A DNA stretch of 64,000 nucleotides from Euprymna scolopes (Eukaryota). A model generated the notes under the pieces. It had not been told where the DNA came from, searched no databases, and worked only from the letters and a program-made list of their open reading frames with translations. How positions within the stretch are numbered: the stretch's first letter is position 1; the number at the start of each line of letters is the position of its first letter. Shown piece after piece: positions 1 through 64,000 of the stretch. The translations under genes and the position numbers were made by a program. The stretch lies in the NCBI GenBank assembly GCA_053919585.1, contig JBSSHM010000097.1; one strand, given 5' to 3'.

Positions 1-976
1 TCTTCACATGGTATTGATCAAAATCGTATTATGGGTTTGGTATTTGATGTGGTATGCTTTACAAACTTGAGTCGGGAACATTTGGATTATCACAATAATA
101 TGGAGGAGTATTTTTTGTGTAAAGCACGTTTATTTAAAGATTATGTAGATAAGAATACTCATCATGTCATTAATGTGGGCAGATGGGTATGGTAGACGAT
201 TGTATGATGAGATAAAGAAAGATATCCACGTACATGGAGAAAATCTGCTATCCTATTACTATTGTTATGAAGGATACTCGCCATCAATGTACGCCGATTT
301 AACTTTATTAAGAGAGGGCGATCAACCATTAATGCTACAGTATCAGGGAAATTCATATCCCATTGCACCATCTTTGCTTGTTAATGATATTGAGTATCAA
401 AATATGCTTTGTGGATTGGCAATTTTATTAGCTCTAGGTCAGCCAGTTAGAAAAATTGTTGAGTATGGTAGTAATTTGCACTCTGTGATTGGTAGGATGC
501 AATATGTATCTTCCCTAGAGGATGATATTACGGTTATTGTTGATTATGCTCATACAGCTGATGCATTGAGTCATGTCTTGAATGCAATTTATAGGAGCAA
601 GAAAGCTAATGAAAATTTGATTTGTGTGTTTGGTTGTGGTGGTAATCGTGATCAAGGTAAGAGAAGAGAAATGGCAGAAGTTGCGTCAAATTTGTGTAAT
701 TATCTTTATATCACAGATGATAATCCAAGAAATGAAAATCCTGAGTGTATTCGTCAACAGATTATTGCAGGAATTAGTACACATAAAACTACCTATAAAG
801 AAATTGCTGATAGAGGGATGGCAATTGAACAAGCGGTTATCAATGCTAAGTCAGGAGATGTTGTACTGATCGCAGGTAAAGGGCATGAAAAATATCAACT
901 TGTGCAAGGTAATAAACTCCCTTTTGATGATGTTGAGCAAGTAAAAAATGCTTTGAAAAAAAGGCTATTAAGGTGA
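1..976 (+). CDS. murE: UDP-N-acetylmuramoyl-tripeptide synthetase MurE (5' truncated by window; apparent +1 frameshift near 177-179)
   Basis: Frame 1 from base 1 reads SSHGIDQNR...FTNLSREHLDYH...K.RLF. ORF 164..976 has DYAHT, FGCGGNRD, DNPR, AGKGHE. Removing one G of the GGG at 177-179 joins them (INVADGYG). Confidence 0.93.
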
Positions 977-2419
977 TTGAAAATGGGAGATAAGTCTATT
1001 TTTTCTTTGCCTTTGCAACGTGCAGTTGGAATTTTATTGAGTGATTCTCATCAATTGACTCATCATGTTAGTGGGGATTTTATTGGCGTAAAAATAGATA
1101 GTCGCTTGATTCAAGCAGGTGATGTTTTTATTGCGATAAAAGGTAAGCAGGTTGATGGACATGATTTTATTAATGAGGCAATTAGTCAAGGTGCAGTAGC
1201 AATCGTTGTGAGTGAGGATTTTGATGGGTGCAAAGGAGAGCATAAAGTACCATTGATTAACGTACCTTGCCCGCAACATGCTTTTGGGAAATTAGCCAAT
1301 TTATGGCGAACGGAACTTTTTAAAGGTAAGGTAATCGCTTTAACAGGAAGTAATGGTAAGACCACAATTAAAAATATGTTAAAAAGTGTGTTGCAAATCC
1401 GTTACAAAACTGGCTCAACAGAGGGAAATTACAACAATGAATTAGGCTTACCAATCACTATTTTTGATTTGCCTTTGAATTGTGATTATTGGATATTGGA
1501 AATGGGAGCAAGGCATATTGGAGATATTGATTACCTTTGTCGCATTGCTTTGCCCGATATTACTTTTGTTAGCAATATCGGTCATGCACACATCGGTGAG
1601 TTTGGTGGTCGTAAAAAGCAATTGCAGGCTAAGTCAGAAATTTTTTCATACGGTGAGGTTTCATTACTGGATAGAGACTCACCGCATGATGAACTATTTT
1701 CTTTAGGTTGTCAGCATAAAAAATTAGACAATATTATAACCATAGCAAGAAAAGGTATCCGTAATAATGAAGAAGATATAAATGTTAAGTGGGATTTTGT
1801 AGAAGGAGAGAGTATCTTTTACACCGCTTATGGACACTTCAGATTACAATTAAATTGTTTAGGTGAGCATAATACACATAATGCTGCTTGGGTGGTGGCA
1901 TTAGCTGATTATTGTGGGCTTAATAAGGAAGAAATTATTGCAGGATTAAGCCGTGTTCAGCCTCAGGATGGTCGCTTGCAGATGATTCCATGCAAAGATT
2001 TTACAATTGTTGATGATAGTTATAATGCCAGTCCAGAATCAGTGGAGGCACTGCTAAAAATTAAGCACTCATCAGATAGGGTAATTATGGTTTGGGGTGA
2101 TATGGCAGAATTGGGTGATAAGCAGGCAATGCAAGAATATCATCAATGTGTTGCTGAAAAGTTTATACACTATCGTATTGATTGGGTGATTACTTATGGT
2201 GACTATGCATACCAAACTTGTTTGCATGGACAGAGTATATCTGAATACACACAGTTTAAACATACAGAAAATTTTTTTGAGATCAAAGTGTTGATACAGA
2301 AAATTATTGAGCAGTGGCAAAGAGAAAATTTTGATGAGAATGCATCTATTTATGTGTATTTAAAGGCTTCAAATAAAATGGGGTTTGCTCAGCTTACTGA
2401 ATTATTAATTGAACAATGA
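977..2419 (+). CDS. murF: UDP-MurNAc-tripeptide:D-Ala-D-Ala ligase MurF
   Basis: IDSR, DGHDF, TGSNGKTT, NNELGLP, EMG, DDSYNASPES, GDMAELG motifs; follows murE. Confidence 0.95.
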   Translation: MKMGDKSIFSLPLQRAVGILLSDSHQLTHHVSGDFIGVKIDSRLIQAGDVFIAIKGKQVDGHDFINEAISQGAVAIVVSEDFDGCKGEHKVPLINVPCPQHAFGKLANLWRTELFKGKVIALTGSNGKTTIKNMLKSVLQIRYKTGSTEGNYNNELGLPITIFDLPLNCDYWILEMGARHIGDIDYLCRIALPDITFVSNIGHAHIGEFGGRKKQLQAKSEIFSYGEVSLLDRDSPHDELFSLGCQHKKLDNIITIARKGIRNNEEDINVKWDFVEGESIFYTAYGHFRLQLNCLGEHNTHNAAWVVALADYCGLNKEEIIAGLSRVQPQDGRLQMIPCKDFTIVDDSYNASPESVEALLKIKHSSDRVIMVWGDMAELGDKQAMQEYHQCVAEKFIHYRIDWVITYGDYAYQTCLHGQSISEYTQFKHTENFFEIKVLIQKIIEQWQRENFDENASIYVYLKASNKMGFAQLTELLIEQ

Positions 2420-2431
2420 TTTTATAAAATT

Positions 2432-3514
2432 ATGCTTTATCAACTGACTCAATGGATAGCTGAATATAACAGTGATTTTTCAGTGTTTCAGTATCTCACG
2501 CTAAGAGCTATTTTAGCCACGATTAGTGCCTTAATTATTTCTTTTATTTTAGGTCCATGGACGATACGAAAATTATCGTATTTACGTTTCAATCAATCTA
2601 TTCGTGATGATGGTCCAAAAACTCATCTTGAGAAACACGGCACGCCAACAATGGGTGGTGTGTTAATTATTAGCTCCATTACTTTATCTTCATTAATGTG
2701 GACAAATTTATCCAATATCTACTATTGGATTGCCCTTGGGGTTACAGTGGGATTTGCTGTCGTTGGTTTTATAGATGATTGGTTGAAAATTAAACATAAT
2801 AATTCAAAAGGGATATCAGCTGCACAAAAATACATCTCTTTATCAGTTATTGCACTGACTGCCGCATGTGTACTTTATTTTCTTGCTGATATACCGGAGA
2901 AAACTAATTTATTAATTCCTTATACTAAAGATATTATCATTCCTATTGGAATAGTGTTTATCCCTTTGGCATATTTTGTGATGTTAGGAGCAAGTAATGG
3001 AGTGAACTTAACGGATGGTTTAGATGGACTGGCTATTCTACCAACCGTCATGATTGCGAGTGCATTAGCTGTTTTTGCTTATGTTAGTGGACATTTTCAT
3101 TTTTCAGGATACTTGTTACTTCCATTTATTCAAGGCAATGGAGAGTTGGTTATTTTTTGTAGTGCTATTATTGGTGCAGGTTTAGGATTTTTATGGTTTA
3201 ATGCCTATCCTGCTCAAATGTTTATGGGGGATGTTGGTGCATTAGGACTCGGAGGTGCTTTAGGTATTGTTGCGGTGATTGTGCGTCAAGAATTGGTATT
3301 TTTTATTATGGCAGGTATATTTGTCATTGAGACACTTTCTGTCATGTTGCAAGTAGGGAGTTATAAACTACGTGGTAAGCGGCTTTTTCTGATGGCGCCA
3401 ATACATCACCATTTTGAATTGAAGGGATGGGCTGAGCCAAAAATTATTGTGCGTTTTTGGATTATTACGTTAATTCTTGTATTAATTGGTTTAGCAAGCT
3501 TGAAAATTCGATGA
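2432..3514 (+). CDS. mraY: phospho-MurNAc-pentapeptide transferase MraY
   Basis: [34 protein letters not shown]; 360 aa polytopic membrane protein. Confidence 0.97.
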
Positions 3515-3520
3515 AAATTC

Positions 3521-4660
3521 ATGGGAATAGAATGGGTTAGGAAAATACAAAATTTACTGAAAGATGGGTTGGTGCTTGTTTTGGTGACAGTGGTAAAAAC
3601 CAGAGGTTCTACACCTTGTGGCAGTGGCAGTAAGCTTCTTTCTTTTTATGAGACGGAAAACAGTCAATATCCCACTTTGTGGGGCAGTATTGGTGGGGGG
3701 ATGATTGAATACGAAGTTTGCCAGTATGCAAAGAAGATGCTGGAGAAATTTCGTTATCAGAGCATCGCCTATCATTTACATCAACACACGTATCATGTTC
3801 ATGCTGAAAGTGGACAATGTTGTGGTGGAGAGGTGGTAATAAGCTTTGAATTTATTACAGCAAAATATCCTCATAGGGAATGGATAGATAATCTTATTGC
3901 TTGTTACCATCAACAACAGGATGTTTATATTTTTAGCATCCGTATAGGGAATGAAAATACGTTTAAACAGGCATGTAGCGAGCGTATGCTGGCATCATTA
4001 CAATCACAAGTTAGTGAATTGCTTGATAGTAGTAATAGTGAAAAGGGTTTTATCCAACAAGTTAGTAAAAAAATCAAGGCTATTAAAGGGAAGCATCATC
4101 AAGGATTTTGTTTACATGATGCTAACAAAGACATGGTGATTGCTGTTGAGAAAATTTCTTATAGTCAGATTCAGTCAGTGTGTTTATTTGGTTCTGGGCA
4201 TATTGCTCGGGCATTAGTGCCGATTATTTCATCTTTACCTATCAAGGTGTATTGGGTAGATGATCGAGCGAGTGAATTTGAATTATTTTCACATAATCAT
4301 GCCTATTATTCAGCAGATAATGTGCATATTTTATGTCAAGATTTTTTATCGCTAGATATTCCTAAAAATGCATATTGTTTGGTGATTACCTATAGTCATA
4401 AAAAGGATTATGAGATATGTAAGCACATATTATCAACTTCTCAACCTAGTTATTTAGGATTAATTGGTTCTCGGACTAAAGCCAAACGCTTTTATAAATT
4501 CTTACAAGAGGAAAGTGTTGTTAATGAGAATGCTATTGAACAATTACAGTGTCCGATAGGGGAAAAATATCAAACACAAAAATCACCTGTTGCTATTGCA
4601 ATTTCTATTGCTAGTCATTTACTAAAAAAAATAGATGACAACATCGCTTCTTCAACTTAA
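3521..4660 (+). CDS. xdhC: xanthine dehydrogenase accessory protein XdhC
   Basis: GSTP, GSIGGG.IE, GQCCGG, FGSGHIA, TYSH..D, YLGLIGS.TK, CPIG motifs. Confidence 0.88.
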   Translation: MGIEWVRKIQNLLKDGLVLVLVTVVKTRGSTPCGSGSKLLSFYETENSQYPTLWGSIGGGMIEYEVCQYAKKMLEKFRYQSIAYHLHQHTYHVHAESGQCCGGEVVISFEFITAKYPHREWIDNLIACYHQQQDVYIFSIRIGNENTFKQACSERMLASLQSQVSELLDSSNSEKGFIQQVSKKIKAIKGKHHQGFCLHDANKDMVIAVEKISYSQIQSVCLFGSGHIARALVPIISSLPIKVYWVDDRASEFELFSHNHAYYSADNVHILCQDFLSLDIPKNAYCLVITYSHKKDYEICKHILSTSQPSYLGLIGSRTKAKRFYKFLQEESVVNENAIEQLQCPIGEKYQTQKSPVAIAISIASHLLKKIDDNIASST

Positions 4661-6179
4661 TTGTATTACTAAGTCTTACGGTAACCTTGTCGCTAACAGT
4701 GAGATTAGCTTAAATATTTATGCCGGGAGCATCCATGCCCTGCTTGGTGAAAATGGGGCAGGAAAAAGCACATTAGTTAATATTATTTATGGTTTAGTTA
4801 TTCCAGATAGTGGTGAGATATGGTGGGAGGGTCAACAGGTAGGTATACATTCACCTGTGAAGGCACGAGAGCTTGGTATTGGTATTGTTTTTCAGCATTT
4901 TGCATTATTTTCAGCACTGACGATTTTGGAAAACATTGCACTGGGTATTGACTATAGGGGGAGTATGGGTTCTTTAGAGAAATTGGTGCAAGAAATTATT
5001 GTTGGATATAAGTTAGAGGTAGTGGATTTACATCAGAGAGTTAGTGAGCTTTCTGTTGGAGAAAAGCAACGAGTTGAGATTATTCGTTGTTTGATGCAGC
5101 AACCTAAATTATTAATTTTGGATGAGCCAACTTCGGTATTGACGCCAAGAGAAGTTGCACAATTATTTGAGACTTTGGAAATACTTAAGAATCAGGGTTG
5201 TGCAATCATCGTGATTGGACATAAGTTAGATGAAATTAAAGCAGTATGTGAAACAGCAACCATTATTCGCAAAGGTAAGTGGATTGCAGAGTGTTGCTTA
5301 AAGGAGACGAATACAAATGAGTTGGCAGAAATGATGATAGGTAATCGCATTGCCGAGATTAGAGAGAAAAAGAGAGATGGTAGGAAAAATGTGGTGTTGC
5401 AATTTAATTATCATGGGGCAGTGGATTTCTCAAAAAAAGAAAAAAAAGGCCTTAATTATTCTCACCAATTACAGCTTAAAAGTGGAATGATTACCGGCTT
5501 AGTTGGTATTGCTGGTAATGGGCAAGATCAATTAATGAGTTATTTATCAGGGGAGGTGACTGGTGAAAAAGAGAGTATTCAATATTGGAATGGGCAAAAA
5601 AAATCTGCTTCATCAAGTCAAGCCTATCAAGGGGATTTTATTGGTGAATTAGGTATTATTGAGCGTAAGAAACAAGGGATTGTTTTTGTTCCTACAGAGC
5701 GTTTAGGTCGTTCAGCTGTGATGCAAATGAATTTGATGGAAAATGCTTTTTTTGGTGTTTCTGATGCTAAGAAATATTGTCATTATGGTTTAATGGATGA
5801 GCAGAAAATCAGTGAATTAAGCGAGAACATTGTTGAGCAATATAATGTGCATCCATCTAATAAAGAGGGGTCGATAAGTCATTTGTCAGGTGGTAATTTA
5901 CAAAAATATATTGTTGGGAGGGCAATGCTTCAAGATCCTAAAGTATTACTCATCTCTAATCCAACATGGGGAGTGGATATAAGCTCTGCAACGTTTATTC
6001 GTAATCGTTTGATTCAACTTCGTGATAGTGGTGCGGCAATTTTAATTGCCTCAGAAGATTTGGATGAGATATTTGCCGTGTGTGATGAAATGGTAGTGAT
6101 TAAAAAAAACCAGTTAAGTGATGTGCAACCTATTGAAAATGTAAGTATCAAGCAGATTGCTATGATGATGGTGTCATAA
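4635..6179 (+). CDS. sugar/nucleoside (probably purine) ABC transporter ATP-binding protein, two ABC domains
   Basis: GENGAGKS, LSVGEKQRVEI, LILDEPT, LSGGNLQK, PTWGVD; overlaps xdhC. Confidence 0.88.
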   Translation: MTTSLLQLNCITKSYGNLVANSEISLNIYAGSIHALLGENGAGKSTLVNIIYGLVIPDSGEIWWEGQQVGIHSPVKARELGIGIVFQHFALFSALTILENIALGIDYRGSMGSLEKLVQEIIVGYKLEVVDLHQRVSELSVGEKQRVEIIRCLMQQPKLLILDEPTSVLTPREVAQLFETLEILKNQGCAIIVIGHKLDEIKAVCETATIIRKGKWIAECCLKETNTNELAEMMIGNRIAEIREKKRDGRKNVVLQFNYHGAVDFSKKEKKGLNYSHQLQLKSGMITGLVGIAGNGQDQLMSYLSGEVTGEKESIQYWNGQKKSASSSQAYQGDFIGELGIIERKKQGIVFVPTERLGRSAVMQMNLMENAFFGVSDAKKYCHYGLMDEQKISELSENIVEQYNVHPSNKEGSISHLSGGNLQKYIVGRAMLQDPKVLLISNPTWGVDISSATFIRNRLIQLRDSGAAILIASEDLDEIFAVCDEMVVIKKNQLSDVQPIENVSIKQIAMMMVS

Positions 6180-6196
6180 TGAGTGATTGATAGAGA

Positions 6197-8335
6197 TTAT
6201 ACCTTACCCAGTTCACTGTTGGTAAAATTCCAACGCTCTAAAAGTTCCTTCTCAAGTTCGTGATTGTTGCTAGTATGAATGTAGTCACTAAGTTGATTGA
6301 TGATTGGAATGAGATGTTGGTCACGAATCATATTGGCAATTTTGAAATGCACAGAACCTGATTGACGATATCCAATTAACTCTCCAGCTCCTCGCATTTG
6401 TAAATCTTTTTCAGCTAAATAAAAACCATCATTGCTATTTTTTAGTGCATTTAAACGTGCCATTCCTTGCTCACCTAGTGGAGGTTGGTAGAGATAGATA
6501 CATTGGCTGGCAACGTTCCCACGCCCAACTCTGCCACGTAATTGATGTAATTGTGCTAGCCCCATACGTTCTGCATTTTCAATGACAATAATGCTGGCAT
6601 TTGGTACATCAACTCCTACTTCAATTACCGTTGTAGCAACAAGCAATTGAATATTACCTAATCGAAACTGTTCCATGATACTATTCTTCTCATCTTCTTT
6701 GAGTTTGCCGTGTATTAATCCAATACTAAGGTGTGGCAGTTGTAGTAGTAGTTGCTCGTAGCGTTGAATAGCCGATTGCACATTAAGTATTTCAGATTCT
6801 TCAATAAATGGGCATACCCAATAAGCTTGTTTATTTTCTTTAGTGCATTGTTCGCCTAATTTTTTTGCCAGTTCAGGTGCTTGAGTATTGCTCATCACAT
6901 AGGTGGTAATTTTTTGTCTACCTTTTGGCATTTCATCTAGGGTGGATTGAGCTAGATCTCCATATAAGCTCATGGAGAGTGTTCGTGGAATAGGTGTTGC
7001 ACTAATTAATAGTTGGTGAGCAATGGTGTTATTGTTTTGGCTTTTTCTCAGTAAGTCAAAGCGTTGTTGTACGCCAAATCGATGTTGCTCATCAATGATA
7101 ATAAGTGCCAAATTGTTGATATTGACTTTTTCTTGGAATAAAGCATGCGTTCCCACTGTTATGCTAGGTTCTTCACTGGTTAATTGTTTGTGTATTTCAC
7201 GGCGTTTTTTGGCGGTTTGCTTACCACATAGAAAGTTAATTTGAACGCCTAAAGGGGTGAGTAATTTTTGTAAAGTATGATAATGTTGTTGAGCAAGAAG
7301 TTCAGTGGGGACCATTAGCATGATTTTATAGCCTTGTTCTATAACATTTAGCATCACGAATATAGCAACTAGTGTTTTTCCACTGCCAACATCTCCTTGT
7401 AATAAATGCATTATTGGTTGTGTGCTTTGCATAGCGTTTGCAATTTCTTTATAGCATTGGTATTGTGCGTGAGTAGGTTGGAAGCTGAGGCTATCAAGAA
7501 GTTGTTTTTGCTTGCTATTTTCATTAGATTGAGTAATAGAAATGGATTGGTATTGCTGCACAGAATATTGCAGTTTTTTTAATCCCAAGCGGTGTGCGGT
7601 GAGTTCTTCTAAACTGAGGCGTTGAAAATGTATGGTACTGCCTTGTTCTAATTGTTCAATTGGGGTATCAAGTTCGGGGCGGTGAATGGAGTAAAGAGCT
7701 TGTTTGCTAGTAATTGTTTTCAGTGTTGCAAGGTTACTAAGTTGTATTTGTTGTAGGATAGATTGAAAATTATCTTGCTGATAGGCTTCTCTATCAAGCT
7801 GATTTAAGATGGGATTAATAGCATTGCGAATGCGAAATTGTGGTAATCCTTCAGATGAAGGGTAGGTGGCAATGAGGTAATTGGGTAGTGATGTGTGATT
7901 ATTGGTAATAAATTCAATCTCTGGATGAATCATTTCAAAGCATTCAAGACCAGCTTTGATAGTACCAAAGCAACGTAGGATTTGCCCACGTTGAAAGTTT
8001 TTTGCTTGCTTAATACTAAAATGGAAAAACTTAAGATGTAAGGTGTAATTAGTGTTGTTATTTTCTCGTATGCGTATACGTAAAATATTGCGTTTTTTTC
8101 CTTCAAAACTAACGGCATAAATTATTCCTTGACATAAGCATTTTATTTCTGCTTGAAGGGTAGAAAAAGGCATGATTTGTGAGCGATTTTCATAACTACG
8201 AGGAAAATGAGTCAGTAAATCCCATGCATGATGAATACCCAGTTTATGAAACTTTTTTGCCACTGCTACCCCAACCCCATAGCATGATTCAATGGGAATA
8301 GTAGAGAAAGTATTGGCTATATGCATAGACATCAC
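6197..8335 (-). CDS. recG: ATP-dependent DNA helicase RecG
   Basis: LQGDVGSGKT, IIDEQHRFGV.QR, SATPIPRTL, TTVIEVGVDVPNA, QLHQLRGRVGRG. Confidence 0.97.
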   Translation of the reverse strand: MMSMHIANTFSTIPIESCYGVGVAVAKKFHKLGIHHAWDLLTHFPRSYENRSQIMPFSTLQAEIKCLCQGIIYAVSFEGKKRNILRIRIRENNNTNYTLHLKFFHFSIKQAKNFQRGQILRCFGTIKAGLECFEMIHPEIEFITNNHTSLPNYLIATYPSSEGLPQFRIRNAINPILNQLDREAYQQDNFQSILQQIQLSNLATLKTITSKQALYSIHRPELDTPIEQLEQGSTIHFQRLSLEELTAHRLGLKKLQYSVQQYQSISITQSNENSKQKQLLDSLSFQPTHAQYQCYKEIANAMQSTQPIMHLLQGDVGSGKTLVAIFVMLNVIEQGYKIMLMVPTELLAQQHYHTLQKLLTPLGVQINFLCGKQTAKKRREIHKQLTSEEPSITVGTHALFQEKVNINNLALIIIDEQHRFGVQQRFDLLRKSQNNNTIAHQLLISATPIPRTLSMSLYGDLAQSTLDEMPKGRQKITTYVMSNTQAPELAKKLGEQCTKENKQAYWVCPFIEESEILNVQSAIQRYEQLLLQLPHLSIGLIHGKLKEDEKNSIMEQFRLGNIQLLVATTVIEVGVDVPNASIIVIENAERMGLAQLHQLRGRVGRGNVASQCIYLYQPPLGEQGMARLNALKNSNDGFYLAEKDLQMRGAGELIGYRQSGSVHFKIANMIRDQHLIPIINQLSDYIHTSNNHELEKELLERWNFTNSELGKV

Positions 8336-8338
8336 TCG

Positions 8339-9721
8339 TTATTTTTTTACTTCATGGCTCTCAAATTCTTTGACATTGTGGTGAAATACTTGTTCATTAA
8401 AATTATTTAGATCAGTTTTTAAATACAAAACTCCACTATTTTGTTGGTACACAACTTCAAGCACGCCTGGTTGATTTTTGCACCATTGTTCAATTTTGTT
8501 AATTGGGTGATGGGGGTTAATAGTGAATATTTGTGGACGCTTTTGCATATCAACTGGAATCCATAGAAAGAGATTAAAGCTTATCACCACAAGTATGATA
8601 GCCAAGTATAGTAAGCCATGTATACCAAAGTAGTTGAGGATTATTCCACCTAATGTTCCGCCAATAAATGCTCCAAAAAATTGATGTGATGAAAATATAC
8701 CTAATGCCATTCCCCGATATTGTACTGGAGCAATACGGCTAACAGATGAGGGTAATAGTGCCTCTAATACATTGAAGCTGGCAAAGAATAAAATTAATGC
8801 AACAATTAAATAGGTAAAAGAGTTGTATTGAAAAAATATGATAAATGCAAGAGAGAGAAGGGTTAAAGATATTAGGAGTGAGTAGCGTATTTTTTGTTTT
8901 TTTTCTGTATAAATAATCATTGGTATGGCAATGATAAGAGAGGTTAACATAGTGAGCAAATAAATTTGCCAATGGGAAGATAAATTTAATCCATGTTGAA
9001 TAAGTAGTGTAGGGATAAAGAGGAAAATGATGGTTATGCATGCATGAATACTTAGTACGGTGAAATTCAAACTCCATAATGATTGAATACGCCATACCGA
9101 TTGCATAGCAGAAAAGGAGAGTTGATACTCAATGGCTTGATGGTTGGAATGTTGTTTATCTTTAATGGTGAGCAGTAGCAAAAAGCCGAAACATCCCAAT
9201 ATTGCTGTGCCATAAAAAATACCTTGTAAACCAATCCATTGATGTAGAATAGGCCCCAGTATTAGTGATAAGATAAAGGATAAGCCGATACTCATGCCTA
9301 CGGATGCCATGGCACGAATACGAACGGTGGCTTTGGTCAAATCAGCAAGATAAGCAAGTAACACAGAGGCAATGGCTCCACAGCCTTGTAGGGCTCTGCC
9401 AATAATTAGTTGCCACATACTCTCTGCAGTGGCTGCAAGCAAGCTACCGATAATAAAAAATAGCAAACCGATGATGATGATTTTTTTTCTACCGTATTTA
9501 TCTGAGAGTAGTCCAAAAGGTATTTGTAGGCTTGCTTGCGTGAGTCCGTATATTCCTAAAGCGATGCCAATAAGCATAGGCGTGGTAGAGAAATTAAGGG
9601 AAACATCAACGGTAAGAATAGGAAAAATCATAAATAATCCCAACATCCGAAAGCCAAAGAGCAGAGCGATGCGAACAGTATTGCTAAGTTCGTTATCAGT
9701 GAAGGATTTTTTTGAGGACAT
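8339..9721 (-). CDS. MFS transporter, YajR-like (start probably MSSKK at 9721; ORF track extends to 9793)
   Basis: RMLGLFM, GIYGLTQA.LQIPFG.LSDKYGRK, GRALQG.GAI; short soluble C-terminal domain. Confidence 0.85.
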   Translation of the reverse strand: MSSKKSFTDNELSNTVRIALLFGFRMLGLFMIFPILTVDVSLNFSTTPMLIGIALGIYGLTQASLQIPFGLLSDKYGRKKIIIIGLLFFIIGSLLAATAESMWQLIIGRALQGCGAIASVLLAYLADLTKATVRIRAMASVGMSIGLSFILSLILGPILHQWIGLQGIFYGTAILGCFGFLLLLTIKDKQHSNHQAIEYQLSFSAMQSVWRIQSLWSLNFTVLSIHACITIIFLFIPTLLIQHGLNLSSHWQIYLLTMLTSLIIAIPMIIYTEKKQKIRYSLLISLTLLSLAFIIFFQYNSFTYLIVALILFFASFNVLEALLPSSVSRIAPVQYRGMALGIFSSHQFFGAFIGGTLGGIILNYFGIHGLLYLAIILVVISFNLFLWIPVDMQKRPQIFTINPHHPINKIEQWCKNQPGVLEVVYQQNSGVLYLKTDLNNFNEQVFHHNVKEFESHEVKK

Positions 9722-9743
9722 AAAGAGGTTTGTGGATAAATAT

Positions 9744-10941
9744 TTATTTAAAAGCTGTGCGTTGTAGACGGATGAGTTTGCCATTTTCATCATCAGTTAA
9801 TACAAACAAGTTTCCTTGATGTTGATAAACTGCACGGATGCGACCTAATTTTCCTTTTAGTAGGCGTTCTTCTTGAACAACCTTAAAATCATCTTTCTCT
9901 TTTTTCAGAACCACTCGTACTAATTCAGCAAATTTTAGTGAACCAATGAAAAAATCCCCATCCCATTTAGGAAATTCTTTACCCGAATAACGTATTAATC
10001 CGGAGGGAGCAATTGAAGGTTTCCAATAATGAACGGGTTGTTCCATGCCAGCTTTATGCGTGATATTGCTTACGGGAAAATTACTCCAATATTCATTTCC
10101 ATAACTGATAACTGGCCAACCATAGTTTTTTCCTTTTTCTATTAAATTGAGTTCATCTCCACCACGTGGTCCATGTTCGTGTAACCATAATTTTTTAGTT
10201 TTTTTTATCAAACCATAAGCCTTGTGCGTTACGGTGTCCATATGAATACACAGCACTATTTTGAGGGAAAGGATTGTTTTTAGGAATTTCACCATTACTA
10301 TGTAGACGGATGATTGAGCCATGATCTTGTTTGATATTTTGCGATAAGTCTCGATTGCCTCGGTCACCAACGGTGAAGTAGACATTATTTTTATCATCAA
10401 AAGCAATGCGTGAACCAAAATGGATTGCTTTGGAGCTCCATGCATTGGTTGTGAAAAGCACTTGCCAGTGATGCATTTCTAGGTTGACAAGTTTAAAACG
10501 AGCCAGTTCTGTAGTCGCACCTTTTGCAGTATGTCTGGAATAGGTTAAATAAATCCAGCCATTTTTTTGATATTCAGGATGTTTTTTGATATCTAGCAAA
10601 CCACCTTGACCATGTTGAAATATTTTTGTCGGTATGTGTATGCGTTTAATGAGGCGATAGGATTCCTTAGCATTTTTTTGATACAACACCAAAGCGCCAT
10701 TGCGTTCACTTATGATGAGCATTGATGGAGTTTCTTCATGATTATTTGTATTCTTTTCTAACCACTCTGCTGCCCATGGGTGATTGAGGTTATGTATGAT
10801 GGTTTGTGCGGAAAAAGTGTAGTCTTTTGAGATGAAAGTTGTACTTGTATAGGCTTGTCCCAACCAAGGGATGAGGATAATGCTTAAAATAACAATAATA
10901 TTGAGAAGAATAGCCTTGTTAAGATAATTGATGCGTGACAT
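9744..10941 (-). CDS. PQQ-dependent sugar (glucose/sorbosone) dehydrogenase, split by a frameshift in the T8 run at 10199-10206
   Basis: N-part: HPW, GQGGLLD, HFGSRI, GDRG, YSYGHRNAQG. C-part: HEHGPRGGDELN, NYGWP, SIAPSG, GRIR. Removing one base of the run joins them (FDKKTKKLW). Confidence 0.88.
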
Positions 10942-11011
10942 CTATTTTTTTGTTAATATTTAAGTTACTTAATTAGTGTTGCCATGAAACGATGATTTTG
11001 TTTCAAGAGTT

Positions 11012-11527
11012 TTATTTTTTTACTATGATGATAGGATGTTTTTTCGTATCCAAACTTGGGTGTGAAAGCCCTCTATCTAGGCTGTGAATATACATGCTAT
11101 TGGCATATTGATTGTCTGGTGTTGAACTCCAAACGTAAGCATCTTTTGGCATATCGAATATTGCTTGATTGATGGCAGGTCGGCAACGGAAGTGAATGAG
11201 GAAATTAAGCTCTTTTTTTGTGGGTAATCGCCATTTTGGATGCTCTTTGATATAGTCTTTTGCTTGCTGATAAGTTAATTGTTGTATATTACCAACGCAA
11301 CGATTAGTTGTGCTTGACCAGTTTTGTCCCACCAAACATCTTTTCCATGAGAGTTTGGAAAGTCTATCGGTGATAATAGTAGATTCAGTGATGGCAAATC
11401 GGCGATTATCCCATGCGTTTAATTGTTTAAAAAACCAATCACATTGTTGGGCAATAGAAACTGTACTGCTGAGCAACAAGATGATGGCTACGAGAGTTTT
11501 TGTGGGTAGTTTGAGATTATTAAACAT
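11012..11527 (-). CDS. secreted DUF1566 (Lcl C-terminal-like) domain protein
   Basis: Signal peptide; D..S.L.WKRC..GQ.W, WRLPT..EL, WSSTP motifs. Confidence 0.8.
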   Translation of the reverse strand: MFNNLKLPTKTLVAIILLLSSTVSIAQQCDWFFKQLNAWDNRRFAITESTIITDRLSKLSWKRCLVGQNWSSTTNRCVGNIQQLTYQQAKDYIKEHPKWRLPTKKELNFLIHFRCRPAINQAIFDMPKDAYVWSSTPDNQYANSMYIHSLDRGLSHPSLDTKKHPIIIVKK

Positions 11528-12902
11528 TGCTAATTCGATTAAGTAAATAAATTAGGTGTATGGTTAATAATAGGTAGATACTAACAATAATTTTTTGAGT
11601 ATCTATCGGTGTAGGTATTCCGCTATAAGTGGTAATTAAATAGATTCCGTATATCAAAGCACCAATAGAACCGATGCTCATATGTATCAGCAGGGTTTTA
11701 CGAGGAAAGGTTTGCCATAATATTCCTAAGCCAAGTAGATAAAAAGGAAAGCAGTAGATGGCAAATCGATCAAACATGCCTGTCATAAATATATAGGAAC
11801 ACAAGGTGATAAAGGCAATGCTTATACATAATAATGAGGATAACTTAATAATTTTTTTTTGAATTAGCTCAGGGGTGTTTTCTGCTTTATTTTTCAGAAT
11901 ATAGGAGATTGTCTTGATAAGAAAAAATAACATAGTGATAAAGCTTGTTAATACGAGCAAATATCCTCCATGAAGAAAGCTAATTGAACCAATATAGAGC
12001 GTATCATTTGCTTGGTTAGGTGGACCTTCTAAGAAAAATAACCAAATATTAGGAGCTCCATTTACTACTGAAGATAGATGGTTACTTCTAAAGGAAAGTA
12101 GGAATTGATAGATGGTGTATGTTCCTTCAGGTAAGTTAACCATTCGGTCAAATATTCTTGTGATAATAAGTAATAAGAGTATAGAAATTGCGGGATAGAG
12201 GGCTAGATGTGTAATTTTTATGTTGTTGAAGAGAAGAAAAAGAATGGCGATATAGAAAATAGCAAGGGTAATTCCAGGGAAAAACGAAAGTTGCTTGGTG
12301 TGAATAGCAAAAATCAAGAAAATGGAAAATAGAAAATTCATGAGATGAATTTTGGTTAGTCTGGGTCTTTTTTTCTGTCCCTCTTTATACATTTTTATAA
12401 GAAAAAGAGCAGAAAATACAATGAATAAATGAATAAATCCATCAATTTGTCCCAATAACGAACTGCTGGCATAAATTACGGGTAGAGAGGCAATGAAAAG
12501 CGTATATAGTAAGCTAACTTTACGGGTGGTGAATTCTCTGAGAATAAGGTAGTATCCTATAGCAATAATAAACTCTGCTAAAATAAGCCAAAGTCTGTAT
12601 TCAATAATGACATCTGTCCAGTTTTTTGTGCCTTTGAAGATAATAGTAGAGAGGTAGTATCCCAATAGTGGGTATTGGTTGTAAACAATTTCATAAATTC
12701 TTTTTGCATCATAGGTTAGTGCTTGAGACCAAGTATGGAATGCTTTAATATCATGATGAGAGTAAATCTCAAATTGCAAGATGATTATTGCGTAAACAAT
12801 GATGAATGCCAACATTACTCCAATAACTTGAGTAAGGGATAGGTCAGGCTTTTTGTTTGTTCGTTGTTGAGAAGTAGTCTTGTGGATATTTTTTTTAGCC
12901 AT
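11520..12902 (-). CDS. polytopic membrane protein, probable GT-C fold glycosyltransferase
   Basis: About 11-12 hydrophobic segments; HDI..F..W...IYE...YP, GQID, TKQ, DRF pattern resembles GT-C mannosyltransferases. Confidence 0.5.
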   Translation of the reverse strand: MAKKNIHKTTSQQRTNKKPDLSLTQVIGVMLAFIIVYAIIILQFEIYSHHDIKAFHTWSQALTYDAKRIYEIVYNQYPLLGYYLSTIIFKGTKNWTDVIIEYRLWLILAEFIIAIGYYLILREFTTRKVSLLYTLFIASLPVIYASSSLLGQIDGFIHLFIVFSALFLIKMYKEGQKKRPRLTKIHLMNFLFSIFLIFAIHTKQLSFFPGITLAIFYIAILFLLFNNIKITHLALYPAISILLLLIITRIFDRMVNLPEGTYTIYQFLLSFRSNHLSSVVNGAPNIWLFFLEGPPNQANDTLYIGSISFLHGGYLLVLTSFITMLFFLIKTISYILKNKAENTPELIQKKIIKLSSLLCISIAFITLCSYIFMTGMFDRFAIYCFPFYLLGLGILWQTFPRKTLLIHMSIGSIGALIYGIYLITTYSGIPTPIDTQKIIVSIYLLLTIHLIYLLNRISNV

Positions 12903-12938
12903 TTAGAAAGATAGTTAGAAATAGAGGCGAGATTTTAA

Positions 12939-15446
<2,508 letters not shown>

Positions 15447-15564
15447 TTACCCACAAAATTATACCATTTTTTAGGCAAAAAAACAATGACAAGGGGGTGT
15501 CTCTAATCATAGAAACAGGAGTCAGATTTTATTGTTTTTTTCCTATTAAAGGAAGTAGAGAGAG

Positions 15565-16449
15565 TTACAGCCTCTGGGTGTTTTTGAGTTGGATGAGATT
15601 TACAGCAAGGATAGCGGTAATGATAATGCTTCCTCCGATGAAGGTATGGAGTCCGGGGTATTCACCAATGGCTAGCCATACCCATAGTGGTCCAAGAAAG
15701 ATTTCTAATTGAAACATCATGCTTGAGTAAGGTGAGGGAATGTAGCGTGCACCAATCAACATCATGATAAAGCTGATAGGGAAAATAATAAGGGCATCAA
15801 TAAGTAGCCAGTGAAGCGATTCTAAAGGTTGTAAGAGATTGTTAGCGAATGGTAAACAGATGAGTGTGGCAAAAATTCCTGATAAAGCAAAGGAGAGTAT
15901 GATATTGCTTTGTTTTTCACTTCGTGATAAGGTGAAGTTTGCGGCGATGGATAAGGCACAAAATAGAGCACTAAAAAAAGCAAGCCATGAAAATGGTGAA
16001 GTGTTAGTTGATGAGGAGTAGAATAATTCTTCAGAGATGATGATGAATACGCCGATAAAACAGAATATGATGCCTATGAGCATAGCTAATGTGATTTTCT
16101 CACGTAGAAAAAAGAAGGAAAGAATGGCAGCAAAAAAAGGTGCGGTACTCAATAGAATCAGTGTATTTGCAACGGAGCTATTGTTGATGGCATAAACAAA
16201 TAATACTGTGCTTAAGACAAAGAAAATTAAACCAATACAGTCATAGTAGTTGAATTTTTTGAGGCTTTGCCAAAAGCTGATTTTTTCGATAATGAGAAGA
16301 TAGGCGGTAGTGGTAATAAAGGTGAGAATGCCTCGCCAAACACTTAAACTCGCACTATCTGTATTGATTAAGCGTATAAGCAGGCTATCAGGAGTGATAA
16401 TGAGTACGCCAATTAGTGTGATGAGTGTGCCTTTAAGGTGGCTGTTCAT
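15565..16449 (-). CDS. DMT/EamA family transporter
   Basis: About 10 TM segments; TPDSLLIR, LE..LGPLWVW..IGE.P. Confidence 0.8.
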   Translation of the reverse strand: MNSHLKGTLITLIGVLIITPDSLLIRLINTDSASLSVWRGILTFITTTAYLLIIEKISFWQSLKKFNYYDCIGLIFFVLSTVLFVYAINNSSVANTLILLSTAPFFAAILSFFFLREKITLAMLIGIIFCFIGVFIIISEELFYSSSTNTSPFSWLAFFSALFCALSIAANFTLSRSEKQSNIILSFALSGIFATLICLPFANNLLQPLESLHWLLIDALIIFPISFIMMLIGARYIPSPYSSMMFQLEIFLGPLWVWLAIGEYPGLHTFIGGSIIITAILAVNLIQLKNTQRL

Positions 16450-16535
16450 AATGTATGAGCAAAAATTAAGTATGTGTGATTGGTGTTCGTTTTATAATTC
16501 TACTTTATTAATAAAGAGAAAAGTATGGAAGAGAA

Positions 16536-16760
16536 ATGCTGAAAACTATCGTATGTAAAATCGTATTATTACCGATATATTTGTATCGTTATATGATTAG
16601 TCCATTGATTGGACCACGTTGCCGTTTTCATCCTACTTGTTCAGAATATGCGATTGAGAGTGTGCAGAAACATGGTGTGTTCAAGGGGGTAAAATTGGCA
16701 TTACTACGCATAGCAAAATGCCATCCTAAAGGTGGGAGTGGCTATGATCCAGTTCCTTAA
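16536..16760 (+). CDS. yidD: membrane protein insertion efficiency factor YidD
   Basis: Y...ISP..G..CRF.PTCSEYA, RI.KCHP...G.DPVP. Confidence 0.93.
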
Positions 16761-17460
16761 GGATTTCTAGCGTTCCTACATCGTGCCATGTGCCTTTAAA
16801 ATATTCTCCAGAGAGTTGTTTTTGTGAGCTTGCATGATAGAGGGCTTTGGCTAGTGAAAAATAATGCTTAGGTGTTTGTGTGTATTGTTTTTGGTGATAG
16901 GTGACTAAATTAGGATGAATCAGGCTGATGCCACTATAAATGAGTTTTCCACGTGATTTTTCTGTTCCATGCACGTGATTGTCAATTAAATCAAAATCTC
17001 CATGTTTTTTATGGTGAGGTTTATCAACGAGTACCAGATGCGCTAAAGTATTGGAGAGTAAGGTTTTGGTGGTTAGCAAGCTAAAATTATAGTCAGTGTA
17101 GATATCGCCATTGACGATGACAAAAGGATGAGTAGCTAGACCGGTTCTGAGTTGGTGGAGTTGTTCATAATGAAGAGCATTAACCAATGCTCCGCCTGTT
17201 TCTAATGGAGATTTTTCTTTTAGGATAATAATGTTGGCATGAGGGTAATGGTGGGTGATGAATTGTTCAATTTTTTCTCCTAGCCAAGAGACGTTGATAA
17301 ATATATTTTTAGCATGCGGAAGGATTTGTTCTATTAATCTTCCAAGAAGTGGTTGATGATTGATTTCAACTAATGGTTTGGGCGTGTGTAAGGTGATGGG
17401 ATGTAAACGTTTACCAAAACCAGCAGCAAAGATAAAAAAGTTCATGATTTTTTTATCCAT
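16726..17460 (-). CDS. nucleotidyltransferase, MurU-like
   Basis: [11 protein letters not shown]...PKPL, LETGG, NGD, W.DVGT. Confidence 0.8.
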
Positions 17461-17501
17461 GTGCTTATGAGTGAATCATAATATCCATAAGCATTTTTTT
17501 A

Positions 17502-17966
17502 TTATTGGTATTTAAATTGTCTTGATTTTTCTCTTTGCCAATCACGTTCTTTAATGGTTTGTCGCTTGTCATGTTGTTTTTTTCCTTTGGCAATGCCGAT
17601 GTTGATTTTTGCTTTGCCTTTTTTCCACAAAGCATTAAGTGCTACGATGGTATAGCCTTTTTGCTCAATTAAACCTGTTAGGTGATTAATTTCTTTTTTA
17701 TTAAGCAGGAGTTTTCTGCTTCTAGTGGGGTCAGGATGAATGTGGGTTGAGGCAGTAACAAGAGGGGTGATGAGTGCACCCATTAACCATGCCTCGGAAG
17801 ATTTAATGCGTACATAGGTATCGCTTAATTGCAGCTTTCCTGCACGTAGACTTTTGACTTCCCAACCTTCAAGTACGATCCCAGCTAAGAGTTCTTTTTC
17901 AATTTGATAATCAAATTTTGCTCGGCGATTTTGTGCGATAATTGATTTGGGTTTTTTCTTATCCAT
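17502..17966 (-). CDS. smpB: SsrA-binding protein SmpB
   Basis: [32 protein letters not shown]. Confidence 0.97.
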
Positions 17967-18025
17967 AAGAAAATTATCACATAAACTACATAAGTTTTTA
18001 CTTATTTCACCTCACATATTTTTCT

Positions 18026-18976
18026 ATGTCAGATAATGAAAGAATTTATTATTCTTCTTGCTTTCAGGAACACCAAGTTAGCCTAGGTCATCCTGAATGT
18101 CCAGAGCGCTTGCAGGCGATAGTTGAGTTTATACAGAGTGAGAATCGTGCCAAAGGATGGCAGTGGTGTGAGCCACAAATGGTGCAATCACAGTGGTTTG
18201 AGTATGCACATCCATCTGAGTATGTTAAGCAGATATTTGCATTATTGCCAGATGAGGGTGAGCCATTTATTTATTTAGATGGTGATACGTGTTGGTCATC
18301 GCAATCTGGCAAAGCGGTTTTATTGGCTGGTGGTTCACTAAAAGAGGCGATAGATTGGTCAATGAGCGATAAAAAGGATTGTATGAGAAATGGTATCCCC
18401 ATTAGTTTTTGTCTTAGTCGCCCACCTGGTCATCATGCCGAACGAATGGTGGCTATGGGTTTTTGTGTTTTTGGGTTTGTAGGGTGTGCGGCAATTTATG
18501 CTCATCGTCAATACGCATTAGAACGTGTTGCTGTGTTGGATTTTGATGTTCATCATGGTAATGGAACAGAGGACATATTAGGTGATTATCCAACATTTTT
18601 TTTTGCCTCTACCTACCAACAAGCAATATTTCCAGCTGGAACGATTGCCCAAAATAATGTTTATCGAAAATGCTTGCCAATGCCTGCACAAACCGATTCT
18701 TGTGCATTTCAATCCCTTTGGGAAAATGATGTTTTTTCTCAATTAATGGATTATCAGCCACAATGTATTTTGGTTTCAGCGGGTTTTGATGCTCATCGTA
18801 ATGATCCATTAGCCAACTGTTTACTTATTGAGGAAGATTTTTATTTCCTAGGTAAACGCATTAAAGAAATTGCCACCATGTATCAAGCACCAGTTATTGC
18901 TAATTTAGAAGGTGGTTATCATGTAGACTCATTGGCAAAATCGGTCTATGCTTTTATGCAAGGATTAGCACATTAA
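18026..18976 (+). CDS. histone deacetylase family protein
   Basis: HPECPERL, RPPGHHAE, DFDVHHGNGT, SAGFDAH..DPL, LEGGY. Confidence 0.92.
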   Translation: MSDNERIYYSSCFQEHQVSLGHPECPERLQAIVEFIQSENRAKGWQWCEPQMVQSQWFEYAHPSEYVKQIFALLPDEGEPFIYLDGDTCWSSQSGKAVLLAGGSLKEAIDWSMSDKKDCMRNGIPISFCLSRPPGHHAERMVAMGFCVFGFVGCAAIYAHRQYALERVAVLDFDVHHGNGTEDILGDYPTFFFASTYQQAIFPAGTIAQNNVYRKCLPMPAQTDSCAFQSLWENDVFSQLMDYQPQCILVSAGFDAHRNDPLANCLLIEEDFYFLGKRIKEIATMYQAPVIANLEGGYHVDSLAKSVYAFMQGLAH

Positions 18977-19180
18977 TCTATTCATGCTTTTTACGGGAAA
19001 ATTCGCTATCAATAGATAGCAACACTAAGTTAAAAACATGAATTTGTGAGTTAATTTAGGAGTGGTTATACAATAAGTGAAATTATGTGTGATAAAATTC
19101 CAAGCATACTTGACAAAATATCAGAAAATAAAAGTATTCAAATCAATCTTATTTTTCACCTTCATTAATTTTTTCAACTA

Positions 19181-20809
19181 ATGACCTTTTGTGTGCGTTC
19201 AAAAAAAGTGGTTCTTCCATTTTTATCAGCACTTTTTTTATTTGCACTGATGGTGATGAGTCTATCATGGGTTTTTGGTAGTTATTTTCAACCTTTTGGG
19301 GAGAATTGGGGGCATTTAATTGATAATTTATTGGCATCAGTAATGATGGATACATTATTACTATTATTATTTAATTCAATAGGTTGTTTATTTTTAGGGG
19401 TTAGCTTAGCTTGGTTAGTTTGTCGTTATGAATTTCATGGTCGGAAATGGTTACAGTGGTTACTTATTTTGCCACTTTCTATGCCTCCATATGTTACAGC
19501 ATTTATTTTATTTGATGTTTTCGATTCTTCTGGAGAGTTAAATCAACAAATTAATGATTTTTGGAATCTTGATATAAGTGTTGATTTACAGAATATTGGT
19601 TACACTTCTTTAGCTATGATAATGGTTTTTTATCCTTATGTGTATTGGGTAGTTAGGAGTTCTTTACTTAGCATTCGGGGGAATTTGCTTGATAGTGCTA
19701 CGAATCTTGGTTTGAGTGAGGTTGGACTATTTTGGCGAGTTATTATTCCGATGATAAAAAATGCCACGATGGGGGGATTAAGCTTGGTAATGTTAGAAAC
19801 TTTGGCTGATTTTGGTGCGGTAAGTATTTTTAATGTGGATACATTAAGTACGCTTATTTATAAAATGTGGTATTCATTTTTTGATTTGCGTACTGCCTTG
19901 CAAGTTTCTGGATTATTATTGCTGATTGTTCTTGTATTATATTTATTTAGTCAATTGCTTAAAAGTAAGGGATTAACTCATAATTTGCGGCAAGGGAGTG
20001 GTATAGCAAGGGTAGAGTTAGTAGGATGGAAAAAATGGATGGCGAGTGGTTTTTGCTGGGGAATTGTTTTGATATCCTTTATTGTTCCTGTGGCAATGCT
20101 AATATGGATGTCAAGTTCATATGTGGATCAAGTTGAGTGGGTTAATTTCATAGAAGTGTTATACAATACGTTGCTTATTGGTGGTGGTGCAAGCTTGTTA
20201 TTAGTTAGCGTGAGTGCATTATTGGTGATTGCTTTGCATCAGTTAAGAAATGATTATGGCTGTTGCACTCATCAAAAAGTGAGTCGGATAATCGATCGTT
20301 TATGTGCATTTTTGCGTTTAGGCTATGCATTTCCTGGTTCAGTTGTTGCCATGAGTTTGGTGGGTATTGCTGTTTATATTGATAATGTGGTTACGGCTTT
20401 AGGAATGAGTTCACTATTAATAGGGGGTTCGCTACTGTTATTATTTTGGGCATATATGATACGCTTCTTTGCTGTTTCGCTTAATGCTTTAAATGGTTCA
20501 ATTAATCATCTTAGTGGAAATCTTTCAGCAATTGCTATGAATCTTGGTTTAAGCCAATGGAAAATTAAGAGAAAAGTATATTTTCCTAATTTAAAAATCC
20601 CCATCATTGGTGCATTGGTTTTAGTGTTTATTGAAGTCATTAAAGAGATGCCTGCTACATTGATGTTGCGTCCTGCTGGTTGGGAAACCTTAGCGGTCAA
20701 TATTTACAGCTATACAGCCGAAGGTGAGTGGATTAAGGCGGCAATGCCAGCATTATCGATGGTGTTTTTGTGTGCGTTTTTTATGTTAATAACTTTTCAA
20801 AAACGGTGA
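19181..20809 (+). CDS. Fe3+ ABC transporter permease (FbpB-like)
   Basis: Two permease repeats; LPLSMPPYV, ETLADFG, KEMPATL.LRP. Confidence 0.87.
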   Translation: MTFCVRSKKVVLPFLSALFLFALMVMSLSWVFGSYFQPFGENWGHLIDNLLASVMMDTLLLLLFNSIGCLFLGVSLAWLVCRYEFHGRKWLQWLLILPLSMPPYVTAFILFDVFDSSGELNQQINDFWNLDISVDLQNIGYTSLAMIMVFYPYVYWVVRSSLLSIRGNLLDSATNLGLSEVGLFWRVIIPMIKNATMGGLSLVMLETLADFGAVSIFNVDTLSTLIYKMWYSFFDLRTALQVSGLLLLIVLVLYLFSQLLKSKGLTHNLRQGSGIARVELVGWKKWMASGFCWGIVLISFIVPVAMLIWMSSSYVDQVEWVNFIEVLYNTLLIGGGASLLLVSVSALLVIALHQLRNDYGCCTHQKVSRIIDRLCAFLRLGYAFPGSVVAMSLVGIAVYIDNVVTALGMSSLLIGGSLLLLFWAYMIRFFAVSLNALNGSINHLSGNLSAIAMNLGLSQWKIKRKVYFPNLKIPIIGALVLVFIEVIKEMPATLMLRPAGWETLAVNIYSYTAEGEWIKAAMPALSMVFLCAFFMLITFQKR

Positions 20810-22033
20810 TTGTATAAATTTATGTTACAGGTAGAACGTTTAACTTGTCCGTATATTATTGAAACAGACAATATTTCATGTGAGATAGGTGGCAAACCTA
20901 TTTTGCATAATATTTCATTTAAGGTTCCAGCAGGTTCTTTTTGCTGTTTGTTGGGAAAAAGTGGTTGTGGTAAAACAACCTTATTTCGGGCTTTATCTGG
21001 CTTGAATGAGGTCCAAAATGGAGGGATTAAGATTAATGGTAAGGTTATTGTGAAAGATGCATTTTCATATGTTCCATCTCATCAACGCAAAGTAGGTTTA
21101 GTCTTTCAAGACTACACATTATTTCCACATTTATCCGTGCGTGATAATCTATTGTTTGGTGCTCCGAAATGTTCAGGTTTGGAACAACAACAAATCATAG
21201 ATCATTTGCTTAATTTAGTTGATTTGGAGGGTTATGAAGAGCATTACCCTCATGAATTATCTGGTGGCCAACAGCAGCGTATTGCTCTAGCAAGAACGCT
21301 TGCATCAGACCCTCTTCTTGTATTATTAGATGAGCCATTTTCCAATTTGGAACAGGATCAAAGATCGGGGTTGGCAGAGCAGGTGAAAACTATTTTGCGC
21401 AAACAATCGGTTTCAGCATTATTGGTGACTCATGATCAAACAGAAGCTTTTTCTTTTGCTGATTACATAGGGGTGATGATGGATGGAGAATTAGTACAAT
21501 GGGGAACACCAGAAGATATTTATTATCGCCCAAAAAATGAAAAAATCGCAGAATTTATTGGTTCAGGACATTGGTATGATTGCCAGGTGGTTGAGGATAA
21601 GGAGGGTGCTAAGCAATTAGCGACTCCTTTTGGTTTTATTTCTTTAGCAGCTAATGAACAGTTGTTGAGCGAACAATCGGCACAGTTATTGCAGCATTCA
21701 AGAGATTTACAAATATTTCTTAGACAAGAAAATATCTATTTACCTATTAATCAAGAGCAATGTACACAGAAACATATGGCTGATGTAGAATGTCAACCAC
21801 ACGTACAGCTAAATTTTCCTGTAATCAATCAATGGCGTATCGTAGATAAACAATTTAGTGGTTTTCTTACTTTCCTAACGTTACAGGCAATCGAAGATAA
21901 ACACGGTCTGTTTCCTGATTTTCCACCAATTGAAATTAGCGTATTTGTTCGTAGTAATCGAGAGATTCAACTTGGACAAAAAGTGCAAGTTGAATTAGAA
22001 TTGGGATCATTCATCCTCAGAGTTAAGCCTTAA
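20810..22033 (+). CDS. Fe3+ ABC transporter ATP-binding protein (FbpC-like)
   Basis: GKSGCGKT, VFQDY.LFPHL, LSGGQQQR, LLDEPFSNL, VTHDQ.EA. Confidence 0.87.
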   Translation: MYKFMLQVERLTCPYIIETDNISCEIGGKPILHNISFKVPAGSFCCLLGKSGCGKTTLFRALSGLNEVQNGGIKINGKVIVKDAFSYVPSHQRKVGLVFQDYTLFPHLSVRDNLLFGAPKCSGLEQQQIIDHLLNLVDLEGYEEHYPHELSGGQQQRIALARTLASDPLLVLLDEPFSNLEQDQRSGLAEQVKTILRKQSVSALLVTHDQTEAFSFADYIGVMMDGELVQWGTPEDIYYRPKNEKIAEFIGSGHWYDCQVVEDKEGAKQLATPFGFISLAANEQLLSEQSAQLLQHSRDLQIFLRQENIYLPINQEQCTQKHMADVECQPHVQLNFPVINQWRIVDKQFSGFLTFLTLQAIEDKHGLFPDFPPIEISVFVRSNREIQLGQKVQVELELGSFILRVKP

Positions 22034-22039
22034 GAATAA

Positions 22040-22734
22040 TCAACTAATTATGAGTAGGCATTGCGTATCCCAAATGTGGATAGCCTGTTCTTTTTTATCT
22101 GAAAGAAATTCATCAAAGGCTTGTTTGACTCTTGGGCAGGATATTGAGTGGTAATCATGAGAGATGATGACGCCCTCTTTTTTCATGCGCGGATAAAAAT
22201 ACTGTAACTCTGATAGAGTAGATTTATAAATATCGACATCTAGACATCTAAATTAATAAAACAGAACTCAATCTCTTTGGGCAAGGCATTAGTTGATTTT
22301 GGGAAAAATCCTTTATGAAAATGTACATGGCTAAAGTTACTTAGGTATGCTTGCCCTTCTTCTAAGGGACAATCAGCAAAATCACCTTTTTGGTGATGAT
22401 CAATAGTAGAGGTTTCAGGCATTCCCTCAAAAGTATCAAAAAGATGAACATCAGAATCTTGACTAAAAGAATACATTAATTTTGCACTTCCGCCTTTATA
22501 TACACCCAATTCAGCTACAGCTCCACCTAATTTAATGGAATTGCTTAGATAGTGGTAGATATTATAACTTTCCCTAAAAATTGTTAATAAATATCCCTCT
22601 CTAACTAGTGCTAAAGGTCAATAAACTTTTAAAAAATCATCATTTAGCCGTGCTTTATTGCTTTTTTGAAGTGCCTGATAAACTAGCTTAGGTGTATATG
22701 ATTCGATTTTGGATAGTGATTTTTTATAATCCAT
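22040..22734 (-). pseudogene. TylF/MycF/NovP-family O-methyltransferase pseudogene
   Basis: Reconstructed frame: ATG at 22734, in-frame TGA at 22620-22618, AELGVYKGGS, LFDTFEG, KGFF, then 8-bp tandem duplication GACATCTA x2 at 22235-22250; after removal it reads LDVDIYKST...HDY... to a stop at 22040. Confidence 0.82.
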
Positions 22735-22982
22735 AAAAGGTATGATTTATTTGGATTGGGTTAATGTGGTGATTTAGAGTAGAGAATAAAAAATTTTCTC
22801 TTAGTTGATATCTTGATATCCAGTCTCATTATAGTATGAATTTGGATGCGTCTTTATATATTATATACGTCCAATACAATTGCAGTTATTGATGACAGTT
22901 ATCTCTATTTTATCTAAGAAATGAAGTAGGTGATGTTTCTATCTTATTGGGAGGGAAGGAAACATTAAGGGTCGGGTAAGTG

Positions 22983-23471
22983 TTATTCACTATTATGAGT
23001 AAAGTTTAATTGTCGCCAACCTTCGTATGCCACGATGCTGACAGTATTGGCAAGATTAATGCTTCGGCTTTGTGTTCGCATGGGGAGTCGGTAGTAATGA
23101 TTGATGCCGTATTGAGAGATAAATTCATTGGGCAGTCCTTCAGTTTCGGAACCAAAAACTAGGCAGTGGTTTTGGCAATAGGGTGCATGGATATAGTTTT
23201 GCGTGGCTTTGGTAGAAAAAAAACTGATGCCTCGAGGTTCAATGGTTTCAAAACATTCAGCCAAATTTTTCCAAACTTTGAGTTGGGCATATTCATGGTA
23301 GTCTAAGCCGGCACGACGCATTTTTTTATCATCTAATTCAAAACTAATGGGTTCAATGAGATGAAGAGCACATCCTGTATTCGCACATAGACGGATGATT
23401 GCCCCAGTATTTGAGGCGATTTTGGGGTTGTGTAGCACAATATGAAATAAGAGAGACGATGCTTGGCTCAT
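22983..23471 (-). CDS. trmL: tRNA (cytidine/uridine-34 2'-O)-methyltransferase TrmL
   Basis: P.I..NTG.I.RLCA, RRAGLDY, FGSET.GL, RSINLAN. Confidence 0.93.
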   Translation of the reverse strand: MSQASSLLFHIVLHNPKIASNTGAIIRLCANTGCALHLIEPISFELDDKKMRRAGLDYHEYAQLKVWKNLAECFETIEPRGISFFSTKATQNYIHAPYCQNHCLVFGSETEGLPNEFISQYGINHYYRLPMRTQSRSINLANTVSIVAYEGWRQLNFTHNSE

Positions 23472-23504
23472 GGTGATAGTCTCCCTACCTATATCTTAAG
23501 TTAT

Positions 23505-25631
23505 TTAAGGTTTTGTGGGTTGTTGTGTGAGCGTTGATGGATTAGCAAGTTCTTTTTCAATTTGTTGTGCACGGCTATCGATGTTTTTCGCTAAAGTTAG
23601 AATATTATCTTTATCGGATACTTTGGGGTTAAGCTCAATTCCCTTTCTCAATTGGTATGCCGCTTGCTTCAGGGCGTTAGCTTGTGCTTGTCCACGTAAT
23701 ACAAGTGATTTGCGATAGAGTGTGATGCCTAGATTTCTTCTTGTTCTAGGATTATCTGGGCGTATTTTTACAAAATGGGTAAAGTTTTCTTCTGCTTTAT
23801 CTAGCATTTGTTTGTATTTGTTGTAATCTTTTGCTTTACGAGCTTGATCAGCAAGTTGCAGGTAAATGTAGCCTAAGTTTTGTAAGGTATTATTACGGTG
23901 TGGGTAGCTTTTTTTGACAAGCTCTAAGTATTCAGCAGCTTTGGTTGGATTGCCTGTACGTAAATATCCCATTCCGACAAAATTAAGCATGCGATCTCTC
24001 AGTGGCATGGCTTCATGTGATTTTTTGCCCTCTCTTAGCATATTGAGGTATTTTTGTTGATGAGAAGAGATTGTGGCAAGGCGGAAGTGTATTTCTGACT
24101 GATTCCATTGGTAATGTAGAGCAAAAACACCCGTTGTTACGAAAAGGAAAATAAAGCTAAAAATGGTAGCAAAAGGTTTGGCATTGATTTTCACCAGTCG
24201 AGAGTCTTTCCAGCGAGCATATTCATTAGCAATAATAGCCAGATAGACGCAAGTCATTAAAATGGGAGCAGGTTGTTTAAATGGGAAGCTACCAATGGCA
24301 TTAATGCTAATTCCTGTTGCGGCAAGGAGAACCCCTAGGAGTAAGAAACGGTTAGGATTGTCTCGGTTTTTATAAAAATTGGATAGGGCTAGATAGATAG
24401 CAATTGCAAAGATGCTGATCAACAAAATAAAACCAATAAGCCCTAAATCAGAGAAAATTTCTACGTAGTCATTGTGTGCATTAATGTGCTGAATGGATTC
24501 AGACATTTCATGGTCTATGCTGACAGCTGTTTGGTAGTAGGGATAGTAAACCATCCAGTTACCCATTCCCACACCAAGAAATAAATGATCTTTAATCATT
24601 GCTGTGGAATTTGCCCACATGTCCATACGAGTGCCACGTTCATGTGTATAGAGATTCAATTCATTAGAAAATACTTTTTCTCCTTCATTAAAATGTTGCA
24701 AAAATATATCAAGCCCAACAAATCCTTCTGAGGTAAACATGCCTAAGAAAATAAACAAGCAGAAAGCAACGCCTGCAGCTTGCCATTTGTCTTTGTTCAT
24801 GGGTCCTTTTTGTTTATGAATGATTCGGTCAGCAAGAATAAAAATTGCCATAAATAAGAAAATGCCCAATGTGGCAAGATTGGCACCACGAGTAATGGTA
24901 TAGTGAACAAACGTTATAACCAAGGCTGTTCCAATTGCATAAAGCCAAACTTCCATTCGATTGCGAGCTGTCCAAAATAAGCCCAACCCTAAACCTATAC
25001 TCATCAGGGTGTATTGAGCTGCCATATTTTTATTGTTAAAGGTAGCAGAAGGTTTGGCATGTTGTTGTACCCACTGTACATCAAAGAGAAATTGAAAGAT
25101 TCCAAGTACTGCCATACATACGCCTGTGATAAAAATAGCATTGACCAGTATTCTGATTTGCTCAGGTTTGCGAATGGTATTTAGAACAAGTAAGAACATT
25201 AAGGAACCAGCTCCCCAGTCTAGTAGGGAAATCATGCTCTCAAATCTATTGTATGCCCAGATAAGAGATAAAAATGCCCATAAATAAAAGGCAATAACTG
25301 CATACATTAAGGGTGAAGGTAACCAAGCTATATTTTTTGCTCGTATGTGTTGAAAAAAGAAACAGGTGATGAGGAAGGTTGTACCAAACTGGATAATCCA
25401 TGCCATATGAAGGTCAGGTGAGTAGCCATATTTTGTCCACAACGGTGCAATGGTGACGGGTAAGAAAAGTAGAATGGCAATGGCATAGATAAACCATTTT
25501 CCTAAAGCGGGTTGCTGGTTTAAATAATGGAAAGATTCGGTAGTTTTTTCTGAATGATTAGTTGCGTGTGAATCTGCTTGATGATGTGTGATTTCTGAGT
25601 GGGTGGTTTTCCGTTTATGCTTTTTTTTCAT
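23505..25631 (-). CDS. O-antigen ligase-like (Wzy_C) membrane protein with C-terminal TPR region
   Basis: F.NKN, TRG, R..MW, GVG.GN, HAHND-like (NAHNDY), followed by helical TPR-like repeats. Confidence 0.8.
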   Translation of the reverse strand: MKKKHKRKTTHSEITHHQADSHATNHSEKTTESFHYLNQQPALGKWFIYAIAILLFLPVTIAPLWTKYGYSPDLHMAWIIQFGTTFLITCFFFQHIRAKNIAWLPSPLMYAVIAFYLWAFLSLIWAYNRFESMISLLDWGAGSLMFLLVLNTIRKPEQIRILVNAIFITGVCMAVLGIFQFLFDVQWVQQHAKPSATFNNKNMAAQYTLMSIGLGLGLFWTARNRMEVWLYAIGTALVITFVHYTITRGANLATLGIFLFMAIFILADRIIHKQKGPMNKDKWQAAGVAFCLFIFLGMFTSEGFVGLDIFLQHFNEGEKVFSNELNLYTHERGTRMDMWANSTAMIKDHLFLGVGMGNWMVYYPYYQTAVSIDHEMSESIQHINAHNDYVEIFSDLGLIGFILLISIFAIAIYLALSNFYKNRDNPNRFLLLGVLLAATGISINAIGSFPFKQPAPILMTCVYLAIIANEYARWKDSRLVKINAKPFATIFSFIFLFVTTGVFALHYQWNQSEIHFRLATISSHQQKYLNMLREGKKSHEAMPLRDRMLNFVGMGYLRTGNPTKAAEYLELVKKSYPHRNNTLQNLGYIYLQLADQARKAKDYNKYKQMLDKAEENFTHFVKIRPDNPRTRRNLGITLYRKSLVLRGQAQANALKQAAYQLRKGIELNPKVSDKDNILTLAKNIDSRAQQIEKELANPSTLTQQPTKP

Positions 25632-25710
25632 GAACTAAAAGTATTTCTTTGCGAATTGATAAGTGTTTGATATCTATATAGCTAGTGCATGCTATATTTT
25701 TTGAATAAAA

Positions 25711-25798
25711 TGGCGGGGGAGGAGGGATTCGAACCCCCGGACCCTTTCGAGTCAACGGTTTTCAAGACCGCCGCATTCGACCACTCTGCCACTCCCCC
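25711..25798 (-). tRNA. tRNA-Ser (anticodon TGA)
   Basis: GGGGGAG acceptor stem pairing with CTCCCCC-G-CCA; anticodon arm GCGGT-CTTGAAA-ACCGT; long variable arm; GGTTCGAATCC T-loop. Confidence 0.97.
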
Positions 25799-25809
25799 AT
25801 TTAAGGTCA

Positions 25810-26775
25810 TCACAATTGGACGTGATTGTCTTTTCCATATCCCATTAGCTTTTCTTGTCGTTTGTTTAGCAACTCTTCAATGTTCAGTTGCTTGAGTTTA
25901 ACAAGCTCATTAGATAGGTGTTTTTTTATATTTATATACATTTCTTGGAGATTTCTATGAGCTCCACCAAGAGGCTCTTGTATGACATCATCAATGATGC
26001 CATGATCTTTTAATTTTGGTGCAGTTAATGCTAAAGCCTGTGCCGCACTGCTAGCTTTTTCTGCACTTTTCCAAAGTATTGAGGCACATCCTTCAGGTGA
26101 GATGACTGAATAGATGCTGTATTGTAACATTAAAATTCTATCACCAACTCCAATGGCTAATGCTCCTCCTGAACCCCCTTCACCAATTACTGTACAAATA
26201 ATCGGTGTTTGCAAATCGGAACATTCAAGCAAATTTTTTGCAATGGCCTCACTTTGATTATGTTCTTCGGCATCAATCCCTGGATAAGCTCCTGGTGTAT
26301 CAATAAACGTGAGAATTGGAATTCTAAAACGCTCGCCAAGTTTCATGACTCGCAATGCTTTACGATAACCTTCTGGTTTAGGCATGCCAAAGTTGTGAGT
26401 AATTTTATCTTTAGTTACTCGTCCTTTTTGATGTCCAATAATGATTACAGGTTGATTATTTAGACGTGCCATTCCTGTAATGATTGAGCGATCATCTGTA
26501 TAATGGCGATCCCCATGCAACTCAATAAAATCGGTAAAAACATTTTGAATATAGTCGAGTGTTTGTGGTCTTCTTGGATGTCTAGCCATGCTCACAATTT
26601 GCCAATCTGTTAATGAAGAGCAAATCGATTTGGTTAAATCAATATTTTTCTTTTCTAAACGTTGTATTTCTTCTTGAATGTTGACACTTGAATCATCGCC
26701 AACACGCCTAAGCTCAGAAATTTTTTCCTCAAGCTCAGCAATAGGTTGTTCAAAATCTAAGTAGTCTAAGTTCAT
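25810..26775 (-). CDS. accA: acetyl-CoA carboxylase carboxyltransferase alpha subunit
   Basis: [43 protein letters not shown]. Confidence 0.97.
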
Positions 26776-27089
26776 AGGTAACAGGTGTTAAAAACTCATT
26801 TTTAATATACTAATTGTACAGGATTTTGAGGGGATAAAATTTTATTTTATTGCTCCTTTGGTATTATTTTGGAGGTGTTAAGATGGTTGTAAAATAAGCT
26901 GTTAGAGAGGAGTTTGTATAAGATAAATTCCCTCATGATAAGATAGGGGTAGTATAAAAATGATGGGTGGATGCATAAGGGAGAGTTACATAGTGGTACA
27001 GGTTATTGATGTAGAGTGGCATTTATGTAGTAGAGTTATGTCGGTTAAAATTCAAGATAGATAGTGTGGAAAAGTTACCATCATCATAA

Positions 27090-28637
27090 TTGTATCAAGC
27101 AGATTTATCAACTAGAGTGAGTTTAATTAATCAAGTCAAAAATATAAGAGAGGGTGGAAAAAAAATCAAAATTCTCTTTTTTATATTGCTGAGTGTATTG
27201 GTATTCGATAGTTATTCGGATATACCCAGAGGATCTATTCTCACTTTGCCACAAGCTAGTAAGAGTATTCATTCGTTGCAAAACAAATCAAGATTGCCTG
27301 ATTTTCAAAATCCTTTAAATATAATTAGTGAACAAGAGAAGCAGGCAGGTCGATTGTTTTTTATTTCAATACAGCGATTTTCTAATCTTAATAAGGATTC
27401 TGTTATACAGCAATACATTTATGATTTGGGTAATTTGCTAGTAAATTATGCTAATATCATTAATCCCCATTATATGTTCTTTGTTATTGATGAACCATCA
27501 ATAAATGCTTTTGCAGGACCGGCTGGTTATATTGGCGTACATTCAGGGCTCTTGTTGAGTGCTTCATCAGAAGGTGAAGTGGCTAGTGTTTTGGCACATG
27601 AAATTGCCCATACTAAGCAGAAACATCTGCATCGTTTAATTGAAAACCAACCGGGTTATGCAAGCCCATTGGTGGTTTTTGGTTTGTTGTTGGCTGGTAT
27701 TGTTACCAATTCACCTTATGTTATTCCCGGTATGTTTGTTCTGCAAGCTAAACAGATTGAAGAAAGTCTTAAGTATCTTCGTCAATTTGAGGATGAAGCT
27801 GATTCAAGCGGTTTGCAAATTTTACAAAGTGCTGGTTTTTCAGGACAATATGCCGTAGCTTTTATGGAGCGTTTATCAAAAAAAGACTTCAGTTTAGATA
27901 GTAGTGAATATTTGCGCACCCATCCCATTACACGTAAAAGAATTGCAAATTTACGCAATCGAGTATCGGATAAAACTTTATATGCTCCAACATCAGAATT
28001 TGATTTAATACAGGCTAGATTATCGTATTTAACTAAATTACCAACTGAGGCTTCTTTTAGTGATTATCAACAACAGTATGTTGATTTCTTATCCTTATTG
28101 GAACAAAGTGCTAATGTAAAGGCAATGGCTCTTTGGCAAAAACTTTCAGAACAAACTAAGGAGAATTCCTTGTTGTTTAATTTGGTGTATATGAGATTGT
28201 TGCTGAATACTAACCAGATCAGTCAGGCAAATCAGCAGATGAATAAATTGCGTCGTTTTTATCCTAATCATCTTGAGGTGTTAAAGTTACAAACGCAACT
28301 TTATATAAAGGAGAAAAAATCTAATCAAGCTGAAAACAATTTGTTAACGTACACAAATGAAAAAATTTACAATTTATATCAGGCTCAATTATGGAAGTTT
28401 TTAGAAGAATTATATTTTGTAGAGGAGAAAAAGGTTGAATTGTTTTATGCTAAAGCACAACACCAATATAATTTGGGCTTTTTAAGAAAAGCTTTGGAGT
28501 ATTTAGATAATGCGATTAAGTCTGCTCAATTGGAAAATAGAAAGCCCAGTGAGATAACTAAATTAATATCAACGTATAGGTACTGGCATAAACAACTTTA
28601 TATTAATTCAAGCACAGGTATTCCTTCTCCTCATTAA
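27090..28637 (+). CDS. M48 metalloprotease BepA/YfgC-like (start uncertain)
   Basis: INAFA.P.G, HEIAH zinc motif, E.EAD, YLRTHP, TPR-like C-terminus. Confidence 0.87.
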   Translation: MYQADLSTRVSLINQVKNIREGGKKIKILFFILLSVLVFDSYSDIPRGSILTLPQASKSIHSLQNKSRLPDFQNPLNIISEQEKQAGRLFFISIQRFSNLNKDSVIQQYIYDLGNLLVNYANIINPHYMFFVIDEPSINAFAGPAGYIGVHSGLLLSASSEGEVASVLAHEIAHTKQKHLHRLIENQPGYASPLVVFGLLLAGIVTNSPYVIPGMFVLQAKQIEESLKYLRQFEDEADSSGLQILQSAGFSGQYAVAFMERLSKKDFSLDSSEYLRTHPITRKRIANLRNRVSDKTLYAPTSEFDLIQARLSYLTKLPTEASFSDYQQQYVDFLSLLEQSANVKAMALWQKLSEQTKENSLLFNLVYMRLLLNTNQISQANQQMNKLRRFYPNHLEVLKLQTQLYIKEKKSNQAENNLLTYTNEKIYNLYQAQLWKFLEELYFVEEKKVELFYAKAQHQYNLGFLRKALEYLDNAIKSAQLENRKPSEITKLISTYRYWHKQLYINSSTGIPSPH

Positions 28638-28707
28638 TATAATTGGATAGGCTTTTTCAGGATTACACTTTTAGTAAGTGAAGAGTATTTGGATAGTAGA
28701 GGTGTTT

Positions 28708-29802
28708 CTAGTGATGAGGGTTTAGCTTTGAGATAAGCTTGCTTTTTCTGATAAATTTGGCAATAATCCAAGCTCTTCTCATTACGTAGTAGTACAGCCC
28801 GAATAGGGTAATAAAACTATAGAAGAGTATAGGTTCTGGAACACGATAGTAGTGAGTGAGAATGCCTATGATGATGAAACATAGATGGAGAAAGCTGATA
28901 AAACATAGAGAAGCTATATCATTTAACCCACAGCGCTGGAGAAAATGATGTAAGTGATCACGGTCAGCAGTAAAAGGGGATTTCCCGTTGCTGAGCCTAC
29001 GGATTGCAATGGCTGTCATATCCATTAGAGGGATGGAAAAAAGCCAGACGGCAGTAATGGGTCTAAATCCCTCTTGCATAGTGGTATCGGAGTTCTCAGA
29101 TCCGTATTTAATTAGCAACCATACAGAAATAAATCCTAAACACATGCTCCCTGTATCGCCAAGAAAAACTTTTTTTGATTTACCAAATAAAGAAATATTA
29201 GTAGCAAGAATTGGTAATATTGCTGCACATAAGATAATAATGGGGAAGTTATCTAGATGAGTGAAGTCTATAAAGAAAAGTAATGAAAGAAGCGTGATAA
29301 GAGAAAGTGCACTAGCAAGTCCATCAATTCCATCCATCATGTTCATGGCATTAATTCCTGATATGACAGCAATAATAGTAATAGGTAGAGCCCAGTCGTT
29401 TGTAGAAATATTGCCGATACCAATAATGTCTCCTACTGAGAAAATTCCATTATCAGCTGTAGAAAACATAATGACGGCAATAAAACATTGAACGGCAAGG
29501 CGAAAGCCAGATGAAATGTTATTAAGGTCATCTAAAATGCCTACGACGGTAAGAATGAATAGGCATAGTAAGAGCGGTGTGTAGTCAATTTGCTCAACTC
29601 TATATAAAATTTGCAGTGCAAGTAGCATGATAGCAAATGATGTGATAATGCAAATTCCACCAATTAATGGTGTTGGAGTAGCATGCATTTTTCTTTTCCC
29701 ATCAGGAATGTCTAATAGATGAAGTTTTTTTGCAGGAGAGAAAAGCAGATTCATCAGTAACCAGCTAAAGATAAAAGAAAAGAGGCTTAAAAGAAAAATC
29801 AT
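28708..29802 (-). CDS. wecA: undecaprenyl-phosphate GlcNAc-1-phosphate transferase WecA
   Basis: D.P..RK.H...TPL.GG, GILDD, NA.NM.DGIDGL, FLGD.GS, DRDHLHH. Confidence 0.9.
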   Translation of the reverse strand: MIFLLSLFSFIFSWLLMNLLFSPAKKLHLLDIPDGKRKMHATPTPLIGGICIITSFAIMLLALQILYRVEQIDYTPLLLCLFILTVVGILDDLNNISSGFRLAVQCFIAVIMFSTADNGIFSVGDIIGIGNISTNDWALPITIIAVISGINAMNMMDGIDGLASALSLITLLSLLFFIDFTHLDNFPIIILCAAILPILATNISLFGKSKKVFLGDTGSMCLGFISVWLLIKYGSENSDTTMQEGFRPITAVWLFSIPLMDMTAIAIRRLSNGKSPFTADRDHLHHFLQRCGLNDIASLCFISFLHLCFIIIGILTHYYRVPEPILFYSFITLFGLYYYVMRRAWIIAKFIRKSKLISKLNPHH

Positions 29803-30209
29803 GGGTTAAGTAGTTAGATGAATGAGGGGTAGAGTTGAGTGAGTATTGATAGATTGATACGGACAAATAGTGGATTTAGAAGTGTTTTTATTGCCTTTTT
29901 GTAACAAAATCATTTACAGTGTATTATGTTTGTTGATATATAGGGTAAGTAAAAATTTTCTTATGCTGCCATGGTGCTTGTTTATATATTGCTTCGCTAG
30001 GTATTTTGTAGGCGTCCAATACATATAATTATAATTATCCATTTTTTGATTTAAAAAATGGAATAATTAAAGTATTTAGGATAAGAGCTTACAGAGAGTT
30101 TTATCTGCAAGGCAGTCCATTATTAATATCATCTAATGAATTGATTTTACGCAAGATACGTACAAATCTTTATTTTTTATGATATTTTTTTTGTTATAAT
30201 TAATGAGGT

Positions 30210-30503
30210 TTGTTTGATTTTCCAATTATTTCAAAAGAGATGGGCATGTCAGCTTCAAGAAGGAAAACGGCTTCCGTATCAGCAAGTAATAAAAATTCTT
30301 TTTTATTGGCTGGAATGGGTAATTCATTTGTAGCAATAGTTTTAGCCGGCTTCATCGTTGGTTATCTTTTTGATAGTTTGTTTGATAGCAAGCCTATTTT
30401 TATAATTGGTTGCGGAATTATGGGGTTTGTTGGTGGTTTATTGAAACTGCATAAAATGCTAGGCGTGGAAGATTCTTCAAACTCAGAAGATAAGTTGAAA
30501 TGA
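30210..30503 (+). CDS. AtpZ/AtpI-family small membrane protein
   Basis: GY..D..F...P..II pattern, two TM segments; first gene of atp operon. Confidence 0.75.
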   Translation: MFDFPIISKEMGMSASRRKTASVSASNKNSFLLAGMGNSFVAIVLAGFIVGYLFDSLFDSKPIFIIGCGIMGFVGGLLKLHKMLGVEDSSNSEDKLK

Positions 30504-30544
30504 ATTTTTCACAATTACAATTATTTAGGTCTTAATTTTTCCTA

Positions 30545-30925
30545 ATGAAGGGAGTAGTTACACAACAACAGTTGAAAGTTTTACCTGTTCAGCTTTGTGG
30601 GGCATTGCTTGGCGTGGGGTGTTATTTGCTCTACGATGATACGGCATTGTTGCCTTTAGGTTATGGTTTGCTGATGGGATTGTGTTATTCTGTTATGCTG
30701 TACGTAGGGGTTTCTTTTGCAAATCGTTTAAGTGAAGATTCTCCCGAGTTTGGGGTAGGTGCACTAATGGGATCAGCTTTGGTTCGTTTTGTGATAATTG
30801 GATTGTTGATGGCATTTGGCTTTAAGAGTTTTCCAAATACACCTGTGGCAGTGATGTTACCTTTTGTTATGGTGCTTTTATCACCGATGGTTTTGGTGCC
30901 ATTTAAAAAAAGATTAACAGATTGA
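30545..30925 (+). CDS. atpI: ATP synthase protein I
   Basis: Four TM segments; directly upstream of atpB. Confidence 0.7.
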   Translation: MKGVVTQQQLKVLPVQLCGALLGVGCYLLYDDTALLPLGYGLLMGLCYSVMLYVGVSFANRLSEDSPEFGVGALMGSALVRFVIIGLLMAFGFKSFPNTPVAVMLPFVMVLLSPMVLVPFKKRLTD

Positions 30926-30965
30926 AATTGAATTAAAAAATAACAGAATTAGTTTAACCACTTAA

Positions 30966-31832
<867 letters not shown>

Positions 31833-31900
31833 GCTATTTATGTAAGCAATAACTGACTTATATTTTTTAATTTTATTTATTTTTAACGGAGATAGAAACT

Positions 31901-32143
31901 ATGGATATCGTTGCATATACAGTAATCGCAGTAGGAATGATGCTAGCGGCATCGGCATTGGGTTCAGCCATCGGCTGGGGCATTATTTGTGCCAAAACCT
32001 TGGAAGGTATTGCTAGACAGCCTGAAATGCGTCCGCAGTTAATGACAAGTACATTTATTTTTGGTGGCTTAATGGAAGCGTTTCCATTTATCGTTCTAGC
32101 ATTGGCACTATTATTTACTTTTGCTAACCCATTCCTTGGCTAA
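31901..32143 (+). CDS. atpE: F0F1 ATP synthase subunit c
   Basis: Helical hairpin with ARQPE loop and conserved Glu (LMEAF). Confidence 0.97.
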   Translation: MDIVAYTVIAVGMMLAASALGSAIGWGIICAKTLEGIARQPEMRPQLMTSTFIFGGLMEAFPFIVLALALLFTFANPFLG

Positions 32144-32222
32144 AATGCTCTATATCGTAATGGTAAGGCATAAGAATGCTATTTTTTATTTTAAAAATAT
32201 AATTTTGGAAAGAGGTTCGTAG

Positions 32223-32693
32223 GTGAATATTACAATTACACTTTTGTTCCAGGTCATAGCCTTTCTTATTTTGATTTGGCTAGTCAAACGCTATTTGTGG
32301 GGACCATTGAGTGCGGCTTTGGAAGAGCGTCAGAAGAAAATTGAAGATGGTTTGGAAGCTGCTGAGAAAGGCAAAGCTGATTTTGAATTGGCAGAGCAAC
32401 GCGCAAATGAGGTTGTTGCTGAAGCAAAAAAAGAAGCTCAAGACATTCTTTCACAGGCAAATAAACGTAGTCGAGAAATTGAAGAGGAGGCTGTTGCTCA
32501 TGCTAAAGAAGTTGGGCAAAAACAGATTGATGCAGCGAAGAACGAGATTGCTCAAGAAGTCAACAATGCTCGTAATGAATTGCGTAAGGAAATTGGTGGT
32601 TTGGTGATGACAGGAGTGCGCCAAGTGATTGATAAAGAAGTTGACGCAAAAACTCATTCTGCAATTATTGATGGTATAACTAAGCAGATATAG
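32223..32693 (+). CDS. atpF: F0F1 ATP synthase subunit b
   Basis: N-terminal TM, W.P....ERQ..I.DGL, coiled coil. Confidence 0.96.
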   Translation: MNITITLLFQVIAFLILIWLVKRYLWGPLSAALEERQKKIEDGLEAAEKGKADFELAEQRANEVVAEAKKEAQDILSQANKRSREIEEEAVAHAKEVGQKQIDAAKNEIAQEVNNARNELRKEIGGLVMTGVRQVIDKEVDAKTHSAIIDGITKQI

Positions 32694-32715
32694 ATAAATA
32701 AGTAGGTATTACAAT

Positions 32716-33252
32716 ATGAATCTTGATGGAATTGCACGTCCTTACTCTAAAGCTGTTTTTGATCTAGCAAAGGAGCAGAATGCTTTGACACATTGGATGG
32801 AGAGTGTAGAAATGCTTGTGAGTGTGGTAGAAGATAAGGATTTTCAATCTTTTATTAATTCACCGAGTACTGCTAAGGATAAAATTGTGGAAGTGATTAT
32901 GGGGATTTTTTCAGAAAAATCTCCAAAGTTATTTCAATCTTTTGTTGAGGTTTTGATTGAAAACAATCGTTTAATGGTCGTGCCGGCTCTATATTCACAG
33001 CTGGTTAAAGCAGCTTCTTTAGAGGATAAGGTGCGTCAAGCTGAGATTCGTGTTGCTTGTGATATAAGTGACGTGCAGATTAAGGAGTTATCTGAGGCTT
33101 TGGAAAAACGTTATGATTGCAAAATTGAGCTCAATGTTTTGAAGGATTCAAATATTTTAGGCGGTGCAATTATTGTTATGGATGATAGTACGGTTTTTGA
33201 CGGATCACTTTCTACACGATTGGAAACATTGGAATATCTGCTTTCAAGTTAA
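32716..33252 (+). CDS. atpH: F0F1 ATP synthase subunit delta
   Basis: ARPY.KA.F, EN.RL, LGG, DGS. Confidence 0.95.
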   Translation: MNLDGIARPYSKAVFDLAKEQNALTHWMESVEMLVSVVEDKDFQSFINSPSTAKDKIVEVIMGIFSEKSPKLFQSFVEVLIENNRLMVVPALYSQLVKAASLEDKVRQAEIRVACDISDVQIKELSEALEKRYDCKIELNVLKDSNILGGAIIVMDDSTVFDGSLSTRLETLEYLLSS

Positions 33253-33322
33253 TCAATATTTAGACTTATTTTTTATCAAATTTAATAATCGAATTTAATA
33301 TAATAACGACGAGGTAAAATAC

Positions 33323-34861
33323 ATGCAACTAAGCTCGGCTGAAATTTCTGGACTGATTAAAAAAAGAATCTCAGGTGTTGATGATAGTGTGTCAGCAAGT
33401 AATCAAGGCACAATCATAAACGTATCTGATGGTATTGCGACCGTTCATGGTCTGTTTGGAGTAATGTATGGTGAGATGGTACAGTTTGACCAAAAAACCT
33501 TTGGTATGGCACTTAACTTAGAGGAAGACTGTGTTGGTGTGGTTGTGCTAGGGGCTTATGAGCATTTGGTTGAAGGTGGTTCTGTCGAGTGTACGGGGCG
33601 TATTCTTGAAGTTCCGGTTGGTGAACATCTTTTAGGTCGTGTTGTTGACGCACTAGGGCGTCCAATTGATGGTAAAGGCGATATAGATAATAGCCTAACC
33701 TCTCCAATCGAACGTATTGCTCCGGGTGTAATTGCTCGTGAGAGTGTTTCACAAGCCTTGCAGACGGGATTGAAATCAGTAGATTCAATGATTCCTGTAG
33801 GTCGTGGTCAACGGGAGTTGATTATTGGTGATCGCCAAACAGGAAAGACAGCGATTGCCATTGATACCATTATTAACCAAAAAAATACAGGTGTAAGATG
33901 TATTTATGTGGCAATTGGTCAGAAAGCTTCATCAGTTCGTGCATTGGTTACAAAATTAGAAGAAGCTGGAGCAATGGAAAATACCATTGTGGTCGCAGCC
34001 AATTCAAGTGACGCTTCATCGCTACAATTCTTAGCCCCCTATGCAGGTTGTTCCATGGGCGAATATTTCCGTGATCGTGGTGAAGATGCATTAATTATTT
34101 ATGATGACTTAACTAAGCAAGCTTGGGCCTATCGTCAAATTTCTTTATTGCTTCGTCGTCCTCCTGGTCGTGAGGCGTATCCGGGTGATGTATTTTATTT
34201 GCATTCACGTTTATTAGAGCGTGCTGCACGAGTGAATGCTCAATATGTAGAAGACTTTACTAATGGTGAAGTAAAAGGGAAGACTGGTTCGCTTACGGCA
34301 CTGCCGATTATTGAAACGCAAGCTGGAGACGTATCAGCTTTTGTACCAACTAATGTGATTTCCATTACAGATGGACAAATTTTCTTAGAAACGAGTTTCT
34401 TTGCTCAAGGTATTCGTCCAGCAATTAATGCCGGTCTTTCGGTTTCTCGTGTTGGTGGCGCTGCACAAACTAAGCTAGTGAAAAAACTTGGTGGTGGTGT
34501 GCGTTTGGATTTGGCACAATATCGTGAATTACAAGCATTTGCCCAGTTTGCTTCTGATCTTGATGAGGCTACACGTAAACAACTAGAAAGAGGGCAACGT
34601 GCAACAGAGTTGATGAAACAGGCACAATATTCCCCATTGACTGTGGCAGAATTAGGGATTTCTTTATATGCGTTAAATGAAGGATACTTTGATAATATTG
34701 AAGTTAATAAAGTATTAGAGTTTGAAAAAGAATTGCATCAGGAACTGAATGTATCACATAAAGAGTTTGCACAACAACTCAATGAAACCGGTGATTACAG
34801 TGATGAAATTGCTGAAAAAATGCAAGAGATTGTCAGTGCCTATGCTAAAACAATGAGCTAA
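33323..34861 (+). CDS. atpA: F0F1 ATP synthase subunit alpha
   Basis: [29 protein letters not shown]. Confidence 0.99.
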
Positions 34862-34902
34862 TTTTCATAAGTAAAAAGAACTGATTATAAAAATATAATA
34901 TT

Positions 34903-35763
34903 ATGTCTACTGGCAAGGAAATTAGGCAAAAGATAGCAAGTGTAAAAAACACGCAAAAAATCACTAAAGCAATGGAAATGGTTTCGACGTCTAAGATGCG
35001 TCGGACTCAAGATAACATGAAAAAATCTCGTCCTTATGCGAAAATGATTGCGAGAATTATTGGGCACATAAGTTGCTCTCATCCGGAGTACAAGCATCCA
35101 TTCCTTAAAGAACGAGAAGAGGTAAATACAGTTGGTTTAATCATCGTTAGTAGTGATAGAGGGCTTTGTGGAGGGTTGAATGCTAATTTATTTCGTGCGG
35201 TCATTCGTACGATTAAGCAATATCAAGATCAAGGAAAGAAAATTAAACTTTTTTTGATTGGAGGTAAAGGAGTAAGCTTCTTTAATTCAGTTGGTGGTGA
35301 GGTGGTTGCATCATGTAATGGCTTAGGGGATCATCCTCATGTTGATCAAGTTATCGGTGTAATTAGCAGTGCTACCAAATCTTTTATTGATGGAGACGTT
35401 GATGAAGTTGTATTGTGTAGTAATGTTTTTGTTAATACCATGACTCAGGAGCCAACGCTTACTAAATTATTGCCTACTCAGCCCAATGAAACGGCTCAGG
35501 ATGGTCATTGGGATTATATATATGAGCCAGATTCAGAAAAGATTTTGAACCAGCTATTGAATCGGTATATTGAGGATTTAGTATATAAAGCATTAATTGA
35601 AAATATTGCTTGTGAGCAATCAGCACGTATGATTGCCATGAAGAGTGCAACAGATAATGCTGGTAACATGATTGATGAATTAAACTTGGCATACAATAAA
35701 GCACGTCAAGCATCAATTACTCAAGAATTATCAGAAATCATTGGCGGTGCGGCCGCAGTATAA
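34903..35763 (+). CDS. atpG: F0F1 ATP synthase subunit gamma
   Basis: KITKAMEMV, DRGLCGG, ARQA.ITQE. Confidence 0.98.
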   Translation: MSTGKEIRQKIASVKNTQKITKAMEMVSTSKMRRTQDNMKKSRPYAKMIARIIGHISCSHPEYKHPFLKEREEVNTVGLIIVSSDRGLCGGLNANLFRAVIRTIKQYQDQGKKIKLFLIGGKGVSFFNSVGGEVVASCNGLGDHPHVDQVIGVISSATKSFIDGDVDEVVLCSNVFVNTMTQEPTLTKLLPTQPNETAQDGHWDYIYEPDSEKILNQLLNRYIEDLVYKALIENIACEQSARMIAMKSATDNAGNMIDELNLAYNKARQASITQELSEIIGGAAAV

Positions 35764-35806
35764 ATCAAATTATTTAAAAAGCTAAAAATTCTAAAATAGG
35801 AGCTAA

Positions 35807-37213
<1,407 letters not shown>

Positions 37214-37225
37214 AGAACATATAAG

Positions 37226-37648
37226 ATGGAAGTTCATATCGTCAGCCAAGAGAAAGAGCTTTACGTAGGTAAAGCAAAAATGGTTTTTGCCCCTGCTGAA
37301 ATGGGTGAGGTAGGGATATTGCCGGGGCACTCTCCTTTTATTTCTCCATTAAAATTAGGTCAAGTTGTTGTTCAAGAAGAGGATGGGAATGAGCAAGTCA
37401 TCTATGTTTCGGGAGGCTTTATTGAGGTGCAACCTGGGATTGTGACTATTCTATCTGATACAGCTTTGCGCTCAAAAGATGCAGATGAACAACGTATCCT
37501 TGAAGCCAAAGAGCGTGCTGAGAATATGCTTGAAAAGGCAAAGAGTGATATTGATATTGCTAAAGCTGAAGCAGAATTGGCTAATGCATCCATAAAAATT
37601 GAATTACTTAGTCATCTTAAAGATAAGTTGCACAAGCAGGGCTTGTGA
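37226..37648 (+). CDS. atpC: F0F1 ATP synthase subunit epsilon
   Basis: GE.GILPGH.P, SGGF.EV. Confidence 0.96.
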   Translation: MEVHIVSQEKELYVGKAKMVFAPAEMGEVGILPGHSPFISPLKLGQVVVQEEDGNEQVIYVSGGFIEVQPGIVTILSDTALRSKDADEQRILEAKERAENMLEKAKSDIDIAKAEAELANASIKIELLSHLKDKLHKQGL

Positions 37649-37996
37649 ATAAAACATAGTTTGAATAAAGAACTTCTTTTATCGTCTATTTTCAAGGTAT
37701 ATATAAGAAGTAAATTTAACTACCCATGTTGAGCTTATTTTTTACAGCTTTCAGAAAAATCTCTAGTTATATTTTTTCCATTAATGTAGCATTCACATCT
37801 GCCAAATAGATGGAGTCATGTTTGATTAGATTGGCATAGAAAAATGTGTTGAGTTGAAATAAGCAGGAGATTGAATTATCAGAAAATGCGGAGTTTATCG
37901 TGAGCGAGCAAACATATGAATGCAAGCATAATAATTTTGCAATGTTTCTCATAAAAATTTTCCGCTTAAAATAACTGCAAATATCATAATAGCGTT

Positions 37997-39238
37997 ATGA
38001 CAGAGAAAAAATCATTTAACCCCTTTCAAATTCGAGAACAATTTCCTATTCTCAAACAGTTAGTGCATGGTAAACCTTTAGTTTACTTGGATAATGCAGC
38101 CACTTCACAAAAGCCAACATGTGTGATTGATGCAATGAATAGCTATTATCAATATGATAATGCAAATGTTCATCGAGGCATTCATGAACTTTCAGAGAGA
38201 GCAACAGGTAATTATGAAAACTCTCGTATCAAAATTGCTCAGTTTATCAATGCTTTTGATAGCACAGAAGTTGTGTTTACTCGTGGTGCTACAGAATCGA
38301 TTAATATTATTGCCCAGTGCTATTTAGCACCACATTTTAATAAGGGTGATGCCATTATTGTTAGTGAATTAGAGCATCATGCTAATATTGTTCCATGGCA
38401 AATGTTAAAGCAACGGCTGGGTTTAGAAATACGTTGGTTACCAGTCAATGATACAGGTGATATTGAGATAGAAAAATTACCTATGTTACTTGCTGATGGC
38501 AAAGTTAAGCTGGTTACGTTTAATTGGATATCAAATTCTTTAGGAACGTGTAATCCTGTAAAGGAAATAATTAATGAATGTAAAAAGCATAATGTATTAA
38601 CATTAGTCGATGCTTGTCAGGTTCCTGCCCATCAGAAAATTGATGTTCAGAACTTAGGCTGTGATTTTCTTGCTTTTTCAGGTCATAAAATGTTTGCACC
38701 AACAGGAATAGGGGTTTTATGGGGTAAAAAATCTTTACTTGAAGAATTCTCTGTATGGCAGGGCGGGGGTGATATGATTATTGAAGTGAGCTATGATGAT
38801 TTTTCACCAAATGATTTACCCAATCGTCTTGAAGCGGGTACTCCAGCTATTGCAGAAGCGATTGTATTAGGTCAAGCTGTGGATTGGATTAATGAGATTG
38901 ATTTGCTGGCTGCAGCAGAGTATGAGTCTACGCTTTTAGAGGCAGCAACTGAAGGGATTAGGCACATTCCAAATATACGTATTGTTGGTCAGTCTGTACA
39001 TAAATCAAGTGTGTTATCGTTTGTTTTTAAAGATAATTCATTACACCCTAGTGATATTGCTACGTTACTTAATTTGGATGGTATTGCCGTTCGCTCAGGA
39101 CACCACTGTACAATGCCTATTCTAAAAAAAATGGGACTGCCTGCTACTGCTCGTGCATCGTTTTCTCTTTTTAATACAATGCAAGAAGTGGATACATTTA
39201 TACAGTCGGTGAGTAAAATTCAAAGAAAGTATTCTTAA
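37997..39238 (+). CDS. sufS: cysteine desulfurase, SufS family
   Basis: YLDNAATSQKP, SGHKM, EAGTP, RSGHHC. Confidence 0.92.
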   Translation: MTEKKSFNPFQIREQFPILKQLVHGKPLVYLDNAATSQKPTCVIDAMNSYYQYDNANVHRGIHELSERATGNYENSRIKIAQFINAFDSTEVVFTRGATESINIIAQCYLAPHFNKGDAIIVSELEHHANIVPWQMLKQRLGLEIRWLPVNDTGDIEIEKLPMLLADGKVKLVTFNWISNSLGTCNPVKEIINECKKHNVLTLVDACQVPAHQKIDVQNLGCDFLAFSGHKMFAPTGIGVLWGKKSLLEEFSVWQGGGDMIIEVSYDDFSPNDLPNRLEAGTPAIAEAIVLGQAVDWINEIDLLAAAEYESTLLEAATEGIRHIPNIRIVGQSVHKSSVLSFVFKDNSLHPSDIATLLNLDGIAVRSGHHCTMPILKKMGLPATARASFSLFNTMQEVDTFIQSVSKIQRKYS

Positions 39239-39353
39239 GCGATATTATAGCTAAAAGCGTTAAAATTATAGAGGTATCTTTATCATGTATTTATCTCAGC
39301 TATTAAATAATTGCTTTTATTGTGAATTCTTAAATTAAGAATAGGATTTATTC

Positions 39354-40427
39354 ATGATGTTTGACTTAAAGTCTTTGAAAGACTCAATTAGCCAAAAAGC
39401 GATTGCGGCAAAAATTTCTGCTCCCTCTCCAATGGATGAGCATGAGGAAAAATTGCTAATTAATAAAATAAAACGGCAATTAGAAGAGAACAATGCCGTT
39501 TTAGTTTCGCACTATTATGTAGATGAGAAGCTTCAATATCTCGCTGAAGAAACAGGTGGATTAGTAGCAGACTCTTTAGAAATGGCTAATTTTGGTCGTC
39601 GCCATCAGGCAACTACGCTAGTGGTGTGTGGTGTACGGTTTATGGGTGAGACAGCAAAGATTCTTTCACCGAATAAACGTATTTTAATGCCAACACTTGA
39701 AGCAGAATGTTCATTAGATTTAGCATGTCCTGCTGAGATTTTTCAAGAATTTATTTCCCAACATCCTGATAGAATATCTGTAGTCTATGCCAATACCAGT
39801 GCAGAAGTGAAAGGATTGGCTGATTGGACAGTTACCTCCAGCAATGCCGTGCCAATTATTAAGCACTTGCATAATCAGGGTGAGAAGATTCTATGGGCAC
39901 CGGATCGTCATTTAGGTAATTGGGTACAAGCGATGACAGGTGCAGATATGATTAATTGGGAGGGACATTGTGTCGTGCATGATGAGTTTCGCACTTCCGC
40001 TTTACAAGAATTATTAGAGGAGCATCCGGATGCGGTGGTCATCGCACATCCTGAATCTCCTGAGGAATTATTGGCTAAAGCAAAAGTAATTGGTTCAACA
40101 AAAGTATTGGTGAACGTAATTAATACAATGAATGCCAATAAGTTTATTGTTGCAACGGATGAAGGAATTTTTTATAAAATGCAACAAATGCAACCAAATA
40201 AACAATTTATTGTTGCCCCAACAGGAGGTAAAAGTGCGACCTGTACGGCTTGTGGGCATTGTCCGTGGATGGCATTAAATAGTCTAAAAAACCTCTCATC
40301 TGTACTGGAGAGTGGACACTCAGAGATACAATTAGATAATCCAATGATTGAAAAGGCACGAGTATCAATAAATCGAATGATGGATTTTTCTGCCAAACAA
40401 GGTTTACTTGTACAAGGTGATGCGTAA
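39354..40427 (+). CDS. nadA: quinolinate synthase NadA
   Basis: HYY, DSLEMA, GVRFMGETAKIL, CSLD, YANT, C.VH, AHPE, CPWM. Confidence 0.96.
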   Translation: MMFDLKSLKDSISQKAIAAKISAPSPMDEHEEKLLINKIKRQLEENNAVLVSHYYVDEKLQYLAEETGGLVADSLEMANFGRRHQATTLVVCGVRFMGETAKILSPNKRILMPTLEAECSLDLACPAEIFQEFISQHPDRISVVYANTSAEVKGLADWTVTSSNAVPIIKHLHNQGEKILWAPDRHLGNWVQAMTGADMINWEGHCVVHDEFRTSALQELLEEHPDAVVIAHPESPEELLAKAKVIGSTKVLVNVINTMNANKFIVATDEGIFYKMQQMQPNKQFIVAPTGGKSATCTACGHCPWMALNSLKNLSSVLESGHSEIQLDNPMIEKARVSINRMMDFSAKQGLLVQGDA

Positions 40428-40491
40428 ATTGAAATCATTTTTAGAACACTTATAACCATAAAACATATAAAAAAATATAAAGGTAATTTCA

Positions 40492-41238
40492 ATGGCTGGA
40501 CATAGTAAATGGGCAAATATTAAGCATCGTAAAGCAGGACAGGATGCTAAAAGAGGGAAGATTTTTACTAAGCTAATTCGGGAGCTTACCGTTGCTGCTA
40601 AAGAGGGTGGTGATATTGATAGTAATCCACGCTTGCGTCTTGCACTGGATAAGGCATTGTCTAATAACATGAAGCGAGACACTATTGATAAGGCTATTGC
40701 ACGTGGTAGTGGTAATATTGAAGGGCAAAACTATGAGTCCATTCGTTATGAAGGTTATGGTCCAAATGGTATTGCAATTATGATTGATTGTTTAACGGAT
40801 AACCGGCAACGTACAGTAGCTGAGGTGCGTCATATTTTAAGTAAAAATGGTGGTAACCTTGGTACGGATGGGTCAGTTGCCTATTTGTTTGAGAAAAAAG
40901 GAGTATTTCATTTTTCTCATGAATACGATGAGGAGATGCTCTTAGAGATTGGACTTTCTTATGGTGCAGAAGAAGTGGAATCCTTACCAGATAAAACATT
41001 TGAAGTTACCTGTGCAGCTGATGATTTTAATCAACTTAAAGAGGCATTTGTTACACAATCTGCTACACCCATGCATAGCGAAGTGAGTTTTATTGCTAAC
41101 TTAAATGTTGATCTATCTCTTGAAGATACCAAGAAAACATTAAATGTCATAGAAGCCTTAGAAGATTTAGATGATGTGCAACATGTATCAACGAATTTAA
41201 ATATTAGTGATGAATTAATTTCACAGTTAGATAATTAA
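40492..41238 (+). CDS. yebC: YebC/PmpR family protein
   Basis: MAGHSKWANIKHRK, YEGYGP.G, TDN..RT. Confidence 0.96.
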   Translation: MAGHSKWANIKHRKAGQDAKRGKIFTKLIRELTVAAKEGGDIDSNPRLRLALDKALSNNMKRDTIDKAIARGSGNIEGQNYESIRYEGYGPNGIAIMIDCLTDNRQRTVAEVRHILSKNGGNLGTDGSVAYLFEKKGVFHFSHEYDEEMLLEIGLSYGAEEVESLPDKTFEVTCAADDFNQLKEAFVTQSATPMHSEVSFIANLNVDLSLEDTKKTLNVIEALEDLDDVQHVSTNLNISDELISQLDN

Positions 41239-41255
41239 ACCAGTCAGGGACTATT

Positions 41256-41804
41256 ATGAATAAAAAAACAGGTTGGATGCTCTTGGCAATAACCTTCTTA
41301 CCTTTTCTATTTGGTACTATGTATTTTCAATATGTCAGTCAAACAGGTGGACAAAGTACGGTAAATTATGGAGAAATCATCTCACCAATGAGAGAGATAG
41401 AAGCTTTGCCCAGCAAGGGGTTTTGGACACTTGTGGTTGTTGCCGAGCAATGTAATCAATCGTGTAAAGATCGTTTATTATCAGCAGAGACTACTCGTAT
41501 ATTAACTAATGAGAATATGAGGCGTGTACATACTTTGCTTATTAGTACAGAAGCTCTACAAGAAGAACACAAACCCAAAAATTTTGCATCAAAAATCATG
41601 GTGCCTTACCTTCCTTCAGCAACCAAAGAACAATGGAAAAAGATCACCTCACCTTTTGAACTATCCAAAGATCTTCTTTTAGAGAGCATCTTACTTGTTG
41701 ATCCATTAGGGAATTTTATGATGCGCTATCCAAAAGGAAAGCAAGACCCTAAATTAATGCTTAAAGATATGGAGCGTTTATTAAAATATTCTCGTATAGG
41801 GTAG
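41256..41804 (+). CDS. membrane-anchored SCO/thioredoxin-like protein of cytochrome oxidase clusters
   Basis: N-terminal TM, NYG, CxxxC (CNQSC), LVDPLGN.MMRY; upstream of cyoE. Confidence 0.7.
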   Translation: MNKKTGWMLLAITFLPFLFGTMYFQYVSQTGGQSTVNYGEIISPMREIEALPSKGFWTLVVVAEQCNQSCKDRLLSAETTRILTNENMRRVHTLLISTEALQEEHKPKNFASKIMVPYLPSATKEQWKKITSPFELSKDLLLESILLVDPLGNFMMRYPKGKQDPKLMLKDMERLLKYSRIG

Positions 41805-41813
41805 TAAGAAATT

Positions 41814-42734
41814 ATGACCATGCAAACATCGATTGCTCAATCTTATTTCAGATTATGTAAGCCTAATGTTGTTGCTTTATTAGTGCTTACGGCTATTGTA
41901 GGCATGTTGCTTGCAGCCCCTGGCATAGAACACTTGCCATGGTCTAACTTTCTATTTGGAATCATTGGTATAACATTGGTTTCTGCTTCAGCGGCTGCAA
42001 TTAACCACATCATTGACCATCGTATTGATGAAAAAATGAATCGTACGTTCAGCCGTCCTATTCCGCAGGGTAAAGTTAGTATGAGGGCGGCAATTATTTT
42101 TGCCACAATAATTGGTGGGATTGGTGAGGGGGCACTTTTTTTCTTGGTGAATCCTCTTTGTGCCATACTCACAGGTTTTGCCTTAGTTGGCTATGCTTTT
42201 ATTTATACCGTTTATCTCAAGCATGCTACCCCACAAAATATTGTTATAGGTGGTGCTAGTGGTGCTGCTCCACCGCTTCTTGGATGGGTAGCGATTACTG
42301 GCAATGTCAGTGTTGAATCCTTGCTTTTATTCCTCATTATTTTTGTGTGGACACCGCCACATTTTTGGGCACTTGCCATTCATCGTAAAGATGAGTACGA
42401 TAAGGCTAGTGTACCGATGCTCCCGATTACTCATGGTATTGAGTATACACGTCAGCAGATTCTATTGTATAAGATTTTGTTAATTGTGATTTCCATTTTG
42501 CCATTTATCATTGGTATGTCTGGTTGGCTTTATTTGGTTGGGGCACTAGGTTTGGGATTGTGGTACTTAAGTTACGCCGTCCTTATGATCAAATATCCGG
42601 AGAAGAAATCCTATGAGATGAAAAGTTTTTGGGTATCCATTTGGTATTTGCTTCTTTTATTTTGTGTGTTGCTTATTGACCATTATATGGCTATTTATTT
42701 AAGTGAGTTTTTTGGGCAAAAGTTTCCAGTATAA
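41814..42734 (+). CDS. cyoE: protoheme IX farnesyltransferase
   Basis: KP, N...D..ID..M.RT..RP, QNIVIGG, WTPPHFWAL. Confidence 0.96.
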   Translation: MTMQTSIAQSYFRLCKPNVVALLVLTAIVGMLLAAPGIEHLPWSNFLFGIIGITLVSASAAAINHIIDHRIDEKMNRTFSRPIPQGKVSMRAAIIFATIIGGIGEGALFFLVNPLCAILTGFALVGYAFIYTVYLKHATPQNIVIGGASGAAPPLLGWVAITGNVSVESLLLFLIIFVWTPPHFWALAIHRKDEYDKASVPMLPITHGIEYTRQQILLYKILLIVISILPFIIGMSGWLYLVGALGLGLWYLSYAVLMIKYPEKKSYEMKSFWVSIWYLLLLFCVLLIDHYMAIYLSEFFGQKFPV

Positions 42735-42743
42735 TGAGTAGCT

Positions 42744-43124
42744 GTGTTAATTAAACAACTCATGTTAATTGCTGTAGGTGGTGCCGTAGGTGCCATGATG
42801 CGTTTTCTTGCCCTTTCCTCTGTCACAACATTACTTGGTAATAGCTTTCCTTATGGTATCTTAATTATCAATGTAATGGGATCATTTTTTGCAGGCGTAA
42901 TATCCATGCTAATTTTAGAAAAATGGGGCACAAATATCTATGCACACAGTATACTGATTATTGGCTTTCTTGGAGCATTTACCACATTCTCTACATTTTC
43001 ATTAGATACGCTTATGTTGATGCAAAATGCCGAGTGGCTAAAAGCGATGGTAAATATTTTTCTTAACCTTGGATTGTGCTTATTAGCAACATTTATTGGG
43101 ATGTATCTTGTGCGTGTAGCATAA
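42744..43124 (+). CDS. crcB: fluoride efflux channel CrcB/FluC
   Basis: GGA.GA..R, FPYG.L.IN..GS, GFLGAFTTFSTF. Confidence 0.95.
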   Translation: MLIKQLMLIAVGGAVGAMMRFLALSSVTTLLGNSFPYGILIINVMGSFFAGVISMLILEKWGTNIYAHSILIIGFLGAFTTFSTFSLDTLMLMQNAEWLKAMVNIFLNLGLCLLATFIGMYLVRVA

Positions 43125-43144
43125 TGATCTATTTATGCTAGGTG

Positions 43145-44982
43145 CTATGATTTAGCTTGACGTCCCTGTCTCTTACGATCCACTTCAGAAAGTAACTTTT
43201 TACGAATACGTAAGTGATTTGGGGTAACTTCTACCAATTCATCATTTTTAATTAATTCAATCGCCTGATCTAAATCAAATTTTAGTGGTGGAGTGAGGAT
43301 AAGATTTTCATCTGAGCCAGCAGCACGAATATTAGTGAGTTGTTTACCTTTGGTGACATTAACCACTAAATCATTATCTCGAGAATGAATTCCTAGGACC
43401 ATCCCCTCATAAACTGGCTCACCGGGACCAATAAAAAATTTGCCGCTTTTTTGTAAGTTAAAAATGGAATAGGCAGTGGCTTTGCCAACACCATTTGAGA
43501 TTAATGAGCCATTGTTTCTTTGAGCAATTTCCTCATTTTTCTTGCCTTTAAAAGGAGCATATTTATCAAATATGCTGTACCATAATCCTGTTCCTGTGGT
43601 AAGAGTTAGAAATTCTGTTCTAAACCCCAATAATCCCCGTGAGGGGATAATATAATCCAAACGAATACGACCAGTATTATCTGGTTGCATATTTTTACAT
43701 TCTCCTTTGCGTAAGCCAATGCTCTCCATAACTGCTCCTTGATGTTGTTCTTCAATATCCAAAGTCAGTTGTTCAAATGGCTCACATAGGACTCCATCAA
43801 TTTCTTTGGTAATCACTTGAGGTCTGCCAACACACAGTTCAAACCCTTCACGACGCATGTTTTCAATTAACACAGACAAGTGTAATTCACCACGACCAGA
43901 GACTTTAAACACGCTGGCATCATCGGTATTTTCAACCCGTAAGGCAACATTATAGATGAGTTCTTTTTGCAAGCGATCACCGATTAGTCGTGAAGTAACA
44001 AACTGACCATCTTGTCCGGCAGTGGGGGAATTGTTGACACGAAAAGTCATGCTTACTGTTGGTTCATCCACTTTCAGAGGAGGCAAAGATTGAGGGGACT
44101 TTATGTCACAAAGGGTGTCTGAAATATAAATGGGATCAATACCTACCACACCCACAATATCTCCAGCTGAAGCATTTTCTACTTCATTTTTTTCTAAGCC
44201 ATGAAAGCCAAGAATTTGTCCCACTTTCACGTTGCGTTTTTTCCATTTGGTTCTATCAATGTCACCATCATATTTTTAGATAGTGAGCCTTGCTTAATTC
44301 TACCAATGCCAATAGCTCCAAGAAAAGTAGAGTAATCTAAAGCAGTAATTTGCATTTGTAAAGGCTTATTTGTATTCACTTCTGGCGGAGGAACTTTATG
44401 AATAATAGTCTGGAAAAGCTGGCTCATATCCTTATCATTGGGATTAGGTGGATAATCTAGGCTGGCAATTCCCTCAATAGCTGAGGTGTAGATAACTGAG
44501 AAATCTAATTGCTCTTCATTAGCCCCTAAGCGATCAAATAAATCAAACACTTGATCAATAACCCAATCTGGGCGAGCGGATGGGCGATCAATTTTATTGA
44601 CCACCACAATAGGTTTTAAGCCCTGCTCAAAGGCTTTTTGTGTTACAAAACGTGTCTGTGGCATTGGTCCATCTACTGCATCAACCAATAGAAGGACGCT
44701 GTCAACCATTGATAATACGCGCTCCACTTCGCCACCAAAATCTGCATGTCCGGGAGTATCAACAATATTAATGCGATAATCTTGCCAGTTAATAGCAGTA
44801 TTTTTAGCACTAATCGTAATGCCTCGTTCTTTTTCTAAATCATTAGAGTCCATCATTCTTTCTTCTGGTCTAAAACGCTCATCAAAGGTGTTTGATTGCA
44901 TGAGTAGTTTATCAACCAAAGTTGTTTTACCATGATCAACATGGGCGATGATGGCAATATTGCGTAATTTTTCTGTATTCAT
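43145..44982 (-). CDS. typA: translational GTPase TypA/BipA, split by a frameshift in the T6 run at 44237-44242
   Basis: [17 protein letters not shown] in the N-part; [22 protein letters not shown] in the C-part; one extra base gives [11 protein letters not shown]. Confidence 0.95.
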
Positions 44983-45108
44983 TTACAACGTATAACAATT
45001 AATATAAGAGCATGCAAAAAAACCTAGAGTACAACTTGAGATTTTTTACTAGTTTAAAGGTGAAATGTTTTTTGACAAGTACCTTATAATTTTAATCGAC
45101 TTTTCTGC

Positions 45109-45138
45109 ATAACGGTTTATACGATAACGGTTTATACG
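45109..45138. repeat. 15-bp perfect tandem duplication (ATAACGGTTTATACG x2) between typA and rplS
   Basis: Read directly: 45109-45123 equals 45124-45138. Confidence 0.85.
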
Positions 45139-45267
45139 CATCGTATAGTATATAATTAATAGATTATTCCAGTTTTTGAAGTAACTTTTTGTTTACTTTT
45201 ACCTAGTGATTTATTTTTATTATCCCAGTATTTATATTATTTATATTTTTAGGAAAATTAGTACGTT

Positions 45268-45630
45268 ATGAGTCAGATTATTGAAGCCTTAGATAAAGAA
45301 AATTTGCAACAAAGGACTGAGTTTTCGCCTGGAGATACGATATCTGTATCTGTTAGAGTTAGGGAGGGTGAGCGTGAGCGTTTACAAACCTTTCAAGGCG
45401 TGGTGATTGCGAAGAAAAATCGTGGCATCAATTCATCTTTTACTGTAAGAAAAATTTCTTATGGTGTTGGTGTTGAGCGTGTTTTTCAAACGCATAGTCC
45501 ATTGATTGATAGTATTAAAGTTGAGCGTCGTGGTGTTGTGCGTCGTGCAAAAATTTACTATCTGAGAGATCGTGTGGGTAAATCAGCAAGAATTCGTGAG
45601 AAATTAGATAAGGGTAAAAGCAAAAAGTAA
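45268..45630 (+). CDS. rplS: 50S ribosomal protein L19
   Basis: F.PGDT, EG.RERLQ.F.G, TVRKIS.GVGVER.F, VRRAK.YYLR. Confidence 0.98.
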
Positions 45631-45688
45631 ATTTTTTACTACGGCATTTATCTGAGATATTAAAGATAGATTAACAGAATTTTTTATT

Positions 45689-46486
45689 GTGAATAATGCC
45701 TTACAACGAAGTAACTGCTTTCAATTATTTGGTGCACTAGGTGCACTAACAATAGTCTTTTTCTCATGCTTGTTTGTTGTTGACACTCAAGCAAAAAATA
45801 TCAGTAAAGCCGAAATCAAACAAAAGTTAGCTAATGTTTTAGGTGGTGCTCGATACGGTGTTAATGCAGAAGAAATTAATATTTTAGATAGTGAAGTGCC
45901 GAACTTTTATCTTGTGCAACATAAAGGGGAGTATGGTCTCATTAGTAAAAATGGCAAGCATTTTCTAGCAGGTGATGCATGGAATATTGATGAAGGAAAG
46001 AACATTACTCAGAGTCTTCGTCAAGAGTTCAATTTAGCACAAATCAAGGAACTTGATTCAAATCTTTTTATTACATTTAAAGCCAAAAATCCTAAATCAT
46101 CAATTTGGGTATTTACGGATATAGATTGTTTTTACTGTCGAAAATTACACAGTGAAATGCCAGAGTTAAATAAGCTAGGAATTACTGTTAACTATCTATC
46201 TTTTCCTCGCAGTGGTAATGAAAATTCTCAAGATTGGAAAAAAGCAGTTGATGTATGGTGTTCCAAAGATCAGCAACGTGCAATGACAACTTCCAAACTA
46301 GGAAAAGACATCAGTAAAATGCCCAAAAGAGCCAATTGCAATCCAGAAATTGCTAAGCAATTTAACTTAGGAAGGAGGCTAGGTGTTAGAGCCACCCCTA
46401 CTATTGTATTTGCCAATGGAAAAATAACATCAGGATATATTCCCGCTAAAGAATTACTCTCACATGCAATTGCCAATAATTCATAG
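45689..46486 (+). CDS. dsbC: thiol:disulfide isomerase DsbC family
   Basis: Signal peptide; VFTD.DCFYCRKLH, FPR.G, GV.ATP, GY.P. Confidence 0.88.
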   Translation: MNNALQRSNCFQLFGALGALTIVFFSCLFVVDTQAKNISKAEIKQKLANVLGGARYGVNAEEINILDSEVPNFYLVQHKGEYGLISKNGKHFLAGDAWNIDEGKNITQSLRQEFNLAQIKELDSNLFITFKAKNPKSSIWVFTDIDCFYCRKLHSEMPELNKLGITVNYLSFPRSGNENSQDWKKAVDVWCSKDQQRAMTTSKLGKDISKMPKRANCNPEIAKQFNLGRRLGVRATPTIVFANGKITSGYIPAKELLSHAIANNS

Positions 46487-46525
46487 CATAGAAAATAGAT
46501 ACGAGATAGTTTACTTGAAAAAAAG

Positions 46526-46546
46526 AAGCCCGTAAGGGCTTTTTTT
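46526..46546 (+). terminator. intrinsic terminator after rplS-dsbC
   Basis: AAGCCC-GTAA-GGGCTT hairpin followed by a T run, preceded by an A run. Confidence 0.8.
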
Positions 46547-46578
46547 ATATACACTATATTATTTAACCATTATTCACA

Positions 46579-48045
46579 ATGAAAGAACTGCAACCTACAC
46601 GTACCGCTATCTTTTTGCAAAAAGTATCCGATTGTATAGGCAAAAATTCAGTAAGCGTATCAAGAGAGGTACCAATTATTGATGTAGTAGAGTTAATGAA
46701 CAAGGAAAATGTTAGCTCTGTTTTAGTGCAGGAGGAAGGTGCTATTTTAGGCATTATAACAGAGAGTGATATTGCTCGTCGAGTGGCTTTTCAAGTGGAT
46801 AAAACTGTGCCAGTGAGTGAATTAATGACAACACAAGTGGCTACGGTTAAGAGTACTGATTATCTGTATAAAGCGGTTGGCTTGATGCTAAATCATAACT
46901 TACGCCATCTGCCTGTACTGGATGCGACAAATAACGTATGTGGTGTTGTGCGTATGCGAGATGCTTTTTTCCTGGCCAATCATCGTGCACTTGATGAAGT
47001 GCGTACGCTTACTCAAGATGATTCCTTAGAGGGATTAACACAAATTAAGCAGGCACAATTTGAACTCGTCTCAAACCTAAAACTTGAGGGATTATCTTCT
47101 CATCAAATTCAAGCGGTGATTGGACAGTTAAATAATGATATTCATCGTTACGCCCTACAGAATGCTTTCCAACAAATGAAAGAAGAAGGGTGGGGGGAAG
47201 TCCCTACTAATTATGCTTTGTTGGTACTAGGCTCAGTTGCTAGAGGTGAGAGTTTCTTTTCACCGGATCAAGATAATGCCATGATTTTTGAAATGTCGCC
47301 GGATTTAGACCAACGAAAAGTGGATGCATGGTATATTGCTTTATCTGAAAAACTTACGTATATTTTAGATAAGGCTGGTTTTGATCTTTGCACGGGTAAT
47401 ATTATGGTAACCAACCCTCAATGGCGAAAACCTTTTAATGAATGGATCGTGCAAATGGAATCTTGGTTTTCACGTAAGACGAAATATGCCGAACGTTATG
47501 TCGATATTTTTTTTGATTTCAGTTGTATTGCTGGAGATCATGAACTGGCAGAGAAACTGAGAAAAAAAATGCTTGCTATGTGTCGCCAATATCCAAGCTT
47601 TTTAAGGGAGTTACTTGCCTATGATCAATCTGGTACAGAATTGACTTTTTGGGGTGGGTTAAAAGGTGAAAGTTTTAGTGGTCCACGCAAAGGTCAGCTA
47701 AGTCTAAAATATGCGGTGATGGCTCCCATGACACGATTGTTACGTTTGCTTTGTTTGAAACATGGCGTGCAGTCTATTTCCAATTTGCAACGTCTAGATG
47801 AGTTAACTAGTTTAGGTGTGCTGGATAGTTCTCTTGCTTATAGCTTACGGATGGCATTTATTCATACCTGTGATTTGTTGTTTGATCGTCAGATTAAAGC
47901 ATATCAGTCTGGGGAAAAAATCACTAATTATGTTATATTGAAAAGCTTAAACATGAAAGAAGAAGCACTGTTGGTACAGGCAGTTAAGGCAATTAAAGAA
48001 CTTCGTTTACGCACTCAAGAGATGATAACAGGGAGGCTAATGTGA
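46579..48045 (+). CDS. CBS-pair + DUF294 nucleotidyltransferase-like protein
   Basis: Two CBS domains (GIITE.D, RHLPV); NTase motif LGS.ARGE....DQDN; C.GNIM.TNP.W; IFFD. Confidence 0.87.
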   Translation: MKELQPTRTAIFLQKVSDCIGKNSVSVSREVPIIDVVELMNKENVSSVLVQEEGAILGIITESDIARRVAFQVDKTVPVSELMTTQVATVKSTDYLYKAVGLMLNHNLRHLPVLDATNNVCGVVRMRDAFFLANHRALDEVRTLTQDDSLEGLTQIKQAQFELVSNLKLEGLSSHQIQAVIGQLNNDIHRYALQNAFQQMKEEGWGEVPTNYALLVLGSVARGESFFSPDQDNAMIFEMSPDLDQRKVDAWYIALSEKLTYILDKAGFDLCTGNIMVTNPQWRKPFNEWIVQMESWFSRKTKYAERYVDIFFDFSCIAGDHELAEKLRKKMLAMCRQYPSFLRELLAYDQSGTELTFWGGLKGESFSGPRKGQLSLKYAVMAPMTRLLRLLCLKHGVQSISNLQRLDELTSLGVLDSSLAYSLRMAFIHTCDLLFDRQIKAYQSGEKITNYVILKSLNMKEEALLVQAVKAIKELRLRTQEMITGRLM

Positions 48046-49467
48046 AGCATGCACGTCATTATCATTATGCTGATTTTATTTGGATCATCAGCTGTTTTTT
48101 TATCGGAGTAGGCGTGCTTTTTTTTATGGAATCAGCGTGGATTCATCTTGGCACATTTTTACCTATTTCTTTGCGTATGGTCATTGACTTGATGGGAATT
48201 GCCATCATAGGATTTGGTGTGTATCGCATGTATCATATTTTTATGGGGTTAGATAACTTATCAAAAAAAATACTGACCACAAATAATGAAGCAAGTAAAT
48301 TTGATGAGATTGTCTTTGAGAGTTCATCCCAAACAGTCAATTACTGGATACAACGTATCAACCGTTATCGTCAGCAACATCATGAGTTAAACCAACATCA
48401 ACTCAGTCATTTTGTGGATGTGATTGAATCGATGGTAGATTGCGTCATTGTAGTAAACAAAGATGGCATTATTACCCTGTTTAATCATCAGGCGGCAGAG
48501 GTAATGGGAAAAGATTCCCTAGTAGTTGGTAGGAGTATTTTTTCTGCTTTTCGCCGCCGTGGTTTAGCCGATATATTGGCTATTTTTCCAGATGAACGCC
48601 GTTACCAAACGATGCTATCTTCTCGTGATAGAAAAAAAACTTGATGTCTGGATTACGCCACTAAAAAATCAAGGATTTGTGATATGCTTTGATACACACG
48701 TTTTTGACCCTGACTATACCGCCAATCAATTAAAAAAAGGTGAAGTGGAATCTGGCGTGTATCATGACTTTACTTTGCACCAAGAACTTCCTGAAAAAAT
48801 ACCAGCTACTCCACAAACTCCAATAGAAGAGTTATTTGGTTTTGTGTTTGATATTGAAGCAACAGGGCTAGATGTAAACAAAGATGCAGCCATTTCTTTA
48901 GGAGGTGTATACTGCCATGGATTAAATATCCATTCACGTGAAGTTGTTGATGAATTAATCTTATCCGATGTGAAGATTAGTAAAAAATCCCAAGAATTTC
49001 ACGGCATTAGTAATCAAGATTTACTAGGTAAGCCAACTTTAGAGCAACTTTGGGAGCAAGAGCTACAAGCACATTTACAAAGTGGATTATTAGTGGGACA
49101 CCAAATTGGTTTTGACATTAGCTTGTTGCAAAATAACTTGCATCGTCAAAGTCAGAGCATTGATTGGAATCCTAAATATTTCCTAGACACCATGATTTTA
49201 GGCTACAGCTTAATTCCCTCTTTGCGAGAACAACAAGTTACCCTAGAATCCTTAGCCTCATTTTTCCAAATACCCGATTGGGGACGGCACACAGCACTGG
49301 GTGATGCTTTAATTACCTCTAGTGTATACGCAAGCCTACTAAAATTAGCCATTGATGCCGGAGATCAATGCTTAGGTGATTTGCTACATAGACAAGCGAA
49401 AGTATCACTCTATCGCAACGCCTACAAATCACAAGGATGGATTTCCCTACCTGAGGGTGAGTCTTAA
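48042..49467 (+). CDS. TM + PAS-like + DEDDh 3'-5' exonuclease protein, split by a frameshift in the A8 run at 48632-48639
   Basis: Two TMs; PAS-like ES..D.VIV....G.I..FN..A; C-part FDIEATG, GH.I.FD, DT, RHTALGDA; removing one A gives RDRKKLDVW. Confidence 0.8.
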
Positions 49468-49523
49468 TGAGTTGACTTCACTAATTTTGAATTAAAAATT
49501 TTTTATTAGAAAAAAATAAAAAG

Positions 49524-49607
49524 GTAGAGATACGATTTATCGCATCTCATTCATCTTCATCGTATTTGATTTTTATCATGGGAGACGCCATAAATGGACA
49601 TCTCTAC
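49524..49607. repeat. inverted pair of GTAG-type REP-like palindromes (REPIN-like)
   Basis: GTAGAGATACGATTTATCGCATCTC (49524-49548) and, on the - strand, GTAGAGATGTCCATTTATGGCGTCTC (49607-49582). Confidence 0.65.
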
Positions 49608-49697
49608 ATATAAAAAATTTTCAATTATCACCTGTTTTATAGAAGCGGTGAATTTTTATTGAAAAAACACATGATAAAAAACTAAGATGAGAGTTTA

Positions 49698-49807
49698 TGG
49701 TAGAGGTCGGAATTGAAACAAAACGATAAATGTTTGATTTTAATCATTTTTTAATTTATCAATTCAGACGTAGAGCACCAAATGTAGCACCATACCCTTA
49801 AAGCACC
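49698..49807. other. putative integrase attachment site (displaced tmRNA/tRNA 3' fragment + IHF site + arm repeats)
   Basis: - strand TTCAATTCCGACCTCTACCA (49717-49698); AATCAAACATTTA matching WATCAANNNNTTR (49739-49727); AGCACC at 49774, 49786 and 49802. Confidence 0.6.
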
Positions 49808-49911
49808 CTAAATTGAACCATATCCAGCCCTTCTTTACAATTATATGGTAGTGTGCCCTTCCATAAAAATTTCACTTCCTGCGGAGAAATCTCACAACTG
49901 TCTGAAACAAG

Positions 49912-50352
49912 TTATTTTAGTATCCAGTAGCAATAGACTTTCTCACTTTTTCTAGGAAAACTCCCGTATTGGTCTCGTATCTGTCCTTTTTGCACCACGG
50001 TATAATGCCCGTGTACAAGAACTATAGCGTCTGATTGTATCTTTAATATTTCATGAAAACTGGTATCGCTATCATTGTAGAGGAATCGCTTGAAAACATC
50101 CAAGTATTTGAGCATAATATTAAATTCTTTATTAGTTACTCCTCTATTCGGCCATGCATCTTCTGTGCATAGCCTAAACGCTTCGTTTAATTCTTGAAAA
50201 GTAAACTCTGGAAGAACTTGATAAAGAGCACACAATGCACAGCTATGAGGAGAAGAGCGTATCTGTTTTAGTGTTTCTTCGTATTTACTCGTTTTCTGAG
50301 GAAAGAAAAAAGCAAGGATTTTATTAAAAAATTGCTTAAATGCTTGTATCAT
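49912..50352 (-). CDS. putative papain-fold/C39-like cysteine peptidase
   Basis: SCALCAL (Cys at helix start) ... GVT..E ... AIVLVHGHYTVV (His) ... IRD (Asp) in C39-like order and spacing. Confidence 0.55.
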   Translation of the reverse strand: MIQAFKQFFNKILAFFFPQKTSKYEETLKQIRSSPHSCALCALYQVLPEFTFQELNEAFRLCTEDAWPNRGVTNKEFNIMLKYLDVFKRFLYNDSDTSFHEILKIQSDAIVLVHGHYTVVQKGQIRDQYGSFPRKSEKVYCYWILK

Positions 50353-50447
50353 TTTGACTTGAAAAAAAATTTTATTTCCTTATATTTATGTTAATCAATA
50401 TGATTGCTAAAGTCAATTTTATCTTAACCTAGTACATCACTTAACTT

Positions 50448-50912
50448 ATGAGCTATTTCACAATATACATCTCCGATGATAAAGGGAATCAAAACTACAG
50501 ATGGAACCTGAAAGATGATAATCATAAGATTATCGCACATTCAGAAGAACCATTCCACAGAGAAAATGCATTAAAGTCTGTTGAGAAAATGCAGTGTCAT
50601 GTAAAGCAAGAGACTGAAATTTGTTTAGAGTCTGAATCAACTGACACCTCTAAATACAGATTTGAATATCGTCAAAGTGAAAAAGATGAACAATGGTATT
50701 GGACTTTGAAGGCTGGTGGGAATCATGAACCAATGGCAATTGGTGAGGGTTATGTGTCTAAATCTAACGTCATTGAAGGTTTGGAAAATGTAAGACTTGA
50801 GATTTCTCGTGCTGAAATTAAGTTTGAATCACCTGAAGACCAAAAATGGTATAAGGCTTTTTTGATAAGAAGAGAAGATACGACTGAAACAAAAGGTATT
50901 CCTGGCTCCTAA
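50448..50912 (+). CDS. tandem YegP/DUF1508 protein with ~30-aa C-terminal extension ending KGIPGS
   Basis: Two repeats: YRWNLK..NHKIIA.SE.F....A.K.VE and WYWTLKA..NHE.MA.GEGY.SK.N...G.E.VR. Confidence 0.8.
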   Translation: MSYFTIYISDDKGNQNYRWNLKDDNHKIIAHSEEPFHRENALKSVEKMQCHVKQETEICLESESTDTSKYRFEYRQSEKDEQWYWTLKAGGNHEPMAIGEGYVSKSNVIEGLENVRLEISRAEIKFESPEDQKWYKAFLIRREDTTETKGIPGS

Positions 50913-50929
50913 AGGTAATTTAAATTATT

Positions 50930-51313
50930 ATGGAGGTCGAAAAGATTCTCATAGAACGAGGAATAGAATATTGTATTCCTGATACTGCCGATATTCCCTC
51001 CGATATTTCTGATACGGTAATTATTATTCAAAATTACAAACCCTTGAACATTGAAGCTCATCATCCATTTATAAACATTGCGTTAGCTGTCAAATCTAAT
51101 AGCACTTTTTCACCTAAAACTTGGCTGAATTACACGCCAGAAAAAATTCAACAAATAGATGGAAGTGCTCCGAAACCGCATCCTGACTATAAAGAATTTA
51201 TCTTTCATGATTTGAAATACTTTCCTTATTCCATTGGTGTTCAAGGCTTTGGCTTTGCAAATGTGGTAAATCTATTAGATAGTTTATATTGTCATATCAA
51301 CTTTGATTCATGA
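50930..51313 (+). CDS. divergent prokaryotic E2-like protein (Prok-E2_E-like)
   Basis: Pattern L.ERG..., VIIIQNY, INIALAV, P..I..IDG..P, F....Y.PYS matches by eye the recalled Prok-E2_E order (wviirdY, diai.i, P.L...dG..P, f.G..wq.wS); ATGA-coupled to the E1 gene. Confidence 0.45.
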   Translation: MEVEKILIERGIEYCIPDTADIPSDISDTVIIIQNYKPLNIEAHHPFINIALAVKSNSTFSPKTWLNYTPEKIQQIDGSAPKPHPDYKEFIFHDLKYFPYSIGVQGFGFANVVNLLDSLYCHINFDS

Positions 51314-52011
51314 GTGAACTCATTTCAAGAGTAAAAAAAATCTTAGATAAAAAAATTCTAGAGTGTATCTCAGAGAAGACCTTTATAGTGTTGGGATGTG
51401 GTGGTGTAGGTGCAAATTTTGCTGAAAGTCTTGTGAGAACTGGTGCAAAAAATTTGGTACTTGTTGATTATGATAAAGTTGAAAAAGCAAACTTAAATAG
51501 GTATTTCTCAGAAGAGCATATAGGCAAGAAGAAAGTTGAGGCTTTGTCTGATATTCTGAAAAAAATTAACAAAGAGATTGAAGTAAAAACTCATCCTTAT
51601 GCTGTGAAGCATTTAAGGACATCTGACTTAGTTCAAAAAGAGATACATGATAATATACGAAACAGCGATGTATGCATCATGGCAATGGATAAGAATGATG
51701 CGAGAATCAATGCTGAAAAATCACTCAATGAGTATAAATATTTTATCAGTATAGGGGTACAAATCAATCGTTTTGATGATTACAACTATCAAGTCAGTTG
51801 GGGACTGAAAACTCCTGAGAGTGCTGGTGAAGAGGAAGGATATGGTGAGGCTAATGGTTCACTCCATGCTATAGTACAAGAAGCTTCAAACACGGCATTT
51901 AATATGATGCTAAACAATCTATATAACCCTGAAAATGGCAGAAAGGAAATAAAGTCTATATATAGGGAGTATAAAAACAATACATTTACTCAAAAAGTAG
52001 ATTATTATTAA
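51310..52011 (+). CDS. ThiF/MoeB/E1-family adenylyltransferase lacking Zn-binding CxxC motifs
   Basis: LGCGGVG, VDYD.VE..NLNR, IG.KK, MD...AR; no CxxC. Confidence 0.9.
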   Translation: MSELISRVKKILDKKILECISEKTFIVLGCGGVGANFAESLVRTGAKNLVLVDYDKVEKANLNRYFSEEHIGKKKVEALSDILKKINKEIEVKTHPYAVKHLRTSDLVQKEIHDNIRNSDVCIMAMDKNDARINAEKSLNEYKYFISIGVQINRFDDYNYQVSWGLKTPESAGEEEGYGEANGSLHAIVQEASNTAFNMMLNNLYNPENGRKEIKSIYREYKNNTFTQKVDYY

Positions 52012-52075
52012 AAATAAGGCTGAAGTTTCACAAACTCCATGCCTCATTTTCATGCTTTGGCGAACCCTTTACCCA

Positions 52076-52140
52076 TCCTAAAAAAGGGATAGGTAAAGCT
52101 AACATACCAACAGTCAAACCAACCTATCCCTTTTACAGGA
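52076..52140. repeat. 19-bp imperfect inverted repeat with a 27-nt spacer
   Basis: TCCTAAAAAAGGGATAGGT (52076-52094) / ACCTATCCCTTTTACAGGA (52122-52140), 2 mismatches. Confidence 0.75.
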
Positions 52141-52718
52141 GGTATGTCAGATTTTACAAGTTCACGTTTGGTATCTTCTGTTATATCCATAAACGCTGGA
52201 AATGCAAATTCATTCAAGTAATGGTTTTCAATGCTCAACCGAAGGCAAGAAGCCTCAATGCCAACTCAACTGACCTCACAGACAATCCAATCAAGCAACA
52301 GTTCAATTTTCCCAGTCCACAACCAAAACAATTCACCTTTCCAGATACGACCTGAGCAGATAATCGTCAATGCCTTGTTCATAGAAATCGTATCTTTGTA
52401 ACTGTTGACCAACCCCACCAACGCAAACTAAAAAGCAGTCTGAAGAAGCATTCATCATCTGATCAATTGTAGCTTCATCACTTCCAGTATCGACTCTTTC
52501 CAAAATCATAGGTCTTGGAGCTTGTCTGTGTCTCAAGTTTTCTTGCCTGTGCTCATCAATTCTTGTTCCTCGTTTATCAGTAATAAAATCTTATGAGAAG
52601 TGTAAGTTCTGGTCGTCAAAAATAAAGGTAGTACAGAGTCTCCACCTTGATTTCCTCCTGTTCCCAGCCCTTTTTTTACTTCTCGTTTTTATTCACTAAC
52701 TAAACGAGGAGAATTATT

Positions 52719-53099
52719 ATGAAAACAGCACAGGAAGAAAACAACACTTTGAAAACCAAGCTCCAAGAAATGCTTGAACTGGAAAAAGAAACACTCAAAC
52801 GGGAAGTTATTGAGGAAGCATTAGACTATGATTCAGATGATGATATTAAATGCTTCTTCAGTGATTTGCTCCAGCATGGATGCGTTTCTGGCATGGTTGG
52901 TAAGCTTATTTACTACACAGATACTCATACTTTCTACGACAAGCACTACCATGAGATTGAAGAACTCAGGATTGAGTATCTGGAAAATGTCGGTGAAGCT
53001 CTCAATGTCGGAGACCGAGACTGGAAAAACACGCTTGCATGGTTCGGGTTTGAAGAAACTGCGTATCGGTTAGCAGGCGAGTTGGGCTTAGGGGTTTAG
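52719..53099 (+). CDS. small acidic MGE-associated protein (DUF7222-like), possible DNA mimic
   Basis: Strong RBS (GAGGAG); HGC.SG....LIYY.DT..FY..H..EI and KN.LAW..FEE motifs; about 28 D/E vs 13 K/R (hand count). Confidence 0.7.
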   Translation: MKTAQEENNTLKTKLQEMLELEKETLKREVIEEALDYDSDDDIKCFFSDLLQHGCVSGMVGKLIYYTDTHTFYDKHYHEIEELRIEYLENVGEALNVGDRDWKNTLAWFGFEETAYRLAGELGLGV

Positions 53100-53111
53100 C
53101 TTCTTGCCTTC

Positions 53112-53133
53112 AAGGGAGCTTCGGCTCCCTTTT
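53112..53133. terminator. probable bidirectional intrinsic terminator
   Basis: AAGGGAGC-TTCG-GCTCCCTT plus T run, between convergent genes. Confidence 0.85.
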
Positions 53134-53617
53134 ACACTTGATAAATCACAGAACCATGCTCAATCACATATTTCAATGGAATTTTTGGATTATTGATGTC
53201 TTTGCCACCATCCGCATGCCACTTTTCCTCCCATTTTTTGTAGTAAGGATCAAGATTTTCAGGCGAAAGTTGGTGTATTGACAATAACTTGATGCCCTCA
53301 TAAACAGCAAAAACCCAATCAACTTGACGATACTTTTTAATAATCGTAGGATTCATGTGATGATGAGTGGAGAAACTCTTTGTAAGCAAGGTATTGACAG
53401 ACTTTAGCTCATACTCTTTTCCATTAGAATCTTTTGCATCATTACCCTCTCTGCCTGGCAAAATCTCTAAACCAGTGAGGAGAAGGACTTGAAGCAACTT
53501 TCCCCCATTGTCTTGAAAAATATCATTAATTCCATGCTTGTCAGCAAGTTCTTGTAGCCTGATGATGTTTGGATATATTGTGTTGAAAATATCTATATCA
53601 GGATGAGTTTTCTTCAT
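53132..53617 (-). CDS. type II restriction endonuclease, PvuII-like (predicted site CAGCTG)
   Basis: Near-identical to recalled R.PvuII segments: [53 protein letters not shown]. Confidence 0.93.
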
Positions 53618-53843
53618 TCAATAATTCCTTGAGAGGTGTTTCTAGTGCTATTGCTAAACGTTCCATGTTGTCTATGGAAACATTTCTCTCACTACGTTCA
53701 ATAGAACCAACGTAGGTTCGATGAAGACCCGAAAGTTCAGCTAATTTCTCTTGAGATATTCCCTTCAACAGGCGAACCCTCTTGATATTCTTAGCAAATA
53801 AAAATCTAGTCTTATGTAAATCTGAAGACTTTTTGTCAAACAT
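53598..53843 (-). CDS. controller (C) protein of the R-M system, XRE HTH
   Basis: [30 protein letters not shown]; overlaps and precedes the REase. Confidence 0.92.
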
Positions 53844-53869
53844 AAGGTTATAATTTTCATATTGATGAT

Positions 53870-53895
53870 GACTTTATGTCTACAGACTATAAGTA
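53870..53895 (-). promoter_or_regulatory. C-box operator pair
   Basis: - strand TACTTATAGTC-TGTA-GACATAAAGTC, matching the GACTnnnAGTC-TGTA-GACTnnnAGTC PvuII-type arrangement. Confidence 0.85.
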
Positions 53896-53900
53896 GCACT

Positions 53901-54932
53901 ATGACCTCTCTTAGTAAAAAAATAGATACGCTTTCAAGCTCCATATTGATTAAGCCATCGTACTGTACCGATTTTGGACAGGCATACTATGGTGATTCTC
54001 TCGATTTGTTAGACCAACTACCAAACAACAGCGTGAATCTCGTTATGACCAGTCCTCCCTTTGCCTTGCAACGAAAGAAAGAATATGGGAATACGAATCA
54101 GAATGAGTATGTTGCTTGGTTAGCTCAGTTTGCGGAACGGGTATATAAAAAGCTCACTGATAACGGGAGCTTTGTTTTAGATTTAGGTGGAGCGTACAGA
54201 AAAGGAGTGCCCACAAGAAGTCTCTATAATTTTCGGGTATTGATGCACTTTTGTGATGAAATAGGTTTTTTTCTAGCAGAGGATTTCTATTGGTATAACC
54301 CATCCAAACTTCCCAGCCCCATAGAGTGGGTAAATAAACGAAAAATTCGAGCGAAAGACTCTGTGAATACTGTGTGGTGGTTTAGTAAGACTGAATATCC
54401 AAAAGCGAATATTTCTAATGTCTTAACGGAATACAGTGAACGAATGAAGAAACTGCTTGCGAATCCAGAAAAATTTTATGATCCTATGAAACGACCGTCA
54501 GGACATACGATAGGTGCTAGTTTTGGCAAAGACAACAAGGGAGCAATTCCCTCAAATTTACTCCAAATACCAAACTCTGAATCCAATGGAAACTATATGT
54601 CTGGCTGTAAATCCATTAACGCAAAAAGACATCCCGCCCGCTTTCCAGCAAAACTTCCCGAATTTTTCATTAAGTTTCTCACTGACCCTAATGATATTGT
54701 GTTGGATATTTTTTCTGGTTCTAATACCACGGGCTTTGTTGCAGAAAAACATAAACGCCAATGGTTGGCTTTTGATAATGAGATTGACTATGTAGCAACT
54801 TCAGCTTTCAGATTTTTAGACAAAGAAACAAGTATTGAATATCTTCGTAATGTTTATGAGGGCATTAAAAGCGGTAACCGAATTGATTTAACACAAGAAG
54901 AGATGACTCGACAAAAACAACTTCTTGGTTAA
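53901..54932 (+). CDS. N4-cytosine DNA methyltransferase, M.PvuII-like (beta class; likely start 53901)
   Basis: MTSPPFAL.R.KEYGN (motif IV), NPSKLPSPIEWVNKRKIR.KDSVNTVWW, HPARFP.KLPEFFI, DIFSGSNTTG; divergent from C/R. Confidence 0.93.
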   Translation: MTSLSKKIDTLSSSILIKPSYCTDFGQAYYGDSLDLLDQLPNNSVNLVMTSPPFALQRKKEYGNTNQNEYVAWLAQFAERVYKKLTDNGSFVLDLGGAYRKGVPTRSLYNFRVLMHFCDEIGFFLAEDFYWYNPSKLPSPIEWVNKRKIRAKDSVNTVWWFSKTEYPKANISNVLTEYSERMKKLLANPEKFYDPMKRPSGHTIGASFGKDNKGAIPSNLLQIPNSESNGNYMSGCKSINAKRHPARFPAKLPEFFIKFLTDPNDIVLDIFSGSNTTGFVAEKHKRQWLAFDNEIDYVATSAFRFLDKETSIEYLRNVYEGIKSGNRIDLTQEEMTRQKQLLG

Positions 54933-55322
54933 GTAACTTTTTGAAAATTTTGCTTTTTAACAATTATGGATATTATTGAAAATGAATTTAGTTTTTAACT
55001 TGAAAAATATGAAACAGTATTTTTGGTACTTCTTCGCCTTAAAAGGAGAAATGTCATGATTAAGATTTTTCTTGCACACTGTAGCATTATTGGTTGTTTG
55101 ATACGCAGTTCCAGCAATTTATTCAATGTTTGCAATAGATATTGCCGTCCTTATGCTAAAAAGTGGATATTATTGAATAATAGATCTTTTGATAAATATC
55201 CTAACTATAGTGGCAATATTATTTTATCTTACTTGAAGTATCGCCACTTTCTCAAAAAGAATAGGAACCCTTGGACTATCGTATTTTACATTCATACTGT
55301 TATTCATTCCACTCGTGAATAT

Positions 55323-64000: not shown

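Follow-up and report, generated by a model that had tools for sequence, protein, structure and literature searches.

The closest described relatives of the locus analyzed here are bacterial ubiquitin-like conjugation systems. In Bub, the E1 enzymes use a tyrosine in the crossover loop and the E2 enzymes a serine, as reported in the preprint of Ye et al. (10.1101/2024.11.21.623953). The tag protein of type II Bub, BubA, ends with serine in all four cases of Table S2 of Gong et al. (10.1101/2024.11.21.623966), and the same is true for the three type II BubA proteins that we fetched (L021, L022, and L023); ends such as TDKS, TNRS, and TGQS occur among these seven of seven. A search of the main text of the Ye preprint for “C-terminal serine” gave no result. 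E. coli BubA, which Table S2 lists as Ser-ended, forms an apparent conjugate in vitro. For seven type II BubA, encoded in seven operons, Gong et al. describe a tandem of DUF1508 domains as the N-terminal part of the protein. In Bil, another bacterial conjugation system, some tag precursors are trimmed (10.1101/2023.09.04.556158; PMC10557695). According to PMC6363468, the sites cleaved by C39 proteases end with Gly-Gly, Gly-Ala, or Gly-Ser.

The window, i.e. the whole stretch of 64,000 nt that was analyzed, is a bacterial contig within a 5.9-Gb assembly. It contains a cassette of four genes. The gene for the candidate tag (50448..50912, plus strand) is separated by 17 nt from the gene of an E2-like (UBC-fold) protein of 127 aa (50930..51313, plus strand), which has a candidate catalytic Ser101 (codon 51230-51232) and Lys63 nearby in sequence. 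The latter gene overlaps by 4 nt with that of a stand-alone ThiF/E1 adenylation enzyme of 233 aa (51310..52011, plus strand; Pfam ThiF, E 1e-26), with a candidate catalytic Tyr178 (codon 51841-51843) in a GYG motif. Upstream of the tag gene, and divergently transcribed, lies the gene for a C39/papain-fold cysteine peptidase of 146 aa (49912..50352, minus strand).

We consider it likely that these four genes encode a Bub-like conjugation module with Tyr/Ser oxyester chemistry, the tag of which lacks a beta-grasp fold. Despite its non-ubiquitin shape, the tag is probably attached to other proteins, because the four-gene module resembles machinery for ubiquitin attachment. The E1 would use ATP to adenylate the C-terminus of the tailed DUF1508 protein, and, by analogy to Bub, the acyl group would be passed as an oxyester to Tyr178 of the E1 and further to Ser101 of the E2. 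The E2 would then transfer the tag to amines of targets, probably lysines, without an E3. The peptidase would cut after Gly-Ser, freeing the tag from tag-E2 fusions and from extended forms, and it would probably also strip the tag from targets. Observed directly are the order of the genes, the modelled folds, the conserved residues, and the junctions of the fusions. The first-pass annotation of the locus had anticipated the conserved tail and the conjugated payload, whereas the E2, the peptidase, and the Tyr/Ser chemistry were missing from it.

The tag protein has 154 aa and ends with TKGIPGS, followed by TAA. DUF1508 was found twice in it (Pfam, E 1.4e-17), and 28 aa (residues 127-154) follow the last repeat, encoded at 50826..50909 on the plus strand, with the Gly-Ser codons at 50904-50909 and the stop at 50910-50912. 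This agrees in domain matches, tail, and end string with the earlier description of a YegP/DUF1508 tandem with an added tail. The tail had also been described as an extended Gly/Pro stretch, which is correct for its end, but the remainder is a charged linker with the consensus ENPEDDPAxxAKxxD. A length of 28 residues is below that needed for a beta-grasp. No ubiquitin-like Pfam domain matched the tag, and the idea of a shrunken beta-grasp was rejected because the tail is too short, acidic, and proline-ended.

To describe the tail in homologs, a profile search was used that retrieved 49 proteins; six of the eight rows of the query alignment were tailed, and therefore tailed matches are favored in this set. 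A tail is present in 36 of the 49 proteins, all of which have G-S or G-A at the end point. The protein stops directly after G-S in 25 cases, including the tag of the window, and directly after G-A in one; five proteins have one to six further residues after G-S, and in another five G-S runs on into an E2-family domain. A stop right at this point thus characterizes 26 of the 36 tailed homologs, and an end at the Gly was seen in 0 of 36. The Gly is followed by Ser in 35 proteins and by Ala in one, and the position behind the Ser is free to vary. The tail length was 25-29 aa in 25 of the 26 stop-ended homologs measured, and in all 30 rows that had been chosen for having a tail, Gly153 is the only tail position that never varies. 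Based on the frequencies of G and S in the ORFs of the window, the chance of a G-S end is 0.0046, compared with the 25 G-S-stop ends among 49. The 13 proteins without tail are five distant, ordinary YegP-like matches and eight close homologs, one of which has a Gly end, but is about 20 residues short and lacks the tail motif. Conservation of the tail in homologs linked to E1 and E2 genes, as proposed earlier for ThiF-linked ones, is supported, and the DUF1508 pair is likely to be the payload. In one homolog, P0065 (403 aa), a single G-S tail comes after three DUF1508 pairs that are nearly identical, representing a recent payload expansion or an assembly artefact.

The peptidase was modelled with a pLDDT of 85, and its best fold matches are the C39 domains of PCAT1, LahT, and ComA. 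The comparisons with the PCAT/ComA C39 domains gave Z values of 8.2-8.6, with an rmsd of 2.6-3.0 over 102-110 residues. Proteases of the UfSP and ZUFSP types were also among the fold matches (Z 6.2-6.8). Cys38, His116, and Asp127 are invariant in the peptidases of all three loci at which the gene was found, and the predicted structure combines a C39 fold with a Cys-His-Asp set. An amphipathic N-terminal helix is likewise present in three of three (shuffle P 0.003-0.024), and in each of four BubE proteins checked the top-ranked amphipathic segment was terminal. Pfam gave no C39 match for the peptidase, and the matches in the Atlas were unnamed phage clusters (0.93).

Within the conjugation reading, the mature end of the tag is probably Gly-Ser, with the Ser being activated directly rather than removed, and the window's tag would therefore need no trimming. 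The Ser is favored because most tailed homologs stop after it and none at the Gly, because the residue that follows it is free, and because type II BubA is Ser-ended in all seven cases and C39 proteases cut after Gly-Ser (PMC6363468). The first-pass annotation had left both routes open; direct activation agrees better with the observations than exposure of the Gly by trimming does. The other route is a variant of the same conjugation system, in which the peptidase cuts between Gly and Ser and Gly153 is activated. It is in line with Gly153 being the sole invariant residue of the tail-selected rows, it has precedents in the trimming of E. aridi BilA between Gly and Ala and in the cleavage of BubAB after Gly (both described in the Bil and Bub preprints), and UfSP- and ZUFSP-type proteases are among the fold matches. 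Nevertheless, Gly-ended tailed homologs were not found, the top fold matches of the peptidase are double-Gly-motif proteases, and the next residue is almost always Ser, whereas the extensions of type II BilA have been reported to be non-conserved. Activation of Gly153 is somewhat less probable than that of the Ser.

The E1 has intact nucleotide-binding motifs. Its only Cys residues are at positions 19, 30, and 122, and thus it has neither a Cys in the crossover loop nor a Zn-binding CxxC. The GYG of the crossover loop with Tyr178 is kept in 12 of 12 E1 relatives, and the crossover loop printed for Citrobacter BubCD also reads GY, but in HH profile alignments Tyr178 did not coincide with the Tyr of BubD. 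A quickly built tree places the 12 E1s in a group of their own (SH-aLRT 92) that is nested in neither Bub type I nor type II; the deep branches of this tree lack resolution. Besides the 12 E1s, it contained two type I and four type II Bub rows, two other ThiF rows, and a single Cap2-like one, and six further ThiF rows had been dropped by a motif filter. Pathways of sulfur-carrier ThiF/MoeB proteins involve a Gly-Gly-ended ThiS or MoaD partner and Zn-binding CxxC motifs. The positions of the three Cys, together with NCBIfam ThiF/MoeB scores that were all under the cut-off, led us to reject membership in such a pathway. In PADLOC, the ThiF domain alone matches E1-E2 models, and tag, E2, and peptidase match nothing.

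The AlphaFold model of the E2-like protein has a pLDDT of 95. Citrobacter BubB was the best match both with Foldseek (E 0.069, prob 0.98, TM 0.53) and with VIA-align (Z 7.1, rmsd 4.0, 109 residues aligned; next 5.4), where many UBC/RWD folds follow below BubB and a Z of 7.1 lies within the range that the tool calls common. According to the model, the 127-aa protein is folded like the serine E2 BubB. Searches of Pfam, PADLOC, NCBIfam, and PDB sequences with the protein gave no match, and those in the Atlas gave only unnamed phage clusters below 0.9. An HH comparison of the family with BubB was negative: For type I, the score of 11.9 stayed below the highest score of shuffled controls (16.1), and type II gave a probability of <1%. 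Searching a representative library with the E2 yielded 44 matches, among them three proteins fused to a tag, one fused to an E1, one with two E2 domains in tandem, and one false match to a repeat protein. Ser101, W65, and Y87 are invariant in 37 of 37 single-domain rows, and Lys63 is present in 34 of them. When the register was set by eye against the printed BubAB, Ser101 fell on S333 of BubB and Lys63 on D299. The BubB-type His at Ser+2 is found in only one of the 37 rows, and a Lys occupies the Asp position.

A Cys64 in a K-C-W motif, found in 28 of the 37 E2 homologs, might suggest thioester chemistry via this residue, with structural roles for Tyr178 and Ser101. However, the E2 of the window (Thr64) and eight others lack Cys64, whereas Ser101 is present in all 37, and the E1 has no loop Cys. 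We regard thioester chemistry as the least probable of the readings weighed here.

RiPP clusters of the MccB type have a short precursor peptide and an exporter. The tag is a folded precursor of 154 aa, and no exporter was among the neighbors scanned, so that the cassette was not assigned to this class; a leader-core arrangement was rejected as well, since most members have no core. More generally, the E1 could add a small group to the tail, by MccB-like adenylation or as a thiocarboxylate, lipid, or metabolite, the E2-fold protein being a scaffold and no protein-protein conjugate being formed. MccB and UBA5 indeed rank high among the solved E1 relatives found by sequence, with BubCD far below, the E2 lacks the His of BubB, and C39 domains are typical of RiPP pathways (PMC6363468). 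On the other hand, the Ser of the E2 and the Tyr of the E1 are invariant, the E1 has no Zn-binding CxxC or crossover Cys, most tailed homologs have nothing after G-S or G-A and therefore no core peptide, and no exporter was recognised beside the cassette at the three loci. A small-group modification is thus quite improbable, and we disfavor the MccB-like alternative of the first-pass annotation, since an E2-fold gene invariably accompanies the tag gene as neighbor or fusion partner and exporters were not recognised next to the cassette.

Tag and E2 are fused in nine proteins (five from the tag profile search and four from other searches), and G-S is found at the junction in nine of nine; the split between tag and E2 is always directly after the Ser. 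A tree of the tag region, built from 39 tailed and four plain rows without the six-repeat P0065 and the near-duplicate P0110, implies about six changes between the fused and the split state, at least four of which are forced by starred branches. Near-identical proteins occur in opposite states, i.e. the window's tag versus P0068, and P0073 and P0112 versus P0113. One protein, P0012, is an E2-E1 fusion. P0017 has two E2-family domains in tandem.

The DNA context of the cassette was compared between the window, L005 (a metagenome contig), and L006 (a MAG of the Bdellovibrionales). These three loci have in common the gene order tag-E2-E1 and the peptidase. L005 and L006 each have a 35-38% identical peptidase ORF, which lies on the opposite strand downstream and overlaps the end of the E1 gene. 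The peptidase is thus on the opposite strand at all three loci, but its side differs between them, which argues against the Bub-like reading. At L006 (205-9826), the cassette lies among what we take to be genes of a type IV secretion or conjugation system (VirB4-like ATPase, pilin-like). In 401 genomes of the phylum of L006, searches with E2, DUF1508, and the intact peptidase each matched the L006 locus only, a result that is for the peptidase partly due to construction, because the L006 peptidase was in the model. A scan with the E1 motif yielded one locus in metagenomes and one in genomes. No match was obtained in metagenome contigs or plasmids searched with the E2, or in phages searched with the peptidase. 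Viral contigs gave no relatives with the E1 alone, the tag alignment, or the peptidase alignment, and the E1 alignment gave three partial ThiF matches. The cassette was not described in the literature searched, which included the work of Ye et al. in its preprint form.

The rarity of the family and the presence of tail-less proteins among the close homologs would be compatible with a decayed or chance cluster, the tail of which has no role. However, proteins that are only 30-50% identical still share the tail end, the gene order, and the fusions, which makes this explanation very unlikely. The module is real, conserved, and rare.

As a small control, five plasmid loci encoding YegP were taken from 11 tblastn records and three records of another search. 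The tail is absent in three of three YegP proteins without ThiF in the stretch and present in two of two encoded directly upstream of a ThiF gene, although their ends, GRFA and GRYA, are of a type unlike the Gly-Ser tail. In the latter two, L025 (3001-5740 of NZ_CP087140.1) and L027 (about 2968-5607 of NZ_CP099557.1), the tailed DUF1508 tandem lies upstream of Cap2-like E2-E1 and Cap3-like JAB genes. No CD-NTase is annotated within the two stretches. The E2-E1 gene of L025 is split in two, and genes for a heme peroxidase and an HTH/ImmA pair are located upstream. The GRFA and GRYA tails resemble the end of the E. cloacae CD-NTase printed in Ledvina et al. (10.1101/2022.03.31.486616), and at these two loci YegP seems to have been coupled to conjugation machinery a second time. 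On a Marinobacter plasmid (L028, 1639-3327), the gene for a tail-less YegP and a WYL-domain gene point away from each other, with a Y-family polymerase gene close by, which is in line with DNA-damage regulation.

The cassette of the window lies at the margin of an island that also carries T4SS coupling genes and a restriction-modification set of the PvuII type. The adjoining region 53132-54932 encodes a PvuII-type restriction endonuclease, a controller HTH protein, and an N4/N6 methylase. At 55023-58840, the island contains a gene for a TbpB-like beta-barrel surface protein and, next in order, one for a Slam exporter. A DUF7222 gene (52719-53099) suggests a multi-copy or widely shared element, because its contig depth is about 5-10x that of the cassette in related runs. 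A strain that is about 98.5% alike is represented by one 2396-bp contig, which corresponds to 49708-52065 of the window with 35 differing letters, is limited to the four cassette genes, and has a left flank unlike that of the window. Near-identical DNA is present in two coral-metagenome runs from one study, and a record from a 2396-bp contig contains a protein of 154 aa with exactly the sequence of the window's tag; the coral run with the near-identical cassette may be related to the source sample. At 49696-49720 (minus strand), where the contig of the related strain diverges, the sequence is similar to the 3′-end of a tRNA (a T-arm-like stretch, then ACCA), and this is possibly the left attachment site of the island; ARAGORN called no tRNA gene there. 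A promoter scan remained at chance level, and a search for flanking repeats revealed none that was convincing.

The biological role is the least certain point; phage defence or a stress response on a mobile island has an even chance of being correct. In PMC13373217, yegP is reported to follow capK-capS regulators in 57 cases, and according to the same source, protection against phage has yet to be demonstrated for Bub.

If the conjugation reading is true, ubiquitin-style conjugation without Cys exists beyond Bub, a tag can be recognised via a short tail alone that is Ser- rather than Gly-ended, and a C39-fold protease serves as the processing and removing enzyme, a task performed by JAB or BubE in the published bacterial systems compared, as they are described in the sources used here. 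The widespread, uncharacterised YegP/DUF1508 family would obtain a testable function, and with four proteins of 127-233 aa, reconstitution of the system should be easy. Tentatively, and with slightly less than even chances, we propose that the DUF1508 tandem is a true modifier without ubiquitin fold that has been hitched to conjugation in three separate ways, i.e. by a beta-grasp in type II Bub (as published), by a GR[FY]A tail resembling that of CD-NTases next to Cap2/Cap3-like genes on two plasmids, and by a Gly-Ser tail with a third E1-E2 lineage, which is Cys-free and uses Tyr and Ser, and a C39 deconjugase. Attachment of YegP domains would then be a recurring bacterial device for defence or stress and offer a handle on YegP function.

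The cassette shares several features with Bub as described by Ye et al. (10.1101/2024.11.21.623953), namely an E1 with no crossover Cys and a conserved Tyr that may correspond to the one of Bub, an E2 fold with an invariant Ser, fusions of tag and E2 (like BubAB) and of E2 and E1 (P0012, like BubBD), a Ser-ended tag as in type II, and an amphipathic terminal helix, which is found in BubE and here in the peptidase. In contrast to the Bub systems described there, it has no beta-grasp, no DUF6527/BubE, and no JAB, but a C39-fold cysteine peptidase instead, and therefore it is not a member of Bub. A search for bubE/DUF6527 gave no match in the assembly of the window or the genome of L006, whereas the same search matched nine of the 401 genomes, seven of them over the cut-off. 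Furthermore, the E2 has no detectable sequence homology to BubB and lacks the His of S-x-H, and the E1s form a separate group. Type I Bub is characterized by a JAB-E1 fusion and an E2 Ser-x-His with Asp, whereas the cassette has a stand-alone E1 and neither E2 feature.

The DUF1508-Ubl1 BubA proteins of Gong et al. (10.1101/2024.11.21.623966) are similar to the tag in that a tandem DUF1508 is part of a conjugated protein with a C-terminal Ser; they have a beta-grasp after the repeats, whereas only a tail of 25-29 aa follows here. C39 double-glycine-motif peptidases (PMC6363468) are alike in fold, in the Cys-His-Asp set, and in the candidate Gly-Ser site, but the C39 domains described there are fused to an ABC exporter, and the peptidase of the cassette stands alone. 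With Bil (Hor et al. 10.1101/2023.09.04.556158; Chambers et al. PMC10557695) the cassette has in common separate genes for tag, E2, E1, and peptidase. Bil, as described in these sources, differs by a Gly-ended beta-grasp tag, Cys chemistry with an E1 CYS domain, and a JAB peptidase, and the cassette was not assigned to it, as its tag has no beta-grasp and it lacks the E1 Cys domain and the JAB peptidase. In type II CBASS, Cap2 activates a non-ubiquitin substrate via a disordered, conserved C-terminal tail (Ledvina et al. 10.1101/2022.03.31.486616), as is proposed here for the DUF1508 tag. CBASS membership was rejected, with the ThiF domain as the only PADLOC match, and type II CBASS as described there differs from the cassette by its thioester chemistry on Cys, its fused E2-E1, its protease of the JAB type, and its substrate, which is an enzyme (CD-NTase).
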